NCBI GenBank assembly: GCA_965223415.1
Contig: OZ245002.1
Span: forward strand, 4,224,001-4,288,000
Length of the DNA stretch: 64,000 nucleotides
Reading direction: 5' to 3'
Origin: Myxococcota bacterium
Lineage (GTDB): Bacteria; Myxococcota_A; UBA9160; UBA6930
Part shown: piece after piece, positions 1-64,000 of the stretch
Position numbering within the stretch: the stretch's first letter is position 1
Layout: each line of letters starts with the position of its first letter
Position numbers and translations under genes: made by a program
Notes under the pieces: generated by a model
Database searches by the model: none
Told to the model about the DNA's origin: nothing
Seen by the model: only the letters and a program-made list of their open reading frames with translations

Positions 1-391
1 CGTAGATTCGAGTGTGGCAGGTTCCGGCCCGGATGCCGCCCCGCGGGGCAAGCCCCGGGGCAGGGGAGGTCCCCGTTCGCCGTCTCCCGGTCGTGCAGCC
101 CCCCCCTCCCCGACCTCCGGGTCGACGCGCTTCGACCCGAAGGCGCCGATGAAGGCGCAAGCGGCGTAGCCGCGGATGTGCGGCTCCTGCGCCTCCTGCC
201 AGCTGCGGTAGACCCGCTCCTCCTCCGGATCCCGGGACGGGGCACGGGCGCCGGGTCTCGGCGATCCGCAACGCCAGAACTTCGGCGTGAGCCGCGCGGG
301 CAAGCGCATCTGTCCGCCGCACCGGTGGAGGTAGAGCGTACACTGTTCCGCGTCGAGGATGCGATGACTTCCTGCCCACGGAGGCCCCGCC

Positions 392-1561
392 ATGCCCGCC
401 GAGCGCCCGGTGATCATCTCCTGCGACGGCCACGCGACCGGTCGTCCCCAGGACTACCTGCCCTACGTGGATCCGGCCTACCGCAGCCGGTACGAGGAGT
501 TCGTCCGCGAGTTCAAGGCCCAGCAGGAGAAACAGGCGAAGGCCAGACGAGAGGGGAAGTCCCTCTTCACCGACGACGGAAGCTTCGCCTTCAACGAGGA
601 GCGCGGCGACGACCGTGACGGCGAGTGGAACTCGTCGGTGCGAACCGAGGTGCTGGAGCGGGAGGGCATCGTGGCGGAGGTGCTCTTCCCGAACGGCGGC
701 GTGCCCTTCGGCGGCTTCGGCGAATCCGCCGAGCACGAGCTGCGGGGCGTCGGCAACCGGGCCTACGATCGCTGGCTGGTCGACTTCGCGAACGATCTCC
801 CGGGCCGGCGCGCAGCGCTGGCGATGCTCACGGTCCACGACCTGGACGCGACCTGTCGCGAGATCCGATGGGCCGCCGAGCACGGCATGAAGGGCGTCAT
901 CATCCCGACCGTGCCGGGCAAGGGGCTCCCTCCCTACTACGACGACTGCTACGACCCGCTCTGGGCCACCTGTCAGGACACGGAGCTTCCGGTCCACGTC
1001 CACGGCGGCGGCGGCACGCCGGACTACGGCGACTACGGCGTGGTGAGCATGCTCATGTACGCCACCGAGGCCACCTTCTTTTCCCAGCGCAACCTCTGGG
1101 TCTTGATCTGGGGCGGCGTCCTGGAGCGCTTCCCGCGTCTGCAGTTCGTCTTCACCGAGACCCGGGCCGACTGGGTGCCGGGCACCCTCGCCCTCCTCGA
1201 CGGCATCCACCGCGCCCCCTTCTTCCGGAACATCGGGGACACGGCGCGGCTCGCGCCGAGCGCGTACTTCGAGCGCCAGTGCCACGTCGCGGCCAGCTCC
1301 ATGGGCTCCCACGAGACGAAGCTCCGCCACCAGATCGGCATCGACAAGCTGATGTGGGGCGCCGACTACCCCCACGTCGAGGGCACCTGGCCGGGAACGC
1401 AGAAGTCGCTGCGGCGCTGCTTCGAGGGCGTGCCGGCGGAGGACGTGCGCACGATCCTCACGACCAATCCCGCCCAGCTCTACGGCTTCGACGAGGAGGC
1501 CCTGCAGCCGATCGCCGACCGGGTGGGGCCGACGGCGGAGGAGCTCGTCGGGGCGAGCTGA
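392..1561 (+). CDS. Amidohydrolase family protein (amidohydrolase_2 type)
   Basis: N-terminal ISCDGH metal motif, PVHVHGG, MWGADYPHVEGTWP C-terminal motif; GGAGG upstream of ATG. Confidence 0.9.
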   Translation: MPAERPVIISCDGHATGRPQDYLPYVDPAYRSRYEEFVREFKAQQEKQAKARREGKSLFTDDGSFAFNEERGDDRDGEWNSSVRTEVLEREGIVAEVLFPNGGVPFGGFGESAEHELRGVGNRAYDRWLVDFANDLPGRRAALAMLTVHDLDATCREIRWAAEHGMKGVIIPTVPGKGLPPYYDDCYDPLWATCQDTELPVHVHGGGGTPDYGDYGVVSMLMYATEATFFSQRNLWVLIWGGVLERFPRLQFVFTETRADWVPGTLALLDGIHRAPFFRNIGDTARLAPSAYFERQCHVAASSMGSHETKLRHQIGIDKLMWGADYPHVEGTWPGTQKSLRRCFEGVPAEDVRTILTTNPAQLYGFDEEALQPIADRVGPTAEELVGAS

Positions 1562-1572
1562 ACGGGGGTCGG

Positions 1573-2595
1573 TCAGTCGATCGGGCGCCCCGCGGCTCGC
1601 AGCACGTAGAGCGCGTCGGCGGTGACCCACTCGTTCGTGCGGCGCTTGCTCGCAGGGCCCCAGTCGAAGAGCTCGGTCCCGGCCTGCGGTGGGGTCGACA
1701 TCCGGAAGAAGCGCTTCTCGGCGGGCCAGCCGCCGTCGCGGAGACGCTTCGCCTCGAGCGTGTCCAGGGCCTCCCGACAGCGCGGGTCGTGGACGAGGCC
1801 GGCCTCGGCCATCACGACCAGACCGGCCAGGAAGTCGTAGTGCCAGTAGAGCGGATAGTGGAGCTCGAGGAAGCCACTCCTCATGACCGCACCGTCCGAT
1901 CTGCGTCGGAACAGGTGGCGCTCGAGGAAGATCTCCGCTGCGCGGCGCGCTGCGTCTTCGGCATCCGGGCGGCCCGTCTCCCGCGCGACGAGCGAAAGGG
2001 CCCGCAGGGGAATCAGGCTCTCCATGAACGACGACCTGGACGCGTCCGGCCGCTTGTCGCAGTTCCACCCTCCGTCGGGCCACTGCCAGTGCAGGAGACG
2101 CTCGATCAGGTCCTCGGCACGCCGATCCGCCAGCCCGAGGGAGACGACGCTGAACAGCGCGTTGCCCTGTTGGGATGCGCAACGGCGGTGGCGCCCCTGC
2201 ATCAGGGGCACTCCCTCTCGCCGGTAGACCTGGCTCCTCGTCGTGGCTTCGAACTCCGCGAAGTAGCGATCGGCGAGCCAGCGCTCCATGAGCTGATCCC
2301 GGATCGGCAGGAGCGCGCGGTCGCCGCGCGGGTACCCGGTATCGGCGAGAGCGGCCATCACCCAGTGGGCGCCGAACCACTTCGCGTAGACCTCCGGGCT
2401 CGGGCGCGTGATGCGTCCGCTCCCCTCTCGGCCGGAGAGCAGTCGCCGGACCCGAAGCGAATCGCGGATCTCTCGCTGGAGCCGACGGATCGCCGCAGAT
2501 GTCGGGCTCTCCCCCAGCACGCGGACGCGAACCTTCCAGCGAATCGCCGGCTCTTTCGAGGAGAGAAGGCGATCCAGGATCTCGGGCTTCGCCAT
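1573..2595 (-). CDS. Hypothetical protein with prenyltransferase/squalene-cyclase-like alpha-barrel repeats
   Basis: QWPDGGWNC and RLRDGGWP QW-like repeats, HYPLYWHYDFL; start moved to MAKPEIL (GAGGAG upstream on minus strand). Confidence 0.7.
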   Translation of the reverse strand: MAKPEILDRLLSSKEPAIRWKVRVRVLGESPTSAAIRRLQREIRDSLRVRRLLSGREGSGRITRPSPEVYAKWFGAHWVMAALADTGYPRGDRALLPIRDQLMERWLADRYFAEFEATTRSQVYRREGVPLMQGRHRRCASQQGNALFSVVSLGLADRRAEDLIERLLHWQWPDGGWNCDKRPDASRSSFMESLIPLRALSLVARETGRPDAEDAARRAAEIFLERHLFRRRSDGAVMRSGFLELHYPLYWHYDFLAGLVVMAEAGLVHDPRCREALDTLEAKRLRDGGWPAEKRFFRMSTPPQAGTELFDWGPASKRRTNEWVTADALYVLRAAGRPID

Positions 2596-2847
2596 GGGAC
2601 GGCTCCTCTTCGCCCAACGCCAGCATAGTCGACTTCCTGCCCCGCGGGCGCGGCGGCTCGCCGGCCCGGAGGAAGAACGGTGAAGCTCGTCACGTGACGG
2701 GTGATCACCCTCGGCCACGGCTTCGTCGGAATCGGCGTGTCGTGCGATCGCATTGCGTCGGTGATTTTCCCGGATCCGGTGAGTCGGGTCACCGCGCTCG
2801 ACCGGTGTCTCCACATAACGTCGCCCGACACGTCATGGAGGACCCCG

Positions 2848-3054
2848 ATGAAGTACGCGATCCACGCCATTGCTCTTGCAATCGGACTGGCCTTCGCCTT
2901 CGCGGCCGCCGCCACCGGGCAGGAGGCCGGGACGAAGACCTGCACCTGGGCCGGCCAGGAGTACCAGCCCGGCGAGAAGGTCAGCGTCGGCGACGATGAG
3001 CTGGTCTGCGACGGCACGACCGGCGAATGGGTGCGACCCGAGGCCAGCGAGTAG
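2848..3054 (+). CDS. Small secreted protein with Cys pair (DUF1496-like)
   Basis: GGAGG RBS, signal peptide MKYAIHAIALAIGLAFAFAAAA, CTWAGQEYQPGEKV...LVC pattern. Confidence 0.7.
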   Translation: MKYAIHAIALAIGLAFAFAAAATGQEAGTKTCTWAGQEYQPGEKVSVGDDELVCDGTTGEWVRPEASE

Positions 3055-3227
3055 CACCCATGTCCGCCCTCTCCGCCTCGCCGAGACCCGCAAGGCCCCT
3101 TCCCGGGGCGGAGAGGGCCCAGGCCCGCGAAACCGGCCATGGCTTCCGAGCGTACCAACGGGCATTCGGCGGCCCGCCGGAGCGTCGCGCTCGGCGAGCC
3201 GTTCCGGATGCTCGAGGAGGGGCCCGC

Positions 3228-3347
3228 GTGAGCGCGGCGGCGAAGCGCGTCGACGTCTTCCGACTGCTGGTAGCGGTGGCCGGGCTCGTGGCTTATCTCG
3301 CGCCGCTGGCCGTGATCGCGGTCTCGCTGCTGATGATCGCGTGGTGA
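3228..3347 (+). CDS. Putative 39-aa membrane peptide
   Basis: GAGGAGG RBS before GTG; hydrophobic C-terminal segment. Confidence 0.4.
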   Translation: MSAAAKRVDVFRLLVAVAGLVAYLAPLAVIAVSLLMIAW

Positions 3348-3351
3348 AGTC

Positions 3352-5259
3352 CTAGGCGGGGAGGATTCGTGCGCCCGCTACCCGGCGGATGCGTCGCCGG
3401 GCTCGCAGCGGCAGGTGTCCGAGCGAGACGGCGAGCCAGTCGTGGGGAAAGGTCACCTCGTCGAAGAGGCGGCGGAGAACGTCTGCTTCGTGAAAGGCGC
3501 CCTGGAAGCGCCACCAGGCCTTGCGCTCGATCTTCACCGCGATCAGGTACTGCGGGTGTTCCGCGAGGTGCTTCAGCTCGCGGCGCACGAGGTAGGCGCG
3601 CGTGATGCCGCCCGCCTCGCGCAGCTGGCTCACCAGGCGCTCGACGATCGGGTTCCCCAGCTCGTGGGGCGCGAAGCGCGTTTGCGCCCCGATGGACTCG
3701 CGCTCGGCGGCGGCCTCGTCGAGGGATTCCTGCTGCTGTAGGAGGTCGACGTGGATGGCGTCGGCCCGGGAGCCCTCGCCGGTCTCGCGCCACCACTGCT
3801 GCTGCAGAGCCGTGAACGCCGGCCCGTGGACCGGGTCGTTCTGGGCGGCGCGCTCCGCCCAGCCGAGGCAAGCCGCGTCGCCGTCGTCGTAGAGGAGCGT
3901 CGCGAGCCAGAGGCAGGCGTCGGCATGGTCCCCGTGGCGGGCCAGGAAGTCCTCGAGGGCGCCGCGACCCGCCTCAGGGCCCTCGCGCTGGGCGATCAGG
4001 CCCACGTGCTCCCACTCCTCCTCCACCTCGAGCGGCGGCCCGGACCCGGCGGCCCGACGGGCGAGCTCGCTGGCGCGCTCGTGGGCGGCCGCGGCTTGCC
4101 TACGCGCCTCCTCCCAGGTCTCGTCCATCTCCTTCCTCGCCTCGGCGTCACCGGTGGCGACCAGGGCGGAGGGATCCGCTGCGAGCTGTTCGATGGCGTT
4201 GGGACCGGCGGTGGCGGCGAGCAGCGCCAGAGCGCGGTCCACCGCGGCTTCGGGCTCCGCGTTCCGATCGACGATCCGGAGCTCGCGGAGGCGATCGAAC
4301 AGGGTCGGATGGGTGTCCTCCAGGTCCGTCGACTCGCCATAGGCGGCGCGCAGCGCTCGCCGCACGAGCGGCCCGTCCTGGGGCTGGCTCCGCAGGAACG
4401 CCACGGCGCGGGTCATCGCGTCCGCCGGCGGCTCCGGGTCCATCGCCGTGGTGCGGGCGAACTCCTCGACGAACCGGGTCTCGAAGCCGGTCGCGCCGAG
4501 CTGGATGCGCACCAGGGCCGCCCCGACGGCTTCCCTTCCGACCGTCTCCGCCGCATGGGCGTCCGCCTCGAACTCCTGGCGCCGTCCGTGCACCGACATG
4601 GCCGCGGCGAGTCGGGCGCCGAACAGCAGGTCGAAGGGCACCAGCAGGAGCCCCGGCAGCCCGGCGTGGCGCAGGGCGTTCCAGGACTCGCCGAAGCGGT
4701 AGAGGGAGGGGCCCCAATGGCCGTGCCGTTTCGCGAAGTGGGCGAGCTCGTGGGCGACGATCGCCCGGGCGGTGCCGAGCGGGACGACGGCCAGGAGGGG
4801 AAGGCCCAGCACGAGGTGATGCCGCGCGAAGCCCGCGAGACCGAAGAGCGGGCGCTGGGAGGCGGCCGCGTTGAACTGGCCGTCGAGCCACACCGAGCTC
4901 AGCTCGCCGACGCCCATCCTGCGCCGCAGGTCGTCGAGCAGCTCGAAGAGCCCCGGTGCATCTTCCGGCGCGAGCCGGTGGCCCCCCGGGCCTTGGACCT
5001 TCGAGACCAGCCCGACCGCCGCCGAGAAGAGGCCCAGCACCGAGAAGATGCCCACGAGGGCCAGGGCGCCCGAGCCCCCGCCCGCGGCGAAGGTGGCCAC
5101 GACCCACGCGGCGACCCCGGCGAGCAGCGCCAGCACACCGGCGAAGTAGATCAGCGCCCCGCCCACCAGGAGCCCCAGGCGGCGCCGGAAAGCGGCCGGC
5201 GCGTGGACCGAGAGCTGGGTGTACTGCTCCACCAGGCCGTGGAATCGGATGCGGCTCAC
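3352..5259 (-). CDS. M48 family (HtpX-like) membrane zinc metallopeptidase with helical/TPR-like C-terminal region
   Basis: TM helices, FNAAA, AHELAH zinc motif, QEFEAD, THPTLFDRL; GTG start with GGAGG RBS. Confidence 0.85.
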   Translation of the reverse strand: MSRIRFHGLVEQYTQLSVHAPAAFRRRLGLLVGGALIYFAGVLALLAGVAAWVVATFAAGGGSGALALVGIFSVLGLFSAAVGLVSKVQGPGGHRLAPEDAPGLFELLDDLRRRMGVGELSSVWLDGQFNAAASQRPLFGLAGFARHHLVLGLPLLAVVPLGTARAIVAHELAHFAKRHGHWGPSLYRFGESWNALRHAGLPGLLLVPFDLLFGARLAAAMSVHGRRQEFEADAHAAETVGREAVGAALVRIQLGATGFETRFVEEFARTTAMDPEPPADAMTRAVAFLRSQPQDGPLVRRALRAAYGESTDLEDTHPTLFDRLRELRIVDRNAEPEAAVDRALALLAATAGPNAIEQLAADPSALVATGDAEARKEMDETWEEARRQAAAAHERASELARRAAGSGPPLEVEEEWEHVGLIAQREGPEAGRGALEDFLARHGDHADACLWLATLLYDDGDAACLGWAERAAQNDPVHGPAFTALQQQWWRETGEGSRADAIHVDLLQQQESLDEAAAERESIGAQTRFAPHELGNPIVERLVSQLREAGGITRAYLVRRELKHLAEHPQYLIAVKIERKAWWRFQGAFHEADVLRRLFDEVTFPHDWLAVSLGHLPLRARRRIRRVAGARILPA

Positions 5260-5409
5260 CGGCAACCTCCCAAGGGCGCCCATCGGCCGCCCGGGGCCTC
5301 TTCGAGAGCCCCGGGGCGCCCCGCGTCGAGATGACGCCGGCGTTGCGGTGGGGCCGCAGCCGGGCGAGGCTGGCGCCTCCGGAGCGCAAGGAACAGGAAG
5401 GAGCATGGG

Positions 5410-6219
5410 ATGGAGGACTTCGAAGGCCGGATCGCCGTGGTCACCGGCGGCGCCAGCGGCATCGGGCGGGGCATCGCCGAGGCGCTCGCCGCCGAAGGGG
5501 CCCACGTCGTCGTGGCCGACATCGACGAGGCGAGGGCGGGGGACACCGCCGAGGGCCTTCGCGGGCGCGGCGTGCGGAGCTTCGCCGTCCGAACCGACGT
5601 GCGCGACACCGCTTCCGTCGACGATCTCGCCGCCGCGACGCTGAAGGAGTTCGATGGCGTCGACCTCCTCGTCAACAACGCCGGCGTCTACCTCGGCGGC
5701 GAGATGCGCGATGTCACCGAGGACGACTGGCGCTTTGTCCTGGGCGTGAACCTGGACGGCGTGTTCCGGGTCGGACAGACCTTCTCGCGAATCCTCCGCG
5801 AGCAGGGCCGCGGCGGCCACGTGGTGAACACGGCCTCGGTGGGCGGCTTCGTCGCCCACGGCGCCGGGCTCGCCTACGGCGTCAGCAAGTTCGGCGTCGT
5901 GGCGTACAGCGAGGCAATGCGGGCGGACCTCGAGCCCGAGGGGATCGGCGTCTCGACCCTTTGTCCGGGGCCGGTGGCGACCAACCTTCCCGCCTCGGAT
6001 CGGCTGCGCGGTGCCCAGGAGGCGGCCGGCGGCTTCTCCGAGGCCCTCTCTCCCTTCATTCGCGAAGGCCTCTCACCGGAGGAGGTGGGGCCGATCGTGC
6101 TGCGCGGTATCCGCGCCAATCTGCCCTACATCTTCACCGACGACAGCCTGCGCGAGCTCTTCGCCCAGCGCTTCCAGACCATCCTGGCCGGCTTCGACCA
6201 GATCACGCCGCCCGCCTAG
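5410..6219 (+). CDS. Short-chain dehydrogenase/reductase
   Basis: TGGASGIG, NNAG, YGVSK motifs. Confidence 0.95.
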   Translation: MEDFEGRIAVVTGGASGIGRGIAEALAAEGAHVVVADIDEARAGDTAEGLRGRGVRSFAVRTDVRDTASVDDLAAATLKEFDGVDLLVNNAGVYLGGEMRDVTEDDWRFVLGVNLDGVFRVGQTFSRILREQGRGGHVVNTASVGGFVAHGAGLAYGVSKFGVVAYSEAMRADLEPEGIGVSTLCPGPVATNLPASDRLRGAQEAAGGFSEALSPFIREGLSPEEVGPIVLRGIRANLPYIFTDDSLRELFAQRFQTILAGFDQITPPA

Positions 6220-6250
6220 GCGTCGGTCGGCGCGGGAAGAGGGGATCGCG

Positions 6251-7138
6251 ATGGACATCGGGCGGGTGGGCGTGTGGAGCCGGACCGACGGCCTCTCGGC
6301 CGGCGAAGCGGCGGCCTTCGCCCGGCGCGTCGAGGCCCTGGGCTACGGCGCCCTCTGGATCCCCGACGCCTTCGGACGCGATCCCTTCGCCCATGCCGGC
6401 TGGCTCTTCGCCCACACCGAGCGCCTGGTGGTGGCGACCGGCGTGGTGAACATCCATCTCCGGGAGGCCCAAGCGACGGCCTGCGCTCAGCGTGAGCTGC
6501 ACGACCAGTCAGGCGGGAGGTTCCTTCTCGGTCTGGGCGTGTCCCACGGCACCGTCGTGGAGGCGATGTTCCGCAAGGCGTACCCGAAGCCCGTGCCGAG
6601 CATGCGCGAGTACCTGGACAAGCTCGACGCCGCGCCCTGGTGGGGTCCCGCCCTGGAGGGCGAGCCGCCCATCGTGCTGGCCGCCCTCGGGCCGCGGATG
6701 CTGGAGCTGGCCGCCGAGCGGACCTGCGGCGCCCACCCCTTTTTCGCGCCGCCCTCGAACACCGCCCGCTCCCGCGAGATCATGGGCCCCGGCCCCTGGC
6801 TGTGTCCCGAGCAGAAGCTCCTGCTCGAGACCGATCCCGAGAAGGCGCGAGCGCGCGCTCGGAAGTCGATGGCCGGGCCCCTCGGCATGCCCAACTACCG
6901 CCGGAACCTGGTTCGCGCGGGCTTCGCCGAGCACGAGCTCGACCAGTGCGGTAGCGACCCGGTCGTCGACGCCGTGGTGGCCTGGGGCGACGTGGACGCT
7001 CTCGTCCGCCGCGTCCAGGAGCACCTGCACGCGGGCGCCTCCCATGTCTGCATCCAGCCCCTGTCCGTGGACGATCCGGCCCGACCCGACGTGGAGCTGC
7101 TCGAGAAGCTCGCGCCGCGTCTGTGCGGAGGCGGTTAG
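6251..7138 (+). CDS. LLM-class, probably F420-dependent, oxidoreductase
   Basis: VEALGYGALW, VATGVVNI, GRFLLGLGVSH, LAALGPRMLELA, HLHAGASHVCIQ. Confidence 0.85.
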   Translation: MDIGRVGVWSRTDGLSAGEAAAFARRVEALGYGALWIPDAFGRDPFAHAGWLFAHTERLVVATGVVNIHLREAQATACAQRELHDQSGGRFLLGLGVSHGTVVEAMFRKAYPKPVPSMREYLDKLDAAPWWGPALEGEPPIVLAALGPRMLELAAERTCGAHPFFAPPSNTARSREIMGPGPWLCPEQKLLLETDPEKARARARKSMAGPLGMPNYRRNLVRAGFAEHELDQCGSDPVVDAVVAWGDVDALVRRVQEHLHAGASHVCIQPLSVDDPARPDVELLEKLAPRLCGGG

Positions 7139-8436
7139 GCGGCCGGTCGCACCGGCAGCCGATGGATCGCGGACACGTGCAGGTTCGGCACCCGCTCCGG
7201 CGGCCCGGCGGCCTCGAAGCGGTGCAGGATCGGGATGAGCGCCCGGAGCGCCGCCCGCAGCTCCCAGCGCGCCAGGTTCGCGCCGAGACAGAAGTGGGCC
7301 CCGAAGCCGCCGAAGGCCAGGTGGTGGTTCGGCCAGCGGGTGACGTCGAAACGGTAGGGATCCGGGAAGACGGTCTCGTCGCGGTTGGCGGACGGGTACC
7401 ACATGCCCACGTCTTCGCCGGCGCGGATGCGCGTGTCGGCGATCTCGATGTCGCGCACTGCGGTGCGGGCGAACTGGACCACCGGCGACGTCCAGCGCAG
7501 GATCTCCTCGGCGGCGGTCGCCACCAGGTCCGGGTTCCCGCACAGCAGGTCGCGCTGCGCCGGGTGCTCCAGCAGCGCGGAGACCCCGCCGCTGATCGCG
7601 TTCTGGGTGGTCTCGTTGCCCGCCGCCAGGATCACGAACAGGAAGCCCTGGAGCTGCTGCTCGGTCAGCGGCTTGCCGTCGACCCGCCCGTGCACGATCA
7701 CGCTCGAGAGGTCGTCGCCTCCGGGGCCCCGCGCCCGCCGATCCCGGGCGAGCTCCACCATGTAGTCGGTGATCTCTCCGTAGGCCCGGGCCACGCCCTG
7801 GTTGCGCTCCTCGCCCGGCTCGAAGAAGCCCGGCTCCGGCGCGCCGATGAGCACGTTGGTGAGCTGTTTCAGTCGCATCCAGTCGCCGGCGGGCAGGCCC
7901 ATCATCTCGCCGATGGCGGCGAGGGGGAGCTTCTGGGCGAAGCTCCGGACGAAGTCGCAGAGCTCACCCTCCTCGGCCGCTCGCTCGAGCTCCGCGGCGA
8001 ACTCGTCGGCGAACTTCCGCGCCAGATCGTCGAAGTGCCCCTCGAGCTTGCGCAGGGCCGCGGGGGTGAAGCGCCGCGCCACCACGAGCCGGAACTCGCG
8101 GTGGCGCGGGTCGTCCATGTAGATGAAGTCCGGCGGTTCCTTCGGGTCCCAGCCGTGGGCCTCGGTCCGCAGGCGCATGGAGGTCTCCATGCGCGCGTCC
8201 TCTTCGCGGGTCATGAGGCGCAAGCGCCGGCTGTTCACGAAGACGTCGGACCGGCGCGAGACCTCGAGCACGTCCGCGTGGCGGGTGATCGCCCAGAATG
8301 GCGCCATCTCTTCCCGCTCGTACCAGAACACCGGGGCCTCCCGGCGCAGCAGGTCCCACTCCCGCCAGGGGTAGCCCTCGCGCACGTAACGGTCGGTGCT
8401 GTGGATGTCGAGGGTCGCAAGCGTCGGCTCGGGCAT
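7135..8436 (-). CDS. Cytochrome P450
   Basis: AGNETT I-helix, EEILRW ExxR, FGGFGAHFCLG heme-binding motif. Confidence 0.95.
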   Translation of the reverse strand: MPEPTLATLDIHSTDRYVREGYPWREWDLLRREAPVFWYEREEMAPFWAITRHADVLEVSRRSDVFVNSRRLRLMTREEDARMETSMRLRTEAHGWDPKEPPDFIYMDDPRHREFRLVVARRFTPAALRKLEGHFDDLARKFADEFAAELERAAEEGELCDFVRSFAQKLPLAAIGEMMGLPAGDWMRLKQLTNVLIGAPEPGFFEPGEERNQGVARAYGEITDYMVELARDRRARGPGGDDLSSVIVHGRVDGKPLTEQQLQGFLFVILAAGNETTQNAISGGVSALLEHPAQRDLLCGNPDLVATAAEEILRWTSPVVQFARTAVRDIEIADTRIRAGEDVGMWYPSANRDETVFPDPYRFDVTRWPNHHLAFGGFGAHFCLGANLARWELRAALRALIPILHRFEAAGPPERVPNLHVSAIHRLPVRPAA

Positions 8437-8500
8437 GGGGCCACTGTGGGCTAGAATGCCCGCTTCGTCCAGAAGGCCGGGCTCGGCCGGGAGGCATCTC

Positions 8501-9382
8501 ATGGCGACCGCTCTCGCATCCGACGTGCTCGAGGTCACGCGTCTCACGGGCTCGCTCGGCGCCGAGGTCCGGGGAATCGCCCTGGGCCAGGCCGGTCCGG
8601 AGGAGGCCGAGGCGCTGAAGGAGCTGATGGCGGAGCATCTGGTCCTCTTCTTCCCGGACCAGCACCTCACGCCCGACGCCCACATTGCCTTCGGGCGCCT
8701 CTTCGGGGAGCTCGAGGCCCACCCGAACCTCCACCTCGACGCCGAGCGGCCCGAGTTCTTCGAGCTCCACGCCACCGGCGGCGCCGGCGCCATCGCCGAC
8801 GAATGGCACAGCGATCTCACCTGTCAGGAGGAGCCGTCGGTGATGGCGATCCTGCAAATGGTGAAGTGCCCGCCCTTCGGCGGTGACACGCTCTGGGCGA
8901 ACGCCTACAAGGCCTACGACGAGCTCTCGCCGCCGATGAAGGAGCTCTGCGAGGGGCTCACCGCTCTCCACGACGCCCATCCCCACGGCAAGCCAGAGAA
9001 CATGGCGATCCATCCCGTCGTGCGAACCCACCCGGTGACCGGCCGCAAGTCCCTCTTCGTGAACGAGCACTTCACCCGCCGCATCGTCGAGATGGGCCAC
9101 CAGGAGAGCGAGGCCCTGCTCGGGTTCCTGACCGGTTGGATCACGAGCCCGAACTTCACGGTCCGCTACCACTGGAGCGAAGGCACGATCGCGATGTGGG
9201 ACAACCGCTGCACGCAGCACTGCGTGCTGAACGACTTCGAGGGTGAGCGGGTCATCCAGCGCGTCACCGTGATGGGCGATCGGCCCGAGGCCGCTGCTCC
9301 GCTGCGCTGGGAACCCTTCGTCAAGCCCTTCAGCGCCGCGAGCCGGCACGACCGCCAGCTCAAGACGTTCCTGCACCGCTAG
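8501..9382 (+). CDS. TauD/TfdA family Fe(II)/2-oxoglutarate dioxygenase
   Basis: WHSD, GGDTLWA, HPVVRTHPVTGRKSLFVN, WDNRCTQH. Confidence 0.93.
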   Translation: MATALASDVLEVTRLTGSLGAEVRGIALGQAGPEEAEALKELMAEHLVLFFPDQHLTPDAHIAFGRLFGELEAHPNLHLDAERPEFFELHATGGAGAIADEWHSDLTCQEEPSVMAILQMVKCPPFGGDTLWANAYKAYDELSPPMKELCEGLTALHDAHPHGKPENMAIHPVVRTHPVTGRKSLFVNEHFTRRIVEMGHQESEALLGFLTGWITSPNFTVRYHWSEGTIAMWDNRCTQHCVLNDFEGERVIQRVTVMGDRPEAAAPLRWEPFVKPFSAASRHDRQLKTFLHR

Positions 9383-11495
9383 GCGGATCGCCCTGCGGGC
9401 GCGCCAGGCCCTGGGGCGTGAGCTCGGCCTCGGCGGGAACCGCTTCGCCCGCCAGGATCGCCTCCACGCGATCGAGCAGCTCCGGCAGCGGGTAGGGGCG
9501 CGCCGGGTGGCCGGTGAAGGGCTCGGTCGTCACGAACGGCTGGGTCAGGAAGCGGAGGAGCCTCTGGGCGCGCGCGGTCTCCTCCGGATCCGCGTCGGCG
9601 ATCGTCGCCGGATCCGGAAGCGCGAGGTCCGGGTCGCACCGCTCGTAGTCGATCAGGAGCGCCCGGGCTCGCTCGGACACGCGCGCATGTCGCGGGCTCG
9701 CGAACGCTCCAGGCTCGCTGCGGACGTGGCTGCCGACCGGATCCACGGCCGGATAGAGGCCGCGCCGGGCGCGTCGCCGGTCGAGGGTGACCCGCGCGTC
9801 CCAGGGAGCGACGAGGGCCGAGCGGCCATCCTCCTCCTGGTTCTCGAACGGGGAGACGACGAGCGTGGTCATGGATCCAGCCGGCGCCGGCGTCCGCAAG
9901 CGGGTGAAGCTCGCCTCAGCGTCGATCTCGAATCCCGTCTGCGTGAGCAGGACGACGAGCACGTCCCGCCCCTCTTTCCGAAGCTCCTCGGCGTGGTCGA
10001 TGCCTTCCGCGAAGGTCTTGCGACGGGCGTCCGGCGGGTTCTCCCGGGGCGCGAGGTGCACGGCCACGTTCCGGGCGAGTCCGGCCTCCCGTAGCTCCGC
10101 CCGCAGGTCGTCCGGGTCGAAGGGGCCCTGGGCGATCCCGGTCCATAGCGCCGCCCCGTCGGGCCGGTTCGCCCAGCGATGGCTCAGCTCGTTCAGCAGC
10201 ACGACCATGCCGCAGCCGGCGCGGAAGGGGACCCGGACGAGGGCGCCGCGGGCGAGGGGCACGAACAGGTCCACCGCGCGGATGCCCGTCGCGGAGGTTC
10301 GCGCTTCCCCGGCCGGAACGGCCAGGGGACGGGGTGCCTCGTCCTCCCGCTCCGGAAGCCGCGCCGCGACCTGCGCGTGCCCCTTCGCCAGTGCCCAGGC
10401 TCGCGCTGTGCGTCCGGCCCGGTCGGGGAGGTCCGAGCGGGCGCCGTGCTCGAGCAGGAGGGCGACGAGATCCTCGCGTCCCCGCATGGCCGCCACGTGG
10501 ATGGGAGCGTTGCCCGTCGCCGCCCGCCGGTTCGGGTCGGCGCCGGCCTCGAGGAGCCGGCGTACGATCTCCATCTCCTCGAGGAGGACGGCGGCCCAGA
10601 GCGGGGATTCTCCGGTCGCGCATCCGCACCGCCCGTCGGCGACGGCGCCGCGAGCGAGGAGGAGCTCGGTCATGTCGAGGTCTCCCCGTTCGACGGCAGT
10701 GACGAGCGGCGTGGCCCGGGAGGCGAAGGGGAGCACGCCTTCGTAGACGAGCTCCGGATCCCAGCGCTGCTCCGTCTCCACGAGCTCCGGCATGCGCGTG
10801 AGCATGCGCGCTACCTCGTCGTGGTCGCCCGCGCGAAGCGCGAGAAAGAACTGCACGGCAGCGCTGAAACGCGGGTCCCGGGAGGGGCGCAGGGGTGTGG
10901 GCTCGGCCATGGGGTTCTCCTCCGATCCCGGCGCACCGGGCTCGCCGGGCAATGGGTAGGCCTCCCGGAGCCGCGCCCTGGCCCTTCGCAGGCGCTTCTT
11001 CAGGCTCGGCAACGAGAGCTCGAGGAACGATGCGAGGGCCGGCTGCGGCTCGCCGGCGAAGTAGTGGAGGACGAGGGGGAGGCGTTCGGACCGGGGCAGG
11101 GCCTCGACGGCACGCCGGAGCTGCTCGGCCTCGCGCCGGTCCTCGAGAGCGGCGTCGGGCAGGGGGCCGCTCGCCGTTCTCTCGCGGGGCTCCCGAGTGG
11201 CCACCTCGAGTCGTCCGCGGCGCGTCACCCGGTCGCAGTGCTTGAGCACGATGCGCCGGAGCCAACCCGGGAAGGCCGCCGGCTCCTCGAGCTGCCGAAG
11301 GGCGACGTGGGCGTTCGCGAAGCTCTCCTGGGCCACGTCCCGCGCGAGCTCGATGTCACCCAGCCAGCCGAAGGCCGTCCCCACGACCATGTCCTGGAAC
11401 GCGACGACCAGCTCGCCGAAGGCGGCCAGCTCCCCGGCCTGGGCGCGCTCGACCTGGGCGACGTAGGGCTGGGGGCTTGCGTCGGGTTCCTGCAT
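9360..11495 (-). CDS. ECF sigma-70 factor fused to ankyrin repeats and a degenerate F1-ATPase beta-like domain
   Basis: Sigma region 2 (ARDVAQESF...FPGWLRRIV), region 4 (LKKRLRRARARLR), ankyrin repeats (TPLVTAV, SPLWAAV, APIHVAA), AtpD-like TGIRAVDLF, GLYPAVDP, RFLTQPF..TEPFTG. Confidence 0.85.
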   Translation of the reverse strand: MQEPDASPQPYVAQVERAQAGELAAFGELVVAFQDMVVGTAFGWLGDIELARDVAQESFANAHVALRQLEEPAAFPGWLRRIVLKHCDRVTRRGRLEVATREPRERTASGPLPDAALEDRREAEQLRRAVEALPRSERLPLVLHYFAGEPQPALASFLELSLPSLKKRLRRARARLREAYPLPGEPGAPGSEENPMAEPTPLRPSRDPRFSAAVQFFLALRAGDHDEVARMLTRMPELVETEQRWDPELVYEGVLPFASRATPLVTAVERGDLDMTELLLARGAVADGRCGCATGESPLWAAVLLEEMEIVRRLLEAGADPNRRAATGNAPIHVAAMRGREDLVALLLEHGARSDLPDRAGRTARAWALAKGHAQVAARLPEREDEAPRPLAVPAGEARTSATGIRAVDLFVPLARGALVRVPFRAGCGMVVLLNELSHRWANRPDGAALWTGIAQGPFDPDDLRAELREAGLARNVAVHLAPRENPPDARRKTFAEGIDHAEELRKEGRDVLVVLLTQTGFEIDAEASFTRLRTPAPAGSMTTLVVSPFENQEEDGRSALVAPWDARVTLDRRRARRGLYPAVDPVGSHVRSEPGAFASPRHARVSERARALLIDYERCDPDLALPDPATIADADPEETARAQRLLRFLTQPFVTTEPFTGHPARPYPLPELLDRVEAILAGEAVPAEAELTPQGLARPQGDPPSGAGTS

Positions 11496-11655
11496 GACGT
11501 GGGAGAGGACCCGGTCGAGGGCCGGGCGGATACCCCCGAGAACGGCCCCGGCTTCCTTCGGCCGCCTGCAGAGGGTAGGCGAGCGGCGCCCGGGTGGGGA
11601 CCCCGCCCGCGCGGCACCAGGGCGGCTGGCATCCACCATCGCCTAGACTGCCCGG

Positions 11656-12492
11656 ATGGCCATCCTCGACGACAAGGTGGCGATCGTCACCGGCGCAGCC
11701 TCGGGCATCGGCAAGGCGACGGCGCAGCTCCTGGCCAAGGAGGGCGCTGCGGTCCTGGTGGCCGATCTCGACGAGGCCGGCGCCAAGACGGTGGCCGGCG
11801 AGATCGCCGACGCCGGCGGCCGCGCCCTGGGTCACGCCGTCGACGTCTCGGACGAGGCGGCGGTGCGGGGGATGATCGACGCCGCCGTGGCGGCCTTCGG
11901 CGGCCTCGACGTCCTGCACAACAACGCGGCGGCCATCGGCGCGGCGAGCCCCGGCCGGGACATGGACGTCGCCGCGATCGACGTCGAGGTCTGGGATCGC
12001 ACGATGGCCGTCAACCTGCGCGGCGTCATGCTCGGCTGCAAGCACGCGATCCCCCGGATGCTCGAGCGCGGCGGGGGGGCCATCGTCAACACCTCGTCGG
12101 GCTCCTCCCAGCGCGGCGACCTGACGATCCCCTCCTACGCGGTCTCGAAAGGCGGAGTCGACACGCTGACCCTCTACGTCGCCGCCCAGTACGGCAAGCG
12201 CGGCATCCGCTGCAACGCCATCGCCCCGGGCTTGATCCTGACCCATCCGGTGGAGCAGTTTGGTGGTGCCGAGTACGTCGGCATGCTGGAGGAGCACCAC
12301 CTGACCCCCCGGGTCGGACAGCCGGAAGACATCGCCCAGGCCGTCCTCTTCCTCGTTTCCGACGCCGCCGGGTTCATCACCGGCCAGATCGTCAACGTCG
12401 ACGGTGGCATCCTGAGCCATGCGCCGCCGGTCGCGGACATTCGGCGCATGGCGGCGATGGCCGCCTGGGCGAAGCAGGCTCCGAAGGGGTAG
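11656..12492 (+). CDS. Short-chain dehydrogenase/reductase
   Basis: TGAASGIG, NNAA, YAVSK, NVDGG. Confidence 0.95.
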   Translation: MAILDDKVAIVTGAASGIGKATAQLLAKEGAAVLVADLDEAGAKTVAGEIADAGGRALGHAVDVSDEAAVRGMIDAAVAAFGGLDVLHNNAAAIGAASPGRDMDVAAIDVEVWDRTMAVNLRGVMLGCKHAIPRMLERGGGAIVNTSSGSSQRGDLTIPSYAVSKGGVDTLTLYVAAQYGKRGIRCNAIAPGLILTHPVEQFGGAEYVGMLEEHHLTPRVGQPEDIAQAVLFLVSDAAGFITGQIVNVDGGILSHAPPVADIRRMAAMAAWAKQAPKG

Positions 12493-12606
12493 GGCGCGCC
12501 CCGGGGCCCGCTGGCGGCGGACGGGATTCGTGGCTACCACGGGCTGGGCGCGGCCGTCCCGCGCTTCCCGACCCTACCCGACGCGAACCGAACTGGAGAC
12601 GCACCC

Positions 12607-12903
12607 ATGCCTGCCTACCTGATCGTGAACTACAAGGTCGAGAACCCGGAGCTCTACGGCGAGTATGCCGCCGCAGCCGGGCCCGCCATGGGGATCGGCG
12701 ACCAGTGCCAGCTGCTGGCGTTCGACGCCAAGTCGGAGCAGATCGAAGGCGAGGACGCCGGCCACCAGACCGTGCTCCTCAAGTTCGACTCCAAGGAGAA
12801 GGCCCGCGAGGTCTACGAGTCCGGTGACTACCAGGCGGTGGTCGGCAAGCGGCTCGAGGCCACCTCCAGCCACTTCGCCATCCTGGTCGACGGAATGGCC
12901 TGA
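12607..12903 (+). CDS. DUF1330 family protein
   Basis: MPAYLIV..., IEG, VLLKFDSKEKAREVYESGDYQ pattern; GGAG RBS. Confidence 0.85.
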   Translation: MPAYLIVNYKVENPELYGEYAAAAGPAMGIGDQCQLLAFDAKSEQIEGEDAGHQTVLLKFDSKEKAREVYESGDYQAVVGKRLEATSSHFAILVDGMA

Positions 12904-12904
12904 A

Positions 12905-13702
12905 GTGCGGCTCGAAGGCAAGGCGGCCATCGTCACCGGCTCCGCTCGCGGCACCGGCGAGGCCATCGCGCGGCTCTTCGTGGAAGAGGGCGCCCGGGTG
13001 ATGGTGTCGGACGTGCTTCACGACCGCGGCGAGGCGCTGGCCAAGCATCTCGGCGAGGCGGCGATCTACCAGCCGCTGGACGTGTCCCAGGCCCGCGACT
13101 GGGACACGGCGGTCGCCCGTGCGCGGGACGTGTTCGGAGGCATCGACGTGCTGGTGAACAATGCGGCGGTGCTGGTCATCCGGGGCATCGAGGACACGCA
13201 GCCCGAGGAGCTCGAGCGGCTCTTCCGCGTGAACCAGCTCGGCCCCTTCCTCGGCATCCGTGCCGTGGCCGGGCCGATGCGCGAGCGCGGCGGCGGGGCG
13301 ATCGTGAACGTCGCCTCCTCCGATGGCGTGAAGGGGATGAACGGCGTCGTCGGCTACGCCTCCACGAAGTGGGCCCTGCGCGGCATCACCAAGGCCGCCG
13401 CCATGGAGCTCGCGCGCGATCGCATCCGCGTCAACGCGGTGTGCCCCGAGGCCGGCAACCACGAGATGTCCGCCCCCTTCCTGCCCGCGGGCATCGACTC
13501 GCGTATGGCTGCCGAGCACAACGTGGGGCAGCTGCTGCGCCCGCCGGAGGGCTACGACCTCGACGACCACGTGCGCGACGTGGCGCGCGCCGTGCTGTTC
13601 CTGGCCTCGGACGACTGCCCCACTGCGACCGCCGCCGATCTCGTCGTCGACGGTGGCCTCACGGCCGGCTACATCCAGCGCGGGCTGCCCGGCTCCGATT
13701 GA
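12905..13702 (+). CDS. SDR oxidoreductase (3-alpha/20-beta-hydroxysteroid dehydrogenase-like)
   Basis: GTG start, RLEGKAAIVTGSARGTG, NNAA, YASTKWALRG. Confidence 0.9.
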   Translation: MRLEGKAAIVTGSARGTGEAIARLFVEEGARVMVSDVLHDRGEALAKHLGEAAIYQPLDVSQARDWDTAVARARDVFGGIDVLVNNAAVLVIRGIEDTQPEELERLFRVNQLGPFLGIRAVAGPMRERGGGAIVNVASSDGVKGMNGVVGYASTKWALRGITKAAAMELARDRIRVNAVCPEAGNHEMSAPFLPAGIDSRMAAEHNVGQLLRPPEGYDLDDHVRDVARAVLFLASDDCPTATAADLVVDGGLTAGYIQRGLPGSD

Positions 13703-13703
13703 C

Positions 13704-14165
13704 TCAGCCGGGGGGCTCGCACACGAAGATCGGGATGTCCCGATCCGTGCGTTCCCGGTACTCGGCGTAGGGTGCGTAGTGCTGGTCGCAGAGGGGCCAG
13801 AGCGCGGGCTTCTCCTCGGCGCCCGCCAGCCGCGCCCGCAGCTTCATCTTGCGCCCCCGGTGGTTCACCTCGATGTCAGGGTGCTTCACCAGGTTGCCGT
13901 ACCACACCGGATTCTTCGGCGCTCCGCCCTGGGAGGCCACGAGGAGAACGCCCTCCCCGTAGGGCACGTACATCAGCGGGATCGTGATGCGCTTCCCGCT
14001 CCGGGCACCGGTCATCGTGACGAAGCACACCTCGTCGCCGCCGAGGGTGTTGAGGAAGCGTCCGCCGAAGAGGCGGTGCAGGAAGACGTGGGTGCGGGTC
14101 ATCGTCTTCAGCACCCAGCGCGGCGGCGGCGAGCCGGATCCGGAAGAGGGGGCTTCGCTGGCCAT
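13704..14165 (-). CDS. Deazaflavin (F420H2)-dependent nitroreductase family (DUF385/Ddn-like)
   Basis: TGARSGKR..PL, VASQGGAPKNPVWYGNL, YRERTDRDIPIF. Confidence 0.92.
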   Translation of the reverse strand: MASEAPSSGSGSPPPRWVLKTMTRTHVFLHRLFGGRFLNTLGGDEVCFVTMTGARSGKRITIPLMYVPYGEGVLLVASQGGAPKNPVWYGNLVKHPDIEVNHRGRKMKLRARLAGAEEKPALWPLCDQHYAPYAEYRERTDRDIPIFVCEPPG

Positions 14166-14217
14166 GGGAATCCTCCGAGGGGTAGAGTGACGGCGCTCCC
14201 AGGAGGCTACCGCACAG

Positions 14218-14907
14218 GTGAACCCCTTCCCGGCGTTGCGGGGCGATGCCGCGCTGGCCGTCTACCTCGATCTCAAGAGCCCCTACGCGTTCATCGCCTT
14301 GGAGCCCACCCGCGCCATGGCCCGGGCGGCAGGCGTCGCGATCGACTGGCGCCCCTTTACCCTCGACATCCCCAGCTACCTGGGCTCGGCGCGCCTCGAC
14401 GGGAAGGGCCGCGTCGCCGAGAGCCGGCGCACGCCCCAGCAGTGGACCGGCGTGCGCTACGCCTACCGGGACGCGCGTCGCTACGCGAGCCTGCGTGGCA
14501 AGACGCTGCGGGGCACGGTCAAAATCTGGGACTCGAGCCTGGCGGGCATCGCCATGCTGTGGGCCAAGCAGCAGGGCCCCGAGCGCTTCGACCGCTTCGT
14601 CGACGAAGCCTACGCCCGCTTCTGGCGGCGTGAGCTCGACATCGAGGACGCGGGCGTGCTCGAGGCGCTGCTGGCGGAGACCGGCGCCGACGCGGCGGGC
14701 TTCCACGCCTTCGCCGACGGCCCCGGCCGCGCGGCCCACGACGTCCTGAACCAGGCCGCCTTCGACGCCGGCGTCTTCGGTGTCCCCACGTACCTCGTCG
14801 GAGACGAGATGTGGTTCGGCCGCGAGCACTTGCCGCGGGTCGCCTGGCTGCTGGGCGGTGCCGTCGGTCCTGCGCCCGAAGCGGCGAACCGGAGCTTCGA
14901 CCCGTGA
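14218..14907 (+). CDS. DsbA-like / 2-hydroxychromene-2-carboxylate isomerase (GST kappa) family protein
   Basis: DLKSPYAF, GVFGVPTY, WFGREHL. Confidence 0.85.
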   Translation: MNPFPALRGDAALAVYLDLKSPYAFIALEPTRAMARAAGVAIDWRPFTLDIPSYLGSARLDGKGRVAESRRTPQQWTGVRYAYRDARRYASLRGKTLRGTVKIWDSSLAGIAMLWAKQQGPERFDRFVDEAYARFWRRELDIEDAGVLEALLAETGADAAGFHAFADGPGRAAHDVLNQAAFDAGVFGVPTYLVGDEMWFGREHLPRVAWLLGGAVGPAPEAANRSFDP

Positions 14908-15524
14908 GCCGTCTCACCGTCGCGCTGGACCTCCGGCACCCGCTCGCCTACCTGGCCCTCCAGCCCACCGTCGCACTCGCCCGGGAGCTCTCTCTCGACG
15001 TCGACTGGCTGCCGCTCTCGGTGCCAACGCTGCGTCCGCCGAGTGCGCGCCAGGCGGGCGACGACCGGGGCGTTCGCCACCGGCGCTACCGCGCCCAGGC
15101 CATCGCCCGCGAGATCGAGGCCTACGGCGCGGTCCAGGGGCTCGTGCTGCGCGAGCCGTACCGCAGCGCGGAGGTCGATGCGGCGATTCTCGGCTGGCTG
15201 TGGGTCCGGGAGCACCAGCCCGGCCGGCTGCCCGCCTTCCTGGGAGCCCTGTTCGCCGGCTATTGGTCCCTCGATCTCGACGCGGCCCGGGTCGACGCGG
15301 TCGCGGGCCTGGTCGAGACCGTCTCGGCGGATGCCACCGCCTTCCTCGAATGGGCGGTCGGGGAGGGACCGGAGCGTGCCCGCGCAGTGGCTGCCGAGCT
15401 GGAGGAGCGGGGCCTCTTCCAGGTGCCTGCCTACGCCGTGGAAGACGAGGTGTTCTACGGTCGGCAGCACCTGCCCATGATTCGCTGGATCCTCGAGGGA
15501 CGGTCCGGTCCCGGACCCATCTAG
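14904..15524 (+). CDS. Second DsbA-like / HCCA isomerase paralog
   Basis: GTGA overlap with upstream gene; DLRHPLAY, GLFQVPAY, FYGRQHL. Confidence 0.8.
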   Translation: MSRLTVALDLRHPLAYLALQPTVALARELSLDVDWLPLSVPTLRPPSARQAGDDRGVRHRRYRAQAIAREIEAYGAVQGLVLREPYRSAEVDAAILGWLWVREHQPGRLPAFLGALFAGYWSLDLDAARVDAVAGLVETVSADATAFLEWAVGEGPERARAVAAELEERGLFQVPAYAVEDEVFYGRQHLPMIRWILEGRSGPGPI

Positions 15525-15545
15525 GATCCGGGAGGAGGTGGCCCC

Positions 15546-16016
15546 ATGGCAGACCAGGACAGAGCCGCGGTCCGGTTCCCGCCGCCGTTCGTTCCCCTGA
15601 TTGCGCTGGCGCTGGGCGTGGCGCTCCACCGGTGGGTGTGGCCGGCGCCCCTGCCGGTGAAGGGGCTGCTGCGCTGGGGCGCGACCGCGCTGCTCCTGGG
15701 CGGTGGACTGGCACTGATGGGTGCGGCCGCGGGCCTCTTCCGACGCACCGGTCAGGATCCGAAGCCGTGGGTGAGCACGCCGGAGATCATCGAATCCGGC
15801 GTCTACGGATTCACGCGCAATCCCATGTACGTGGCGATGGGTCTGCTGCAGGCGGGACTCGGCGTCGCCCTCGCCAACGGCTGGGTCGTCGGGCTGGTCC
15901 CGGTCACCTGCGCCGTCATCCAGCTCATCGCGATCCGCCATGAGGAGGCCTACCTCGAGCGGAAGTTCGGCAGCACCTACACCGCCTACAAGGCGCGCGT
16001 CCGGCGTTGGCTCTGA
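15546..16016 (+). CDS. Isoprenylcysteine carboxyl methyltransferase family membrane protein
   Basis: GVYGFTRNPMY, EEAYLERKFG..Y..YKARVRRW; GGAGGAGG RBS. Confidence 0.9.
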   Translation: MADQDRAAVRFPPPFVPLIALALGVALHRWVWPAPLPVKGLLRWGATALLLGGGLALMGAAAGLFRRTGQDPKPWVSTPEIIESGVYGFTRNPMYVAMGLLQAGLGVALANGWVVGLVPVTCAVIQLIAIRHEEAYLERKFGSTYTAYKARVRRWL

Positions 16017-16312
16017 CCGTGGCGGCGCCGTGCGAGGGCAACGGCGGCGCCTAGCAGCGGCAGGGTGATGGCGACTGCCCGCTGGGATGGCGGGACGATC
16101 CAGAAGGGGCTGCGAGGGTCGTCCGTCAGGAACGCGAGCCGGCCGCAGGGCGTGGCCTCCGCGCCGGTGAGTCCGGGCCAATCGAGGGTGGTGCAGGTGC
16201 CGTCGTAGGTCCGCAGCGCGGCCCCGACGTCGGCGAGGAGCAGCGCCAGCACGACCAGGAGGCCGGCGGCGAAGCCCTGGGCGGCCGTCCGGAGAGAGGG
16301 GGGAGATTCCAT
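15986..16312 (-). CDS. Hypothetical small membrane protein
   Basis: Two hydrophobic segments flanking a Cys-pair loop; fills the gap between genes. Confidence 0.45.
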   Translation of the reverse strand: MESPPSLRTAAQGFAAGLLVVLALLLADVGAALRTYDGTCTTLDWPGLTGAEATPCGRLAFLTDDPRSPFWIVPPSQRAVAITLPLLGAAVALARRRHGQSQRRTRAL

Positions 16313-16418
16313 GGGGCCCCAGAGAGCAAGCGGCGTGCCGCCGGAGGGGCGCTCTCGGCGGCGCCTGGGTGGCGCGGGCGTTCACCGGATGGCCCCGCCA
16401 TGCACGCGGTGACCGGGC

Positions 16419-17954
16419 TCAGTTGATCCCCTTCTCCATCCCCTCCCAGTAGGGCTTGCGCAGCTTGTACTTCTGCAGCTTGCCGGTGGCGGTGCGCGCC
16501 AGCTCGTCCCGGAACTCGATGGAGGTCGGGCACTTGTAGTGGGCGATCTTCTCCCGGCAGTGGTCGATCAGCGTCTTCTCGTCGGCCTCGCTGCCCGGTG
16601 CCAGCACCACCAGCGCCTTCACGGTCTCTCCCCACTTCTCGTGGGGCACGCCGATCACCGCCACCTCGGCGACGGCGGGGTGGGCGAAGAGCGCGTCCTC
16701 CACCTCGATGGAGGAGACGTTCTCGCCGCCGGAGATGATCACGTCCTTCTTGCGGTCCGTGATGGCGAAATAGCCGTCGTCGTCCAGGTAGCCCCCGTCG
16801 CCGCTGTGGAACCAGCCGTCCCGGATGGCCTCGCCGGTGGCGTCGGGCTGGTCCCAGTAGCCCTCCAGCACGTGGTTGGTGCGGGCCAGGAGCTCGCCCT
16901 CGTCGTCCACGCGCACCCGCACGCCGAGGGCCGGGGCGCCGGCGCGGCCCAGCTTCTGGGCGCGCTCCGCGGGGCTGAGGCCGTCCCACTCGGCGCGGGT
17001 GCGGTTCATCGTCAGGAGAGGCGCCGTCTCGGTGAGGCCGTAGATCTGGATGAACTCCCAGCCGAGCTCGGTCTCCACCCGCTCGATCGTTCGCGTCGGC
17101 GGCGGAGCGCCGGCCACGACGATGCGCACACGGCCGGAGCCGGGGATGGGCCCGTCCCACTCGGCGGCCGCGTCGAGGATCGCAGCGACCACCGCGGGCG
17201 CACCGCACAGCAAGGTGACGCCATGCTCCTCGACGCGGCGCAGGATCTCGGGCCCGTCCACCTTGCGCAGCACGACCTGTCTGGCGCCCATGCCGACCAG
17301 GGCATAGGGCATGCCCCAGCCGTTGCAGTGGAACTGGGGCAGGGTGTGGAGGTAGACGTCCCGGTCGTTGACCCCGCTCTGCCAGCCGAAGACCGCCGCG
17401 TTCAGCCACAGGCTCCGATGGGTCTGCTCCACACCCTTGGGCCGGGCGGTCGTGCCGGAGGTGTAGTTGATCACCGCGGTATGGTCCTCGTCCGGCTCCC
17501 ACGGCTGGGGCTCGGCGCCCGGGGCGAGCATGCGGGCATCGGACTCCTCTCCGAGCACGAAGCGGTGCTTGCACCCGACGCCCGCGAGGGTCTCGTCGAG
17601 CTCCGGATCGACGAGCAGCACGTCGGCGCCGCAGTGGCCGACGATGTACTCCACCTCCTCCCGCGAGAGCCGGAAGTTGATCGGCACGAAGATGCGGCCG
17701 TGCCCGCTCACACCCCAGAAGCAGGTGAGCAGGCGGGACGCGTTCTGGGAGACCATGGCCACGCGCCCGCCGACCGGCAGGCCCAGGCGGTCGAGGCCCG
17801 CGCCCATGGCCTGGGAGAGGGCGCCCAGCTCCCGGAAGGTCGTCTCGCCCAGGGAGGGGGCCGGCTGGTCCGGCTCGTCGACGAAGGCCACCCGATCCGG
17901 GTAGACGGCGAGGGCGCGGTCGAGGTGGTCGCGAATGGTCAGCGGGACCCGCAT
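16419..17954 (-). CDS. AMP-binding acyl-CoA synthetase
   Basis: YTSGTTARPKG, YGLTET, DRKKDVIISGGEN, TGKLQK. Confidence 0.95.
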   Translation of the reverse strand: MRVPLTIRDHLDRALAVYPDRVAFVDEPDQPAPSLGETTFRELGALSQAMGAGLDRLGLPVGGRVAMVSQNASRLLTCFWGVSGHGRIFVPINFRLSREEVEYIVGHCGADVLLVDPELDETLAGVGCKHRFVLGEESDARMLAPGAEPQPWEPDEDHTAVINYTSGTTARPKGVEQTHRSLWLNAAVFGWQSGVNDRDVYLHTLPQFHCNGWGMPYALVGMGARQVVLRKVDGPEILRRVEEHGVTLLCGAPAVVAAILDAAAEWDGPIPGSGRVRIVVAGAPPPTRTIERVETELGWEFIQIYGLTETAPLLTMNRTRAEWDGLSPAERAQKLGRAGAPALGVRVRVDDEGELLARTNHVLEGYWDQPDATGEAIRDGWFHSGDGGYLDDDGYFAITDRKKDVIISGGENVSSIEVEDALFAHPAVAEVAVIGVPHEKWGETVKALVVLAPGSEADEKTLIDHCREKIAHYKCPTSIEFRDELARTATGKLQKYKLRKPYWEGMEKGIN

Positions 17955-18002
17955 AGGCTGCCTCCTGCTTCTGGCTGGATCGGCAGGGTAACCGAGGACG
18001 GG

Positions 18003-19820
18003 TCAGCTGCCCGAGCGGTAGGCGCGGGCCTGGATCTCGTACAGCTCCGCGTAGGTGCCGCCGTGTGCCATCAGCTCCTCGTGGCTCCCCACCTCCACGA
18101 CCCGCGCGCCGTCCAGCACGACGATCCGGTCCGCCATGCGCACGGTGCTGAAGCGGTGGGAGACGAGCAGGGTGATGCGCCCGTCCGGGGCGAGCTGTTC
18201 GGAGGCGCCGTCCCCGGCGACCGCCGCGTAGCGTTCGAAGAGGGCGTGCTCGGTCTCGGCGTCGAGGGCGGCGGTGGGCTCGTCGAGGGCGAGCAGCAGG
18301 GGCCGGTCGCGCATGAAGCCGCGGGCCAGGGCGAGCTTCTGCCACTGGCCGAAGCTCACCTCGACGCCCTCGGGCCAGGTGGGGCCGAGCTGGGTGTCGA
18401 GGCCCGCGACGAGCTGCTCTACCACGTCGTCGGCGCCGGCCCGTCCGACGGCGGCGCCGACCGCCGGCCGCTCCTCGATGCGGGGGACGTCGCCGACGCC
18501 CACGGTCTGCAGGGCGCGGAACTCGAAGCGGAAGAAGTCCTGGAAGGCGCCGGCCAGGCGCGTCCTCCACGCCTCGGCGGGCATGCGTGCCAGGTCGGCT
18601 CCGTCCACCAGGATGCGTCCCTTCGAGGGCCGGTAGAGGCGGGCGAGCAGCTTCACCAGCGTGGTCTTGCCGGCGCCGTTCTCGCCCACGATGGCCACGA
18701 CCGTGCCCGCCGGCAGGTGCAGATCCACGTCCTCCAGGACGAAGCGATCGGTGCCCGGATAGGCGAAGGACACGCCCTTGAAGCGGATGCCGTCCTTCAG
18801 CGCTTCCGGGACCGGGACGTCCGCGTCCTCCTCCAGCCGGGCTGCGTAATCCTCGAGCCAGGCCATGCGCCGTGAGCCGTCCATCCAGATCCCGCGCAGG
18901 AAGCCGATCTCGCCGACGGTGGCGCCGATGTAGGCCGAGAGCCGCGAGCCGGCGGCGAGCACGAGCAGCACGTTGCCCGGGGTCTCTCCGAGGCCCGAGG
19001 AGACGAACACCACCGCGCCGACGAAGGCGGCGCCGAAGACCAGCCAGGCCAAGGCGTGCCAGACCGCGCTGCCCCAGCGCGCGCCGGCCACCGGGCCGTA
19101 CCAGCGCTCCCAGGCCTCCCGGCGGCGGAGGGCCAGGCGCTCGCCCAGGCCCGTCACCCGCACCTCCTTGCCCGGCGGCGCGGTGGTGGCGAGGTCGAAG
19201 AGGTGGCGCGCCAAACGGTTCGCCGGAGCGCCCCGCTCCTCGGCGGCGCGCTCCACGCCCGGGCGCCAGGTGGAGGTGAGCACGGTCGGCAGGGCGAAGG
19301 CCGCCAGCAGCACCAGCACCGGATGGATCGAGACCAGGAGCGCCACGGTCACGCCGAGCCGCAGGATCCAGCCGCCGGTGCTGAACAGCGACATGTACAT
19401 GTGGTCGAGGACGAAGACCTGGTCCCGCAGCACCGCCAGCCGGTCGAGATGCTCCGGGCGCTCGTGGTGCTCGATCGTCGACACCGAAGCCTGCAGGCGG
19501 GCCACGTGGGTCTCGAGGGCGATGGTCACCTGGTCGCGGAAGCGGCGCTGGGTGCGGTCGCTGATCACCCGCAGGAACCAGGTGGCGGCGGCCGACACAC
19601 CCAGGCCGACGGCGGCGACGCTGACGAGGGTGCCGTCGTCGCCCAGTACGCCGTCCGCCAGTAGCTTGAGCCACAGGGCGAGGAGCGCATCGGGCAGCGC
19701 CGCGAGGAGGGACAGACCGAAGGCCACGACGAGGAGCCTCGGCTCGGCCTCGTAGCCGCGCTTCAGCGCTCGCCACATCGAGGAGAGGGCCGGCGGCAGC
19801 TCGTCGTCAGTCGAGGACAT
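18003..19820 (-). CDS. ABC exporter half-transporter (TMD + ATPase)
   Basis: GENGAGKT, variant signature VSFGQ, LALDEPT, SHRFST. Confidence 0.92.
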   Translation of the reverse strand: MSSTDDELPPALSSMWRALKRGYEAEPRLLVVAFGLSLLAALPDALLALWLKLLADGVLGDDGTLVSVAAVGLGVSAAATWFLRVISDRTQRRFRDQVTIALETHVARLQASVSTIEHHERPEHLDRLAVLRDQVFVLDHMYMSLFSTGGWILRLGVTVALLVSIHPVLVLLAAFALPTVLTSTWRPGVERAAEERGAPANRLARHLFDLATTAPPGKEVRVTGLGERLALRRREAWERWYGPVAGARWGSAVWHALAWLVFGAAFVGAVVFVSSGLGETPGNVLLVLAAGSRLSAYIGATVGEIGFLRGIWMDGSRRMAWLEDYAARLEEDADVPVPEALKDGIRFKGVSFAYPGTDRFVLEDVDLHLPAGTVVAIVGENGAGKTTLVKLLARLYRPSKGRILVDGADLARMPAEAWRTRLAGAFQDFFRFEFRALQTVGVGDVPRIEERPAVGAAVGRAGADDVVEQLVAGLDTQLGPTWPEGVEVSFGQWQKLALARGFMRDRPLLLALDEPTAALDAETEHALFERYAAVAGDGASEQLAPDGRITLLVSHRFSTVRMADRIVVLDGARVVEVGSHEELMAHGGTYAELYEIQARAYRSGS

Positions 19821-21603
19821 CGAGCTCCTCTCCTTCCTCGTCTTCGCCGAAGCGCTGTGCCTGGAGCTCGAACATCGTGCAGTAGCGACCGCCCAGGGCC
19901 ATCAGCTCGTCGTGGCTGCCCAGCTCGACGACCTTGCCGTGCTCGAGCACACAGATGCGATCGGCGTGCCGTACGGTCGAGAAGCGGTGGGAGATCAGGA
20001 TCGTCGTCGTGTGCCGGGTGGCCGCGAGGATGCGCTCGAAGATCTCCGCCTCGCCGCGCACGTCGAGCTGGGCGGTCGGCTCGTCGAGGAGCACGAGCCC
20101 GGCGCCCTGGCGCACGGCGCAGAGCGTCCGGGCGAGGGCGATGCGCTGCCACTGCCCTCCGGAGAGGTCGGTGCCGCCCTCGTAGCCCCGCGCAAGGATG
20201 GTATCGAGATCGGCCAGGCTGCCGGCGCCGGCCTCGGCGAGGGCCGCACGCACGACCTCGTCGGGGGCGCCCGCCGGCGCGACGTTCTCGCGGAGCGACA
20301 GCTCGAAGCGGATGAAGTCCTGGAAGACCGCCGTGACCCGCAAGCGCCAGCTCTCGATGTCGAGGGTCGTGAGGTCGAGGCCGTCCACCTCGATCGCGCC
20401 GGACTGGGGCTCGTAGAGCCGGCAGAGGAGCTTCGCGAGGGTCGTCTTGCCCGCGCCGTTCTGGCCGACGATGGCGAGGGACGAGCCCGCTGGGATCGTG
20501 AGGTCGAAGCCCGCGAGGACGGGCTCGCCGGTGGCCGGGTAGGCGAAGCTGACGTCCCGGAAGCGGATCTCCCGGGCGGGCAGGCCCTCGGCGGAAGCCT
20601 CGCCGCGGGTGAGCGCACCACCCCGGGCCATGCTCTCCCGGAGCCGCACGACGGCGGCGGCCGGCGCGGCGGCCCCGTCCAGGGCCCAGGAGAGGCCGCC
20701 GAACGCGATCATGCTGGTGCTGATGGCGGCGCTGGCGAAGGTGACGAGACGGTCCAGGGCAAGCGCGCCGTCGGACGCGGCTGCGGCCATCGAAGCGAAC
20801 ACGATCAGGTTGGCGCCGAGCACGAGCAGCAGGCTCCACACGACCGGCCGCTCGCGAAGCCGCGTGGCCTCCCAGCGCAGGTCATGGAGCTGGCGCCGCC
20901 GCGCGCGGAACCGCTCGACGGTCCAGCCCGCCAGGCCGAACAGCCGCAGCTCCTTCGCCGCGGGCGGCTCGACCGCGAGCCTGTAGGTGTAGTCGGCGTG
21001 GCGCTGGGCCTCGCGCACCTCGTCGGTGTTGCGGTCCCTCCACACGGCGCTCTCGCGCAGCAGCCAGTGGGTCGCCAGCCAGGCGCCGCCGAGCACGAGG
21101 GGCGCCCACCAGGCGTAGGCCGCCAGCACCGCGGCGGAGGCGAGCCCGCCCACCATCTCGACCAGGCCCGAGGCGATGAAGTCCATGGAGATGTTGAGCG
21201 GGGGGCCGCTGATGCCGAGATCGAAGTCGCGGCCCATGGTGAGATCGTTCGTGAGCTCGGGATTCTCCAGGTGGCCCATGCCCGGCGGGCCGACACAGGC
21301 TCGCGAGAGCTGGTCGTAGAGCCAGGCGGCAGTTCGGCTTCCGAGGTTGGCGGAGAGCGCCTGGTGCAGGGGGGCGAGCACCTGGAGCAGGACGAACACC
21401 ACGCCCACGAGGGCGAGGGGCGCAGCCAGGCTCTCTTCCCGCTCGACCGCGCCGATCAGCCCGCCCATGGCGATGGCGAAGAAGGCGGGCAGCAGGCCGC
21501 GGAGAACCAGGACCGTCCACCAGCCGAAGGCGAGGGCGCGGTCCGCCGAGGGCAGCAGGGCGAAGAAGCCCCATTCGTCGCTCGCCCTCAGGCGCCCGAT
21601 CAC
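19807..21603 (-). CDS. ABC exporter half-transporter (TMD + ATPase)
   Basis: GQNGAGKT, LSGGQ, LLDEPT; GTG start with GGAGGAGG RBS. Confidence 0.92.
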   Translation of the reverse strand: MIGRLRASDEWGFFALLPSADRALAFGWWTVLVLRGLLPAFFAIAMGGLIGAVEREESLAAPLALVGVVFVLLQVLAPLHQALSANLGSRTAAWLYDQLSRACVGPPGMGHLENPELTNDLTMGRDFDLGISGPPLNISMDFIASGLVEMVGGLASAAVLAAYAWWAPLVLGGAWLATHWLLRESAVWRDRNTDEVREAQRHADYTYRLAVEPPAAKELRLFGLAGWTVERFRARRRQLHDLRWEATRLRERPVVWSLLLVLGANLIVFASMAAAASDGALALDRLVTFASAAISTSMIAFGGLSWALDGAAAPAAAVVRLRESMARGGALTRGEASAEGLPAREIRFRDVSFAYPATGEPVLAGFDLTIPAGSSLAIVGQNGAGKTTLAKLLCRLYEPQSGAIEVDGLDLTTLDIESWRLRVTAVFQDFIRFELSLRENVAPAGAPDEVVRAALAEAGAGSLADLDTILARGYEGGTDLSGGQWQRIALARTLCAVRQGAGLVLLDEPTAQLDVRGEAEIFERILAATRHTTTILISHRFSTVRHADRICVLEHGKVVELGSHDELMALGGRYCTMFELQAQRFGEDEEGEELDVLD

Positions 21604-21705
21604 CGCTGCGGCCTCCTCCCCTTTCCGATTCGCGCCAGGGCGAGCCGGAGGCCCATTAGGCCACAGCTCCGGGCCCGGGTCCATACCGGTTCCTATGCTG
21701 CGGCC

Positions 21706-21963
21706 ATGGCTGCACGCCTCGCTCACGTGTTCGTTCTCGGGCTCGTCGCCGCGACCCTCGGCTGCGCATCCACGGTTCCGCTCGAGCAGCATCAGGCCCT
21801 GGAGGCGCGGCTGGGCGAGCTCCAGGAGGGGCAGGAGCTGCTCCGCGGCGAGCTCGGCGAGCTGGAGGAGCGCAACGAGCAGCTCACGGCGATGGTCGCG
21901 GCCCAGCGGATGATCATCCGCGACCTCCGCTGCCGCCCTCAGCTCACGATCGAGGCCGAGTAG
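21706..21963 (+). CDS. Small coiled-coil lipoprotein
   Basis: Signal peptide ending TLGC lipobox, heptad Leu/Glu repeat; TATGCT box 6 nt upstream. Confidence 0.65.
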   Translation: MAARLAHVFVLGLVAATLGCASTVPLEQHQALEARLGELQEGQELLRGELGELEERNEQLTAMVAAQRMIIRDLRCRPQLTIEAE

Positions 21964-22756
21964 CGGGGTCGGGCCGGCCGGGCTCCAGGTGGACGCGCTG
22001 GACCCGCATCATGCGGGGCTCGCGGCCGGCGTTGTCCGAGGTGGCGTGGAGGATCCACGGGTGACACAAGATCACGTCCCCCGCCTCGGCGCACAGCTCG
22101 GCGACCCGGACCGGGAGGCCGCCGATGACGCGCTCGCTCCCGAGGAAGCGCCCCACGCGATCGTCGCCGTCGCTCTCGGTGGAGAGCGCCCGCAGCCATG
22201 GATCGCTCGCGAGGAAGGCGAGCCGGGTCACCTTCATCTTTTCGCCGGGCCGCGGCGCGCGCCGCTCGAGGAAGCGCTCCATCAGGCGGTGGGAGCCCTC
22301 GACCACCAGCGTGCCTCCTCCTCGCGGCGGGACGTCGGCCAGGAAGCTGAAGAGCAGGGTGCCGGCCAGCGGGCGCTGGGGGAGCTGGAAGCCGAAGTCG
22401 GTGTGCCAGACCCGATGGGGAACGTCCCAGCCGCCCTCGGAGGCGGACGGAAACGAGATCAGGAACTGGCCCCAATCCCTGGGCACGTGCCAGCGGCCGG
22501 CGCCGAGGAGCTGGTCGAGGCTCGTGACCAGGCGCTCGCCGCCGATCGGATCGAAGACGGCCTGTCGCTTCAGATCCTGCATCTTCCACACCGCACCGGG
22601 CGTCCAGGTGTCCGGTGCGTCGCGCAGGACGCCCCGTCGGCCGAGGGTCTTCCACACCCGCTCCTCCATGGCCCGGGCTTCCCCCTTCGAGAAGACGCCG
22701 GAGAGGCGGACGAATCCGCGCTCCTCGAAGGCCTGGCACTGCTCCCGGCTCAGCAT
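21944..22756 (-). CDS. Phytanoyl-CoA dioxygenase (PhyH) family protein
   Basis: FEERGFV, WHTD, GGGTLVVEGSH, AGDVILCHPWILH. Confidence 0.88.
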   Translation of the reverse strand: MLSREQCQAFEERGFVRLSGVFSKGEARAMEERVWKTLGRRGVLRDAPDTWTPGAVWKMQDLKRQAVFDPIGGERLVTSLDQLLGAGRWHVPRDWGQFLISFPSASEGGWDVPHRVWHTDFGFQLPQRPLAGTLLFSFLADVPPRGGGTLVVEGSHRLMERFLERRAPRPGEKMKVTRLAFLASDPWLRALSTESDGDDRVGRFLGSERVIGGLPVRVAELCAEAGDVILCHPWILHATSDNAGREPRMMRVQRVHLEPGRPDPATRPRS

Positions 22757-22844
22757 CCGGGGGAGATACCGAAAGGCCCGCCGGTTTGCAGGAGGGCTTC
22801 GCGCGGGCCTACCCTGGCCGCGTCGGGGGACGAGGAGCACGCTC

Positions 22845-24422
22845 ATGAGGTTGCCGCTGCACGCGATCGCCGTTTTCTCCCTGCTGGCCGTTCCGGTCCT
22901 CCTGGGCTTCCAATGTACGCAGCTCGAGCCGGGCCTTCGCGCCGGCACCTGCCTGCGCGACATCACGCCGGTCACGCCCTCCCTGGCGCCTGCCTACCAA
23001 GCCGCGTTCGGGCACGCGGCCCCGGTGAACCACACGGACCCGGTCTACCTGGCCGGCTTCGGCGGCGACCGCCGGGCCACCGGCTACCACGACCGGCTGT
23101 GGGCCCGGGGCGTCGTGCTCGACGGGCCCGGCGGGCGCATCGCCGTCGTCGCCCTGGACCTGGTCGGCTACTTCTCGGCCGAGGTCGAGACGATCCGGGG
23201 GCTCGTCGCCCCCGAGTCCGCCGTCGACTACCTGGTCGTTCACAGCACCCACCAGCACGAGGGTCCGGACACCCTGGGCATCTGGGGGCCCACGCCGCTC
23301 ACCAGCGGCATCGACATGGGCTACCTGGACTTCGTGAACGACGCGGTGGCGAGCTGCGTCGACGAAGCGGTGGCGAACCTCGAGGTGGCGCGGGTCCGCT
23401 ACGCCACCGCCCACGGCGAGGGGCTCTCGCTCGGCGTCGACGCCGAGGACGACGGGCTCGGCGTCGCTGACGGCAAGGTGCTGGCCGGCGACGACCTGCT
23501 CGCCCCGGCCACCGGCGGCCGCATCGTCGATCCGCGCATCGCGGTGATGCACGTGCGCGAGCGCTCCCATCCTTTCGAGACCCTCGCGACCCTCGTCAAC
23601 TTCGCGAGCCACCCGGAGAGCCTCGGCAGCAACAACACACTCGTCACCTCGGACTTCCCGCACTACGTGCGGGAGCGCATCGAGAGCCAGCTCGGCGGCC
23701 TGGCGATCTGGGTGAGCGGCGATCTCGGCGTGCTCCAGGGCCCCCTCGACATCGACGTGCTCGATCCCGCCACCGGCCTCCCGGCGCCGCGTCGCACTTT
23801 CCGCTTCGCCGAGGTCCACGGCGCACAGATCGCCGACCGCGTGGTCGCCCATCTCGACGTTCTCACGCCGGCGGGGGACGCCACGCCGGACATCGCTTTC
23901 GGCACGGTGCGTCCCGTGGCGGTGCCGCTCGCGAACCCCTTCTTCCGCTTCTTCATCGCCGGCGGCGTGCTGAACACCCGGGGCGCGACCCTGTTCACGA
24001 ACGGCGTGCCCGATCCGGCCCTGGGCCAGCCCTTCCCGCCGCCCTTCCAGTGGATCCCCCAGGCCCTCGGCGAGGACGTTCACACCGAGGTCGGCGCCTT
24101 CCGCGTGGGTGAGGCCAGCTTCGGGGTGGTGCCGACGGAGCTCGATCCCCAGATCGGCGAGGCCTACCGGGCCGAGATGCAGGGCGCCGCCCATACCTTC
24201 CTCATCGGCCTGGGCAACGACGAGATCGGATACCAGGTGCCCGTGGCGAAGTTCGACTCGAGCTGTCAAGTGTGCGCGCCCTACGCCCTGGCCAACGTGA
24301 TCGACCAGTGCCCCCTGTACCCGAACATCGATTGCAGCACGGTCTTCCAGAACAACGTCGGGCCGGGCGTGGATCCGGCGGTGTCGGCGGAGATGATCCC
24401 CCTGTTGCAGCAGCTCCACTGA
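22845..24422 (+). CDS. Secreted neutral/alkaline ceramidase-like protein
   Basis: Signal peptide, LAGFG, HDRLWAR, STHQHEGPD, NFASHPE, GLGNDEIGY. Confidence 0.75.
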   Translation: MRLPLHAIAVFSLLAVPVLLGFQCTQLEPGLRAGTCLRDITPVTPSLAPAYQAAFGHAAPVNHTDPVYLAGFGGDRRATGYHDRLWARGVVLDGPGGRIAVVALDLVGYFSAEVETIRGLVAPESAVDYLVVHSTHQHEGPDTLGIWGPTPLTSGIDMGYLDFVNDAVASCVDEAVANLEVARVRYATAHGEGLSLGVDAEDDGLGVADGKVLAGDDLLAPATGGRIVDPRIAVMHVRERSHPFETLATLVNFASHPESLGSNNTLVTSDFPHYVRERIESQLGGLAIWVSGDLGVLQGPLDIDVLDPATGLPAPRRTFRFAEVHGAQIADRVVAHLDVLTPAGDATPDIAFGTVRPVAVPLANPFFRFFIAGGVLNTRGATLFTNGVPDPALGQPFPPPFQWIPQALGEDVHTEVGAFRVGEASFGVVPTELDPQIGEAYRAEMQGAAHTFLIGLGNDEIGYQVPVAKFDSSCQVCAPYALANVIDQCPLYPNIDCSTVFQNNVGPGVDPAVSAEMIPLLQQLH

Positions 24423-25483
24423 GGCTCCGTTGCGCGCTGGCCGCGGCGCTCTGGGCGCTGGCGGCGGGGCCCGCCCTGGCCCATGTGGTGCTCGGCCGCG
24501 CGAGCCTGCGAGAGCATGTGGCTTTCGCGGAGGCGGTCGTGCTCGGACGGGTCGTCGAAGCGGAGGTGCGGGTGGGGCCGCCGGACCGGCGGCGCCCGGC
24601 GGTCACCGTGGTGGTCACCGAGGTCCTGAAGGGTTCGCTCTCGCCCGGGCCGCTGCGCTTCCTCCAGCACGGGCACGGCGTTGCGACCTTTCGAACGGGG
24701 GAAGAGGTGCTGCTCTTCCTGAGGCGGACGGAGAACGTCGCCGAGCTGGCGGATCCGCGCCTTGCGGAGGCGGCGCCCTGGACGTCGCTCCAGGAGCACG
24801 ACGATCGCTTTCCCCTGAACGGCGCTCACCGGCAGCCCACGCTCGCGGCGGCGCGACGCTATGTGGCGCTGGCACGGCTCCCCCGCGACGACCAGGCGGA
24901 CGCGCTTCGCGCCCTCACCGTCGACCTGCTGCTCGGGGTGGACACCCGACTCGCCGAGCTCGCGCTCCCGGACCTGGCGGTCTCCGCGGTGGTCCCGAAG
25001 CTGACGGACGAGGACGTGACGCGCCTCGCGCGCCGTATCGACGACGCGGGCGCGTCGATCGGGCTGCGCGTCGGTCTGCTCGTGGAGCTCTCGCGCCGGG
25101 GCCACCTCGAGGCCGGGCCGCGCTGGGTGCGTCTCCTGCAAGCGACCGAGGGGGGCGATCTGGTGGCCGCCTGCCGCGCTGCCGGGCGACATCCGAGCCC
25201 GCCCGTGACCGCCGAGCTGATCCGCATCCTGCAGGGCGGTGGCGCTGCCGCGCCGGCCGCCGCCCGCGCCCTGGGCGGGCCGGCCCATCGCTCCGCCGTC
25301 ACGGCCCTCGCCGCCGCCCTGGACGCCGACGACCCCTCCCTCCGGCACGCCGCCATCCGTGCCCTCGGCCAGATCGGCGACCGCTCCGCGCGCGCTCCGC
25401 TCGAGCGTGCAGCCGCCTCCCACCCCGACCTGGCCACCCGCCGCCGCGCGCGCGCCGAGCTCACCGCCCGCTTCGCCCCCTGA
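24419..25483 (+). CDS. Exported HEAT-repeat protein (start uncertain)
   Basis: Signal-like N-terminus (ALWALAAGPALA), C-terminal HEAT repeats (LRHAAIRALGQIGD). Confidence 0.65.
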   Translation: MRLRCALAAALWALAAGPALAHVVLGRASLREHVAFAEAVVLGRVVEAEVRVGPPDRRRPAVTVVVTEVLKGSLSPGPLRFLQHGHGVATFRTGEEVLLFLRRTENVAELADPRLAEAAPWTSLQEHDDRFPLNGAHRQPTLAAARRYVALARLPRDDQADALRALTVDLLLGVDTRLAELALPDLAVSAVVPKLTDEDVTRLARRIDDAGASIGLRVGLLVELSRRGHLEAGPRWVRLLQATEGGDLVAACRAAGRHPSPPVTAELIRILQGGGAAAPAAARALGGPAHRSAVTALAAALDADDPSLRHAAIRALGQIGDRSARAPLERAAASHPDLATRRRARAELTARFAP

Positions 25484-25516
25484 ACGCAACGCCGGGGACG
25501 TTCCTTGCATCTTGCG
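25481..25516. repeat. Degenerate half-copy of the 53.6 kb palindromic element
   Basis: TGAACGCAA...GGGGACGTTCCTTGCA.CTTGCG shared with 53603-53638. Confidence 0.75.
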
Positions 25517-25659
25517 AACTCCCGCAACGCGGGAGGAACGGAACCTGCAACGGGTGGGGTTCAGGCACGCGGAAGCGCCTCGAAAGGCCGGTTCCGCGGC
25601 ATGGCGCCCCACAGCGGGGCGGATGCGGACAAGCCCCAGCCCGTGACGAGGAGGATGTC

Positions 25660-26055
25660 ATGGCAGCTCGCAAGACCGCTCGAAAGAAGGCGGCTCGGAA
25701 GAAGGCGACGCGGCGGAAGGCGCCCGCGCGCAAGAAGACGGCGCGCAAGAAGACGACGAGGAAGAAGGCGACCCGGAAGAAGGCCGCGGCGAAGAGCGCG
25801 TTCGCGGAGGAGCTCCCGAAGTCGCTCAAGCAGTTCCGCCGGGCAGTGGAGCGAGAGCTCACGGCCGTGGAGCGGCAGGTGGAGACGGCCGGGCGCGATG
25901 CGCGCCGGCGACTCACGCGCCTCGTTCGCGACGCGGCTCGGCACCTGGGCCAGCTGGAGGCGAGCGGCGAGCGCCAGTGGCGCAAGCTCACCCGCGCCGC
26001 CCGCAGCGACGCCCAACGCATGTACAAGAGGCTCCAGAACGCCTCCAAGCGCTGA
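25660..26055 (+). CDS. Histone H1-like Lys/Arg/Ala-rich protein with amphipathic helical C-terminal domain
   Basis: Repeated RKK units (ARKK, TRKK); GAGGAGG RBS. Confidence 0.8.
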   Translation: MAARKTARKKAARKKATRRKAPARKKTARKKTTRKKATRKKAAAKSAFAEELPKSLKQFRRAVERELTAVERQVETAGRDARRRLTRLVRDAARHLGQLEASGERQWRKLTRAARSDAQRMYKRLQNASKR

Positions 26056-26082
26056 CCGAGCGAACGAAGCTAGCCTCTCGGC

Positions 26083-27297
26083 GTGGAGATCTGGAAGACG
26101 GCCTGGCGGAACGTGCTGCGCAGCCGGCGCCGCACCTTCGTCACCGTGTCGGCGATGACCTTCGCCCTGTGGGTGATGATCCTCTACTCGGGGCTTGTCG
26201 CCGGCTACCTGCGCGACATGGAGCAGAGCATCCTCGACCTCGAGCTCGGGGACATGCAGATCCATGCCGCCGAGTACCGGGACGATCCTTCTCTCTACGC
26301 GCGAATCGATGATCCGGATGCCCTGGTCGGGGCCCTGCGCGAGCGGGGCTACCGGGCCACGCCGCGGTTGCTCGCCTGGGGCATGGCGGCGGCGGAGGAG
26401 TCCAGCGCCGGCGTCGCCTTCCGCGGGGTCGAGGTGAGCCGGGACGCCGAGGTGAGCCGCATCCACGAGCACGTGCTGGCGGGCACCTGGCTCGACCCCC
26501 AGGAGCCCAAGGGCGTCGTGCTGGGCCGCCGCCTGGCCCGCATGCTCGGCGTCGAGCCCGGCTCCGAGCTTGTTGTGCTGAGCCAGGGAGCGGACGGGGC
26601 CACCGCCGCCGATCTCTACCAGGTGCGCGGCGTCCTTCAGAGCGTCGGCGACGCCACCGATCGCGCGGGGGTCTTCATGACCGCCGGCGCGTTTCGCGAG
26701 CTCTTCGTGGTGCCGGCCGGCGCCCACCAGATCGTCGTGCGCCGCCCCACCGAAACCGAGCTCGCCGTGGCGGCGGACACGGTCGGCGAGCTCGCACCGG
26801 ACCTCGACGTGCAGACCTGGCGCGACCTGATGCCCACCCTGGCCTCGCTCCTCGACTCCGCCCGCAGCGCGATGCTGGCGATGTTCTTCATCGTCTACCT
26901 CGCCATCGCGGTCCTGATCCTGAACGCGATGCTGATGGCGGTGTTCGAGCGCATCCGCGAGCTCGGCGTGTTGAAGGCGCTGGGGGTGGGGCCACTCGGG
27001 ATCCTCGGGCTGATGCTCGCGGAGGCGGGCATCCTGACGGGTCTCGCCGTCGCCGCCGGCGTCGCGCTCGGCGTCCCGACCCTCTGGTACCTCTCCGTCC
27101 ACGGCATCGAGCTGACGACCGTCGCCGGCATGTCGATCATGGGCATCGCCATGGATCCGGTGTGGCGCGCGGACATGAGCGCGCCGACGGTGCTCGCGCC
27201 GGTGGGAGCCCTCGTCGCCATCGTGACCGTGGCCGTGATCTATCCTTCGCTGAAGGCGGCGCTGATCGATCCGGTGCGGGCCATCTACCACCGGTAG
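26083..27297 (+). CDS. ABC transporter permease (LolC/E, FtsX-like)
   Basis: AWRNVLRSRRRT, MAVFERIRELGVLKALG, final IDPVRAI. Confidence 0.9.
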   Translation: MEIWKTAWRNVLRSRRRTFVTVSAMTFALWVMILYSGLVAGYLRDMEQSILDLELGDMQIHAAEYRDDPSLYARIDDPDALVGALRERGYRATPRLLAWGMAAAEESSAGVAFRGVEVSRDAEVSRIHEHVLAGTWLDPQEPKGVVLGRRLARMLGVEPGSELVVLSQGADGATAADLYQVRGVLQSVGDATDRAGVFMTAGAFRELFVVPAGAHQIVVRRPTETELAVAADTVGELAPDLDVQTWRDLMPTLASLLDSARSAMLAMFFIVYLAIAVLILNAMLMAVFERIRELGVLKALGVGPLGILGLMLAEAGILTGLAVAAGVALGVPTLWYLSVHGIELTTVAGMSIMGIAMDPVWRADMSAPTVLAPVGALVAIVTVAVIYPSLKAALIDPVRAIYHR

Positions 27298-27305
27298 GAG
27301 CTCCC

Positions 27306-28568
27306 ATGAGAGGACCTCATCTGTTCGCTCTCGCCTGGCGCAACCTCTGGCGCCACCGGAGGCGCACCCTCCTGACGCTTTCTTCGATCGCATTCGGCAC
27401 GATGTTCGCGTGGATGTTCACCGGGCTCGGCGACGCCAACTGGCGCGAGATGATCGACCTGGCTGCGCGGATGGGCGGCGGCCACGTGACCCTCCAGCAC
27501 GCCGAGTACCTCGAATCGCCGACCCTCTCGCGAAGCGTTCCCCAGGTGGAGCCTCTCCACGCCATCGCCGTCCAGGATCCGGAGGTCGCCCGGGCGGTGA
27601 CGCGCATCTCCGGCAACCTGATCCTGGCCTCCGCGGCCCGAAACCAGGGCGCGGGGTTCATCGCCTTCGACGCCGCGGCGGAGGACATCGGCACCCTCTC
27701 CATCCTCGAGGCGGTCGAGGATGGGCGGCTCTGGACCGGCGAGAACGGCGGGGGCATCGTGCTCGGCGTGAAGCTGGCCGAGCAGCTCCGGGTCGAGGTC
27801 GGTCACAAGGTCGTGTACACGGTCACCGACAAGGACGGGGAGATCGTCCAGGAGGCGGTGCGGGTGTCGGGCCTGCTCGAGACCGGCTCGCCCACCGTCG
27901 ACGGCCGCCTGGCGCTCCTGCCCATCGACGTGATGCGCGCCTCCCTGGGCTACGCCCCCGGCGAGGCCGGGCAGGTGGCGGTGTTCCTCCAGGATCAGCG
28001 GGCGGCGGATCGCGTGGCGGCGCGGCTCGGAAAGCGGATTGCGGCCCACCGGGATGGAGACGTCTCGGCGATTCCCTGGCACGCGCTCCAGCCGGAGCTC
28101 GCCGGGTTCATCGCGATGAAGGTGGGCGGTACCTGGGTGATGGAGGTGATCATCATGCTCTTGGTCGCCGCCGGCATCTTCAACACGATCTTCGTGAGCG
28201 TGATGGAGCGGATGCGGGAGTTCGGCATCCTGCGCGCGATCGGCTGGAGCCCCGGACAGCTCGCGCGGCTGGTGATGGCGGAGAGCGTGTGGCTCGCCGT
28301 GGTCGGCCTGCTGCTGGGTCTGGCGTTGACCGCCTGGCCCTATTGGTACATGCACACGGTCGGCATCGACCTGATGGCCGCGGTCGGCGTGGGCGCCGAC
28401 GCGGAGGTGGCGGGGGTGGCCATGACGAAGCTGATGCGGGTCGACATCTATCCCGAGAACGCGCTGCTGATCGGCGGGGCCGCGGTGCTGGCGACGCTGC
28501 TCTCGGGCATCTACCCGGCCTGGAAGGCGGGCCACGTCGACCCGGCCGAGACGATCCGGTTGGTCTAG
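27306..28568 (+). CDS. ABC transporter permease (LolC/E, FtsX-like)
   Basis: AWRNLWRHRRRT, SVMERMREFGILRAIG. Confidence 0.9.
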   Translation: MRGPHLFALAWRNLWRHRRRTLLTLSSIAFGTMFAWMFTGLGDANWREMIDLAARMGGGHVTLQHAEYLESPTLSRSVPQVEPLHAIAVQDPEVARAVTRISGNLILASAARNQGAGFIAFDAAAEDIGTLSILEAVEDGRLWTGENGGGIVLGVKLAEQLRVEVGHKVVYTVTDKDGEIVQEAVRVSGLLETGSPTVDGRLALLPIDVMRASLGYAPGEAGQVAVFLQDQRAADRVAARLGKRIAAHRDGDVSAIPWHALQPELAGFIAMKVGGTWVMEVIIMLLVAAGIFNTIFVSVMERMREFGILRAIGWSPGQLARLVMAESVWLAVVGLLLGLALTAWPYWYMHTVGIDLMAAVGVGADAEVAGVAMTKLMRVDIYPENALLIGGAAVLATLLSGIYPAWKAGHVDPAETIRLV

Positions 28569-28579
28569 GAGCCAGGAAG

Positions 28580-29275
28580 ATGTCCGATCAAGCCCTCGTC
28601 GAGCTCGACTCCGTGAACAAGGTCTACGAGCAGGGTGCCCTCGAGGTGCGCGCGCTGCGGGATCTCTCCCTCACGATCGAGGCGGGAGAGTTCACGGCGG
28701 TGTGCGGGCCCTCGGGCTCGGGGAAGACCACGCTCCTCAACCTGATCGGCGCCCTCGACCGCCCGACCTCGGGAACGATCCGGATCGAGGGACGGGATCT
28801 CGGCGCCATGAGCCAACGGGAGCGCAGCCACCTGCGCCGGGACCGTATCGGCTTCGTCTTCCAGGCCTACAACCTGATGCCGGTACTGACCGCCTACGAG
28901 AACGCGGAGATGGTGCTCGCCCTCCAGGGCGTCGACAAGGAGGCGCGGCGGGAGCAGGTGATGCGGGTGCTGAAGGACGTCGGTCTCGAGGACCTCGAGC
29001 ACCGCCGGCCCGACGAGCTCTCCGGTGGCCAGCAGCAGCGCGTGGCGATCGCCCGGGCCATTGCCTCGAACCCGGCGGTCGTCCTGGCCGACGAGCCCAC
29101 CGCGAACCTCGACTCCGAGAACGCCGTCCACCTGCTCGACATCATGGAGCAGCTCAACCTGGATCGCGGCGTCACCTTCCTCTTCTCTACCCACGATCCG
29201 CGCGTGATGGAACGGGCCCGCCGCCTGATCCGCGTCGTCGACGGCCAGATCGAAACCGACGAACATCGGAGTTGA
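28580..29275 (+). CDS. ABC transporter ATP-binding protein (LolD-like)
   Basis: GPSGSGKT, LSGGQQQRVAIARA, LADEPT. Confidence 0.93.
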   Translation: MSDQALVELDSVNKVYEQGALEVRALRDLSLTIEAGEFTAVCGPSGSGKTTLLNLIGALDRPTSGTIRIEGRDLGAMSQRERSHLRRDRIGFVFQAYNLMPVLTAYENAEMVLALQGVDKEARREQVMRVLKDVGLEDLEHRRPDELSGGQQQRVAIARAIASNPAVVLADEPTANLDSENAVHLLDIMEQLNLDRGVTFLFSTHDPRVMERARRLIRVVDGQIETDEHRS

Positions 29276-29341
29276 GAAACGGGGCCAGAGTTAAGAATTC
29301 AGTTCTGAAAGAACTGAATTCTTAACTCTGGCCCCGTTTCT
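29275..29341. repeat. Perfect inverted repeat, 32-bp arms with 3-nt loop (REP/REPIN-like, likely also terminator)
   Basis: AGAAACGGGGCCAGAGTTAAGAATTCAGTTCT-GAA-exact reverse complement. Confidence 0.92.
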
Positions 29342-29465
29342 TCATTCTGGGGCAGGGCGCCACGGGTGAGGCGGCGAGGGGCAATGGTGTCGCGCGGAGG
29401 GGCGCGAGCGTGGGTGGTGGGATGGTCCCTTCCTTGCACGGCAGTCGCGCGGAAGGAGGGAGCCG

Positions 29466-30155
29466 ATGCTCTCGAAGTCGCAGGCGCGGTGGTTCTTCGT
29501 GGGGGGGACGATCTTCTTCTCCGCGATCTTCCTGTTCCTCACCGTGGACACCCTACGGGAGATCCCGGCCCGTCAGAACTCGGACGCCCTCACCGAGTCG
29601 GTGGTGCGGGGGAAGCACCTGTGGGATTCCAACAACTGCATGGGCTGCCACACGATCCTGGGGGAGGGCGCCTACTACGCGCCGGAGCTCACCCGGGTCG
29701 TCGAGCGCCGCGGCAAGGAGTGGCTCGCGATCTTCCTGCGCGATCCCGAGGCCATGTTCCCCGGCCAGCGGCGCATGGTGCAGTACGACTTCAGCGACCA
29801 GCAGATCGAGGACGTGATCGCCTTCCTGGAGTGGATCGGCGGCATCGACACCAACGGTTTCCCGCCGGATCCGGACATGGCTCCCGCCAGCGCCCCGATC
29901 GCCGCGGCGGCCTTTACCGCGCCGGCGGCGCCGGAGTACTTCGGCCAGGTCTGCGTCGCCTGTCACGCCGTCTCGGGTAGTGGTGGCACGGTCGGGCCGG
30001 CCCTCGACGGCGTCGGCGGCCGCATGGCCCGTAGCGAGCTCGATCGCTGGCTCGCCGACCCGCAGACGGTGCGCCCGGGCACGGCCATGCCGAACCTGGC
30101 GCTCCCCGATTCCACCCGTGCCGAGCTGGTCGACTGGCTCGTGACCCTCCGTTAG
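29466..30155 (+). CDS. norC: Nitric oxide reductase cytochrome c subunit, diheme
   Basis: N-terminal TM, NNCMGCHTILGEGAYYAPEL, second CVACH...PGTAMP domain; upstream of norB. Confidence 0.88.
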   Translation: MLSKSQARWFFVGGTIFFSAIFLFLTVDTLREIPARQNSDALTESVVRGKHLWDSNNCMGCHTILGEGAYYAPELTRVVERRGKEWLAIFLRDPEAMFPGQRRMVQYDFSDQQIEDVIAFLEWIGGIDTNGFPPDPDMAPASAPIAAAAFTAPAAPEYFGQVCVACHAVSGSGGTVGPALDGVGGRMARSELDRWLADPQTVRPGTAMPNLALPDSTRAELVDWLVTLR

Positions 30156-30170
30156 GCGAAGGAGACGATC

Positions 30171-31502
30171 GTGAAGTACAAGTCCCAGCGCGTGGCCTAC
30201 CTCTTCTTCGCCACTTCGCTCCTGCTCTTCGGCCTGCAGATCGTGTTCGGCTTCATCATGGGCTTCGCCCACATGGGCTACGACGTCCTGCACGAGTGGA
30301 TTCCCTTCAACGCGGCTCGCGCCAGCCATCTCAACCTGCTCGTCGTGTGGCTGCTCTCGGGCTTCATGGGGGCCGCCTACTACATCATCCCCGCCGAGGC
30401 GGAGCGCGAGCTATGGAGCGAGAAGCTCGCGATCGTGCAGTGGGCGGCGCTGGTGATCGTCGGGGTGATCGCCATCGCCGGCTTCCACGTCGGCTGGTGG
30501 GAAGGCCGCAAGTTCCTCGAGATCCCGCGGCCCCTCGACTACCTGGTCGTGGTCGACGTCCTGCTCTTCATCTTCAACATCGGGATGACCGCCTGGAACG
30601 GCAAGCGCTTCACGACCACCGGGATCGTGCTGCTCGTCGGCCTCACGGCGGCGGCGCTCCTCTACCTGCCGGGCATGATCACCTTCGAGAGCCAGGTGCT
30701 CGATTCCTACTTCCGCTGGTGGGTCGTCCACCTGTGGGTGGAAGGCGTCTGGGAGCTGATCATGGGCGGCATCATGGCCTTCCTGCTGATCCAGCTCACC
30801 GGAATCGATCGCGAGGTGATCGAGAAGTGGCTCTACGTGATCGTGGGCTTCACCTTCCTGTCCGGCATCCTCGGCACGGGTCACCACTACTACTACATCG
30901 GCACCCCGGAGTACTGGCTCTGGATCGGAGGGATCTTCTCGGGCCTCGAGCCGCTGGCCTTCCTCGGCATGGCGCTCTACGCCGTGACCATGGCGAGGCG
31001 CGGGGGCATGAACCACCCGAACCGCATCGCGCTGTTCTGGATCGTCGGCTGCGGCGTCATGTCCTTCGTCGGCGCCGGCTTCCTCGGCTTCGCTCACACC
31101 CTGCCCCAGGTAAACCTCTGGACCCACGGCACTATCATCACCGCCATGCACGGCCACATGGCCTTCTGGGGCGCCTACGCGATGCTGGTCTTGGCGATGA
31201 TTGCCTACGCCATGCCCCAGATGACCGGCCGCAAGCTCTACGCCGGCTGGCTGCCGGAGGCGGCCTTCTGGACCAGCAACGTCGGGATGATGGGCATGAC
31301 CGGCGCCTTCGCCGTGGCCGGCATCAGCCAGGTGTACATGGAGCGGCGGATCGGCATGGACTTCCTCGCGGTGCAGGACGCCGTGAGTATTCACTTCGGA
31401 GGCGTGGTGCTGGCGGCCTGTCTGCTCACTGTCGGGATCGCCATGTACGCGTGGAACTTCGCCCAGTACGGCCTGCCGAACGACGAGGCGATCGAACCCT
31501 GA
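30171..31502 (+). CDS. norB: Nitric oxide reductase catalytic subunit (cNOR)
   Basis: MKYKSQ start, WWVVHLWVEGVWE, GTGHHYY, HGHMAFWGAY. Confidence 0.93.
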   Translation: MKYKSQRVAYLFFATSLLLFGLQIVFGFIMGFAHMGYDVLHEWIPFNAARASHLNLLVVWLLSGFMGAAYYIIPAEAERELWSEKLAIVQWAALVIVGVIAIAGFHVGWWEGRKFLEIPRPLDYLVVVDVLLFIFNIGMTAWNGKRFTTTGIVLLVGLTAAALLYLPGMITFESQVLDSYFRWWVVHLWVEGVWELIMGGIMAFLLIQLTGIDREVIEKWLYVIVGFTFLSGILGTGHHYYYIGTPEYWLWIGGIFSGLEPLAFLGMALYAVTMARRGGMNHPNRIALFWIVGCGVMSFVGAGFLGFAHTLPQVNLWTHGTIITAMHGHMAFWGAYAMLVLAMIAYAMPQMTGRKLYAGWLPEAAFWTSNVGMMGMTGAFAVAGISQVYMERRIGMDFLAVQDAVSIHFGGVVLAACLLTVGIAMYAWNFAQYGLPNDEAIEP

Positions 31503-32305
31503 TGGCGGCCGAAGAGCTCCCCAGCCCGGACGCGCTCCTGCCGTACTACCGGGCGGTCGGCGACGAGTGCGCTCTCTTCGAGAAGGCGGCAGCGGAGGGG
31601 CTCCCCCTCCTGCTCAAGGGTCCAACCGGCTGCGGCAAGTCCCGGCTCGTGGAGCACATGGCGGCCCGCCTCGGGCGGCCGCTCGTCACGGTCGCATGCC
31701 ACGACGAGACCAGCGCCGTCGACCTGACCGGCCGCTGGCTCGTCCGCGGCGGCGAGACGCTGTGGCAGGACGGTCCCGTCACCCGCGCCGTGCGGGAGGG
31801 CGCGATCCTGTATCTCGACGAGTTTGCCGAAGCGCGCAGCGACGTGGTCGTCGTGATCCATCCGCTGACGGACCACCGTCGCACCCTCTACGTGGAGCGC
31901 CACGACGAGGTGGTGCAGGCCGCGCCGGGATTCCTGCTCGTGGTGAGCTTCAACCCGGGCTACCAGCGGGGTCTGAAGGAGCTGAAGCCCTCGACCCGGC
32001 AGCGCTTCGTGGCGGTGGCGATGGGCCCGCCGGAGCCGGCGGTGGAGTGCGAGATCCTCGAGGGCGAGACCGGTGCCGAGCCTGCGATCGCGCGGCGGCT
32101 GGTCGCCCTCGGCGCCAAGCTGCGGGAGGTGGAGCCCCTGGGCCTCGCCGAGCTGCCGTCCACCCGTCTCCTGGTGAGCGCGGCACGCCTGATTCAGGCC
32201 GGCGTCCCCCCTCGCGCCGCCTGCAACGCGGCGGTCGTCGAGGCGCTCACCGACGACCCGGAGATCGCCGAGGGACTGCGCGACCTGGTCGCGCTGGCCT
32301 TCTAG
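31502..32305 (+). CDS. norQ: NorQ/CbbQ/NirQ AAA+ ATPase
   Basis: LKGPTGCGKS, YLDEFAEAR, NPGYQ...LKPSTRQRF. Confidence 0.92.
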   Translation: MAAEELPSPDALLPYYRAVGDECALFEKAAAEGLPLLLKGPTGCGKSRLVEHMAARLGRPLVTVACHDETSAVDLTGRWLVRGGETLWQDGPVTRAVREGAILYLDEFAEARSDVVVVIHPLTDHRRTLYVERHDEVVQAAPGFLLVVSFNPGYQRGLKELKPSTRQRFVAVAMGPPEPAVECEILEGETGAEPAIARRLVALGAKLREVEPLGLAELPSTRLLVSAARLIQAGVPPRAACNAAVVEALTDDPEIAEGLRDLVALAF

Positions 32306-32314
32306 AGGCAGCGC

Positions 32315-34189
32315 GTGGACCTGGACTGGGAGGAGGGCGCCTTTCGCGGCCTGCTCTCGCTGCGCCGCCGTTTCGCGAGGCGCGGCGAGGCGGAGGACCC
32401 GTCGGCGGCTCGCCTCGCGGAGCACGAGAACGCCCTCTCCACCCTGGCGCGGCTCGTCGCCGCGGAGCCGGTGCGCGTCCTCGCTGCGCGGGACGCCGGA
32501 GGTGTGCGCGGCCCCGACCTGCTCCTGCCGCCGACGCTCTCGCTCGCGGCGAGCGCCGACGATAATCGGGCCCTCTACCGCCTGCGCACGGCCGTGTCCG
32601 CCGCGATGCGTCGCCTGGCTCGGGACGCGCCGCCGGCTCCGCTTCCCGGCGCGGCGGAGCTGGTATCGCTGCGCCTCGCGCACCGGGCCGTCGCCTGGCT
32701 GGAGGACGAGCTGCCGCGCTTCGGCGAGCTCTGGGAGGCGGCACGTCGTCTGGAGCTCGCGGCGCGGCCCGATCCGGCGACGCTGCGCGGCCGGGCACGG
32801 CTTCTCGAAGAGGCGCGACGCGCGGCCCTGCAGGGCGGGCGGCCGTGGGAGGACCCCGCCCGGCTCCAGGCCCTGGGCCGGAGCCGGGTGCGGGGGGGGC
32901 CGCCCAGCCCGGGCATCCAGCTGATCGGCGAGTGGATCCCCGAGCTGCGCCCGGCCGAGGGGGCCGGCGAAGCGCCCGACGGCACGCCGCCGGAGATCAC
33001 CAGTGAGGCGCCGGCGCCGGCGACCGAGGACCTGCGGCGTGTCGTGATCGATCGCCAGGAGCAGGAGGACGCCGTCCTGCTGCATACCTTCGAGAAGACC
33101 GAGACCCTCGACGAGTACCGCGGCGGCGCCCGGGACAGCGATGGCAGCGACAACCTGGACGAGCACCTGGAGGCCTTGAAGGAGGTCGACCTCGGCGCTC
33201 TCGTAAGGGACGGCACCGACACCCACGCGGCCCTGCGCGCCGACCTACCCCTCGAGCTCGACGTGCCGGACGCCGGGGAAGAGGCCCCGGGTGCCCGCGG
33301 CCTTCCCTACGACGAGTGGGACGTGCGGCGGCGCCGCTACCGGCGAGACTGGTGCACCGTCTATCCCGCGGCCGGCGACGCTCCGACGCCGGAGGGCGAG
33401 GCGTGGGCCCGGGCGGCGCTGCGCCGCCATCGTCGCCTGAAGAAGGAGCTGCTCCGGCGTCTCGAGCGCCACCGCGCCGGCCTGCGTCCCGCGCCGCGCC
33501 AGCAGGACGGCGACGACGTGGACGTGGAAGCGTTGGTGGACCACCTGGCGGCGACCCGCGCCGGACACGGCGACGACCCGCGCTTGTACGTGAAGTCGCG
33601 CCGCCGCCGCCGCGACTTCGCCACCACCGTGCTGCTCGACGTCTCCCTCTCCAGCGACTCCTGGTACGAGGGCCGTCGGGTGCTCGACGTCTCCCGCGAG
33701 GCGGTGCTCCTGCTCGGCGAGGTTGCGGACGAGCTCGGCGACCGCCTGCAGGTGCTGGCCTTTGCCTCGAAGACCCGGAACCGCTGTCACGTCTTCCACC
33801 TGAAGGGCTGGCGCGAAGCGTGGCCGCGGGCGCGCGCCCGCCTGGGCCGCCTCGAGCCCCAGGGCTACACCCGCATCGGCCCGGCCCTTCGCTATGCGAC
33901 GGACACCCTGGCTCGCGAGCCGGCGGAGCGGCGTCTTCTGCTCTTGATCAGCGACGGGAAGCCCACGGACTACGACCGCTACGAGGGCCGCTACGGCGTG
34001 GCCGACGTCCGCCAGGCCCTACGCGAGGCCGAGCGCCGCGAGGTCCATGCCCACGCCCTGGCGGTGGACGCGGTCGCCCGCGACACGCTCCCGCCGATGT
34101 TCGGCCCCGGCGCCTGGCACGTGCTCCCCCATCCCGACGCACTGCCCGAGGCGCTCACCTCCGTCTACGGGCGCCTCACCGGTCGCTGA
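32315..34189 (+). CDS. norD: NorD VWA-domain activation protein
   Basis: YDEWD, LLDVSLSS MIDAS, YTRIGPALR, ISDGKPTDYDRYEGRYG. Confidence 0.9.
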   Translation: MDLDWEEGAFRGLLSLRRRFARRGEAEDPSAARLAEHENALSTLARLVAAEPVRVLAARDAGGVRGPDLLLPPTLSLAASADDNRALYRLRTAVSAAMRRLARDAPPAPLPGAAELVSLRLAHRAVAWLEDELPRFGELWEAARRLELAARPDPATLRGRARLLEEARRAALQGGRPWEDPARLQALGRSRVRGGPPSPGIQLIGEWIPELRPAEGAGEAPDGTPPEITSEAPAPATEDLRRVVIDRQEQEDAVLLHTFEKTETLDEYRGGARDSDGSDNLDEHLEALKEVDLGALVRDGTDTHAALRADLPLELDVPDAGEEAPGARGLPYDEWDVRRRRYRRDWCTVYPAAGDAPTPEGEAWARAALRRHRRLKKELLRRLERHRAGLRPAPRQQDGDDVDVEALVDHLAATRAGHGDDPRLYVKSRRRRRDFATTVLLDVSLSSDSWYEGRRVLDVSREAVLLLGEVADELGDRLQVLAFASKTRNRCHVFHLKGWREAWPRARARLGRLEPQGYTRIGPALRYATDTLAREPAERRLLLLISDGKPTDYDRYEGRYGVADVRQALREAERREVHAHALAVDAVARDTLPPMFGPGAWHVLPHPDALPEALTSVYGRLTGR

Positions 34190-35162
34190 GCAGGATCCGC
34201 TGGACGAGCCGGGAGGGTGGCGTGTAGGCCTGCTCCCGCGCGTCCTTCGGCAGCTTCGGGAGGAGCTCCCGGCGCAGACGCGGCAGCCGATACCAGGGCA
34301 CCTTCGGCAGGAGGTGGTGCTCGAAGTGATAGGGCGTGATGCAGAAGGGGAAGAGCAGATTCATCCCCGGAAAGGTGAGACCGCGAGTGCGCAGACGCAC
34401 GTCGGCGATCTCGGTGTAGCCGCCTCCGTGCTCGAAGCTCGATTTCAGCACGTTCAGGGCCTGGGCGTACTTGAACGAGAGGAAGAGAGTCAGCAGCGTG
34501 AAGACCGGCGCCTCCTGCACCGGGAAGAACAGGATGGCCGCCCAGCCGAAGAGGAAGGCGGCCGCCCGCCAGCCCTCACGCGACGGCCCGATCCGCCCCG
34601 GCTTCGGGCAGCGGTCGTCCAGCTCGGGGAGCCAGAGTCGATAGAGCTCCAGCTCGTAGAAGGGGACCAGGAAGGTCTTGGCGAGCTTGCGCCGCAGGGC
34701 CCGACCCTCCAGCACGTACTTCGCGCAGTTCTGCGGGTCGTCGTCTTCCAGCGGTCGCTGGTGGTGGATCAGGTGGCCCGTCCGCCAGTGGAGGCCGTAG
34801 TCGCGGAGGAAGAGCAGGCACACCGCCCAGCCGGGAAGGTCGTTCAGGAGGTGGCGGAAGCGGGGCGAGCGGCAGAGCAGGAACTGCTGGTGCGAGGCCT
34901 CGTGCACGACCAGGGTGAAGAGCGCGAAGATCGCCGTCCCGAGGAGTGGCGCCGCCACCAGGGGCCCCAGCCAGAGGGGCAGGGCCCGGGCCGCGAGAAA
35001 GATCGGCGGCACCAGCGCCAGCACGAGGGCCAGGCTGCCGAGGTTGATCGCGTTGTGAAGCGCGTGGGACCGCGTGCAGGTGAGTGCCCGCCCGCGGCAG
35101 GTCGCCCGCCCCAAGACGTCGGGTTGCGTGAGGTTCAGCGTTCCGGCCGAGGACGCACTCAC
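34176..35162 (-). CDS. Membrane fatty acid desaturase family protein
   Basis: Three His boxes HEASH, HLIHH, HFEHH; PKVPWYRLP. Confidence 0.85.
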   Translation of the reverse strand: MSASSAGTLNLTQPDVLGRATCRGRALTCTRSHALHNAINLGSLALVLALVPPIFLAARALPLWLGPLVAAPLLGTAIFALFTLVVHEASHQQFLLCRSPRFRHLLNDLPGWAVCLLFLRDYGLHWRTGHLIHHQRPLEDDDPQNCAKYVLEGRALRRKLAKTFLVPFYELELYRLWLPELDDRCPKPGRIGPSREGWRAAAFLFGWAAILFFPVQEAPVFTLLTLFLSFKYAQALNVLKSSFEHGGGYTEIADVRLRTRGLTFPGMNLLFPFCITPYHFEHHLLPKVPWYRLPRLRRELLPKLPKDAREQAYTPPSRLVQRILLSDR

Positions 35163-35215
35163 CGATCGGGAATCTAGCCTGGAGGGCGGGGCTCGTCCGC
35201 GGCTAGAGTGGCCGG

Positions 35216-36769
35216 ATGAAGAGCCGCACCCGCCGTGTTCTGGTCCTCACCTTGTTCGCGGCGTCCCATGCAGCCCCACTCTCCGCAGCCGAGGCGCCCT
35301 TCGAGCTGGTGATTCGCGGCGGTCGGGTCGTCGATCCGGAGTCCGGCCTGGACGCGGTGCGGGACGTCGGCATCCGGGACGGCCGCATCGCGGAGATCTC
35401 CGAGCACCGTCTCGACGCCGACCGGGTGGTCGACGCCACCGCCCACGTGGTCGCCCCGGGCTTCATCGATCTGCACAGTCACTCGCCGACGCCTCTCGGC
35501 CAGCACTACCAGGCCCTGGACGGCGTGACCACGGCCCTCGAGCTGGAGGCCGGCGCCTTCCCGGTCCCGGCCTTCGGCAGCCAGCTCCGGGAGGCGGCGC
35601 GCCTCCACTACGGCGCTTCGGTCGGCTACGGATCGATCCGACTCGAGGTGAAGCAGGGCGTGCGGCGGCCCCACCTGCTCAGCGGCGAGATGGAGCTGCG
35701 CGGCCTGCGCGGGCTCTGGACTGGCGTCCGGTCGCTCTTCGGCGAGCCCCGGGATGTGTTCGCCGAGCCCGCGTCGGCCCGGGAGCGACAGCGCCTGCGC
35801 GCGCTCCTCCACGAGGGCCTGGACCAGGGCGGCCTCGGGATCGGTCTTCCCCTCGACTACATCAGCGAAGCCGTCGACGCCGACGAGCTGCGGATGATCT
35901 TCGAGGTGGCCGCAGCGCGGCGCGTGCCCATCTTCGTTCACATCCGCCGCGGCGTGAACGGCGACCCGGCGGGCCTCCACGAGGTGATCGATCTGGCGCG
36001 CTCGACCGGCGCCGCCGTCCACGTCTGCCACGTGACCCACAACGCCATGCGCGCCATCGACGCGTTCCTCGCCGCGATTCGCGCCGCGCGGGCCGAGGGC
36101 CTCGACGTCACCACCGAGCTGCTGCCCTACGAGGCCGGCTCCGCCCTGATCTCCTCCGCGGTCTTCGGCCGCGACTGGCAGACCATCTTCGACATCACCT
36201 ACGAGGACGTCGAGTGGGCCGAGACCGGCCAGCGTTTCGACCGGGCCCTGTGGGAGGAATACCGTCGGGAGCGGCCCGAAGGGCAGGTGATCCATCACTA
36301 CCTGAAGGAGGAGTGGACCCGGCGGGCGCTTCGCGAGCCCGGTGTGATGGTCGTGAGCGATCTGCTGCCGATGGTCGACGAGGCGAGCAAGGTGGCGCCC
36401 CACAACGGGGCCTTCGCGAAGGTGCTCGGGCGCCATGCCCGCGAAGGCCGCGTGCTGACGATGCAGGACGCCCTGGCACGGATGACGCTCCTGCCCGCCC
36501 GCCGTCTCGAGGGCTTCGCGCCGGTCTTCGCCCGGAAGGGAAGGGTGCAGGTGGGCGCGGACGCGGATCTCACGGTGTTCGATCCGCAGACGGTCGCGGC
36601 CAGGGCGACCTACCGGGACCCGTTCCAGGGCTCGGCGGGGATCGCCTACGTGGTGGTGGCGGGTGAGGTGGTCGTGGCCCACGGGAACGTGGTGGACGGC
36701 GCATCGCCCGGCCGGCTGCTGCTCGCCCGGACGCCTCGCCGTGGGCTTCTGGCCACATCGCGGGAATGA
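35216..36769 (+). CDS. Exported amidohydrolase (D-aminoacylase / D-glutamate deacylase-like)
   Basis: Signal peptide, IRGGRVVDP, PGFIDLHSH, KGRVQVGADADLTVFDP. Confidence 0.85.
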   Translation: MKSRTRRVLVLTLFAASHAAPLSAAEAPFELVIRGGRVVDPESGLDAVRDVGIRDGRIAEISEHRLDADRVVDATAHVVAPGFIDLHSHSPTPLGQHYQALDGVTTALELEAGAFPVPAFGSQLREAARLHYGASVGYGSIRLEVKQGVRRPHLLSGEMELRGLRGLWTGVRSLFGEPRDVFAEPASARERQRLRALLHEGLDQGGLGIGLPLDYISEAVDADELRMIFEVAAARRVPIFVHIRRGVNGDPAGLHEVIDLARSTGAAVHVCHVTHNAMRAIDAFLAAIRAARAEGLDVTTELLPYEAGSALISSAVFGRDWQTIFDITYEDVEWAETGQRFDRALWEEYRRERPEGQVIHHYLKEEWTRRALREPGVMVVSDLLPMVDEASKVAPHNGAFAKVLGRHAREGRVLTMQDALARMTLLPARRLEGFAPVFARKGRVQVGADADLTVFDPQTVAARATYRDPFQGSAGIAYVVVAGEVVVAHGNVVDGASPGRLLLARTPRRGLLATSRE

Positions 36770-36835
36770 CGGCTCTTCAGGCCGACGGGATCCCGGCCGA
36801 TTCGGTAGGGGATCCCCACCCGTCAGGCCCCAAGC

Positions 36836-38689
36836 ATGCAACCCGAAGACAGCCCCGGACCTGCGGCCCCGCGGCTCCGCGGTGGTGCCCTCGACAGGTG
36901 GATCGCCGCTGGCCTGGTCCTGTTCTCCCTGCTCTTCTACGTGCGTGTCGTCGACTTCGACTTCGTCGACTTCGATGATCGGACCGTCCTGCTGGGCCAT
37001 CCCAACCTCTACGGGACGGAGGGCCCCTTCACCGACAACCTGCGCGAGATCTTCGTCGACTACTTCCCGCGCGAGGAGCCGCTGGTCGTCCGCGACGTCA
37101 GCTGGGCCGTCGACGCGCGCCTGTTCGGCTTCGAGGAGGCGCGGGGCTACCACCTCGGAAACGTCGTGCTCAACGCGCTTGCCGTGGGCCTCCTCTTCCT
37201 GTTCCTGCGTTCGGTCACCGATCGCGCCGTGGCCGGCTGGGCGGCGCTGGCGTTCGCAGTCGCACCGATCCACGTCGAGGCCGTCGCCTGGATCATGGGC
37301 CGCAAGGACATGCTCGCCGCCTGCTTCGGGCTGGCCGCCCTGGTCGCCCAGAGCAGGGAGCTGCGGACGGAGCGTCCGGGACGTCGCTGGGGCTGGTGGG
37401 CGCTGGGCTTCGTCTGCTGCGGGCTCGCCCTGGGCTCGAAGATCAGCGCCGTCGCCATCGTCCTCGCGTTGGCCCTGCACCGCCTGTTCCTCCAGTACCT
37501 GGAGAGGGGCGCGGATCCCACTGCATCCGTCGATGCGCGAGCCGCGCTGGGCAGGCTGCCGGCGCTCGTCCCCCACCTCGTGCTCACGATCCTGGTGTTC
37601 GCGTGGTACAGCCGAACGCTCTCCGAGTGGGGCGTCCTCCGCTCCCACGGCCCCGGGCCCCTCGACCCGGTCCACCTCGGGCACGTCGTTCGCTTCCTCC
37701 CCCTGATCGCGGGGGAGTACCTGACCCACCTCGCCTGGCCCGGCGAGCTCTCGATGTTCTACCGCTGGCCCCATGTGGAGGTCCCGCTCACGACCGCCGA
37801 GCTCCTCGCGTCGGCGGCCTGGGCCTTCGCCGGGTGCGCATTCCTCGGCGGCGTGCTCCGACGGCGTCGGGATCTGGCGTTCTTCGCGCTGCTCGCCCTG
37901 GCATGGATGGCCCCGTACACCGGTCTCTTCTACGTCGGCTTCTGGCATGCCGATCGCTATTTCTACGTGGCCTCGGCCGGAGTCCTGGTCATTGCCGCGA
38001 TCATCGTGCGCGACGTGGCCCGCAGCGTGCCTCGCGCGCGGCCGGCTCTCGCCGTCCTCGTGGCGGCGTTCCTGATCTCCAGTGCGGCCCAGGCCTGGCG
38101 CCAGCAGGAGGTCTGGCGGGACAACGAGAGCCTCTGGACCTACGAGGCGCACCGTGAGAACCCCTCCCTGCTCTCGATCCAGGCGCTCGCGAAGCACTAC
38201 GTCCGCCTCGCGGAGGCCGAGGCCGATCCGGTGCGCCGGGCCGCCCTGGTCGGGCAGGCGGAGGGCCTCGTCGAGCGGGGCATCGCCCACGAGGCGGCCA
38301 TGAGTCGGGTTCCCGGGCCCTACCACGTGGCCGAGCAGAAGCACCTCGCCCGTCTCCACGTCCTCCGCGGGCGGCTGGCGGCCCTCCGCGGGGCGCCTCC
38401 CCACGTCCAGGCCCGGCACTACCGCATCGCCTTCGACCTCGCGCCGGAGCGCCTCTCGGCGATCTTCCTGTCCCGGAGCCTGTTCCGATCCGCTGCCCAC
38501 GTCGCACCGGGGGAGCAAAGGCCGCTCGTCGAGGCTTCCTTCGACTACTTCGTGCACTACCTGGAGTATTCCGCCAACGACCCGCAGTGGCTCGAGCAGG
38601 GTCGGAGGCTGCTCGAGTTCAACTACGGCGAGCGCTTCCCCTACCTGCAGGCCCGGGTGGAACGGGTTCGGGAGACGATGTTCCCGTGA
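36836..38689 (+). CDS. TMTC-like GT-C membrane glycosyltransferase with helical C-terminal domain
   Basis: FVDFDD, YHLGNVVL, FAVAPIHVEAVAWIMGRKD, ADRYFY, VWRDNESLW. Confidence 0.75.
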   Translation: MQPEDSPGPAAPRLRGGALDRWIAAGLVLFSLLFYVRVVDFDFVDFDDRTVLLGHPNLYGTEGPFTDNLREIFVDYFPREEPLVVRDVSWAVDARLFGFEEARGYHLGNVVLNALAVGLLFLFLRSVTDRAVAGWAALAFAVAPIHVEAVAWIMGRKDMLAACFGLAALVAQSRELRTERPGRRWGWWALGFVCCGLALGSKISAVAIVLALALHRLFLQYLERGADPTASVDARAALGRLPALVPHLVLTILVFAWYSRTLSEWGVLRSHGPGPLDPVHLGHVVRFLPLIAGEYLTHLAWPGELSMFYRWPHVEVPLTTAELLASAAWAFAGCAFLGGVLRRRRDLAFFALLALAWMAPYTGLFYVGFWHADRYFYVASAGVLVIAAIIVRDVARSVPRARPALAVLVAAFLISSAAQAWRQQEVWRDNESLWTYEAHRENPSLLSIQALAKHYVRLAEAEADPVRRAALVGQAEGLVERGIAHEAAMSRVPGPYHVAEQKHLARLHVLRGRLAALRGAPPHVQARHYRIAFDLAPERLSAIFLSRSLFRSAAHVAPGEQRPLVEASFDYFVHYLEYSANDPQWLEQGRRLLEFNYGERFPYLQARVERVRETMFP

Positions 38690-39318
38690 CTGCCCACGAC
38701 TACCGAGGTGCCTATCCGTTCCACGCCGCCCGGCGCACGGTGTGGCGGGAGATCGTCCGCTACGTGCGACGGCACGCCGGCGCGGTGGAGACGCTGGTCG
38801 AGCTGGGCTCCGGCTACTGCGACTTCGTGAACCAGTTCCCCGCCAAGCGGAAGCTGGCGTTCGATCTCAATCCGGAGATGGAGGCCCTCGCTGCCGACGA
38901 CGTGGACTGGAGGTGCGCGGACGCCCGGGAGATCGCGAAGCTGCCCCCGGCTTCCGTCGACCTGGTGTTCGCCAGCAACTTCCTCGAGCATCTCGAGGGC
39001 GACGCCGTCGACGAGCTGCTCGAGGGCGTTCACAGCGCCCTGCGACCCGGCGGCCGCCTGGTCCTCATCCAGCCGAACCACCGTCGCTGCGCGGAGCGCT
39101 ATTTCGACGATCCCACCCACGTCACGGTCTTCGACGACGCCAACATCGCGACGTGGCTCGAGCGAGCCGGCTTCCGCACCCTCCGGGTGGATCCGGGGCT
39201 GCTCCCCTTCTCGATGAAGAGCCGCGCACCGAAGTGGCCGTTCCTCGTGCGTCTCTACCTGAACGCGCCCCTTCGCCCGTTCGCCGCCCAGATGTACGTC
39301 GTCGCGGAGCGAGCCTGA
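38686..39318 (+). CDS. Class I SAM-dependent methyltransferase
   Basis: VELGSG, ASNFLEHL, LRPGG; GTGA overlap with upstream gene. Confidence 0.88.
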   Translation: MTAHDYRGAYPFHAARRTVWREIVRYVRRHAGAVETLVELGSGYCDFVNQFPAKRKLAFDLNPEMEALAADDVDWRCADAREIAKLPPASVDLVFASNFLEHLEGDAVDELLEGVHSALRPGGRLVLIQPNHRRCAERYFDDPTHVTVFDDANIATWLERAGFRTLRVDPGLLPFSMKSRAPKWPFLVRLYLNAPLRPFAAQMYVVAERA

Positions 39319-40133
39319 TGTGGCACGGCCAGACCGTCTCCGTCGTTCTGCCGACCTACAACGAGCGCGACTCGATCCGGGCCTCGATCCGCGAGCTCGA
39401 GGCGACCGGCGTCGTCGACGAGATCATCGTCGTCAACAACAACGCGGCGCCCGGGACGAGCGAAGAAGTGGAGCCGACCAGTGCCCGGGAGGTACTGGAG
39501 CCCGAGCAGGGCTACGGCGCCGCCATCCGGCGCGGCTTCCAAGAAGCCACCGGCGATCTCGTGATCGTCAGCGAGCCCGACGGGACCTTCCGCGGCCGCG
39601 ACGTCTTCAAGCTGCTCGCCTACGCCCAGGACTTCGATGTCGTCTACGGAAGCCGGACCGTGAAGGAGCTGATCTGGGAAGGCGCCAACATGGGCCTCTT
39701 CCTGAAGTGGGGCAACTGGGCCGTCGCCAAGCTCGTCGAGTTCCTGTTCAACACCACATCCCTGACCGACGTGGGCTGCACGATGCGCTGCATCCGCCGG
39801 GACGCCCTCCAGCGCGTCGAGCCCCACTTCACCGTCTCCGGCTCGTTCTTCGGCCCGGAGATGCTGGTCCTCACCATCCTCCATCACCTGCGCGTGATCC
39901 AGATCCCGGTGAACTACACGGAGCGCGTCGGCACCTCTTCGGTGACCGGCAACAAGTGGGTCGCGTTCGGCCTGGGGCTGCGGATGATCCGACTGGTGCT
40001 GTCGTATCGGGTTCGGAGCTGGCTGCGCCCCGGGTCTTTGGGGGTGGTGCCGGACGCGGACGCGCTGCCCTTGCCGCGGGTGGATCTGGTCCTGGAGGTC
40101 GAGGACGAGAAGGACGACACGCTCTCGAGCTGA
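39318..40133 (+). CDS. Glycosyltransferase family 2 (polyprenol-phosphate sugar synthase-like)
   Basis: SVVLPTYNE, GYGAAIRRG, EPDGT (DxD variant), YGSR, LTDVGC, PVNYTER. Confidence 0.9.
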   Translation: MWHGQTVSVVLPTYNERDSIRASIRELEATGVVDEIIVVNNNAAPGTSEEVEPTSAREVLEPEQGYGAAIRRGFQEATGDLVIVSEPDGTFRGRDVFKLLAYAQDFDVVYGSRTVKELIWEGANMGLFLKWGNWAVAKLVEFLFNTTSLTDVGCTMRCIRRDALQRVEPHFTVSGSFFGPEMLVLTILHHLRVIQIPVNYTERVGTSSVTGNKWVAFGLGLRMIRLVLSYRVRSWLRPGSLGVVPDADALPLPRVDLVLEVEDEKDDTLSS

Positions 40134-40187
40134 GGGGGCTGTGGGGCGCGCTCGAGAGCTCGCGAATCGAACCAAGAACCCGCCGGG

Positions 40188-41432
40188 CTACCCCTCGGGC
40201 AACATCCCCAACACCACCTGTCCGACGTACTCCCGTGCCTCCGTCGGCGAGTAGGGCTGCATGAAGGGCCCGGCCCGCACGTCGCGGTACAAGCGCGCGA
40301 GAGGGTGCGCGCTCATGTACGCGCCGCCGCCCGCAACGTCCATCGCACGGTCGACGACCTCGATCGCAGCCCGGTTGACGATCCACTTCGCCGCTTGATA
40401 ATCGGCCATCGCTGCGTGGGCGTCTTCGAGGGAGAGCGGGTCCGGGCCCGCGCGGGCGAGGCGCGCGTCGAGGGCGTGGCCGGCGGCGGCGAGGGCGGCG
40501 CGGCATCCTGCGAGGCTGATCTCCATCTCCCCCACGCGGTGCTGCACTCCCGGGAGGCGCGCGATGGGGCCGTCGACCTTGGTCTTGGTCTGGGTGCAGG
40601 CGGCCTCGCGGGCGGCTTCGGCGGAGGCTTCGGCGATGCCGAGGAAGGCGCCGAGCAGGGTCTGGTTCGCGAGGGTGCGGCCCATCAGGAGGCCGGGACT
40701 CCAGCGGCCCCACTCGCCCGCGATCTGCAGGGACGCGGCGGGGACGCGGCAGTCCCGCAGGCGGATCGACTGGCTGCCGGACGAGCGCATGCCGAGGGCG
40801 TCCCAGTCGTCCTGGGGCTCGAGGCCCGGGGTGCTCGCTGGGACGAAGGCGAAGCCGATCCGGTCCGGGCCGCCTTCCGGGTCGGGTACCCGCACGTTCA
40901 TGGCGAAGAGCTGGGCGGCCGGAGAGAGCGTGACGAAGATCTTGTGTCCGTCGATGCGGGCGACGTCGCCGTCCAGGGTCGCGGTGGTGTGCGGGCGCAG
41001 GAAGTCGGTGCCCGGCTCGGTCGCAGTCGCGCAGATGACGAGCTCGCCCGCGGCGATCGCCCGCAGCAGGCCTGCGGAGGAGGCTTCGCCTGCCGCGTCG
41101 CCCTCGCGCCGCGCCGCCTCCCAACGCTGGACCAGTGCCCGGCTGGTGCCCATGTGCATGTTGACGGCGATGGCCGTCGATCCCTCGCCGCGGCCCAGGC
41201 GCGAGAGACCCACGGCCCAGTCATGGATGGAGCTGACACCCAGGCCGCCCAGCGCTTCGGGAACCATTGCGCCGAGCAGACCCGCTTCGCGCAGAGCGCC
41301 GACGTTCTCCTGCGGGAAGCGGCCCTCGCGGTCGGCGTCGGCGGCCCGCTCGGCAAGCAGGGGGACGAGTGCTTCGGCGCGGCGGACGAACTCCGCGCCT
41401 TGGGGGGTCGAGGGCTCGAGTCGGAACGGCAT
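40188..41432 (-). CDS. Acyl-CoA dehydrogenase family flavoprotein
   Basis: VPEALGGLG, IDGHKIFVT, WDALGMRSSGS, LARLYRDVRAG. Confidence 0.9.
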   Translation of the reverse strand: MPFRLEPSTPQGAEFVRRAEALVPLLAERAADADREGRFPQENVGALREAGLLGAMVPEALGGLGVSSIHDWAVGLSRLGRGEGSTAIAVNMHMGTSRALVQRWEAARREGDAAGEASSAGLLRAIAAGELVICATATEPGTDFLRPHTTATLDGDVARIDGHKIFVTLSPAAQLFAMNVRVPDPEGGPDRIGFAFVPASTPGLEPQDDWDALGMRSSGSQSIRLRDCRVPAASLQIAGEWGRWSPGLLMGRTLANQTLLGAFLGIAEASAEAAREAACTQTKTKVDGPIARLPGVQHRVGEMEISLAGCRAALAAAGHALDARLARAGPDPLSLEDAHAAMADYQAAKWIVNRAAIEVVDRAMDVAGGGAYMSAHPLARLYRDVRAGPFMQPYSPTEAREYVGQVVLGMLPEG

Positions 41433-41491
41433 GGCGCGAGCATACGCCAGCGATGCAGCTGGGCTGCCACCCTGCGCACGCCGACCCTGCC

Positions 41492-41608
41492 GTGAGCCAA
41501 CTGCTTCCCGACCCCAGCTCCCTGACGCCGCGCCAGCGCCAGATCCTGGAGCTGGCAGCGAAGGGGCTCACCAACCCGGAGATCGCGGCGTCCCGGGCGG
41601 AGAGGTGA
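41492..41608 (+). pseudogene. Truncated LuxR-type HTH fragment
   Basis: LTPRQRQILELAAKGLTNPEIAA followed by a stop before the recognition helix. Confidence 0.6.
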
Positions 41609-41612
41609 GGCG

Positions 41613-42832
41613 TCAAGGGGACGTCGGGCGCAATCGGGCCAGCGGCAGCTTGCTGCGCATGGCCACGCGGCGGGTGGCCCAGAAGAAGGTCGCGGCCAGG
41701 AGCGGCCCCGACAGCCCCGCGAGCACCAGCAGCCATGCACCGACGCCTTCCGTGCGCGTGGCGTTCCAGGTGGCGAACTGCAGCAGGGTGAGCGCCGCGT
41801 CGAAGGTGGTGAGGCCCACCAGGAGGCTGGCGAGCCACGGCCGCCAGCGCTGCACTAGCGTGAAGAGCAGCACGATCAGCATGACGTCGAAGGCCGTCCA
41901 GGCCATCTGCACGGCCCGCGACGGAAACCAAACCCCCTCCGGCGCCAGGGCGATGGCGATCGTCCAGGGCACGAGCAGGGCCGCGAGCACGAAGGTCGCG
42001 AGACTGCGCTCGTGCACCAGCGTGCTGAGGCCGAAGCGCAGCAGTCCGCCGGGGGCGAAGGCGGTGAGCACGTCGCGGATGGCCCATAGGCCCAGGTGCT
42101 CGCGTGGGTACGCCAGGTAGACCGGCTCCCAGCGCTGGGGCCGGAGCTTCTCCTTGAACGCGCGCACACCCCCGAAGTTGTAGAGGGCGGCCGTGTAGTC
42201 GCGGGTGAGTCGCAGGGCCGTGTTCACCTCGCCGGCCAGGGGCGCGAGACCGAGGGTGGCGGTCCGGCTGCCCTCGGCCGCGAGGACGCGCATCATCGCG
42301 TCGACCAGGCTCTCGGCCGTGCCGTTCGGAGCCTCGGGATCGCGGATCACGTCCTCGACGAACCAGCCGCCGAGGCCGTAGATCGGCACCGCGGCGGCGA
42401 AGCCCAGCACCCGGCCCTCGCGCTCCGCCACCACGTAGCGCCGCTCTTCCGGATGGCCGAAGGGATGGACGAGCACGAGGAACTTCATCTCGCTCATGCT
42501 GTGGGAGGCGAGCCAGCGCGCGATCAGCGCCTCGATCCCCCGGCGGACGTCACTCCCGGTGTCGCCGATCTCGTCCGCCTCCACCGGGCGGAGGACGAGG
42601 CCCTTGGCGCGCCCGCGGCGACCCATGCTCGACCGGTATCGGCGTAGGCGACGCAAGCGTCGTCCCCGTCGAACCAGTAGCGGTAGCCGGGCTCCAGGAT
42701 CTGGAACGAGGTCGTGTGTCGGCTGTGGCGTTTCAGGAGTGCGAGGACCCGGTCCTCTGTCTCCGCCGACGCCGATGCCGGGCCCCGGGTCTCCACCTTC
42801 ACCGATGCGAGGACCTGGTCCCCGGTTTCCAC
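41613..42832 (-). pseudogene. DUF2156 / MprF C-terminal-like aminoacyltransferase, frameshifted, probable internal deletion
   Basis: N-part TTSFQILEPGYRYWF...WVAAGAP in one frame; C-part RAKG...RDPEAPNGTAESL...LGLAPL...YNFGGVRAFKEKLRPQRWEPVYL in another; frames switch near 42605-42620. Confidence 0.75.
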
Positions 42833-42834
42833 CT

Positions 42835-45800
42835 TCAGCCGTTCCGCACGCTCTCGAGCAGCTTCTTCACGTCGGCGGGGGCCAGGGGTACGTAGGCCTC
42901 CTCCTCCGGGGCCCACCACAGGGTCGTGCCGTCGGCATCGAGCCCGAGGCCCTGCTCGCGCAGCGGACGTTTGCGGACGCGCCGGCCGGCCGTCATGGGC
43001 AGCTCGTCCAGCACGCGCACGACCCAGGGCCGGTGCGGGGCCACGAGGCGCCCCTGCACCTTGCGGCGCAAGAGCCCCGGGTCGCACGCCGCGCCGTCGC
43101 GCAGGGTGAGCGCCGCTGCGGGGATCTCGTACTCGAGCTCCGGCAGCCGGATGCCGTAGACCGCCGCCAGGTCGACGAAGTCGAGCTCGGCGGTGAGGAC
43201 GTCCTCCACCGGGATCGTCGGCACCGCGCCGAAGCGCCCGTGGATCAGGTTCGCCACGCTGTCGACGAGCCAGAAGTCGCCGTCCTTGTCGACGCGGACC
43301 AGGTCGCCGGTGTCGAGCCAGGCGTCGTTCGCGTCGAAGACGCCGCGCAGCGGGCGGCCCACCACCTCACCGCGGCCGCGGTCGACCTTGGCGAGCAGAA
43401 GGCCGATCTCTCCCTTCGGCGCTTGGCGGGCGAAGCCGCTCGCCTCCTGGAGGAGCTCACCGGCCTCCAGCTCCCAGGACGCCACGGCGAGCTCGGCGCC
43501 CCCCGGCAGGGGCCGGCCGACCGAGCCGGACTTGCGACCCGTCAGGTTCACGAGCACCGCGTTGCCTTCACTGGAGGCGTAGAACTCGACGACCCGCGCC
43601 CGCGGGAAACGGGCCATGAGCCGCTTCCACAGCCCCTTCGGCATGCCGCTTCCCGCGAAGAGCTGGATCGGTGAGTGCCGCTCGGCCGGGTGCTCGGGGC
43701 CGGCCACCAGGGCGCGGAGCATCGCTCCGCTGTAGCCCACGACGTTCACGCCGTAGCGCCGCACGTCGTCCCAGAAGCGCTCCACGTCGAAGTCCTCTGC
43801 CCGGGAGGGCGTGGCCATGGCCAGGCGGGCTCCGCTGACGAGGGCCCCGCCCACGCACACCAGGATGCCGGTGGGGTGGTGGGTGGGAGAGATGCAGTAG
43901 ACCGTGTCCCCCGAGCCGAGGGTGCAGGCCGAGGCGGTGCCGTAGGCGGAGGTGGCCCAGCGTCGGTTGGACACACGGCTCGTGCCGACGCGCTCGGCGT
44001 CGCCGGTGACGAGCACCAGGGCCAGCTCGCCGGCCATCCCCGAGTCGGGCTCGTACCAGTCGGGCAGCACCACCCGATCCGGGTCGATGGCCTCCATGTC
44101 GACCAGGCCCGGTCCGAGGCTGCGGGGCTCGCCGCCGCCGCCCAGCACGAGTACCTCGCGGCCCGTCGCCTCGCGGGCGGCGGCCGCATGCTCTGGGTCG
44201 GCCAGCAGGTGATCGACCGGGGCGACCCCGAGCTGCGGGCCCGGCGGAAGGTCCGGGCGCAGGAGCACGGCCACGGCGCCGAGCCGGGAGAGGGCGACGG
44301 TGGCGGCGACGGCGCTCGGGCGCGTGGTCATCAGCACGCCCACGTGCTGCCCCTGACGCACGCCACACTCGAGGAAGCCGCGCACCACGTTGTCGATGCG
44401 GGTGTTCGCGTCCCGGAAGCTGTGGGCGCGTCCCTCGAACAGGAAGAAGGTGTCGTCCGGATTCTCGTCGGCGCGCTCGCTCAGGGCCCGCGCCATGCTC
44501 ACGGCGCTGTCGCGGCGCAGCTCGTCCAGCCGGCCGAGGCGCGGGATCTGCGGGAAGATCGCCTCCGTCGCCCGGCCGAGCAGACCGAAGCGGCTGCCGA
44601 GCAGCTCCGGCAGCTCGCCCAGCAGATCGCGGCCGAGGCTGAGGGCGAGGCCCACGCCATCGGTCACGTCGTCGAAGGCGCTGCGTCGGGGCTCCCGCTC
44701 GCGCGGCGACTCCATCGACTCCACGAGGTCCGGCCGCGGTCCGCGGCCCTCCTGCCACTCGAGCCAGGCGAGCACCACCGGCCAGGTGACCTCTACCGAG
44801 CGTGAGCCCACCACGAGGCCGAAGTGGCCCGCCTGCAGCTTGGTCTCGTAGACCTCAGCCCGGGGCGCGGCGGGGATGATCCCTCGCACCGTCCGCGCCG
44901 GTGCGAGGGAATCGGTGGCGCCGGTGAAGGCCAGGATCGGGCAGGCGAGGCGGGCGAGGGTGACTGTGCGCCCGTCGATCACGAAGCCTCCCTGCAGCAG
45001 GCGGTTGTGGGAGACGAGCTGCTGGATCACGTCCTGGAGCGCCGGGCCCGGGAAGGCGACCCAGCCTTCCCGATCGAGGAAGCGCCGCATGCCCTCGCGC
45101 TCGAGGAGTGCCTCGCGGTCCGCGAGCTGGCGGGCGAAGTCGATGCGCTGCTGGACGGTCTTTACCGGGTCCATCAGCTGGAAGCCCAGACGCGTCGCCC
45201 AGGAGGGGATGCCGTCCGGGAAGAGCGAGCTCTGGAGCCGGCCCACGCCTTCGATCAGGTCGGCCAGGAAGTCCGTCGGCAGGGCCGACGGAAGATTCTC
45301 GTGCAGGTCGACCGGGCTCCCGAAGGTGACGAGGGAGGCGATGCCCGGCTCGGCGTCGTCGGCCGCGCAGCGGTAGGCCGCCGCCTGGTAGCAGAACATC
45401 CCGCCCTGGGAGTAGCCCATCAGGTGGACGTCGCGGCCGGTCGCCGCCCGCACGGTGTCGACCGCGAGGCTCACCGCCACGACGTGGTCGGTGAGCGTGC
45501 GCTCGAGCCCGCCTTCCTCGGCCTCGGGAGAGCCGAAGTCCACGACCCACGGGTCCGCGCCCCCCTCGTGGAGCAGGCGAACCGCGCTCGATTCCGGGGC
45601 CACGTCCCAGACCTCGGCGCTGAGCATCAGCGGCGGGACCAGGAGCACCGCCGGGCCGGCGTCCGCCCGCGGATCCGGGAAGTAGTGACGCAGGCGGTGA
45701 TGGCGCTCCTCGGCCGCCACGTCGTAGGGCGCCGGGTCGGGCTCGCCCAGGCCGCCGAAGCGGGCGATCTCGATGCCGTTGCGGACGGCGGCCACCAGTT

Positions 45801-45855
45801 GGCCCAGCACGCCGCCGGCCTGGGCCTCGCGGCGCTCTCCCTTCGACTCCGCCAT
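42835..45855 (-). CDS. Bifunctional alpha/beta-hydrolase (PhaC-like fold) plus acyl-CoA synthetase-like protein (Rv1683-like)
   Basis: LLVPPLMLSAEVWD, GYSQGG nucleophile elbow, GHFGLVVGS; C-terminal adenylation-like EFYASSEG, DTGDLV. Confidence 0.85.
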   Translation of the reverse strand: MAESKGERREAQAGGVLGQLVAAVRNGIEIARFGGLGEPDPAPYDVAAEERHHRLRHYFPDPRADAGPAVLLVPPLMLSAEVWDVAPESSAVRLLHEGGADPWVVDFGSPEAEEGGLERTLTDHVVAVSLAVDTVRAATGRDVHLMGYSQGGMFCYQAAAYRCAADDAEPGIASLVTFGSPVDLHENLPSALPTDFLADLIEGVGRLQSSLFPDGIPSWATRLGFQLMDPVKTVQQRIDFARQLADREALLEREGMRRFLDREGWVAFPGPALQDVIQQLVSHNRLLQGGFVIDGRTVTLARLACPILAFTGATDSLAPARTVRGIIPAAPRAEVYETKLQAGHFGLVVGSRSVEVTWPVVLAWLEWQEGRGPRPDLVESMESPREREPRRSAFDDVTDGVGLALSLGRDLLGELPELLGSRFGLLGRATEAIFPQIPRLGRLDELRRDSAVSMARALSERADENPDDTFFLFEGRAHSFRDANTRIDNVVRGFLECGVRQGQHVGVLMTTRPSAVAATVALSRLGAVAVLLRPDLPPGPQLGVAPVDHLLADPEHAAAAREATGREVLVLGGGGEPRSLGPGLVDMEAIDPDRVVLPDWYEPDSGMAGELALVLVTGDAERVGTSRVSNRRWATSAYGTASACTLGSGDTVYCISPTHHPTGILVCVGGALVSGARLAMATPSRAEDFDVERFWDDVRRYGVNVVGYSGAMLRALVAGPEHPAERHSPIQLFAGSGMPKGLWKRLMARFPRARVVEFYASSEGNAVLVNLTGRKSGSVGRPLPGGAELAVASWELEAGELLQEASGFARQAPKGEIGLLLAKVDRGRGEVVGRPLRGVFDANDAWLDTGDLVRVDKDGDFWLVDSVANLIHGRFGAVPTIPVEDVLTAELDFVDLAAVYGIRLPELEYEIPAAALTLRDGAACDPGLLRRKVQGRLVAPHRPWVVRVLDELPMTAGRRVRKRPLREQGLGLDADGTTLWWAPEEEAYVPLAPADVKKLLESVRNG

Positions 45856-45929
45856 GGCCGGGAACCTCCTCGAACCGGGATCGTCCGTCACCCGGGCGGA
45901 CGACGCCAGCGGGGGGCTACCCTGACCGG

Positions 45930-46817
45930 ATGGCAGACGTCCCGCAACGCCGGGAGGGGCCCGAGGGCGGCTCCGGCTGGCTCCCGAGCCCCTTTCGGGG
46001 CCTCGAACGGGAGATTGGCGACCGCCTTGCCAAGGCGCCGATCCAGCTGAACGAGTTCGGCTTCGACCGCTTCGGCTTCGAGCCGGAGACGGCGCGGCGG
46101 CTGCTGCTCCCGGGGGCGTTGCTCTTCCGGAACTACTTCCGGGTCGAGACCTTCGACATCGAGCGGGTCCCGACCGGCCGCGTCCTGCTGGTCGGCAACC
46201 ACTCGGGCCAGTTCGCCTACGACGGCATGATGCTGGCGACCGCCATGCTGCTCGAGGCCGAGCCCCCGCGTCTCGTGCGCGGGATGGGAGAGTACTTCCT
46301 GTTCCGCATGCCCTGGGTGGGTCAGACCGCCGCCCGAATGGGGCAGATGGTCGGCACGCCGGAGAACTGCGTGGCGATGCTCGAGCAGGACGAGTGCGTG
46401 ATGGTCTTCCCGGAGGGGGCGGACGGCGCGAACAAGCCCTTTCGCGAGCGCTACCAGCTGCAGCGCTTCGGCACGGGCTTCATGCGGCTGGCGCTCCAGA
46501 CCGGCACGCCGATCGTGCCCGTCGGCATCATCGGCGCCGAGGAGCAGCAGCCCGGCTTCGCCAACCTCCGGGACCTCGGCCGGCGCTTCGACCTGCCGTC
46601 GCTGCCCATCACCATCAGCCAGCCCTGGTTCGGCCCGCTGGGCTCGATGTTCGCCCTCCCGACCAAGTACCGAATGTATTTCGGCGAGCCGCTCCACTTC
46701 GAGGGCCGCCCCAACGAGGAGGACGAAGACGTCGACCGCCGCGTCGACGTGGTCAAGGACGCCATGGGCGTGCTCCTCGAACGCGGCCTCGAAGAGCGGA
46801 CCGGCATCTTCAGTTGA
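45930..46817 (+). CDS. Lysophospholipid/glycerol acyltransferase family protein
   Basis: NEFGFDRFG, GNHSGQFAYD, FPEG, TPIVPVGIIGAEE. Confidence 0.9.
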   Translation: MADVPQRREGPEGGSGWLPSPFRGLEREIGDRLAKAPIQLNEFGFDRFGFEPETARRLLLPGALLFRNYFRVETFDIERVPTGRVLLVGNHSGQFAYDGMMLATAMLLEAEPPRLVRGMGEYFLFRMPWVGQTAARMGQMVGTPENCVAMLEQDECVMVFPEGADGANKPFRERYQLQRFGTGFMRLALQTGTPIVPVGIIGAEEQQPGFANLRDLGRRFDLPSLPITISQPWFGPLGSMFALPTKYRMYFGEPLHFEGRPNEEDEDVDRRVDVVKDAMGVLLERGLEERTGIFS

Positions 46818-46843
46818 GAAACGGGGCCGGAGGCCCCGTTTCT
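46812..46843. terminator. Short hairpin member of the AGAAACGGGGCC repeat family between convergent genes
   Basis: AGTTG-AGAAACGGGGCC-GGA-GGCCCCGTTTCT; first 17 nt identical to 29270-29286. Confidence 0.8.
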
Positions 46844-47570
46844 AGATCGAGTCGAGGGCGGCCTGGACGCGGTCGGGCTGGGAGCGGACCTGGTAGTCGG
46901 CGCTCTGGTCGATCCAGCGGACCATTCCCTGGGCGTCGGTGAGGATCGTGGTCGGGACCGGCAGGCCATCGAGGCCCGGCGGCTTGACCATGCGGGCCGT
47001 GTTCTCGAGCCCGAGGAGCCGCGTCACCCGGAGGTCGCGGTCCGAGAGCATAATCGCCTGGGCGCCGTGCTTCCCCATGCCCTCGCGGATCTGCTCCGGC
47101 GTGTCCGTGCACAGGGTGACGATCTGCACGTCCCTCGCGTCGAGCTCGGGCCGGAGCTCCTCCCATCGCCGCAACTCGGCGACACAGTAGGGTCACCAGT
47201 GGCCGCGGAAGAGCTTCAGCAGGACCGGGCGGCCCGCCAGGCTCGCGAGCGAGAAGGGCTCGCCGCTCTCGTCCGGCGCCGTGAAGTCCGGAAGGGGCTC
47301 GCCGAGCGCCACCGCCGGCGCCTGCTTCGACTGGGGCGCCAGCAGGGCCAGGAAGAGGAAGCCGCTGCCGAGGACGGCCGTCAGACCCGCCACGACACCA
47401 CCGCCCCAGCCCGGTCCCTGGGCGAGGGAGGCCAGGGCCAGCAGCACTGCCGCCCCGATCAGCCCGAGGGGGATCCAGCGCCGCCCTTCGAGCGCGACCC
47501 GCTTCACGAGGGAGAACCAGAATACGAGGGCGGCGACGACGATCGCGGCCGCTACCAGGGCCATCCGCAT
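46842..47570 (-). CDS. Membrane-anchored AhpC/TSA (peroxiredoxin-like) selenoprotein, UGA read as Sec
   Basis: ORFs 47193-47570 and 46842-47174 are in frame across TGA (47193-47195), giving FRGHW-U-PYC; hairpin just downstream. Confidence 0.85.
47166..47182 (-). promoter_or_regulatory. Putative bacterial SECIS hairpin
   Basis: TCGCCG-AGTTG-CGGCGA stem-loop separated from the in-frame UGA by 10 nt. Confidence 0.6.
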
Positions 47571-47774
47571 GGGCAGAGGCTAGCGCGCGCCTGCGTGACG
47601 CGATCCGTAGCCAGGGTCCAGCTCCGGTTCGGCGGGGGAGGCCCGGAAGGTCCGGGTACATTGGGGCAACAAGCCCCTTTTCGTGGCGCCTCGGGTCGAT
47701 CGCGGGCTGGAGGCGTCGGGGCCTTCTGCGAGAATCGGCCCACCAGTTGCACCATAGTCCGAGCGGAGGCTCCC

Positions 47775-48248
47775 ATGCACGTATCCGACGTCATGCAGCG
47801 CGAGGTCCTGACGATCCGCGCCAACGACACCGTCCCCCGGCTCGACGAGCTGCTCTCCCGCCACCGAATCAGCGGCGTGCCGGTGGTGGCGGACGGGAAG
47901 GTGGTCGGGGTGGTGTCGCGGAGTGACGTGGTCCGGCAGCTCGAGGTCGAGCGCTCCCGCTTCGAGGGGCTCTCCTGGTACCTCGAGCCCTTCGACGCCG
48001 ACGAGCGGACCGGGGAGTACGACGCCCAGGTGTCCGTGGCGGTGGCCAACCGGCTGGGCAACCTGCAGGTGAACGAGCTGATGACGAAGGACGTGCTGCA
48101 CATCGCGCCGGACGCGAGCCTGGCGGCGGCGGCCCGTTGCATGGTCGAGCAGCGGGTCCACCGGCTGCTGGTGATGCGGGACGGCGAGCTCCTGGGGCTC
48201 GTGTCGAGCCTGGACCTGTTGCGGGGGCTCGCGGAGAGCGAGGGGTGA
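47775..48248 (+). CDS. CBS domain pair protein
   Basis: VSDVM, ISGVPVV, VVGVVSRSD, VHRLLV, GLVSSLDL; GGAGG RBS. Confidence 0.92.
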   Translation: MHVSDVMQREVLTIRANDTVPRLDELLSRHRISGVPVVADGKVVGVVSRSDVVRQLEVERSRFEGLSWYLEPFDADERTGEYDAQVSVAVANRLGNLQVNELMTKDVLHIAPDASLAAAARCMVEQRVHRLLVMRDGELLGLVSSLDLLRGLAESEG

Positions 48249-49021
48249 CTCCCGGCCCCCCGGCGACCGACGGCGCCCCGCGAGCCGAGGGCTACGTCGC
48301 GTGGCGGGGGGCGCGAGCCTGGCGCTTCGTCTGGACCGTCGCGTCGGCCTTCGGGGTCCAGAGTCTGGTGCTCGGTCTGGCGGCGCTTCCGGCGGTGCTC
48401 TTCTGGCAGGTGCACGTGGCGGCGAGTGCGGCACTGCCCGCCGGCCCCCTGCGCATCGTGTTCCTGGCCATGGCCGCCGTACCCGCCTACCTGCTCTTCG
48501 CCTTCGCCCTGATGGCTCTCTCTGCCGGCGCCACGCGCCTGCTGGGCTGGCGCCCCCGGCCGAACACGGAGATGCGCATCTCGGCCCTCGAGCCGGCCCT
48601 GGCCGACTGGGCCCGCTACGGGATCCTCTCCCACGTGGTACGGGTGCTCGTGGGCCCCGTGCTGCGCAACACGCCCGTGTGGGTCTGGTACCTGCGCGCC
48701 AACGGTGCGCGCATCGGAAGGAGGGTCTGGATCAACAGCCTGGACGTCACGGACCACTGCCTGCTCGAGCTGGGCGACGACGTGGTGATCGGGGCCGGCG
48801 TGCATCTATCCGGCCACACGGTGGAGCGGGGCGTCGTGCGCACGGCGCCGATCAAGCTCGGCGCGGGCACGGTCGTGGGGGTGGGCTGCCACGTGGAGAT
48901 CGACGTGCAGACCGGCCCGGGCTGCCAGATCGGCTCGCTCTCCATGGTGCCGAAGGGGAGTCGGCTGGACGGTCAGCGCACCTACGTGGGCGTTCCCGTG
49001 CACCCCCTGGAGGCGTCGTGA
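48245..49021 (+). CDS. Membrane protein with left-handed beta-helix (hexapeptide acyltransferase-like) domain
   Basis: TM helices then GARIGRRVWINS, LELGDDVVIG, YVGVP. Confidence 0.75.
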   Translation: MTPGPPATDGAPRAEGYVAWRGARAWRFVWTVASAFGVQSLVLGLAALPAVLFWQVHVAASAALPAGPLRIVFLAMAAVPAYLLFAFALMALSAGATRLLGWRPRPNTEMRISALEPALADWARYGILSHVVRVLVGPVLRNTPVWVWYLRANGARIGRRVWINSLDVTDHCLLELGDDVVIGAGVHLSGHTVERGVVRTAPIKLGAGTVVGVGCHVEIDVQTGPGCQIGSLSMVPKGSRLDGQRTYVGVPVHPLEAS

Positions 49022-49794
49022 CCGACGGCCACCTCCGGGACGTCGCCGGCACCGGCTCGGACACCCTCGTCATGGTGCCCGGTCTCGACGGCACGGCGCT
49101 GCTCTTCTACCGCCAGATCCCGCTCCTGGCCGAGCGTTTCCACGTGGTGGCCTTTCCGCTTCCGAACGAGTCGGATCGCACCATGGCCCGGCTCGTCTTG
49201 GAGCTGCGCCAGCTCGTCGACGAGGTGAGCGACGGCCGGGTGCTGCTCTGCGGCGAGTCTTTCGGCGGCGCCCTCAGCCTGAGCTTCGCCCTGGCCCATC
49301 CGGAGCGGACCCGCGGCCTCGTGATCCTGAACTCCTTCGCTCGCGTCCACCAACGGATCCGCCTGGGCCTGGCGCCGTTGGCCCTGAAGGCCGTGCCCTG
49401 GGGTGCCATGCCCCTCGTGCGGCGCTTCACCGAGCACCGCCTCCACAGCCCCCACGCCCTCCCGGAGGACCTGCGGGAGTTCCGCGAGCGCTCGAAAGCC
49501 ATCGGGCGAGAGGGCTACATCCGCCGCCTCCAGATCCTGCAGGACTACGACCTCCGCGATCGCCTCGGCGAGATTCAGGCCCCGGCGCTCTTCCTCGCCG
49601 GGGACCGGGACCGTCTGGTGCCCTCGGTGAGCGAGGCGCGCTTCATGAGCGAGCGAGTGCCCGGGGGCGAGATGATGGTGCTCGAGGGCTACGGCCACGT
49701 CTGCATGATCAACCACGACCTGAACCTGCTCGACTGCGTCGGGCCGTGGTGGGACCGGGTGCTCCTGGAGGAGAGGGCGCACGGGCGCGCCTAG
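49018..49794 (+). CDS. Alpha/beta hydrolase
   Basis: VPGLDG, GESFGG, GDRD, GHVC. Confidence 0.88.
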   Translation: MTDGHLRDVAGTGSDTLVMVPGLDGTALLFYRQIPLLAERFHVVAFPLPNESDRTMARLVLELRQLVDEVSDGRVLLCGESFGGALSLSFALAHPERTRGLVILNSFARVHQRIRLGLAPLALKAVPWGAMPLVRRFTEHRLHSPHALPEDLREFRERSKAIGREGYIRRLQILQDYDLRDRLGEIQAPALFLAGDRDRLVPSVSEARFMSERVPGGEMMVLEGYGHVCMINHDLNLLDCVGPWWDRVLLEERAHGRA

Positions 49795-50119
49795 CAAAGG
49801 CTGGAGATCGAGTGCGAAGCGTCCCGAACGGCGCCGTCCCCCGGCACCGTGGAAGCGCCTCGTGCTCCCGGCTCGTCGGGCGTCTGCCCAGCCGAACGGT
49901 CTCGGGGAGTCGGTCATCGCGGAGCTGTCCTCGCACGAGGGGAGAGCAAGGGGCGCGCCGGCCGCGGGGCGAGGGGGTACCCGGGTGCCGCAGGCCTGTG
50001 TCGGTGGGCCTCGGCCCGGCGGCGTCCCACCACAGGGAATGCCCGAGCGGCTGGTGGGCCATCCCCCGGTGCGGCGCGAGGCCGGGGCCGCCGATGTCTC
50101 GGGGCGAGGAGGACGGGCC

Positions 50120-50521
50120 ATGCAGGAGCCGAGGGGCAGCTACGGGCGCTGCCTCGCGACCGGCGACTTCCTCGAGCGCTTCTACCAGATTCTGTTCGAG
50201 GCCGAGCCTTCGCTGGCAGCGGCGTTCTCCGGCGTGGACCTGGAGAAGCACACGGAGCTCCTGCGGGAGGGGCTCGCGATGGTGATCCTCCTCGGCACCG
50301 GAGGCGCCCCGGTCGCCCCGACCCTCTGGCGCATCGCCCGGACCCACGGTCCGGGGGGTCTCGACCTGCCTCCCGAGGCCTTCCAGGCCTGGCTCGACTG
50401 TCTGGTCGAGACCGTGCGGGAGAGCGATCCCCTGTTCGACGCCGAGATCGAGGCGGCGTGGCGAAGCGCGGTGCAGGTGGGCATCGACTTCATCGTCTCG
50501 AGCTTCGGGAGCGGCGCCTGA
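50120..50521 (+). CDS. Single-domain globin
   Basis: SYGRC...FLERFY..LF, RIARTH proximal His, WLDCL, AAW; GAGGAGG RBS. Confidence 0.8.
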   Translation: MQEPRGSYGRCLATGDFLERFYQILFEAEPSLAAAFSGVDLEKHTELLREGLAMVILLGTGGAPVAPTLWRIARTHGPGGLDLPPEAFQAWLDCLVETVRESDPLFDAEIEAAWRSAVQVGIDFIVSSFGSGA

Positions 50522-50535
50522 TCCGGGGCGCGGGG

Positions 50536-52317
50536 TCAGCGGCCGGTCGTCGCCGGGATCTCCCAGCGCTCTGCCGTCGCGTCGAGGTGGCTGCGCACCC
50601 GGGCCGGGTCCACGCCCTCGGCCGAGAGCTTCCGGGACGCATGGACCCGGATGCCGTGGTACACGACCGCCGAGAGCCCGAGCCCCGCACCGACGATCCA
50701 CAACACGGCGCCGATACCCGGCTCTTTCTGGAGGCCGCTCAGGGTGCGCAGCGCCATGATGGTCGCCAGCACGCAGAAGGCCAACGAGGCGAGGGCCGAG
50801 AGCAGGGCGCTCCGACGGACCGAGCCGGGCCCGTGGCTCGCCAGGCCGTCGAGCTCCCGCCGCGAGAAGTGGTCGAGGAACCAGCTCGCCTCGTCGTCGT
50901 CGTCCGAGCGCGGCGGCCCGATCGTTTGGCCGCCCAGCGGGTCGGTGGCGGAGAGCCCCTGCTCGTGACGGGCGATGCCGTCGCGGATGGCCCGGTGGAT
51001 CGCTTCGGAGAGCGGGTAGTGCCGCGCGATGGCGATCGTGGCGAGGCCGATCACCGCGGGAGCGATGCCGAGGATGCCGCGGATCGCGAGCTGGACGTTC
51101 TCGCCCTGGGCCACGTTCGGCGCGAAGCCGGCCGCCGCGAGGACGGCCAGCGGGATCGAGGCGCTGGGGATGACGGTGAACTTCTGGATGTAGGACCAGA
51201 AGGCGGTGTACTGGGCCTCGCGGCGGCGTCCGGTGTGGAGCTCGTCGTAATCGATCACGTCCGCCAGGATCGACTGCATGAGGAAGATGGTCGGGGCGAA
51301 GGCGGAGCCCGTGAAGGCGGCGAGGGCGATGGCCGGGACGATGTCCCCCGGGCCCAGCAGGAAGAAGCCGAGGGAGCCCACGATCCCCGGCACGATGCTG
51401 GCGATCCAGGCGAATCGCTTGCCACGGATCCGGGCGAGCCAGATCCAGAAGGGCAGGCCCACGAAGGCGGTGGTGAAGAAGGTGGCCAGGAAGGCTGCGA
51501 ACGCGGTCGAGTAGTCGTCCGGCTGGATGACGTACTTCAGGTAGTAGGGGGCCATCACCGGCGGGATGCCCGCCGTGATCGCATGCACGGTCTGCGCGAG
51601 GAGGACGACGCGGAAGACGGGATTGCGCAGCGAGCGCCGGATGCCGGGCACGAGGGGGTTGTGCTCGCGCGCCACGTAGCTCGGACGCTCCGGGACGACC
51701 CGCACCAGATTCCAGTAGAGCACCACGAGGAGCAGGGCGGTCACGATCGCGAAGCCGGCGAAGGAGGTGCGTGCGTCGCCGGTGGCGCTCTCGACGACCG
51801 AGGGCACGACGGCCGCGAGCAGGGTGCCGACGATCATGAAGCCCTCGCGCCAGCCGAAGATGCGCGTGCGCTCGTGGTGGTCGTCGGTCAGCTCGGCGCC
51901 CAGGCCGTAGTGGGGGATGATGTAGGCGGTGTGGCCGACGTAGAAGAGGGTGTAGGTGATCGCGAGCCACGAGACCGCCGCCACGCCCTCGAGGCTCGCC
52001 GGCGGCGTGAAGAGCGCCCAGAACGAGACCGCCGCGATGGGCGCGCCCACGAAGATCCAGGGCCGACGACGTCCCCAGCGGGTCCGGGTGCGGTCGCTGA
52101 GCCAGCCCATGGGCAGGTCCGTGAGCGCGTCCGATGCGCGCACGACGGCCTTCACCAGGGCGATCGCACCGAGGGGCACGAGCACCGTATCGCTGTAGAA
52201 GATGGGCAGGTGCACGCTCATCACGATGGCGATGGACATGCTGGCCAGGCTCGGCACCCCGTAGGCCACGACCAGCCCGAGGGGCAGGCGCGTGGGAGTG
52301 GGGGAGGGCGTGGCCAT
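50536..52317 (-). CDS. MFS transporter, GPH (glycoside-pentoside-hexuronide) family, with C-terminal extension
   Basis: DALTDLPMGWLSDRTRTRWGRRRPW, ADVIDYDELHTGRRREA. Confidence 0.9.
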   Translation of the reverse strand: MATPSPTPTRLPLGLVVAYGVPSLASMSIAIVMSVHLPIFYSDTVLVPLGAIALVKAVVRASDALTDLPMGWLSDRTRTRWGRRRPWIFVGAPIAAVSFWALFTPPASLEGVAAVSWLAITYTLFYVGHTAYIIPHYGLGAELTDDHHERTRIFGWREGFMIVGTLLAAVVPSVVESATGDARTSFAGFAIVTALLLVVLYWNLVRVVPERPSYVAREHNPLVPGIRRSLRNPVFRVVLLAQTVHAITAGIPPVMAPYYLKYVIQPDDYSTAFAAFLATFFTTAFVGLPFWIWLARIRGKRFAWIASIVPGIVGSLGFFLLGPGDIVPAIALAAFTGSAFAPTIFLMQSILADVIDYDELHTGRRREAQYTAFWSYIQKFTVIPSASIPLAVLAAAGFAPNVAQGENVQLAIRGILGIAPAVIGLATIAIARHYPLSEAIHRAIRDGIARHEQGLSATDPLGGQTIGPPRSDDDDEASWFLDHFSRRELDGLASHGPGSVRRSALLSALASLAFCVLATIMALRTLSGLQKEPGIGAVLWIVGAGLGLSAVVYHGIRVHASRKLSAEGVDPARVRSHLDATAERWEIPATTGR

Positions 52318-52393
52318 CGCGAGGCGACGCTACCTCAGGGCCCGGCAGCTCCGCCGGCCGATCGATAGACTCCCGCGCCCGAGAGGAGGAGCC

Positions 52394-53605
52394 ATGACCC
52401 GTCTCCACGGCACCCTGCATCCGGAGTTCGCCGGTGTCGCACGTTCGCTGCGTCGCATCGTGCCCCGCAAGGGGCCGGGGGGCGCTGCGGTCTGCGTCTA
52501 CCACCAGGGCGAGAAGGTCGTCGACATCTGGGGCGGCACGCGGGATGCGGCGGGAAGCCCCTGGGAGGAGGACACCCTCAGCATCTCCTTCTCCACGACC
52601 AAGGGTGTGGCCTCGACGCTGCTGCACCTGTTCGCCGACCGGGGGCTCGTCGACATCGACGCGCCGGTCACCCGCTACTGGCCCGAGTTCGCGGCGGCGG
52701 GGAAGGAGGCGACGACGGTCCGCCAGCTCCTCTGTCACGAGGCCGGGCTCTTCGCGATCGCGGACATGCTCGACCACGCCCGGGAGATGCTCGACTGGGA
52801 CACGATGATCGGGCGCCTGGCGGCGGCCACGCCCCGCCACGCGCCGGGGGAGGCCCACGGCTATCACGGGCTCACCTACGGCTGGCTCGTCGGAGAGGTG
52901 GTGCGGCGGGTCGCCGGCGGGAAGGCGTTCCCGGAGCTCCTCGCGGCCGAGATCGCCGGCCCCCTCGAGCTGGACGGGCTCTACTGTGGCGTTCCGGAGG
53001 AGCAGCAGGGCCGTTGCGCGGAGCTCATGGCGGCCGGTCTGGGCGGTCCGCCGGCGGAGGCCCGGCGCCGCACCGAGAAGATCCAGCGCGGCGCCGAGCG
53101 CTGGCGGGACCGCCTGCGCAAGCTCGGCTTCCGCTACGACCCGACCGAGACGCTGGCGGCCCTGGCGCCGCCCGGCATGGAGGAGCTCGACTGGAACGGG
53201 CCGGCCTTCCGTTCCGCGTCGATTCCGGCGGCGAACGGCATGTTCACCGCGCGCTCTCTCGCGCGCCTGTACGCCTGCCTCGCCGCCGGCGGCGAGCTGG
53301 ACGGTGTGCGCCTTCTTTCTGCCGAAGCGGTCCAGCGCATGGGCGAGCAGCAGAACCAGGGCGCCGGTCGCGTGATCCCCATCTCGATGCGCTGGCGGCT
53401 CGGCTACCACCGGGTCTTCGCCGTGGGCGCCAAGGTCCCCCGCGGCTTCGGCCACTTCGGCTTCGGCGGCTCCGGCGCCTGGGCCGACCCGGCCCGCCGG
53501 CTCGCCGTCGCCCTCACGGTCAACAGCGGCGTCGGCACCCCCTTCGGCGACACCCGCATCGCCCGCATCGGCGGCGCCGCCGCCCGCGCCGCCGACCGCC
53601 GCTGA
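52394..53605 (+). CDS. Serine hydrolase, beta-lactamase/esterase family
   Basis: FSTTK SxxK, YHGLTYG, FGHFGFGGS. Confidence 0.92.
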   Translation: MTRLHGTLHPEFAGVARSLRRIVPRKGPGGAAVCVYHQGEKVVDIWGGTRDAAGSPWEEDTLSISFSTTKGVASTLLHLFADRGLVDIDAPVTRYWPEFAAAGKEATTVRQLLCHEAGLFAIADMLDHAREMLDWDTMIGRLAAATPRHAPGEAHGYHGLTYGWLVGEVVRRVAGGKAFPELLAAEIAGPLELDGLYCGVPEEQQGRCAELMAAGLGGPPAEARRRTEKIQRGAERWRDRLRKLGFRYDPTETLAALAPPGMEELDWNGPAFRSASIPAANGMFTARSLARLYACLAAGGELDGVRLLSAEAVQRMGEQQNQGAGRVIPISMRWRLGYHRVFAVGAKVPRGFGHFGFGGSGAWADPARRLAVALTVNSGVGTPFGDTRIARIGGAAARAADRR

Positions 53606-53606
53606 A

Positions 53607-53676
53607 CGCAAGAGGGGGGACGTTCCTTGCAACTTGCGCAATTGCGCAAGTTGCAAGGAACGTCCCCCCTCTTGCG
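53607..53676. repeat. 70-bp perfect loopless palindrome between convergent genes
   Basis: CGCAAGAGGGGGGACGTTCCTTGCAACTTGCGCAA followed directly by its exact reverse complement. Confidence 0.92.
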
Positions 53677-53679
53677 CTT

Positions 53680-53961
53680 CTAGACTTCTTCCATCATGAC
53701 GATCTCGGGGGGGGCGGCCATCACGCCGGCGAACTCCTTGCCCACGGCCTTCAGGTTCTCGCCGTGGGTGGCGAAGGCCTTGCCGTCCGCGTACTTCTCG
53801 TAGAAGATGAAGGTGGTGGGCTCGTCGGCGCGCTGGTGGGGGATGTAGGCGAGGGTTCCGGGCTCGTTCTCGCTCACGCCGGCGGCCAGCTTGGCGAAGA
53901 GCTGCTTCGCCTCGTCGACCTTGTCTTCCTTCACCTTGATCGTCGCCATCACGCTCGGCAT
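53680..53961 (-). CDS. ABM (antibiotic biosynthesis monooxygenase) domain protein
   Basis: NEPGTLAY, FIFYEKYAD..AF..H; AGGAGG RBS. Confidence 0.88.
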   Translation of the reverse strand: MPSVMATIKVKEDKVDEAKQLFAKLAAGVSENEPGTLAYIPHQRADEPTTFIFYEKYADGKAFATHGENLKAVGKEFAGVMAAPPEIVMMEEV

Positions 53962-54064
53962 CGGGCCTCCTTTGGGTGGGCGCACAGTCTGCGCGGGAAC
54001 CGGGCCTCCTGCAAACCGGCCCGCGCTTCGTGGTAGGATCGGCGGCTTCCGGAGGAGGTCCGCC

Positions 54065-55993
54065 ATGAAGCTGCGAAGCGTGCTCCTGTCCGCGCTCACC
54101 CTCGTGCTGCTGGCCGGCTGCGCCCAGCTCGGCATGCACTGGATGGCCGAGGCCCGCCCGGCCCCGCGGATCGAGGCCCCGGCACCGCCCGGCGAGGCCA
54201 CGCCCTGGACCGGCCTGGCGGCCCTGGACGCCCCCGAGGACTTCCACTTTGCCGTCGTCTCGGACCGCACCGGCGAGCACCGCGCCGGCGTCTTCGCCGC
54301 CGCCATGCCCAAGCTCAACCTGCTCCAGCCGGCCTTCGTGGTGAGCGTCGGAGACCTGATCGAGGGCTACACGGACGACCGCGCACGCCTGGCCGAGGAG
54401 TGGGACGAGATCGAGGGCTTCGTCGACGGCCTGCGCATGCCCTTCTTCTACGCGGCCGGCAACCACGACATGAGCAACCAGGTGATGGCCGAGACCTGGC
54501 GCGACCGCTTCGGCCCTTCCTACTACCACTTCCGCTACAAGGGCGCGCTGTTCGTCGTGCTGAACAGCGAGCTGTTCGGGATGGTCCACGACCCCCGGAA
54601 GTCGGTGCCCGGCCCGTGGACCCAGGCCGAGCAGATGGCGTGGGTCGAACAGGTCCTCGCCGAGAACGCCGACGTCCGCTGGACCTTCGTCTTCGTCCAC
54701 CAGCCCCTCTGGGACGCGCCCCAGATCCACCCGGACTGGCTCAAGGTCGAGGAGCTCCTCGGCGAGCGGGGTTACACGGTCTTTGCCGGGCACTACCACC
54801 GCTACACCGAGCACGTCCGCTCGGGACGCCGCTTCATCACCCTGGCCACCACGGGAGGTGGCAGCCAGATGCGCGGCCTGCCGTGGGGCGAGTTCGACCA
54901 CGTCGCCTTCGTGCGCATGACCGAAGCCGACGGCGACGAACCGGTGGTCGCGAACGTGATGCTGGACGGCGTCCAGGGCGCCGACGTCCGCACCGCCGAC
55001 CTCCGCGCCCTGGTCGACACGATGGCCGGCGCCGTGGCCGTGCTACCCCTGCGCGGGGCCGGTCGCACCTTCCGCAGCGCCACCGCCCGCTTCGAGATCA
55101 CCAACGGGCTCGCGCAGCCCTTGGACGTGGAGGCGCACTTCGACGCGGGCCGCGACCTGGCGCCGGAGCTGGACCGGGCCACCCGCCGACTCGCTCCCGG
55201 CGCGGTCGAGGTGGTGGAGGTGCCGCTGCGCGCGCGCCAGCCGCTCCGCTACGAGGAGCTGGCACCGGCCCATGCCCACTTCACCCTGCGCGCGGCGGGG
55301 CCCGGCGGCGAGCCGGTCGAGATCGAGCAGCAGCGCGCTCTCGTCCCCGACGGTCCCTTCGCGATCACCCGCAGCGACGAGGCCGTGACCGTCGACGGGG
55401 ATCTCGCGGAATGGGATGGCCTGCGCTTCCGGGTCGACGCGCCCGCCCACGTGGAAGGCCACGGTCGCTACCACGGGGCCGAGGACGCGAGCTTCCGATT
55501 CGATCTGCGCCGGGACGCGAGCCATCTCTACGTGGCGGTCGAGGTGACGGACGATTCCATCGTCGCCTCCTCCCACGAGATCGCCCGGGAACAGGACGGT
55601 GTGCAGCTCTCCCTCGATCCGCGCCCGGCACCGGAGCGCAACCAGAACGGCAACCTCTTCGCGTTGATCCGCAGCGGTGCGCTGGCGAAGATGGTTACCG
55701 CGTTCCTCACCGTCGAAGAGCCGCGCCCGGATCCGATCCTGGCGCTGTTCGCCGGCGGCGCCGAGCCGGTCCACCTCCACGCGGCACGCCGGACGCCCGA
55801 CGGCTACGCCACCGAGGTGGCGATCCCGATCGCAGCGCTGGAAGAGCGGGCCGGCGGCGAGTGGGACGGCCTGCGCGTGAACGTCACCGTGTCCGACTTC
55901 GACGAAGGCGAGTCCGGCCACAACACGCTCTCGTGGCGGCCGAGCCGCTTCTCCCCCGGGACTGCCGAGGGCGCCGGCACCTTCGGGCTCTAG
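54065..55993 (+). CDS. Lipoprotein: calcineurin-like metallophosphoesterase plus C-terminal CBM9/DOMON-like domain
   Basis: LAGC lipobox, SD, GDLI, GNHD, HQP, GHYH; VDGDLAEW...LYVAVEVTDD...EVAIP. Confidence 0.82.
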   Translation: MKLRSVLLSALTLVLLAGCAQLGMHWMAEARPAPRIEAPAPPGEATPWTGLAALDAPEDFHFAVVSDRTGEHRAGVFAAAMPKLNLLQPAFVVSVGDLIEGYTDDRARLAEEWDEIEGFVDGLRMPFFYAAGNHDMSNQVMAETWRDRFGPSYYHFRYKGALFVVLNSELFGMVHDPRKSVPGPWTQAEQMAWVEQVLAENADVRWTFVFVHQPLWDAPQIHPDWLKVEELLGERGYTVFAGHYHRYTEHVRSGRRFITLATTGGGSQMRGLPWGEFDHVAFVRMTEADGDEPVVANVMLDGVQGADVRTADLRALVDTMAGAVAVLPLRGAGRTFRSATARFEITNGLAQPLDVEAHFDAGRDLAPELDRATRRLAPGAVEVVEVPLRARQPLRYEELAPAHAHFTLRAAGPGGEPVEIEQQRALVPDGPFAITRSDEAVTVDGDLAEWDGLRFRVDAPAHVEGHGRYHGAEDASFRFDLRRDASHLYVAVEVTDDSIVASSHEIAREQDGVQLSLDPRPAPERNQNGNLFALIRSGALAKMVTAFLTVEEPRPDPILALFAGGAEPVHLHAARRTPDGYATEVAIPIAALEERAGGEWDGLRVNVTVSDFDEGESGHNTLSWRPSRFSPGTAEGAGTFGL

Positions 55994-57354
55994 TCGATGC
56001 CGAGGCGCTGCATCCACCGGTAGAGGGTGGTGCGGTCGACCTGGAGGCGCGCGGCGGCCTCCTGCCGGCTGCCGCCGCAGGCGGCGAGAGCGGAACGGAT
56101 GCGCTCGGCGGTGACGCGGTCGAGGGTCGCGCGCAGGCTCTCGTCCTCAGGCGCCGCCGTCGGCGGCTCCCCCGCCGCCGCTGTGCCGGCGCCGCCCGGG
56201 AGCAGGTCCTCGAGCTCGATCCGCGAGCCGCGGGCCAGCACCACGCCACGCTCGATGGCGTTCTCGAGCTCTCGCGCGTTGCCGGGCCACCCGTGGCTCC
56301 GCATCCACGCCTCGGCCTCGTCGCTCCAGCCGTCCAGGGGAGGCGTCCGGTCCCGCGCCGCGGAAGCGAAGAAGCGCCGGGCGAGGGGCAGGACGTCTTC
56401 CGGCCGCTCCCGGAGCGGCGGCAGGTGGATCGGGATCACCGCGAGCCGGAAGTAGAGGTCCTCCCGGAAGCGCCCCGCTTCGACCTCGGCGGGCAGGTCG
56501 CGGTTGGTGGCGGCGACGATGCGCGCGTCGACCTCGTGCTCGGTCTCGCCGCCCACCCGCACGAGCCGCTTCTCCTGGAGCACCCGCAGCAGCTTGGCCT
56601 GGAACTCCAGGGACACCTCGCCCATCTCGTCGAGGAAGAGGGTCCCGCCGTTCGCCCGCTCGAACAGGCCGGCTCGGGCGCGCTCCGCTCCCGTGAAGGC
56701 GCCACGCTCGTGGCCGAAGAGCTCGCTCTCCAGCACGCCCGGGGCCAGTGCCTTGCAGTTCACCGCGACGAAGGGGCCGCCGACCCGCTCCGAGAGCACG
56801 TGCACGGCGCGGGCGATGCGCTCCTTGCCCGTGCCGCTCTCGCCGGTGACGAGCACGGTGGCCTCGCTGCGTGCCGCCCGGCGGACGATGTCCATCACCT
56901 CGGCCATCATCGGGCTCTCGGCGACGATGGCCTCGCTGCCCTGCTCCCGGCCGAGCTCCGCGCGCAGGTGGCGGTTCTCGCGGCGCAGCCGGGTGTGTTC
57001 CAGGGCACGCTTCACGAGGGCGCGGAGGCCGTCGTTGTCGAAGGGCTTCTCGACGTAGTCGAAGGCGCCTAGCTGCACCGCGCGCACGGCGGTCTCGATG
57101 CTCGCGTGGGCGGTGAGGACGACGACCGGCAGGTCCGCGTCGATCTCCCGCAGCCGCTCGAGCACGGCGATGCCGTCCATGCCGGGCATGCGGAGGTCGG
57201 TCAGCAGCAGGTCGAAGCGCCCCTCCGTGAGGGCGGCGAGGGCCGCTTCCGGCGCGTCGAAGCCCACGGCTTCGTAGCCCTCGCGGCGCAGGAGCATCTC
57301 GAGGATGGCAACGAGCCGGGCCTCGTCGTCGAGGATGGCGATGCGGGGCTTCAA
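55990..57354 (-). CDS. Sigma-54-dependent response regulator (NtrC family)
   Basis: Receiver (LDDE, TDLRMP, KP), GESGTGKE, GAFTGA, FLDE, WPGNAREL, Fis HTH; TTG start overlapping the kinase stop. Confidence 0.95.
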   Translation of the reverse strand: MKPRIAILDDEARLVAILEMLLRREGYEAVGFDAPEAALAALTEGRFDLLLTDLRMPGMDGIAVLERLREIDADLPVVVLTAHASIETAVRAVQLGAFDYVEKPFDNDGLRALVKRALEHTRLRRENRHLRAELGREQGSEAIVAESPMMAEVMDIVRRAARSEATVLVTGESGTGKERIARAVHVLSERVGGPFVAVNCKALAPGVLESELFGHERGAFTGAERARAGLFERANGGTLFLDEMGEVSLEFQAKLLRVLQEKRLVRVGGETEHEVDARIVAATNRDLPAEVEAGRFREDLYFRLAVIPIHLPPLRERPEDVLPLARRFFASAARDRTPPLDGWSDEAEAWMRSHGWPGNARELENAIERGVVLARGSRIELEDLLPGGAGTAAAGEPPTAAPEDESLRATLDRVTAERIRSALAACGGSRQEAAARLQVDRTTLYRWMQRLGID

Positions 57355-58316
57355 GCGGCCTCCTGCCGGCGCCACGGCAGGCTGAGCTCGAAGCAGGCGC
57401 CGCGGCCGCTCGGGCCCGCGCCGCCGCCGGGCACGAGCCGCAGGCTGCCGCCGTGGGCCCGGGCGATCTGCGCCGCCATGGCCAGGCCGAGGCCCGTGCC
57501 CTCCGCCTTGGTCGTGAAGAACGGCTCGAAGAGCTTGTCGCGGGCGTCCGGGGGAACGCCGGGGCCGTCGTCGGCCACCCGCAGGTGGAGGCCCCGCTCG
57601 TCGCGGGATCCCTCCAGGCGAACCCGTCCTTCGGGCGCGACCGCCTCCGCCGCATTCGTCAGCAGGCACAGGAGCACCTGGGAGACGAGACCCGGATCCA
57701 CGTCGATGCTCGTCCCCGCCAGGTCGTCCCTGCGGTCCGCGAACGCGACCCGGTGGGCCTCGAAGGGGGCCTGCGCCAGCTCGACGGCGCGCTCCACCAC
57801 CGCGTCGAGGGAGCTCGGCTGGGGCTCCAGCGTGGTGGGGCGGGCGAAGGCGAGCAGGGCGGTGATGAGGCCGTTCAGCCGGTCCGCCTCCTCCACCACG
57901 AAGGCGCAGGCGCGGTGGGCGTCGTCGCCGGAGTCGAACTGCTCCTGCACCATGGCCGCGGAGGCGCGCATCACGCCCAGGGGGTTGCGCACCTCGTGGG
58001 CGATGCCGGCGGCGAGCCGGCCGATCGCGGCCAGCTTCTCGTTCTCGAAGGCGCTGCGTTCGGAGGCCGCCAGGGCCTCTCCCTGGGCGCGGATCCGCTC
58101 CGCGTCCCGTCGCGCCCGCTCCCGGGCGCGATACAGGGCGCCGGCCAGGCCGCCCATCACGGTGAGGTTGAAGGTGAAGGTCGCGCCCACGAGCCAGGTC
58201 GCGTCGGCGCCGCCGAGCCGCATCTCCACGCCCGTCCAGGCCAGGGCCAGGGTGTCCACCAGCCCGAGGGCGGCTCCTGTCAGCGCGCCCCACAGGGCCC
58301 AGCGCCGTTCCGTCAC
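57351..58316 (-). CDS. Membrane sensor histidine kinase
   Basis: Two TM helices, AHEVRNPL, NAAEA, DDGPG, FFTTK, GTGLGL; start approximate. Confidence 0.92.
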   Translation of the reverse strand: MTERRWALWGALTGAALGLVDTLALAWTGVEMRLGGADATWLVGATFTFNLTVMGGLAGALYRARERARRDAERIRAQGEALAASERSAFENEKLAAIGRLAAGIAHEVRNPLGVMRASAAMVQEQFDSGDDAHRACAFVVEEADRLNGLITALLAFARPTTLEPQPSSLDAVVERAVELAQAPFEAHRVAFADRRDDLAGTSIDVDPGLVSQVLLCLLTNAAEAVAPEGRVRLEGSRDERGLHLRVADDGPGVPPDARDKLFEPFFTTKAEGTGLGLAMAAQIARAHGGSLRLVPGGGAGPSGRGACFELSLPWRRQEAA

Positions 58317-58413
58317 GAGGTGACTCCTCTCGATCGAAGGGTAACGCCAGGGCATCCTCCGCAAGCCGCATGCCACGGCGCGGAGGCCCGCCGGGCCCGT
58401 CCGGGCGTGCCCC

Positions 58414-58452
58414 GTTGCAGCGCTGCCACGGCCCGTGTTGCAGGGCTGCAAC
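58414..58452. promoter_or_regulatory. Tandem palindromic enhancer (UAS) sites, probably for the adjacent NtrC-family regulator
   Basis: GTTGCAG-N2-CTGC(C/A)AC at 58414-58429 and 58437-58452. Confidence 0.65.
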
Positions 58453-58491
58453 CCGCCCGGACCGGGAGCGGGCCGGGGAGCTCCCCGCGGC

Positions 58492-58507
58492 CGGCACGCC
58501 GCTTGCT
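58492..58507 (+). promoter_or_regulatory. Sigma-54 -24/-12 promoter
   Basis: cGGCACG-ccgc-TTGCT matches TGGCACG-N4-TTGCW. Confidence 0.8.
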
Positions 58508-58543
58508 CTTCAACGCGGCACACGCCCACCCTTGGAGGAACCC

Positions 58544-58855
58544 ATGTCTCGCATCATCGCCCTCGGTCTCGTGCTCGCGGCCTTCCTGGTCATGACGGAT
58601 CTCGCGATCCTGGAGCACGGCTACGTCGGCTTCTTCGAGCTGATGTTCGCGAACTCCGCCACGCGTCTGGCCATGCTGGATCTCGGCATCGTGCTGGTCC
58701 TGTTCACGCTGTGGCAGTGGACCGACGCGAAGGACCGCGGCCTTCCGTTCTGGCCCTATGCCGCCGTCAGCCTGACCTTCGGCGCCGCCGGTCCGCTCGC
58801 CTACCTGATCCACCGCACGCTTCGCGAAGAGCGCCGGGTTCCTGCAGTCGCCTGA
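58544..58855 (+). CDS. Small membrane protein (DUF2834-like)
   Basis: Three TM segments, LDLGIV, DAKDRG, FGAAGPLAYL; GGAGG RBS. Confidence 0.75.
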   Translation: MSRIIALGLVLAAFLVMTDLAILEHGYVGFFELMFANSATRLAMLDLGIVLVLFTLWQWTDAKDRGLPFWPYAAVSLTFGAAGPLAYLIHRTLREERRVPAVA

Positions 58856-58918
58856 CCCGGCCCGCCCCCTGGCCCTTCCGACCGATCTGCACTACCGGTC
58901 GGTCGGGGAGGCCTGCCG

Positions 58919-59380
58919 GTGGAGAAGGGCGACCTGGTCGAAATCGAAGCCATCAAGCAGCTCAAGGCCCGCTACTTCCGCCTCCTGGACCAGAAGCGCT
59001 GGGAGGAGTGGGGCCAGGTCTTCAGCGAGGACGCGGAGCTCGATACGACCCAGGAGGCGCCGAACGCCCGGGCTTCCGGCCGCGACGCCATCGTCGAGAT
59101 GGTGAGCACGGCGGTCGGCGCCGCGGTGACGGTCCACCACGGCCACATGCCGGAGATCGAGATCACCGGGCCGACCACGGCGAGCGGCACCTGGGCGATG
59201 GAGGACTACCTCGAGTTTCCGGGCGATCCGCCGCCGCTGGTGGTGCACGGCCGGGGCCACTACTTCGAGGAGTACGAGAAAGGCGGCGACGGCGCCTGGC
59301 GGATCAAGTCGCTCACCCTGCGTCGGCTCTGGCTCCAGCACAGCGGGAAGCGGACCTTCCCGCCTCAAGGCCTGCCCTGA
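58919..59380 (+). CDS. NTF2/SnoaL-like protein (BaiE-like)
   Basis: IEAIKQLKARYFRLLD, HHGHMPEI, GTWAMED, WRIKS. Confidence 0.88.
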   Translation: MEKGDLVEIEAIKQLKARYFRLLDQKRWEEWGQVFSEDAELDTTQEAPNARASGRDAIVEMVSTAVGAAVTVHHGHMPEIEITGPTTASGTWAMEDYLEFPGDPPPLVVHGRGHYFEEYEKGGDGAWRIKSLTLRRLWLQHSGKRTFPPQGLP

Positions 59381-60297
59381 GCAGCCGGGCGGAGGGACGC
59401 TTCCTTCGCGAGGGCCTGGGCGCCGGCGACGCGGAACGCATCGGCGCCGGCGAGTGGTCGACGGCCTATGCCTTCGAGCGGGACGGCCGGCGCCTCGTCG
59501 CGCGCTTCGGACACCACCCCGAGGACTTCCGCAAGGACGCCCTGGCGGCGGAGCGCTTCTCCGGGCGTCTGCCCGTCCCGCGGGTGCTCGAAGTGGGGCC
59601 CGCGCACGGGGGCCTCTCGTACGCGGTGTCGGCCTGGGCGCCGGGAGAGCCCCTCGACGGGCTGTCCGAGCCGGGCCTGCGCGCAGCGCTGCCGAGCCTG
59701 CTCGACGCGATGGACGCGATTCGCGCGCTGCCGCCCCCGGGGCCGGAGGGCTTCGGCATGTGGCGCAGCGACGGCCGCACGCCGCACCGGAGCTGGCGGG
59801 CCGCGCTGCTCGCCCTCGTGGAGGAGGAGGAGCTTCCGCGCGCTGCCGGCTGGCGCGCCTTTCTGCGGGCGGAGCCCGAGTGGGCCGCTCGCTTCGACGC
59901 GTCCGCCGCGGCTCTCGCCGAGCTGGCCGGCGCGTGCCCGCCCGGGGTGCGCCACGTGGTCCACGCGGATCTCACCGCCGGCAACGTGCTCGTGGCCGAC
60001 GGCCGCGTGACGGCCGTTCTCGACTGGGGCAACTCGCTCGTGGGCGACTTCCTCTACGACGTCGCCTGGCTCGTCTTCCGGTCCCCCTGGCACCCGGGGC
60101 TCGACGCGGACCTCGTGCTGGCCGAGACCCGCCGGCGCTGCGCCGCCAGCGGCGACGACCTCTCCCACTTCGAGGAGCGCCTGCGCGCGTGCGGGCTCCA
60201 CATCGGCCTCGACTCGCTGGCCTACAACGCCTTCCGCCACGACGCCGTGAATCTGCGCGGGACGCTCGGGCGGATGCGGGAGCTCTTCTCCCTCTAG
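59377..60297 (+). CDS. Aminoglycoside phosphotransferase / kinase-like protein (start uncertain)
   Basis: IGAGEWS, HADLTAGNVL, VLDWG, GDFLYD. Confidence 0.8.
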   Translation: MSSRAEGRFLREGLGAGDAERIGAGEWSTAYAFERDGRRLVARFGHHPEDFRKDALAAERFSGRLPVPRVLEVGPAHGGLSYAVSAWAPGEPLDGLSEPGLRAALPSLLDAMDAIRALPPPGPEGFGMWRSDGRTPHRSWRAALLALVEEEELPRAAGWRAFLRAEPEWAARFDASAAALAELAGACPPGVRHVVHADLTAGNVLVADGRVTAVLDWGNSLVGDFLYDVAWLVFRSPWHPGLDADLVLAETRRRCAASGDDLSHFEERLRACGLHIGLDSLAYNAFRHDAVNLRGTLGRMRELFSL

Positions 60298-60317
60298 CGC
60301 GGCGCCGTTCCCGAGAG

Positions 60318-60956
60318 CTAGGCGAGCTCCAGCAGGTTCCGGGCCAGGTCGACGCCGTCCTTCGCCTGGGCGCCCCAGCCGTCCGCGCCTTGGTCGTCGG
60401 CCCACTGCTGGGTCGTCACGCCTCCGCCGACGATCACCGGGTACTTGTCCCGGACCTTCATCTCCTGGAGCAGGTCGAGCAGCTCCGCGAACTTCTCGAG
60501 GGCCGGGGCGAAGACCACCGACACCGCGATCATGTCCGCGCCGCTCTTCTCCGCCGTCTCGTAGAAATCCCAGGGCGTGTTCTTCTCGCCCATGTCGATC
60601 ACGTCGAAGCCGCCGATCGAGAGCAGGGTTCCCACCAGGTTCTTGCCGATGTTGTGCTGGCTGAGGAGCGTGCCCAGCACGATCTTCCGATTGTTCTTCG
60701 GCGTCTCGCCCCGGGGAAGCGCCGCCTCGATCAACGGGATGCAGGTCTTGGCGGTCACGCCCGCGCGCACCAGGTCGAGCACGATGGCCTTGCGGGCGGC
60801 GAAGCGATCGCCCACGTCGCTCAGGCCCTGCATCACGCCTTCTTCGAGCAGCTGCATGGGGTCGAGGCCAGCGGCCAGGAGCTCGCGGGTCATCTCCGCG
60901 GCCGGCTCCGGCTGGGTCTCGCTCACCTTCCGTCGCAGGTCTCCGATCGTCGCCAT
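60318..60956 (-). CDS. Corrinoid (B12-binding) methyltransferase partner protein, MtmC/MttC-like
   Basis: Cap domain GLSDVGDRF, HNIGKNLV, GFDVIDMG, VIVGGG, GADGW. Confidence 0.85.
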   Translation of the reverse strand: MATIGDLRRKVSETQPEPAAEMTRELLAAGLDPMQLLEEGVMQGLSDVGDRFAARKAIVLDLVRAGVTAKTCIPLIEAALPRGETPKNNRKIVLGTLLSQHNIGKNLVGTLLSIGGFDVIDMGEKNTPWDFYETAEKSGADMIAVSVVFAPALEKFAELLDLLQEMKVRDKYPVIVGGGVTTQQWADDQGADGWGAQAKDGVDLARNLLELA

Positions 60957-60966
60957 TCATCCTCTC

Positions 60967-62325
60967 CTAGGCGTCGGTCCAGGTGGGGTAGTCCAGTCCG
61001 AGCTCCCGGAAGATCCGGGTGAACTTCCGGTACTGCAGGACGAGCTCCTCGCGGGGGCGGAGGGTCGTCAGGTCGTAGAGCTTGTCGAGCCCGACCGGGG
61101 GCGGAGTGGGCTCGCGCTCCGCCGCATTGATCTTTCGGATGATCTCCACGCCCTCTTGCGGAGTGAGGGTCGCGGCGGCCCGGGCGATCTCTCCCGCCCA
61201 GCGGCACTCGAGGCCCGTCGAGCCCCCTGCCAGCCACAGAGCCTCCATCCCGGAGATGCAGGCATTGATGCAGTGGGTGGCCGTGTCGTACCAGGCGTCG
61301 TCCGAGAAGGCGGCGCCGGGCTGGCCCGTACTGCCGAAGGAAACCCAGGGGAGCTTCAGGTTCCGCTCCGCCGCGAGCGCCGCCGCCGAGTTGCACCAGG
61401 TGATGTCGGCCCCGACGTAGCTGCCGTGGATCGACATCGACATGGCCTGGGTGAGTGCGCCGCCCGAGTAGCAGAGCATGCCCAGGGTGTGGGCGATGAT
61501 CTCGATGGCCGCCTGCTCCGGCCCGGTCACGTAGCCGTACATCGCCGGGGAGCTGCTCATCCATGGCTCGATGCCGTGTTGGTCGCCGAAGAAGGCCAGG
61601 TTGAAGCGGTCGTAGTTGATCCGCATGTCCTGGAGGGTCTGCACCGGCAGCGTGCAGTTCCGAGCGTTGTACATGCCGGGACCGAAGGTGCTCATCATCG
61701 CGAGCGGCGTCGTGGCGCTCATCGGGATGCCGAAGAAGAGGCCCGGCTTGCCTGCCCAGGCCGCCGCCTCGTTCATCGCGCGGGCCTCGGTCTGGCACAC
61801 GACGGTCTGGGCCGGCGTGTCGAGGATGTTCTTCAGCTCGCCCACGCCGAGCAACGGGATCGGGATCACGCCGTCGCAGGTCGGCTCCTGCATCGACGTC
61901 ATGGCGTAGAGCTTGTAGCGGTCGACGTTCTTGGTGAGCGCGCCCGCCGGGAACCAGGTGAAGGGATGCCGGGCGTCGCCCGGCGCCCGGGGCGAGAGGG
62001 TGATGGCCTCGCGCCCGGATCCCAGGGTGATCTCGTGGCGGGCGGCGGCGATGGCCTCGAGGACCTCCTCCTCGGTGAACTTGACGATCCGCCGGGTGTC
62101 CTTGCAGTAGAGGCCCACCTCGAGCAGCAGGTCGAGGCCCGCGCGGAAGATCGCGTCCGCCAGGTCGGGGTCGATCATCACCGGGTCTTCGCCGTTCCAT
62201 TCGATCCGGTGCCGGGCCTGCACCTCGGCCATGACGGTGGGGAAGAGCTCGGTCTCGAACTTCTCTTCGATCATGATCGGCCCGGTGCCCGAGCGCTCGA
62301 CCGCCTGCCAGAGGAGCTTGCCCAT
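60967..62325 (-). CDS. Monomethylamine:corrinoid methyltransferase (MtmB) homolog without pyrrolysine
   Basis: GLYCKDTRRIVKFTEEEV, LGSGREA, AGKPGL, TGLECRWAGEIARA, YDLTTLRP, ELGL resemble Methanosarcina MtmB; no in-frame TAG. Confidence 0.8.
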   Translation of the reverse strand: MGKLLWQAVERSGTGPIMIEEKFETELFPTVMAEVQARHRIEWNGEDPVMIDPDLADAIFRAGLDLLLEVGLYCKDTRRIVKFTEEEVLEAIAAARHEITLGSGREAITLSPRAPGDARHPFTWFPAGALTKNVDRYKLYAMTSMQEPTCDGVIPIPLLGVGELKNILDTPAQTVVCQTEARAMNEAAAWAGKPGLFFGIPMSATTPLAMMSTFGPGMYNARNCTLPVQTLQDMRINYDRFNLAFFGDQHGIEPWMSSSPAMYGYVTGPEQAAIEIIAHTLGMLCYSGGALTQAMSMSIHGSYVGADITWCNSAAALAAERNLKLPWVSFGSTGQPGAAFSDDAWYDTATHCINACISGMEALWLAGGSTGLECRWAGEIARAAATLTPQEGVEIIRKINAAEREPTPPPVGLDKLYDLTTLRPREELVLQYRKFTRIFRELGLDYPTWTDA

Positions 62326-62336
62326 GGAGGTCTCCT

Positions 62337-63518
62337 TCAGCCCTGCAGGTAGCACTCGCCCTCGCGCATGCAGCGCATGAGGGCGGCGCATTCCTGGCCG
62401 ACGTAGCGGATGTGCTGGGGCAGCAGCCACGGCATCACGTCCACGATGTACCAGGAGAGATCCTCGGGGTCGCTGAAGGCGTCCTCCCACTGGATGTCGC
62501 TGGCATCGTGGTTGAGCAGCATCGCCCGGGCCTTGCCGCCGTCGTTGCCGAACAGGAAGACGCCGGAGGGATCGACGTGGAGGGGCAGGGGGCGCTTGAA
62601 CCAGTCTCCCAGCACACGCCAGGAGCGCGCGAAGTCCCGGGCCGGGAGCACGACCCGTTGGAGGAGGAAGGTGGCCGTACCCGCTTCGACCCCGAGACGC
62701 CGGGCCTCCTCCCGGTGTCGGCGCACGAGGGCCGTCGCTTCGAGGGGCCAGTCCGTGTAGACGTCGCAGCGCTGCAGCACGTAGGAGGCGAAGAGCTTGT
62801 CCTCGACGATCTCGAAGTCTGCCGACGCGAGGTTCGCGTCCCGCGCACCGGGGAGGAAGCACCGTTCGAAATCGTCGCGGGTGAAGTCCAGGAAGGCAGG
62901 GAACTCGTCCCTCGCCTCCTTCTCGCCATTCTCGAGGACCGGTGTCTCGACGGTCACCAGGGCGTTCAGCGCCACGGCGGCGCGCTCGCCGGGGGCGCTC
63001 TCCCGCTCGCTGCCGATCCGGAGCGCGAGGTTCAGGAGCTGGAGCCAGCCGTCGGCGACGCTGCTGGTGAAGATCGGGAAGCTCGTCTTGCGCGAGAGGA
63101 AGACCTTCCGCTCGGGGATTTCGGGCGCGGTCAGGCGGAGGCCCGTGCGCTCTCCGGACCGGAAGGGCAGGTCGCGGATCGACGCGGCCAGGTCGCCTTG
63201 AGGCTTCTCGCGCAGGTCCGATATCTGGACGTCCGACCGCAGGGCATCGACGGGGGTGGCGCCGAGCTCCGGCGAGAGCCGCCCACGAGGGCCCGCCAGC
63301 CGGCCGTCCTCGTCGAGGCCCTGCTTCCAGAGGACGACCAGGGCGTCGCCGGTGGCCTTCCGGTCGTCGCCCGCGAGCACCAGGTGGCGGACGTCCGGGT
63401 GCGCTGCCAGCTCTCGCAGCAGCTGCTCCAGCTCGGAGCGGGAGCCGAGCGGCGCCGAGAACGCGATGCGCTCTCCTTCGAGATGGGTGCCACAGACGAC
63501 GACGTCACGAGTGGGCAT
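62337..63518 (-). CDS. Fusion of MtrA-like, degenerate thymidylate synthase-like and DUF4346-like domains
   Basis: AAHPDVRHLVLAG...TGDALVVLWKQGLDEDGRL; VADGWLQLL...KLFASYVLQRCDVYTDWP; DPSGVF...HIRYVGQE...YLQG; AGGAGG RBS. Confidence 0.65.
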   Translation of the reverse strand: MPTRDVVVCGTHLEGERIAFSAPLGSRSELEQLLRELAAHPDVRHLVLAGDDRKATGDALVVLWKQGLDEDGRLAGPRGRLSPELGATPVDALRSDVQISDLREKPQGDLAASIRDLPFRSGERTGLRLTAPEIPERKVFLSRKTSFPIFTSSVADGWLQLLNLALRIGSERESAPGERAAVALNALVTVETPVLENGEKEARDEFPAFLDFTRDDFERCFLPGARDANLASADFEIVEDKLFASYVLQRCDVYTDWPLEATALVRRHREEARRLGVEAGTATFLLQRVVLPARDFARSWRVLGDWFKRPLPLHVDPSGVFLFGNDGGKARAMLLNHDASDIQWEDAFSDPEDLSWYIVDVMPWLLPQHIRYVGQECAALMRCMREGECYLQG

Positions 63519-64000
63519 GACGATCCTCCTGGCCTCTGCGGGTGCAGAAGGCACGGATGAACTGGTCTTCCAGCCGTTCGAGCACGGCTTCGTGGGCCGC
63601 CTCCAGGCCCTGCTCGACCCAGTGGGTCAGCTCCACCTGCTTGAGGGCGAGCATCTTGCGGACCAGCAGGTCCGGGTCGTCCGGGACGTAGAGGCCCTCT
63701 GCGATGCCGCGTTCGAACAGCGCGCGCGGGATCGCGGCGCCCTCGTCCCAGATCGGCGACTCCCCGGCCGCGTTGGCGAGCCTCGACGCCCAGCCGTAGC
63801 CGTCGCGGCTGCACATTCGCAGGAAGTCCGGGCGCTCGAGGAAGTAGCGGGCGCCTTCCCGCAGCACCGCCAGGTGGGCGGGGAGGGTGTCCGCGTGCGC
63901 GTCGTGGGCGGCTCGTATGCAGGCGAGGAATTCGCGCATCCGCACCCGGTGGATCTCGCGGAAGAGCGAGTCCTTTCCGTCGATGACGCCGTAGAGGGTC
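63505..64000 (-). CDS. TetR/AcrR family transcriptional regulator (5' end beyond window)
   Basis: Frame open to the window edge, TLYGVIDGKDSLF end of the TetR HTH; FERGIAEG. Confidence 0.75.
   Translation of the reverse strand, partial: TLYGVIDGKDSLFREIHRVRMREFLACIRAAHDAHADTLPAHLAVLREGARYFLERPDFLRMCSRDGYGWASRLANAAGESPIWDEGAAIPRALFERGIAEGLYVPDDPDLLVRKMLALKQVELTHWVEQGLEAAHEAVLERLEDQFIRAFCTRRGQEDRHAHS

Follow-up and report, generated by a model that had tools for sequence, protein, structure and literature searches.

A recurring fusion of an ECF sigma factor, ankyrin repeats and a degenerate F1-ATPase beta domain

Analysis of a 64-kb window (the whole stretch of DNA studied here) identified a gene at positions 9360..11495 of the minus strand, with its stop codon at 9360-9362, that encodes a 711-aa protein in which a sigma factor of the extracytoplasmic-function (ECF) type is joined to ankyrin repeats and to a domain derived from the beta subunit of F1-ATPase (pseudo-beta). 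The same sigma, ankyrin and pseudo-beta design recurs in several bacterial phyla. Judged from the residues it has lost, the F1-beta-like domain is catalytically dead, and this dead copy, together with the ankyrin repeats, is probably a built-in regulator of the alternative sigma factor. We favour the reading, with some confidence, that the protein is a self-contained ECF sigma factor whose extension stands in for an anti-sigma factor.

Domain organization of the 711-aa protein

Translation of 9360..11495 on the minus strand was free of stops, in agreement with the single 711-aa frame claimed in an earlier note on this DNA, and all of the peptide strings cited there were present in the product. 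The longest open frame reaches an ATG at 11639 and would give 759 aa. Comparison with homologues placed their N-termini 17-20 residues ahead of a conserved 'AF..L' motif, which favours the ATG at 11495 as the start.

Residues 1-180 (10956..11495, minus strand) form the ECF sigma domain, as found by Pfam, NCBIfam and the AlphaFold model. The sigma regions 2 and 4 proposed previously were both recovered by Pfam on the minus strand: region 2 at residues 29-93 (nt 11217-11411; Sigma70_r2, 26.7 bits against a cut-off of 24) and region 4 at residues 124-176 (nt 10968-11126; Sigma70_r4_2, 35.9 bits against 25.7), with a low-confidence linker at residues 97-106 between them. The NCBIfam sigma70-ECF model TIGR02937 scored 56.5 bits, above its cut-off of 42.9, and neither Pfam nor NCBIfam gave a match to sigma region 3 or region 1.1 anywhere in the 711-aa protein. 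With regions 2 and 4 only, and with the family model passed, the protein is an ECF (group 4) member of the sigma-70 family. Approximately 530 residues trail region 4.

The first part of this extension is an ankyrin-repeat domain at residues ~208-380 (10356..10874, minus strand), identified by Pfam, a PDB sequence search and the AlphaFold model. It consists of N-terminal capping helices followed by four canonical helix pairs, matching the previous estimate of about four repeats, and Pfam ankyrin families cover residues 261-380 (Ank_2, E 4e-18). Alignment of family members highlighted a CxC motif, C290-G-C292 (10620..10628, minus strand), in an ankyrin loop; both cysteines are retained in 52/62 aligned members. 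Cys87 of the sigma domain and the CxC motif, considered as a possible shared metal or redox site, occur together in 48/62 members, a count confounded by relatedness, and the Cys87 equivalent is kept without CxC in relatives that have sigma and ankyrin domains only. A defence-system reading was rejected: the PADLOC matches (PDC-M72A, Ankyrin) and the best-scoring stretch shown of a weak NCBIfam match to MzaA cover ankyrin-repeat residues only, with no match to a defence-protein model outside the repeats.

The pseudo-beta domain occupies residues ~397-684 (9444..10307, minus strand) and was found by Pfam, NCBIfam, the PDB sequence search and Foldseek. It contains the nucleotide-binding-domain fold and the C-terminal helical domain of F1 beta, without the N-terminal barrel. 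Pfam ATP-synt_ab matched residues 404-516 in two stretches (E 2e-14), and the NCBIfam models for alternate-F1 beta (TIGR03305; E 8e-33, 113.8 bits) and atpD (TIGR01039; E 5e-28, 98.1 bits) both matched at scores far under their cut-offs of 752 and 462.85. In the PDB sequence search, the domain aligned to F1 beta residues ~129-437 (2qe7_D, 9e-32). A Foldseek search with the AlphaFold model returned F1 beta-type chains only among the top matches listed, at E 7e-15 and below; the alignments spanned ~330-350 columns and had a TM-score of ~0.5 relative to the target. The AtpD likeness of the C-terminal domain, on which the earlier note had staked its interpretation, is thus borne out by both sequence and structure matches to F1 beta. 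An ESM Atlas search returned generic ATP-synt_ab clusters only.

This domain has lost every catalytic residue of F1 beta. As had been noted, Walker A is degenerate: GGAGVGKT has become FRAGCGMV (residues 424-431; 10203..10226, minus strand, by alignment to F1 beta), in which the glycines are retained but Met stands in the place of Lys and Val in that of Thr. Walker B is eroded, also as described (DVLLFID to DVLVVLL), and is followed by a deletion of ~20 residues. The catalytic GVGER has become GIAQG, so that the catalytic Glu is lost. The alignment opens at beta residue ~129 and Pfam gave no ATP-synt_ab_N match, which agrees with the reported absence of the N-terminal barrel. The DELSEED motif is lost, but the loop that the earlier note had called missing is present, and the segment that carries the motif can be aligned (IADADPEE vs LSDEDKL).

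The AlphaFold model of the full-length protein had a mean pLDDT of 87.7 and a pTM of 0.86. For a chain of four linker-connected domains this pTM is high, and it is consistent with a packed structure. Complex prediction for the sigma domain (residues 1-185) against the ankyrin/pseudo-beta part (200-696), using family alignments, gave 0.19 against a mark of 0.32, a result that weighs neither way on binding.

Spread of the family and decay of the catalytic site

The sigma, ankyrin and PF00006 architecture was present in 62 of 120 protein clusters listed, at 34-67% identity, with the metagenome-assembled genomes (MAGs) concerned labelled as Gammaproteobacteria, Chloroflexota, Gemmatimonadota and Myxococcota. 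The worry raised in the earlier note, that the fusion might exist in this assembly only, is settled by its occurrence in these clusters from several phyla. Two relatives do look broken (L076, which lies in several frames, and L053, with an in-frame stop), as they might if the gene were a chimeric assembly or a functionless, decaying pseudogene. Against this, the same architecture was obtained from independent sources in several phyla, the frame in the window is intact with a codon-position GC of 0.80/0.54/0.88, the family alignment has 17 invariant columns and many more that are near-invariant, and the promoter is conserved. The probability of an artefact is negligible, and given the 62 clusters, the conserved alignment and the conserved promoter, an assembly artefact can be taken as refuted for practical purposes.

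Residues were counted in 108 fused relatives that are 600 aa or longer. Retention of the Walker A Lys (4/108), the Walker A Thr (3/108) and the catalytic Glu (6/108) was rare, and the Walker B region was deleted in about half of the set. The usual replacements were Lys to Met in most cases, Thr to Val or Leu, and Glu to Gln. The P-loop glycines were retained in 101/108 and 108/108, and the adenine-pocket Phe positions in 100/108 (the F418 equivalent) and 90/108. The Tyr345 position was variable (V 25, Y 13, I 12, P 12). Stand-alone and split pseudo-beta proteins had kept more of the site, with the Walker A Lys in 14/26, the catalytic Glu in 15/26 and the Walker B Asp in 15/26. A query with the C-terminal domain found 1519 representatives at E<=1e-3, and GxxxxGK[ST] occurred in only 20/146 of the matches considered (the best 150 of 1519, minus four).

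These patterns bear on whether the domain could be a sensor of nucleotide or energy state, with a degenerate pocket that binds an adenine nucleotide or related metabolite without hydrolysis and switches the sigma factor by its occupancy. The strong conservation of the P-loop glycines and of the two adenine-pocket Phe positions would fit such a role, as would the fuller sites of many stand-alone and split forms. Sister fusions within the sigma clade, moreover, bear cofactor-binding enzyme folds, GNAT and PheRS-alpha-like, which fit a metabolite-sensing theme. The fused form itself, however, has the Lys, Thr and Glu replacements given above, a deleted Walker B strand region and no conservation at Tyr345. 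On balance a sensor of this kind seems unlikely.

A different role for the beta fold would be docking, in which pseudo-beta binds the alpha, gamma or epsilon subunit of the host's own ATP synthase, or forms a beta-like ring, and so tethers or releases the sigma factor as the enzyme's assembly or state changes. The most conserved pseudo-beta motifs, TGIKALDLFAPL.RGG, L.PAIDP..S.S and RLL.YL.QPF...EPFTG, are beta-specific and lie outside the catalytic residues, which speaks for docking. In F1, the N-terminal region of beta forms the crown that holds the ring together, and this region is kept in sister proteins of ~546 aa that join sigma to pseudo-beta and have no ankyrin repeats. The window protein, however, has neither the N-terminal barrel nor the DELSEED motif, and atp genes were adjacent in 0/31 of the gene contexts compared. 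We regard docking to F1 subunits as very improbable.

Promoter, gene context and split forms

Motif comparison identified an ECF-type promoter at 11508..11533 on the minus strand, with a -35 element GTATCC (11533-11528), a 15-nt spacer and a -10 element GGGTC (11512-11508). It ends 12 nt from the ATG, so that the leader would be very short. A scan for sigma-70-type promoters gave no match. The consensus upstream of the sigma gene across the family is GTAWCC-N15-GGGWC-TTAT; 48/80 related loci had an exact motif no more than ~220 nt upstream of the sigma gene, with the 15-nt spacer in 45, and other exact matches numbered only 12 in 1,259,424 bases, counting both strands. The copy at 11508-11533 is the one exact match in the 64-kb window. 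Because the motif precedes the sigma gene both in the window and in 48/80 loci, its position suggests autoregulation. Further candidate copies in the window were discounted: two occur at one mismatch, and the total of three is at chance level (2.76 expected). No regulon member besides the sigma gene itself was found in the window or the ~20-kb loci.

The sigma gene is solitary in the window, with a divergent SDR gene on one side and a convergent TauD gene on the other, both on the opposite strand. Genes in the surrounding region encode a TauD-family dioxygenase, a P450, SDRs, DUF1330 and an F420H2-dependent quinone reductase. The earlier placement of the gene outside any atp operon is correct: none lies nearby, and within the 64-kb window tblastn with a true beta subunit gave a match to this gene alone. 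Gene contexts were compared for the window and for 30 of the 80 loci of ~20 kb, each of the 30 bearing a full-length family gene. ORF clustering across these 31 contexts revealed no neighbour conserved across phyla, and no anti-sigma gene was conserved near the sigma/pseudo-beta gene. A divergent SDR gene also lies upstream in five gammaproteobacterial MAG loci (intact in 4/5, in two pieces in L076) and in L053. Identity of these to the window SDR was 35-38%, close to the 33-34% among the window's own SDR paralogues, and the shared SDR neighbour was therefore dismissed as evidence of a conserved target.

At four loci (L018, L061, L045 and L035), the protein is encoded by two genes on one strand: a sigma-ankyrin gene comes first, and a pseudo-beta gene with an independent start overlaps or closely trails it. 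A ribosome-binding site is visible in two of the four: at L018 the sigma-ankyrin stop is followed by AAGGAG-N7-ATG for pseudo-beta, and at L061 there is a start/stop overlap, ATGAGTGA, with GAGGAGG ahead. These loci indicate that pseudo-beta is a separable partner. A sigma gene first and its partner second is the typical order of sigma/anti-sigma operons, and the resemblance of the split pairs to such operons is a point for an anti-sigma-like role.

A tree of sigma domains is a further point for the preferred explanation: in it, one branch (98% SH-aLRT) splits all pseudo-beta-linked sigma genes from 39 without pseudo-beta. Among the 104 nearest sigma-domain relatives, the C-terminal domains elsewhere in the same clade are ankyrin only, GNAT, PheRS-alpha-like and FliM. 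The promoter, the split forms and this variety of C-terminal domains had escaped the earlier note. Some sigma-ankyrin relatives have no pseudo-beta at all, so that it is dispensable to the sigma clade, which argues against an anti-sigma-like function. The lack of similarity between pseudo-beta and any known anti-sigma domain in the searches run also counts against it.

An activating scaffold, in which the extension is needed for activity or stability of the sigma factor, would differ from the preferred explanation in the sign of the effect only. The TPR extension of ECF42 is described in PMC8999054 as essential for activity, which offers a precedent and calls for caution over an inhibitory sign. 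The high full-length pTM would also fit a stable integrated fold. The order of the split operons, with sigma first and a coupled partner second, speaks instead for sigma/anti-sigma pairs, and we consider an activating scaffold possible, if rather doubtful.

The preferred explanation, an extension that replaces the anti-sigma factor, may be set out as follows. Residues 1-180 would act as a normal sigma2-sigma4 module recognizing GTAWCC-N15-GGGWC(TTAT), and one copy of this promoter would drive the sigma gene itself, giving positive autoregulation. The C-terminal 500 residues, comprising the ankyrin repeats and the F1-beta-derived domain, would form the regulatory module in place of a separate anti-sigma factor. 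Pseudo-beta may be a binding or sensing domain without enzymatic activity that the ankyrin repeats keep beside the sigma module, and it would control access of sigma2/sigma4 to RNA polymerase. The effect of the extension would be inhibitory, as for an anti-sigma factor, and not a requirement for activity; some signal, whether ligand or protein, would presumably relieve its hold. The earlier proposal of a one-component regulator is in keeping with the conserved architecture, a single polypeptide of ECF sigma factor and dead F1-beta fold without a conserved anti-sigma neighbour.

Significance and comparison with known systems

ECF sigma factors with built-in extensions are regarded as the sigma-factor equivalent of one-component systems, and the majority of their groups are unstudied. 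A dead F1-ATPase beta would be an unexpected module for such extensions, a fold among the most conserved in enzymes that several phyla would have reused for transcription regulation. The family also offers a clean view of a housekeeping subunit turning into a pseudoenzyme by graded loss of residues: Lys, Glu and Asp each persist in over half of the stand-alone forms and almost never in the fused ones. Experimental handles are provided by the predicted target promoter, the natural split versions, and variants with or without the ankyrin repeats or the beta barrel.

A broader and decidedly speculative possibility is that the ECF clade recognizing GTAACC-N15-GGGAC has repeatedly captured decayed housekeeping enzymes as regulators, C-terminal or in trans, and that pseudo-beta still reports the state of the energy machinery. 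Captured enzymes would include F1-ATPase beta with or without its barrel, the PheRS-alpha-like core and GNAT. Reporting could proceed through adenine nucleotide or phosphate in the remnant pocket, or through contact with subunits of ATP synthase. In that case the state of ATP synthase would feed straight into transcription, and we found no description of such a connection from the F1 fold to RNA polymerase.

Compared with AtpD and the alternate N-type F1 beta, pseudo-beta is alike in how its nucleotide-binding and C-terminal domains fold and in its beta-specific motifs. It differs in the absence of the N-terminal barrel, the Walker A Lys/Thr, the catalytic Glu/Arg, the DELSEED motif and an atp operon, in scores far below the cut-offs of the AtpD equivalog models, and in the ~20 residues deleted after Walker B. 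With classical sigma/anti-sigma operons, the split relatives share the two-gene layout, whereas pseudo-beta matched no known anti-sigma domain.

Among ECF groups, the closest promoter described is that of ECF264 in the part of the PMC7826278 supplement that was searched. Its -35 GTAACCTT and -10 GGCACATT nearly equal the family motif GTAACCTTT ... GG[G/C]ACTTAT, whereas the window copy has GTATCC / GGGTCC. ECF264 occurs in Paenibacillaceae, carries a DUF1835 extension of ~350 aa with no associated anti-sigma factor, and is proposed there to be regulated by this extension. The pseudo-beta family, by contrast, is found in different phyla, and DUF1835 was found neither in the 711-aa protein (Pfam, E<=1) nor, in precomputed Pfam annotation, in any of its 104 nearest relatives by sigma domain.

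No fusion of sigma factor, ankyrin repeats and ATP-synthase beta was described in the ECF literature searched. Neither an ankyrin nor an ATPase/ATP synthase extension appears in the main texts of PMC7826278 and PMC8999054 or in the searched part of the PMC7826278 supplement. According to PMC8999054, ECF extensions typically replace missing anti-sigma factors, and some arose by fusion with them. The protein described here shares with other one-component ECF sigma factors a long tail after region 4 and no conserved anti-sigma neighbour. It differs from them in an extension made of ankyrin repeats and a dead F1-beta fold, which in some lineages is a separate downstream gene.

A sigma factor joined to ankyrin repeats and an F1 beta-like domain

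The fusion gene (9360..11495, minus strand) was translated as 711 codons without interruption, bearing out the single frame described in the earlier note. An upstream ATG at 11639 is still in the open frame and would give a protein of 759 aa. Because the proteins of 24 relatives start 17–20 residues ahead of the conserved region 2 'AF..L' motif, translation probably begins at the ATG at 11495. GC content by codon position was 0.80/0.54/0.88, which is the pattern of a real gene at a genome GC of 71.6%.

Pfam analysis placed Sigma70_r2 at residues 29–93, Sigma70_r4_2 at 124–176, ankyrin families at 261–380 and ATP-synt_ab at 404–516 plus a second stretch. In NCBIfam, the N-terminus matched the ECF superfamily model TIGR02937 with 56.5 bits (cut-off, 42.9), and the best matches of the C-terminus were F1 beta subunits (alternate F1 beta, 8e-33; atpD, 5e-28), with a weaker one to FliI (1e-10); these three scores were all far under the family cut-offs. 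Sigma regions 2 and 4, the ankyrin repeats and the AtpD-like C-terminus had all been read from the sequence in the earlier note, and the profiles agreed. In a PDB sequence search, residues ~397–684 matched beta residues ~129–437. An AlphaFold model, calculated from a 62-member family alignment, had a mean pLDDT of 87.7 and pTM of 0.86, with low confidence in the sigma2–sigma4 linker (97–106) and the tail (697–711), and lower confidence in two inter-domain linkers as well. The top of the Foldseek listing against the PDB consisted of F1 beta-type chains only.

When the whole protein was used as query in a word-indexed search, 62 of the 120 clusters listed had the sigma, ankyrin and ATP-synt_ab architecture, at 34–67% identity over 91–98% of the query (76% and 80% for two shorter matches). 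The few source names given among these were Myxococcota, Pseudomonadales and Acidimicrobiia. Full-length relatives occurred in MAGs labelled Gammaproteobacteria/Pseudomonadales, Chloroflexota (Caldilineaceae, Anaerolineae, Ardenticatenaceae, Herpetosiphonaceae), Gemmatimonas and Myxococcales. This recurrence rules out an assembly artefact; the fusion is not confined to this assembly, as the earlier note had allowed it might be. Scanning a single genome of each species gave 447 loci with relatives of the sigma part, 80 of which (numbered with the prefix L) were used for locus comparisons. Two carried damaged genes, either pseudogenes or assembly errors: L076:9998-12199, split over several frames, and L053:9908-12223, with an in-frame stop within the pseudo-beta.

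A CxC motif in an ankyrin loop (C290, C292; window 10620-10628, minus strand) occurred in 52 of 62 family members; Cys87, which lies in region 2 (window 11235-11237, minus strand), was found in 49, and 48 had both, a count confounded by relatedness. They could form a metal or redox site. Ankyrin-only relatives had the Cys87 equivalent without any CxC.

Decay of the active site and separate pseudo-beta genes

The family was aligned with four true beta subunits from the same search. In the window protein, Walker A reads FRAGCGMV against GGAGVGKT in true beta, the catalytic motif GIAQG against GVGER, and Walker B DVLVVLL against DVLLFID, followed by a deletion of ~20 residues; the adenine-stacking Tyr345 position is lost and the N-terminal barrel is absent. 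The degenerate Walker A, eroded Walker B and missing barrel had been recognized in the earlier note. It had also described the DELSEED loop as missing; the motif is indeed lost, but its helix-turn-helix segment is still there (IADADPEE). Judged by its residues, the pseudo-beta of the window protein is certainly not an ATPase.

A residue census compared fused relatives of at least 600 aa (n = 108) with stand-alone pseudo-beta proteins of 320–380 aa (n = 26). The Walker A Lys was kept in 4/108 fused (Met in 65) and 14/26 stand-alone proteins, the catalytic Glu in 6/108 (Gln in 66) and 15/26, and the Walker B Asp in 23/108 (gap-aligned in 51) and 15/26. The Walker A Thr/Ser was kept in 3/108 (Thr) and 0/26, the zero arising by construction since the stand-alone group was chosen for lack of K[TS]. 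The P-loop glycines were retained in 101 and 108 of 108 fused and 23 and 26 of 26 stand-alone proteins, and the adenine-pocket Phe residues in 100 and 90 of 108 and in 23 and 10 of 26 (Tyr in 13). Decay is thus graded, as stand-alone forms keep more of the active site. When the C-terminal 320 residues were searched exhaustively and without a profile, 1519 representatives matched at E ≤ 1e-3, of which 37 reached E ≤ 1e-30; GxxxxGK[ST] was present in only 20 of 146 matches (the best 150 of the 1519, minus four).

In four loci, sigma-ankyrin and pseudo-beta were encoded by separate same-strand genes. The sigma-ankyrin ORF of L018 ends in TAG, followed by AAGGAG-N7-ATG, and the second protein starts with MTTFSPAYAAALGRIIDPAGQPIDGKGPL, a match to the beta segment right after the barrel. 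L061 has a stop/start overlap, ATGAGTGA, preceded by GAGGAGG. In L045 the second gene has its own Met in another frame and overlaps the end of the first; in L035 it starts no more than a few nt past the first stop, also in another frame, with the Met immediately after. Stand-alone pseudo-beta proteins made up about 20 representative clusters of 340–375 aa in the C-terminal search, and 11 of 37 Pfam-scanned proteins were of 335–391 aa, with ATP-synt_ab and at most its C-terminal domain. These split genes and stand-alone proteins indicate that the sigma-ankyrin protein and the pseudo-beta are separable partners. In sigma operons, the slot after the sigma gene is the usual position of the anti-sigma gene, and in split forms it is taken by the pseudo-beta gene.

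Predicted promoter and gene neighbourhood

A candidate ECF-type promoter upstream of the sigma gene was common to several phyla, its motif being found by eye in an alignment of the 130 nt upstream of start codons. The window shares the form GGTATCC-N15-GGGTCTTAT with the gammaproteobacterial clade, and Chloroflexota and others have GTAACCTTT...TGGGACTTAT. The strict pattern GTA[AT]CC-N14-16-GG[GC][AT]C occurred directly upstream of the sigma gene in 48/80 loci (spacer of 15 nt in 45) and elsewhere 12 times in 1,259,424 bases, both strands; most of the other 32 loci had near-matches by eye. The single exact copy in the window (11533-11508, minus strand) ends 12 nt ahead of the ATG, so the leader would be very short or absent. 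A motif upstream of its own sigma gene is the usual ECF signature of positive autoregulation, which the sequence here suggests. No second target was identified in the window, where three matches, including two with one mismatch, compare with 2.76 expected by chance.

A palindrome-like GAAG(G/C)..(C/G)CTTC, for example TAGAAGGCCTTCA, lay directly 3' of the -10 element in L024:~5090-5105, L031:~1330-1345, L039, L063, L073 and about ten more loci, from Chloroflexota, Acidobacteriota, Bacillota and Latescibacterota members. Neither the window nor the gammaproteobacterial clade has this element, which could serve a second regulator as its operator. In L044 (~9900-9980), four tandem GATGAATGTACTA copies lie between a promoter remnant and the sigma gene start.

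The fusion gene lies between a divergent SDR gene (11656-12492, plus strand) and a convergent TauD-family gene (8396-9382, plus strand); the latter shares 23 nt with the 3' end of the fusion gene. Window 7135-14907 forms a redox/oxygenase run of P450, TauD-family dioxygenase, two SDRs, DUF1330, F420H2-dependent quinone reductase and DsbA-like protein, and the promoter motif was absent from these neighbours; a third SDR lies at 5410-6219. ORF clustering of the window and 30 full-length-gene loci of the 80 revealed neither an anti-sigma candidate near the family gene nor a neighbour that is conserved from phylum to phylum. An upstream SDR recurred in the window, five related gammaproteobacterial MAG loci (ORF intact in four, in two pieces in L076) and L053. 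It was given no weight, since its 35–38% identity to the window SDR is near the 33–34% among the window SDR paralogues themselves.

The wider sigma clade and known ECF groups

In a quick tree built by maximum likelihood from 72 sigma domains and midpoint-rooted for drawing only, a branch (98% SH-aLRT) separated 39 genes without pseudo-beta from 33 others. All pseudo-beta-linked genes fell among these 33 (22 fused, 4 split, 2 broken, 3 truncated at contig ends), with the window gene among gammaproteobacterial fused forms.

Sigma relatives with ankyrin repeats only were 370–790 aa long. Eleven such loci had a second pure-ankyrin gene (221–314 aa, ankyrin-only by Pfam in seven) immediately downstream, in the position of the pseudo-beta in split forms: L016:4818-5609, L029:11249-12019, L048:11232-12026, L054:11288-12103, L065:11157-12041, L068:11281-11946, L074:3591-4256 and four more. 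In a Latescibacterota MAG (L078:3231-4382), the clade sigma is joined to a FliM (flagellar switch) domain and not to ankyrin or pseudo-beta; L050 and L077 carry extensions of unknown type.

A region-restricted search found sigma with GNAT in 6 clusters, four also with PF11954 (proteins P0277-P0279, P0281, P0282, P0284), with PheRS-alpha-like PF01409 in 8 (P0275, P0306-P0308, P0311, P0313, P0314, P0316), and with HEAT and PF09860 in 1. The GNAT and PheRS-alpha-like fusions suggest a clade habit of capturing enzyme folds. Sigma with pseudo-beta and no ankyrin accounted for 14 clusters; most of those checked were ~520–551 aa, with the beta N-terminal region kept and the P-loop AGENGAGTTVVM. Large internal deletions were seen in these proteins (P0285, P0289, P0292-P0295, P0299-P0301, P0304, P0305, P0309), P0285 keeping the Walker A Lys.

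Confidence is high for the domain architecture of the fusion family, for its conservation, for the loss of its active site and for its promoter. With moderate confidence, and as the reading with the best support, the fusion protein would be a self-contained, autoregulated ECF sigma factor with the ankyrin/pseudo-beta extension as its regulatory module. No paper on a fusion of this kind turned up in full-text literature searches. The searched text of PMC7826278 and PMC8999054 describes at least 26 ECF groups that carry extensions and makes no mention of an ankyrin or ATP-synthase-like one. The part of the PMC7826278 supplement on ECF264 describes a Paenibacillaceae group with a ~350-aa DUF1835 extension, no anti-sigma factor and a promoter (-35 GTAACCTT, -10 GGCACATT) almost equal to the motif upstream of the fusion genes. 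DUF1835, however, is found neither in the window protein nor in its 104 nearest sigma relatives. ECF264, as described there, is treated not as the family of the window gene but as its closest described relative by promoter.

Follow-up and report, generated by a model that had tools for sequence, protein, structure and literature searches.

The window analyzed here is a 64,000-nucleotide stretch of DNA from a Myxococcota bacterium, and four co-directional genes lie on the minus strand at its end. The gene furthest upstream encodes a probable TetR-family regulator (63505 to beyond 64000); its C-terminal ligand-binding part (164 amino acids) is visible, and the HTH lies past the window end. The TetR stop overlaps the start of the next gene by 14 nt (63505–63518). 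This second gene (62337–63518, ATG start, 393 amino acids) encodes a fusion protein with MtrA-like, ThyA-like, and DUF4346 parts and is the candidate second methyltransferase (MT2). An 11-nt gap (62326–62336) separates it from the gene for a non-Pyl MtmB homologue (60967–62325, 452 amino acids), the candidate substrate:corrinoid methyltransferase (MT1), and a 10-nt gap (60957–60966) separates that gene from one encoding the cognate corrinoid protein (60318–60956, 212 amino acids). A Shine-Dalgarno-like AGGAG precedes all three starts downstream of TetR. This arrangement and spacing are as an earlier note on this DNA had described them. Homologues of the cassette proteins number in the hundreds with 50–87% identity, which indicates that these are real genes. 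Pfam searches of the window ORFs also identified COX1, cytochrome c, a fatty-acid desaturase, a P450, and acyl-CoA ligases, in agreement with the earlier description of a respiring, lipid-degrading host.

The visible part of the TetR protein is 60–75% identical to the product of the gene that immediately precedes the fusion gene at 15 loci in other genomes, and the PF00440 (TetR_N) domain was present in all nine of these orthologues that were scanned whole. These data make the window gene a probable TetR regulator.

The conservation of the cassette was assessed at 24 genome loci with a gene for a relative of the fusion protein. Genes for MtmB and the corrinoid protein directly adjoin the fusion gene in 21 of them; the other three are cut by a contig edge within ~75 nt of the fusion gene, hence the association is present in 21 of 21 informative loci. 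The earlier note had proposed loss of this association in other genomes as one test of its idea, and the association withstood it. The loci span Myxococcota/‘Deltaproteobacteria’, three gammaproteobacterial groups, Binatia, and Dehalococcoidia, and the flanks beyond the cassette are unrelated between loci. The source MAGs come from marine, groundwater, and sediment samples, many of them marine according to the record titles, and the hosts are mostly uncultured. Only the fusion protein accompanies MtmB and its corrinoid protein invariably. One locus (L008) carries two tandem MtmB copies and a further, distant MtmB/corrinoid pair, yet it has one fusion gene only. The best reading of this gene content is modular sharing, which would favor an MT2 role for the ThyA-fold/DUF4346 protein. 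Our literature searches found no description of the cassette, in line with its having been called undescribed.

The MtmB homologue matches PF05369 over residues 6–444 of 452 (E 3.9e-44, 151.6 bits against a cut-off of 25) and aligns to the solved Methanosarcina barkeri MtmB (1l2q) with E 6e-33. Its gene has no in-frame TAG, and Pyl202 of 1l2q aligns with Gly199. All 22 aligned sequences have glycine at this position, and Phe or Trp is found two residues earlier in all 21 cassette members. The absence of an in-frame UAG and the Gly199 residue rule out a monomethylamine methyltransferase proper (Pyl-MtmB). According to excerpts of a 2026 report, MtqB is the only characterized non-Pyl MtmB; it demethylates tetramethylammonium and choline onto its cognate corrinoid protein, and the function of the other non-Pyl MtmBs, proteobacterial ones included, is given there as unknown (PMC13044021). 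The substrate of the cassette is likely a quaternary amine. The MtqB/MtqC/MtqA system of Methanococcoides methylutens, as described in the same excerpts (PMC13044021), resembles the cassette in having a non-Pyl MtmB MT1 gene beside a cognate small corrinoid-protein gene, and it carries out tetramethylammonium- and choline:CoM transfer. It differs in using a URO-D-type MtbA/MtqA as MT2 and coenzyme M as the acceptor, and in belonging to a strict anaerobe. The cassette, compared with MtqB by description only, has no URO-D/CoM context, its third gene encodes a ThyA-fold/DUF4346 protein, and its hosts carry aerobic-respiration genes.

The corrinoid protein contains a cap domain (PF02607, B12-binding_2, E 1.3e-7) and a Rossmann B12-binding domain (PF02310, E 7.4e-16). 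The nearest NCBIfam models are MtgC, which scores best (125.2 against a cut-off of 310), and pyl_corrinoid (TIGR02370; 115.5 against 215.3). The canonical D-x-H-x-x-G motif is replaced by S-x-H-x-x-G (S-Q-H-N-I-G) in 19 of 19 cassette orthologues, with the His kept, whereas the canonical Asp is present in a second corrinoid protein of L008 that is unrelated to these. The glycine betaine system MtgB/MtgC/MtgA of Desulfitobacterium consists of a TIM-barrel MT1 of the MttB superfamily, a corrinoid protein, and an MT2 that transfers the methyl group to tetrahydrofolate. MtgA-type MT2s are PF00809/MtrH-type pterin-binding TIM barrels, and a RamA/RACo activator is usually linked. The cassette shares the three-component logic of this system and the similarity to MtgC, but its MT1 belongs to the MtmB rather than the MttB family, and its corrinoid protein carries Ser where the motif has Asp and scores under every NCBIfam cut-off.

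In known bacterial systems, the MT2 gene is usually found next to those for MT1 and the corrinoid protein. We scanned 327 ORFs (113 + 111 + 8 + 95) from the ±10-kb flanks of the 24 loci and 43 window ORFs, and none matched a PF00809/MtrH-type second methyltransferase. The single URO-D match among the scanned ORFs is in L021 and belongs to a separate corrinoid cluster. Within the 64-kb window, neither a Pfam scan of 39 ORFs nor a tblastn search with the RACo of L015 found a RamA/RACo activator, and RACo-type activators lie near the cassette in L015 and L021 only, with none in the other 22 of 24 flanks. The earlier observation that neither a canonical MT2 nor a RamA/RACE activator is visible in the window thus holds, and for the MT2 beside the cassette it extends to all flanks scanned. 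Second methyltransferases are also absent from some corrinoid systems in a MAG study, excerpts of which propose ‘an undescribed protein’ for the role (PMC11264602). A canonical MT2 and an activator could be encoded elsewhere in the 5.8-Mb genome, since our view extended to 64 kb here and to ±10 kb at the other loci.

The fusion protein is composed of an MtrA-like Rossmann N-domain (residues ~1–125), a degenerate thymidylate-synthase-fold region (~126–310), and a very highly conserved DUF4346 (~311–393). Pfam, family-profile, and Foldseek searches agree with the domains named in the earlier note. The three-domain fusion that it described stands in part: 10 of 24 loci encode a protein without the MtrA-like domain, and what the family conserves, judged from its sequences, is a core of the ThyA fold plus DUF4346. 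Pfam detected neither a PF00809/MtrH-type nor a URO-D/MtaA-type domain in the protein. A Rosetta-stone fusion of the protein to a B12 domain was searched for and none was found, which is weak evidence.

The PF04208 (MtrA) match of residues 6–81 (E 1.3e-4, 22.1 bits) is under the 25-bit cut-off, the N-domain of the family profile aligns to the MtrA structures 5laa and 5l8x (E 2.5e-8), and AF2 predicts a Rossmann-like N-domain. MtrA is the corrinoid subunit of the methanogen Mtr complex and has cytoplasmic homologues; His84 is its cobalt ligand and is ‘mostly conserved’ in the bacterial homologues (PMC4915002). The cassette N-domain has no counterpart of His84, which falls in a two-residue deletion: the family profile has no positions for the Gly-His at chain positions 83–84 of 5laa. 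The MtrA-like domain, lacking His84 and being dispensable, therefore gives no support for corrinoid binding.

The ThyA signal of the window protein alone is marginal (TIGR03283, E 0.076), and the family profile matches PDB thymidylate synthases with E 1.3e-8 in one search and 1.5e-16 in another. The AF2 model of the core has a pLDDT of 90.8, and Foldseek aligns it to ThyA with E ~1e-7 to 1e-8, a probability of 1.00, and TM scores of 0.40–0.54, the best (0.54) to 9iqu. In E. coli ThyA numbering, we take Cys146 to be the catalytic residue, Cys146 and Asn177 to lie on the nucleotide side, Trp80/83 to form the folate loop, and Asp169 and Trp83 to contact folate. The Asp169 equivalent is invariant in the fusion family, and Trp83 is kept wherever its segment exists. 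The cassette protein shares its core fold and this Asp with ThyA and the fold relatives of ThyA (dCMP/CMP hydroxymethylases and the phage AfhB dCMP hydroxylase); unlike ThyA, it has Cys146 and Asn177 replaced or deleted, carries the extra DUF4346, and is encoded by a gene tied to a B12 methyltransferase pair. The window copy lacks ~65 residues, including the catalytic-Cys segment and the Trp80/83 loop, which precludes an intact folate site of the ThyA type in this protein. Large deletions in this domain also occur in about a quarter of the relatives.

The residues on the nucleotide side bear on whether a pyrimidine nucleotide or a similar small molecule is the final methyl acceptor, in a cobamide-dependent C-methylation on the thymidylate-synthase scaffold. 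Attack on CH3-Co(III) by a Cys-activated C5 carbanion is conceivable in principle, and two Dehalococcoidia members (L022 and L024) keep the Cys146 equivalent, with Asn (L022) or Asp (L024) at the Asn177 position. Both residues are kept in three distant relatives of 476–490 amino acids (P0259, P0261, and P0266). The Cys retained in the Dehalococcoidia sequences hints at an ancestral chemistry that may have been nucleotide-directed. In the main clade, however, which includes the window protein, the Cys146 column is Asp, Ser, Asn, or Ala or is deleted, Asn177 is Glu, and the phosphate-binding Arg positions of ThyA are not conserved. A nucleotide acceptor is therefore highly improbable.

DUF4346 is recognized by PF14251 (‘PterinBD-DUF4346’) at residues 316–392 (E 2.5e-9, 38.2 bits against a cut-off of 29.6). 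A 100-sequence alignment has 17 invariant columns, and 13 of these are in the C-terminal domain, or 14 counting D316 at the boundary. The invariant polar residues (D316, H369, Y372, E376, Y390, and Q392) form a candidate ligand site. The literature searched contained no paper that names DUF4346, and its putative link to pterins comes solely from the Pfam name and the co-occurrence with ThyA. The earlier claim of C1/pterin-associated domains is thus borne out for the ThyA fold and stays at the level of that name and co-occurrence for DUF4346.

The deletions and the missing activator bear on a second interpretation, that the ThyA-like/DUF4346 protein is an accessory factor for cobamide loading, a chaperone, a scaffold, or a means of protecting or reactivating the corrinoid protein in an oxygen-exposed host, with a housekeeping enzyme elsewhere acting as MT2. 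The ThyA catalytic residues are gone, and the window copy and about a quarter of the relatives have lost large segments. With RACo missing from the window and 22 of 24 flanks, the cassette also has a vacancy for an activation or maintenance function. The first full-length AF2 model defined the C-terminal domain poorly, as would fit a partner-binding element, and the domain became confident once the alignment was deeper. On the other hand, the protein shows neither the ATPase (ASKHA) nor the Fe-S signature of known activators, and its only near-invariant cysteines (C377 and C389) are not kept in distant relatives. An accessory role also leaves an MT2 to be found, and the usual place for one, beside MT1 and the corrinoid protein, is without it in 21 loci. 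We consider this interpretation unlikely.

The variable neighbors of the cassette are relevant to two further possibilities. A TIGR03619-type F420-dependent LLM oxidoreductase, scoring above the cut-off, recurs in five loci, a P450 in four, and a DAP-dehydrogenase-like gene in two. These genes could process an amine product, and the ThyA-like/DUF4346 protein might likewise act on the substrate or the demethylated product, or regulate, while unlinked canonical enzymes finish the methyl transfer. Such an indirect association is quite unlikely, because the ThyA/MtrA/DUF4346 ancestry suggests C1, pterin, or corrinoid chemistry and not amine oxidation, and because no other protein pairs invariably with MtmB and the corrinoid protein. 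C1/methyl-cycle genes are found in two to three of 24 loci: MTHFR in L007 and L008, MetK in L008 and L015, and AdoHcy hydrolase in L008, where all three are directly upstream and co-directional. Corrinoid methyl transfers are reversible in principle, and these neighbors would suit a biosynthetic direction in which CH3-THF or another donor methylates the corrinoid protein and the MtmB-like enzyme passes the methyl group to an amine acceptor, giving a methylated amine or osmolyte. The many marine source MAGs come from a setting where methylated osmolytes are common. Against this, methyl-cycle neighbors occur in so few loci, and catabolic, inducible operons are where a co-transcribed TetR repressor is more usually found. 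Pyl-MtmB is a demethylase, and MtqB acts in the same direction in the excerpts of its report (PMC13044021). Biosynthesis is accordingly a very unlikely function.

Synteny, the vacant MT2 slot, and the folate-enzyme ancestry of the ThyA fold argue that the ThyA-fold/DUF4346 protein is itself the methyl-corrinoid:pterin methyltransferase. The argument also draws on the modular sharing in L008, the candidate ligand site in DUF4346, the occasional methyl-cycle and RACo neighbors, and the MtqB precedent for the MT1. This is the best reading, and its probability is roughly 0.45. That the cassette is a self-contained, TetR-controlled, corrinoid-dependent methyl-transfer module forms part of the same explanation and likewise stands somewhat short of even odds. 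The MtmB homologue, by its family membership, would methylate Co(I) of the dedicated corrinoid protein with a methyl group from a small substrate, most likely a quaternary ammonium compound, whose activation would require no pyrrolysine. The ThyA-fold/DUF4346 protein, as synteny, domain ancestry, and exclusion suggest, would then demethylate CH3-Co(III) and methylate a pterin, for which tetrahydrofolate is the likeliest candidate. The CH3-THF would enter the SAM cycle through housekeeping MTHFR/MetH, and an activator with its gene elsewhere would reductively reactivate oxidized corrinoid. The TetR gene may be translationally coupled to the operon, giving substrate-inducible expression.

Corrinoid methyl transfer to THF in an aerobe has a precedent in the chloromethane:THF system CmuA/CmuB of aerobic methylotrophs. 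Taken from its general description, that system differs from the cassette in having a CmuA that combines MT1 with the corrinoid domain in one protein and an MtrH-like MT2, CmuB. A more specific proposal, which we offer tentatively, is a new class of methylcobamide:pterin methyltransferase that arose from a ThyA-like ancestor by loss of the nucleotide site and retention of the pterin site. Together with a Pyl-free MtmB and a Ser-His corrinoid variant, it may form a portable three-enzyme module that feeds quaternary-amine methyl groups into the folate/SAM pool of oxygen-respiring Myxococcota, Gammaproteobacteria, and Binatia.

The corrinoid-dependent removal of methyl groups from methylated amines has been regarded as belonging to methanogens and strict anaerobes. 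Here, a non-Pyl MtmB is paired with a differently folded third protein in a conserved cassette of widespread, respiring, mostly uncultured bacteria. To our knowledge, the second methyltransferases of corrinoid methylamine systems have two known folds. If the third protein is the missing MT2, cobalamin-to-pterin methyl transfer would have a third structural solution, DUF4346 would gain a function, and there would be a gene marker for hidden turnover of methylamines and quaternary amines in oxic and suboxic habitats.

The cassette occupies the minus strand at the end of the window and consists of four closely packed genes. The TetR-family gene runs from 63505 to beyond 64000 with its last 164 codons inside the window, and its 3′ end overlaps the following gene by 14 nt. 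That gene (62337–63518, 393 codons) encodes the third protein, a fusion of an MtrA-like amino-terminal domain, a ThyA-like middle, and a DUF4346 carboxy terminus. The MtmB homologue gene (60967–62325, 452 codons) follows after an 11-nt gap and the corrinoid protein gene (60318–60956, 212 codons) after a 10-nt gap. The earlier note, made from the sequence alone, had described this four-gene layout accurately, and its overlap and gap lengths were confirmed. An AGGAG-type ribosome-binding site lies 6–8 nt before the start of each of the three downstream genes, simple scans of the operon detected neither an internal promoter nor a convincing internal terminator, and a convergent plus-strand gene lies ~20 nt beyond the operon end. 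A sigma-54-dependent response regulator and a histidine kinase (55993–58529) are encoded on the same minus strand ~2 kb downstream of the operon. A sigma-54 activator comes after the cassette at L009, one of the related loci.

Scanning one genome per species identified 24 loci that encode a relative of the fusion protein, none of them in the source genome. The ±10 kb around each was analyzed, and synteny was scored by tblastn with the four window proteins. The MtmB and corrinoid protein genes adjoin the fusion gene in 21 of the 24 loci, and at the other three (L019, L020, and L023) the contig ends within ~75 nt of the fusion gene. The earlier note had proposed checking whether this association is conserved, and it is. 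Gene order and strand match the window at 19 loci, and the MtmB–corrinoid pair is convergent with the fusion gene at two Dehalococcoidia loci. An orthologous TetR gene is located directly upstream of the fusion gene in 15 loci, and a different TetR gene is nearby in L008, L010, and L012. No gene in the ±10 kb flanks is constant among the 24 loci, so the cassette behaves as a self-contained module.

The MtmB homologue is covered end to end by PF05369 (Pfam, E 3.9e-44), and the solved Methanosarcina barkeri MtmB (1l2q) matches it with E 6e-33. There is no in-frame stop in the window gene. Gly199 aligns with the pyrrolysine of 1l2q, and glycine occupies this position in 22/22 aligned sequences. 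The full-length family match and this glycine bear out the proposal that the protein is a non-pyrrolysine (non-Pyl) MtmB. In the MtmB tree, Myxococcota loci and the window sequence form one group (support 99/99), copies from Gammaproteobacteria fall in three places, and the backbone lacks resolution. The MtmB of L018, a metagenome-assembled genome (MAG) labelled Spirochaetaceae, is sister to that of the Myxococcota locus L021 with end branches of 0.042 and 0.028, which suggests mis-binning or recent transfer. A frameshift splits the MtmB gene at L010:3257–4619, and an in-frame stop interrupts the corrinoid gene at L015:12672–13307. Either MAG assembly errors or decay of the copies would account for these two cases.

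The corrinoid protein has the usual set of cap and Rossmann domains (Pfam). It scores under every NCBIfam cut-off, and the nearest models are MtgC and TIGR02370. The canonical D-x-H-x-x-G motif is replaced by S-Q-H-N-I-G in all 19 cassette orthologues; a second, unrelated corrinoid protein at L008 has the canonical Asp. The residue exchanged for Ser is the Asp of the MetH Asp-His-Ser relay. The change may affect the redox tuning of the corrinoid protein or its His-on/His-off control.

From their family membership, the MtmB homologue and corrinoid protein can be assigned with good grounds as the putative half of a corrinoid methyltransferase system that demethylates the substrate. A rival explanation runs the module in the reversed, biosynthetic direction. 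PMC13044021 describes MtqB, the sole characterized non-Pyl MtmB, as using tetramethylammonium and choline, and gives the function of other non-Pyl MtmBs, the proteobacterial ones included, as unknown. MAG surveys do no more than list mtmB hits (PMC11264602). By analogy with MtqB, our best guess is that the substrate would be a quaternary ammonium compound. A Phe or Trp stands two residues ahead of the Pyl-equivalent Gly in 21/21 cassette members, and these aromatic residues would be at least compatible with such a substrate.

The third protein has a DUF4346 match above the Pfam cut-off at its carboxy terminus and an MtrA match just under the cut-off at its amino terminus, and the family profile matches MtrA structures with E 2.5e-8. 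Its middle has the thymidylate synthase fold (profile E 1.5e-16). The carboxy terminus was of low confidence in the initial AF2 model of the whole protein, and this model was replaced by a core model built on 100 sequences (pLDDT 90.8). Foldseek agrees with the profile; for both models, all of its matches have the ThyA fold. The three-domain fusion proposed in the earlier note stands for the window copy, but the MtrA-like domain is absent in 10 of the 24 loci (L012, L013, L014, L016, L017, L018, L020, L021, L022, and L024), where the tblastn match begins at query residue ≥124 and the gene abuts TetR. L013 and L016 fall within the window's own Myxococcota clade in the MtmB tree. This loss inside the clade indicates that the protein can do without the MtrA-like domain, which disappeared either recently or on repeated occasions. 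His84 of MtrA is the cobalt ligand and is "mostly conserved" in bacterial homologues, according to PMC4915002. In third proteins that have the MtrA-like domain, this position falls in a two-residue deletion.

Comparison with Escherichia coli ThyA shows that the main clade has Asp, Ser, Asn, or Ala in place of the catalytic Cys146 and Glu in place of Asn177. Asp169 is invariant, and Trp83 is retained wherever its segment exists. The ~65 residues spanning the Trp83 loop and the Cys position are deleted in the window copy and in about one-quarter of the aligned relatives. Cys146 and Asn177 belong to the nucleotide side of ThyA. Their loss counts against a rival explanation in which the third protein would carry out nucleotide-directed methylation, and the relatives that keep the Cys speak for it. 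The Dehalococcoidia loci L022 (467–1456) and L024 (10001–10900) retain the Cys146 equivalent, with Asn (L022) or Asp (L024) at the Asn177 position, and the distant relatives P0259, P0261, and P0266 (476–490 aa) retain both Cys and Asn. In all of these ThyA/DUF4346 proteins the retained Cys sits in an A-P-C motif, and they may be active pyrimidine-modifying enzymes.

Within the third protein, conservation is much the highest in the carboxy-terminal domain: of the 17 columns that are invariant in 100 sequences, 13 (14 if D316 is counted) fall there. The family of the third protein has 238 matches among the candidates scored, mostly ~460 aa and nearly all metagenomic. The carboxy-terminal 94 aa gave 26 matches in a 1.84-billion-protein library, all in the same family or ThyA-bearing relatives and none with another architecture. 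In the Atlas, clusters made up mainly of Cyanobacteriota, Nanobdellota, Minisyncoccota, and phages have the ThyA/DUF4346 architecture; scores of 0.79–0.89 make these matches leads only. The Atlas search with the carboxy-terminal part, ThyA clusters left out, gave no usable match, and fused proteins of greater length (841–2400 aa) were looked for with no match, a weak negative.

Pfam scans at E ≤ 1e-6 were used to look for the second methyltransferase (MT2) and the reductive activator. They covered 43 window ORFs and 327 flank ORFs (113, 111, 8, and 95) from our own caller (at least 90 aa in the first pass, at least 180 aa in the second). None of these ORFs encodes a PF00809/MtrH-type methyltransferase. 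The single URO-D protein among them belongs to a separate corrinoid cluster of L021. This cluster (L021:2454–6659, minus strand), in a Myxococcota MAG, lies ~3 kb upstream of the cassette and encodes a corrinoid protein, the URO-D-family protein, an unknown ORF, and a RACo with a 2Fe-2S domain. RACo-type activators occur close to the cassette at L015 and L021 only. The L015 RACo, an MTHFR, a MetK, a DUF1638 protein, and the recurrent luciferase-like oxidoreductase (LLM) had no tblastn match in the 64-kb window. The scans and tblastn bear out the reported absence of both a second methyltransferase and an activator from the window. A rival explanation makes the third protein an accessory or reactivation factor.

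Several neighboring genes belong to one-carbon pathways. At L008 (Binatia; L008:4718–20488), genes for AdoHcy hydrolase, an ArsR-fused SAM methyltransferase, MTHFR (E 3.6e-93), and MetK are directly upstream and co-directional. This locus has one fusion gene but two copies of the MtmB gene in tandem; a further, distant pair of MtmB and corrinoid protein follows the cassette, along with an F420-type LLM and a DAP-dehydrogenase-like gene. At L015 the upstream genes include a 2Fe-2S ferredoxin, RACo, and MetK, and at L007 MTHFR lies 4 kb upstream. A TIGR03619-type F420-dependent LLM oxidoreductase scores above cut-off near the cassette in five loci (L002:6895–7830, L005:9166–10101, L008:18433–19368, L012:13525–14424, minus strand, and L015:398–1285, minus strand). 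It has weak similarity to the methylene-H4MPT reductase Mer. The window's own LLM is of another type (TIGR03620, 6011–7135) and, like the window's F420H2-dependent quinone reductase (13707–14165), is far from the operon. Other recurrent neighbors are P450, SnoaL-like, and DAP-dehydrogenase-like genes. A SnoaL_4-family gene is within 1–1.5 kb of the cassette in the window (58919–59377, plus strand), L012 (12988–13434), and L016 (8586–8969). The neighbors are suggestive of a link with folate and methyl-cycle metabolism, each in a minority of loci.

The most economical reading, to which we assign a probability of about 0.45, is that the third protein would act as a methylcobamide:pterin methyltransferase and fill the empty MT2 slot. 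It is the only invariant partner, no other candidate fills the slot, its origin lies in a folate enzyme, and the nucleotide-side residues are lost. Against this reading, the window ThyA-like domain is too eroded for a ThyA-type folate site, and the DUF4346–pterin link comes from a database name. A further rival gives the third protein an indirect role. The literature searched returned no papers on DUF4346, PF14251, PterinBD, or IPR025595 and none that connects corrinoid methyltransferases with MtrA-like or ThyA-like proteins; MtrA plus thymidylate synthase led only to unrelated human-genetics papers. No description of this MtmB clade in Myxococcota, Halieaceae, Steroidobacteraceae, or Binatia was found, though supplementary tables could still mention the cluster. 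The "mlp" clusters of Kountz and Balskus (PMC10418091) were considered and rejected; they contain SCMT homologues, and MtmB, MtrA, thymidylate, and pterin are never mentioned. Systems built from a substrate:corrinoid methyltransferase, a corrinoid protein, and an MT2 are already known; this one stands apart in its third component, in its corrinoid protein of the Ser-His variant, and in having aerobic hosts.

Follow-up and report, generated by a model that had tools for sequence, protein, structure and literature searches.

Many genomes carry a corrinoid-dependent substrate methyltransferase and a corrinoid protein without a recognisable second methyltransferase. The locus described here raises the question of what a three-domain protein, encoded directly in front of such a pair, contributes to the system. 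We analysed a window of 64,000 nucleotides, meaning the whole stretch at its full length, from the genome of a Myxococcota bacterium (contig OZ245002.1, positions 4,224,001 to 4,288,000). The first-pass annotation had divided the protein, which we call TRI, into MtrA-like, thymidylate synthase (ThyA)-like and DUF4346-like parts, and had read it as a pseudo-enzyme or repurposed folate-binding scaffold that serves a methyltransferase system. We find this reading partly supported: it is largely right and too narrow. The genes concerned, in window coordinates, are these:

63505..64000, minus strand: TetR-family regulator, 224 aa (PF00440, 40.4 bits), which continues past the window end to the equivalent of 64179
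62337..63518, minus strand: gene of the three-domain protein TRI, 393 aa from the ATG at 63518, with its TGA stop at 62339-62337
60967..62325, minus strand: non-pyrrolysine MtmB-family methyltransferase, 452 aa (PF05369, 151.6 bits), with its ATG 11 nt after the TRI stop and the Shine-Dalgarno sequence AGGAGA
60318..60956, minus strand: corrinoid protein, 212 aa (PF02310 and PF02607, B12-binding domains), with its own Shine-Dalgarno sequence, starting 10 nt after the MtmB stop

The longest open reading frame listed for TRI is 62337..63554 on the minus strand, which gives 405 aa from a GTG. A Shine-Dalgarno sequence (GGAGGA) lies 5 nt upstream of the ATG at 63518, and the 393-aa form that begins there is 100% identical to the database protein P0002; we number residues by this form, and positions in the 405-aa form (P0001) are higher by 12. 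The GC3 value of the gene, 0.91, is similar to that of the adjacent genes. The host genome consists of one 5.83-Mb contig and is 97% complete, and four public sequencing runs, all from one study and all of DNA, carry the stretch. An AlphaFold2 model built from a 52-row alignment reached a mean pLDDT of 91.5 and a pTM of 0.89, and we compared it with 48,161 representative PDB chains. TRI is confirmed as a real open reading frame with three domains, whose extent and altered sites are as follows:

63144..63518, minus strand: MtrA-like Rossmann-type domain without the corrinoid-ligating His (residues 1-125 of the 393-aa form)
62583..63095, minus strand: ThyA-fold domain with eroded active site (residues 142-312)
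62853..62858, minus strand: approximate site of an in-frame deletion, about 60 residues long, which takes out the ThyA RR..W segment and has ...FERCF on one side and LPGARDA... on the other (placed by two alignments)
62832..62834, minus strand: Asn codon (N229 of the 393-aa form) aligned with the nucleophile Cys of ThyA (from hhalign and the alignment column)
62340..62582, minus strand: PterinBD-DUF4346 domain, beta3-alpha2 (residues 313-393), the most conserved part of TRI

The MtrA- and ThyA-like domains are weakly supported by the sequence of TRI alone and clearly by the profile of its clade. At the N-terminus, the Pfam model of MtrA (PF04208) scores 22.2 bits, below its cut-off of 25, and a phmmer search of the PDB finds MtrA (9qtq_A) at E = 2e-5; the clade profile matches MtrA 5laa_A at E = 4.5e-8. 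These matches bear out the parallel with MtrA drawn earlier, and the Rossmann-like fold of MtrA is found in the N-terminal part of TRI. In the alignment with 9qtq_A, the His-bearing KGhiTGQ of MtrA stands opposite KA..TGD of TRI, and therefore the cobalt-ligating His falls in a 2-residue deletion of TRI, as had been read from the sequence. TRI differs from MtrA, the corrinoid subunit of the methanogen methyl-H4MPT:CoM methyltransferase (5laa, 9qtq), in having no His ligand and a Pfam score under the cut-off. Since the shortened loop is common to 50 of the 52 aligned superfamily rows, including members with an intact ThyA site, the missing His is uninformative on the erosion of the protein. It differs also in that the domain can be dispensed with: at 10 of 24 TRI loci it is absent and the protein begins at the ThyA-like domain, the TetR gene standing directly in front and therefore leaving no space for an MtrA-like domain.

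For the middle domain, PF00303 gives no match to TRI alone at E ≤ 1, and the methanogen-type model TIGR03283 gives E = 0.082 (12.4 bits against a cut-off of 174.55). The clade profile matches ThyA 3uwl_A at E = 1.3e-9, hhalign against the canonical ThyA of another carrier genome gives a probability of 95.9 and E = 5.7e-9, and Foldseek places ThyA chains against the model at E of about 1e-7 with probability 1.00. The middle domain has the ThyA alpha/beta fold, and the resemblance to ThyA proposed earlier is upheld by the two checks that had been suggested for it, structural search of the predicted model and HMM comparison. Other ThyA-fold relatives are the CMP hydroxymethylase MilA (5jnh/5b6d), a phage dCMP hydroxylase (9iqc/9iqu) and the T4 dCMP hydroxymethylase (6l18).

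The ThyA active site is eroded at several points. The column of the nucleophile Cys holds Asn, and the Pro-Cys positions read Ala-Asn; just upstream of them, about 60 residues that carry RR..W, with the phosphate-binding Arg pair, are missing from TRI in comparison with its homologues. The claim that the catalytic Pro-Cys loop had been deleted therefore holds in part: a deletion exists just upstream, and the Pro-Cys positions themselves are substituted. The other two motif readings made at first sight agree with the alignment, in which RSxD reads QRCD (Arg replaced by Gln, Asp retained as D252) and SAHxY, the source of the lost HIY, reads QRVVL. The Asn of PFN is Glu in TRI. Compared with ThyA (PF00303, EC 2.1.1.45; methanogen type TIGR03283), TRI has Asn for Cys, a deleted Arg-Arg segment, QRCD and no His/Tyr motif, and its ThyA part is fused to two other domains. 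Two relatives in the same clade, P0090 and P0078, have deletions of their own within the same stretch, and therefore the RR..W segment is dispensable in the clade. The only genome of the same genus in our 201-genome sample has a full-length TRI copy that is 48% identical, with no blastn match.

The C-terminal domain presents a different picture of conservation. PF14251, whose cut-off is 29.6 bits, matches TRI at 38.2 bits over residues 328-404 (numbered by the 405-aa form). In the pattern DPxG...HxxYxGxE...YxQ, from which DUF4346 had been recognised, no clade member departs from D, G, H, Y, G, E, Y or Q, and over 52 distant rows D316, H369 and E376 show little or no variation. Mean pairwise identity among 16 clade rows is 0.56 for the MtrA-like, 0.60 for the ThyA-like and 0.84 for the DUF4346 part. 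The curators' name of PF14251 is PterinBD-DUF4346, and members of the archaeal dihydropteroate-synthase-like family TIGR00284 end with the same domain. ThyA belongs to the folate enzymes. Binding of folate or pterin by TRI is putative and is suggested by the Pfam name and the fold. A protein atlas search with the DUF4346 part returned no usable match.

A word-indexed search, which scored 7,999 candidates, recovered 244 relatives of TRI at E ≤ 0.001; the best 120 of them are mostly 420-480 aa long and 48-62% identical. A full HMMER scan of 1.84 billion representatives recovered 191 at the same threshold. Of these 191, 22 were scanned for domains; each of the 22 has PF00303 and PF14251 at E ≤ 0.01, and 16 of them also have MtrA; one relative (P0244) is additionally fused to a dCMP deaminase. 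Full-length relatives pass PF00303. The tree has 63 rows and comes from a quick IQ-TREE search, with SH-aLRT as its sole measure of support and a midpoint root chosen for drawing. One half (26 rows) retains RR..W, PC, RSxD and SAHxY. The other half contains, in order, a group with Thr-Lys-Arg/NAQxY, four Dehalococcoidia proteins and a clade of 25 rows that includes TRI (support 100). Cys occupies the nucleophile column in 37 of the 63 rows and in none of the 25 rows of the TRI clade, where D, N, G, A, S or E is found instead. At least two changes on the tree are needed to account for this column, of which one falls at the base of the clade and the other within a single row of Dehalococcoidia; three of the four Dehalococcoidia relatives have the nucleophile Cys, and the SAHIY motif is retained in this group. 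The Cys-less clade is monophyletic and occurs in metagenome-assembled genomes (MAGs) of Myxococcota, Binatia and Gammaproteobacteria.

The erosion of the ThyA site is an old, clade-wide trait, and only the 60-residue deletion is peculiar to the TRI gene. The erosion first noticed in TRI is real; it is not private to this gene, given that all 25 clade rows have no nucleophile Cys. Three-domain proteins with an intact ThyA site (P0145, P0155, P0166) have the same domains in the same order and the same short MtrA loop without His, and they differ from TRI in keeping RR..W, PC, RSxD and SAHxY and in belonging to the other half of the tree. The JGI annotation of many proteins in the TRI clade is "thymidylate synthase", a name that is almost certainly mistaken there.

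The distribution of other thymidylate synthases agrees with this. PF00303 has no match in the window's genome, which encodes ThyX as two Thy1 domains within one 538-aa frame. Each of the five other carrier genomes tested has its own ThyX or a ThyA of about 400 bits: ThyX in the Binatia genome and in both Dehalococcoidia genomes (where one copy is truncated because its contig stops), and ThyA in the gammaproteobacterial and Myxococcota carriers. Because each of the six carrier genomes tested has ThyX or canonical ThyA, TRI is not needed for dTMP. The ThyX in Dehalococcoidia means, therefore, that the Cys-retaining relatives are not the sole thymidylate synthase of their hosts. TRI does not synthesise dTMP, in agreement with the first-pass annotation: the catalytic Cys is lost together with the Arg pair and the His/Tyr motif, and the genome encodes ThyX, with PF00303 absent from it.

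If not thymidylate, the neighbourhood of the gene indicates the system to which it belongs. The TetR stop overlaps the TRI ATG by 14 nt (the TetR frame is complete in L025, at 3505..4179), and a convergent APH-type kinase gene closes the TetR-TRI-MtmB-corrinoid unit. TRI is translationally coupled to the MtmB homologue and the corrinoid protein. The MtmB homologue matches 1l2q_A at E = 6e-33 and has Gly at the pyrrolysine position; its frame is uninterrupted, with no in-frame UAG for pyrrolysine. The corrinoid protein resembles MtgC and pyl_corrinoid proteins, under the equivalog cut-offs, and keeps its His in SQHNIGKN, which is invariant in a 20-row alignment (83% mean identity). A scan of the operon for terminators and promoters gave nothing over chance. 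Complex prediction for the corrinoid protein and TRI gave scores of 0.20 and 0.17 against a mark of 0.32, which is evidence neither way.

We surveyed 24 related loci, one genome per species, which by their record titles belong to Myxococcota/Deltaproteobacteria, Binatia, Gammaproteobacteria (Steroidobacteraceae, Halieaceae), Spirochaetaceae and Dehalococcoidia MAGs. The reading frame of the TRI homologue is intact at all loci. By tblastn, MtmB and corrinoid homologues lie beside TRI at 21 of the 24: directly downstream on the same strand at 19 (L001-L018, L021), and adjacent and convergent at L022 and L024. At the other three, L019, L020 and L023, the TRI homologue runs up to the contig end or stops no more than about 70 bases short of it. 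A TetR homologue is found upstream at 15 of the 24. This linkage, together with the coupling in the window, sustains the earlier proposal that the protein serves a methyltransferase system. Across 201 genomes sampled evenly from the window's phylum, TRI (E ≤ 1e-20) occurs in six and MtmB-family genes in the same six, the other 195 having neither; all six lie within the window's order, and as kin they are not independent, so the figure is a count only.

Beyond the four-gene unit, the neighbours vary across the 17 loci whose flanks were scanned (94 ORFs). MTHFR and MetK stand directly upstream at a Binatia locus, and a RACo-type activase, the only one among the 17, stands upstream with MetK at a gammaproteobacterial locus (L015); a Myxococcota locus has a URO-D-type gene and a second corrinoid protein nearby. 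Luciferase-like oxidoreductases recur at L002, L005, L012 and in the window's own genome, a recurrence that means little because the family is too large.

The component that is usually found third in such systems is not in sight. The window's genome contains one MtmB gene and one DUF4346. Its operon encodes no recognised kind of second methyltransferase (PF00809, PF01208 or MtrH type), and RACo/RamA (PF14574) has no match in this 97%-complete genome. Pterin_bind occurs in two frames only, of 386 and 1554 aa, which we take to be FolP and MetH, and URO-D has one match (364 bits), presumably HemE. Measured against a three-component system, the substrate methyltransferase MT1 (PF05369, 151.6 bits) and a corrinoid protein with its His are present, and a known second methyltransferase and RamA/RACo are not. 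The Pterin_bind and URO-D matches have the look of housekeeping genes; no known-family enzyme dedicated to the second transfer is evident in the window's genome, and the slot is otherwise empty. Elsewhere in the window's order, one genome has four genes of the MtmB family. One of these lies next to a TRI homologue, which is divergent from TetR-MtmB-corrinoid there; a paralogous cluster consists of a corrinoid protein, a homocysteine S-methyltransferase (PF02574, 210 bits) and MtmB. The third gene of this sister system is, therefore, a recognised acceptor-side methyltransferase. The argument that TRI would fill the same slot is one of analogy with this single paralogous cluster. We also considered TRI as a reductive activase and rejected this, as no Fe-S or ATPase signature appeared in any family search.

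Comparison with characterised systems shows both likeness and difference. With methylcorrinoid:tetrahydrofolate methyltransferases (MtgA/MtqA-type, MeTr/AcsE, the MetH folate module; PF00809 TIM barrel), TRI shares the place of the third gene beside MT1 and the corrinoid protein, and a presumed pterin-binding part. From these and from the methylcorrinoid:CoM methyltransferases MtaA/MtbA (URO-D fold) it differs entirely in fold, being ThyA plus DUF4346 with a putative methyltransferase activity; neither PF00809 nor PF01208 has a sequence or fold match in TRI. Like the MtmB/MtmC monomethylamine system, the window has an MtmB-family protein (151.6 bits) and a corrinoid protein of the cognate type, here without pyrrolysine. 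The MtqB/MtqC system of Methanococcoides methylutens (PMC13044021) likewise has no pyrrolysine. Unlike these methanogen MtmB and MtqB systems, that of the window has a bacterial host, and its acceptor side is not CoM/MtbA.

Our reading starts from what has been observed, namely the folds, the residues that are lost, an operon conserved between loci, co-occurrence with MtmB, and a genome without a dedicated second methyltransferase of any known family. The explanation we prefer, to which we give close to an even chance, is that TRI is the component on the methyl-acceptor side, a methylcorrinoid:tetrahydrofolate methyltransferase of a new fold. TRI would complete, as its third member, a three-component corrinoid methyltransferase system under TetR control. 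The MtmB homologue would transfer a methyl group from a methylated or quaternary amine to the cob(I)alamin of the small corrinoid protein. TRI, in place of the usual second methyltransferase, would dock the methyl-Co(III) corrinoid protein and, through DUF4346 and the surviving part of the ThyA folate pocket, hold a pterin in reduced form, for which tetrahydrofolate is the likeliest candidate. Methyl transfer would yield 5-methyl-tetrahydrofolate, a product that MTHFR or MetH would then use. The ThyA fold would have been recruited from a real thymidylate synthase fusion, with loss of the nucleotide chemistry.

We favour the acceptor-side role because the partnership is fixed, MtmB and the corrinoid protein accompanying TRI at 21 of 24 loci and MtmB occurring in the same six of 201 genomes; because the slot of the second methyltransferase is empty, and is filled by PF02574 in the paralogous cluster; and because some flanks contain users of methyl-folate (MTHFR with MetK, RACo with MetK). 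The link to a pterin is suggested by the PterinBD name, the TIGR00284 end, the fact that ThyA is a folate enzyme and the retained Asp of RSxD. Against this explanation, the Dehalococcoidia relatives, in the same MtmB/corrinoid context, keep Cys (three of four) and SAHIY, which is its main unexplained point; in that branch the ThyA site may still have some role outside our model. Also against it, the MTHFR, MetK and RACo neighbours are found at only two of the 17 scanned loci, and MetH or another enzyme could be the methyl acceptor from the corrinoid protein.

The same observations allow a second explanation, in which TRI is a non-catalytic accessory subunit that holds or delivers a pterin, stabilises or protects the corrinoid protein, or assembles the complex, and another enzyme such as MetH performs the second transfer. 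Every residue known for ThyA chemistry is lost, the MtrA-like domain has no His ligand, and the genome has the 1554-aa Pterin_bind frame that we read as MetH; the scaffold proposed in the first-pass annotation is of this kind. We consider it unlikely, given that the polar residues D316, H369 and E376 of DUF4346 are conserved as in a ligand-binding or catalytic site and that a real enzyme occupies the slot in the paralogous cluster.

Corrinoid methyl transfers are reversible, and the direction might therefore be the opposite: TRI would load the corrinoid protein from 5-methyl-tetrahydrofolate, and the MtmB homologue would methylate an amine in a biosynthetic N-methylation. The MetK and MTHFR neighbours suit both directions, and the carriers appear to include aerobic lineages, in which catabolic corrinoid systems are less expected. 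A TetR repressor before an operon is, on the other hand, typical of inducible catabolism. According to PMC13044021, all characterised enzymes of the MtmB/MttB family demethylate their substrates, and we regard the reverse direction as improbable.

A residual modification of a nucleotide or similar small molecule on the ThyA fold, with methyl-corrinoid as the donor for example, is imaginable for the intact three-domain relatives. For TRI it seems very improbable: the nucleophile column of its clade varies among D, N, G, A, S and E, the Arg pair is down to one or none, the Asn of PFN has become Glu, and the gene has been kept in TRI and two relatives after a whole segment was deleted. That TRI is a functionless decaying remnant kept by linkage only, as its 60-residue deletion and the sub-threshold Pfam scores of two of its three domains might suggest, is scarcely credible against intact frames at 24 loci in at least four phyla, translational coupling, a confident fold and perfect co-occurrence with MtmB; with the frames intact, a DUF4346 identity of 84% in the clade and a pLDDT of 91.5, TRI is not a pseudogene.

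In the literature we found nothing on DUF4346 or PterinBD, and nothing that joins MtrA and thymidylate synthase, or a thymidylate synthase-like protein, to corrinoid; paper supplements may list such genes. The current version of PMC10418091 contains no mention of thymidylate, MtrA, MtmB, pterin or DUF. According to PMC13044021 (2026), the first function established for any non-pyrrolysine MtmB is that of MtqB, in a methanogen, acting on tetramethylammonium and choline, and the others are of unknown function; mtm genes have been noted in Binatia (PMC11264602).

Returning to the acceptor-side reading, it is possible, and we propose this tentatively, that the ThyA fold with DUF4346 represents, next to the PF00809 TIM barrel and MtrH, a third and independent structural solution for exchanging a methyl group between a reduced pterin and cobalamin, in which a fused thymidylate synthase was recruited into an operon for a methylamine-type demethylase and stripped of its nucleotide site. 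TRI is also a case of an essential enzyme fold reused after the loss of its chemistry, and its naturally occurring variants, some of which do without the MtrA-like domain and some without the deleted segment, mark the parts that can be dispensed with. It is a concrete and clonable candidate for the step that is missing, and a conserved operon of four genes defines it. If the proposal is true, TRI would be an "undescribed protein" that connects the folate pool with the non-pyrrolysine MtmB systems of Myxococcota, Binatia, Gammaproteobacteria and Dehalococcoidia.

The corrinoid protein encoded in the operon (window 60318-60956) and its 19 homologues carry the motif SQHNIGKN, and in the alignment of these proteins (A3) the serine of the motif is invariant, being present in 20 of 20 rows. 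The classic corrinoid motif is DxHxxG, with an aspartate at the position where SQHNIGKN has this serine. At one related locus, L015, from a gammaproteobacterial MAG, the corrinoid gene (8696-9340) contains a single in-frame stop while the frame is conserved otherwise, and this stop could be a sequencing error, the mark of a pseudogene or a recoded codon.

Further methyl-transfer genes are found in a paralogous cluster (L034) of G008, a genome belonging to the same order as the window's genome, and around the operon of a Binatia locus (L008 2093-5350 and 7468-13352):

L034 3443-6353: paralogous cluster, with the genes in the sequence corrinoid protein, homocysteine S-methyltransferase (PF02574), non-pyrrolysine MtmB homologue
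L008: ArsR-SAM methyltransferase, MTHFR and MetK, directly upstream of the operon
L008: two MtmB homologues in tandem
L008: second pair of corrinoid protein and MtmB homologue, downstream

The paralogous cluster of G008 is possibly an amine-to-methionine methyl-transfer system.

In the window, genes for a putative sigma-54-type response regulator and a putative histidine kinase lie about 2 kb past the convergent gene that neighbours the operon, and a sigma-54 activator also adjoins the operon in the related locus L009. Luciferase-like oxidoreductase genes (PF00296) recur at L002, L005 and L012, three of the related loci, at distances of no more than a few kb from the operon, and small SnoaL-like proteins are among the other neighbours:

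window 55990-58529, minus strand: putative sigma-54-type response regulator and histidine kinase, by eye only, from translations
L002 6892-7830: luciferase-like gene, from the flank scan
L005 9121-10101: luciferase-like gene, from the flank scan
L012 9525-10463: luciferase-like gene, from the flank scan
L025 (own genome) 8684-10461: two ORFs resembling luciferase-like genes, by eye only
L012 8940-9434: SnoaL-like protein (PF13577), after the operon
L034 10642-11163: SnoaL-like protein (PF13577), near the paralogous cluster
window 58919-59380, plus strand: 153-aa ORF resembling a SnoaL-like protein, by eye only

The ThyX of the window's genome, encoded outside the window (G000:C1:1941967-1943319; L026/L027), has two Thy1 domains within a single open frame of 538 aa, and the Binatia genome G203 encodes a ThyX with the same double-Thy1 arrangement in a frame of 563 aa. 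P0244 (733 aa), a distant member of the three-domain family with an intact ThyA site, has a dCMP/cytidine deaminase domain as an additional fusion partner, which links the P0244 branch of the family to pyrimidine nucleotide metabolism.
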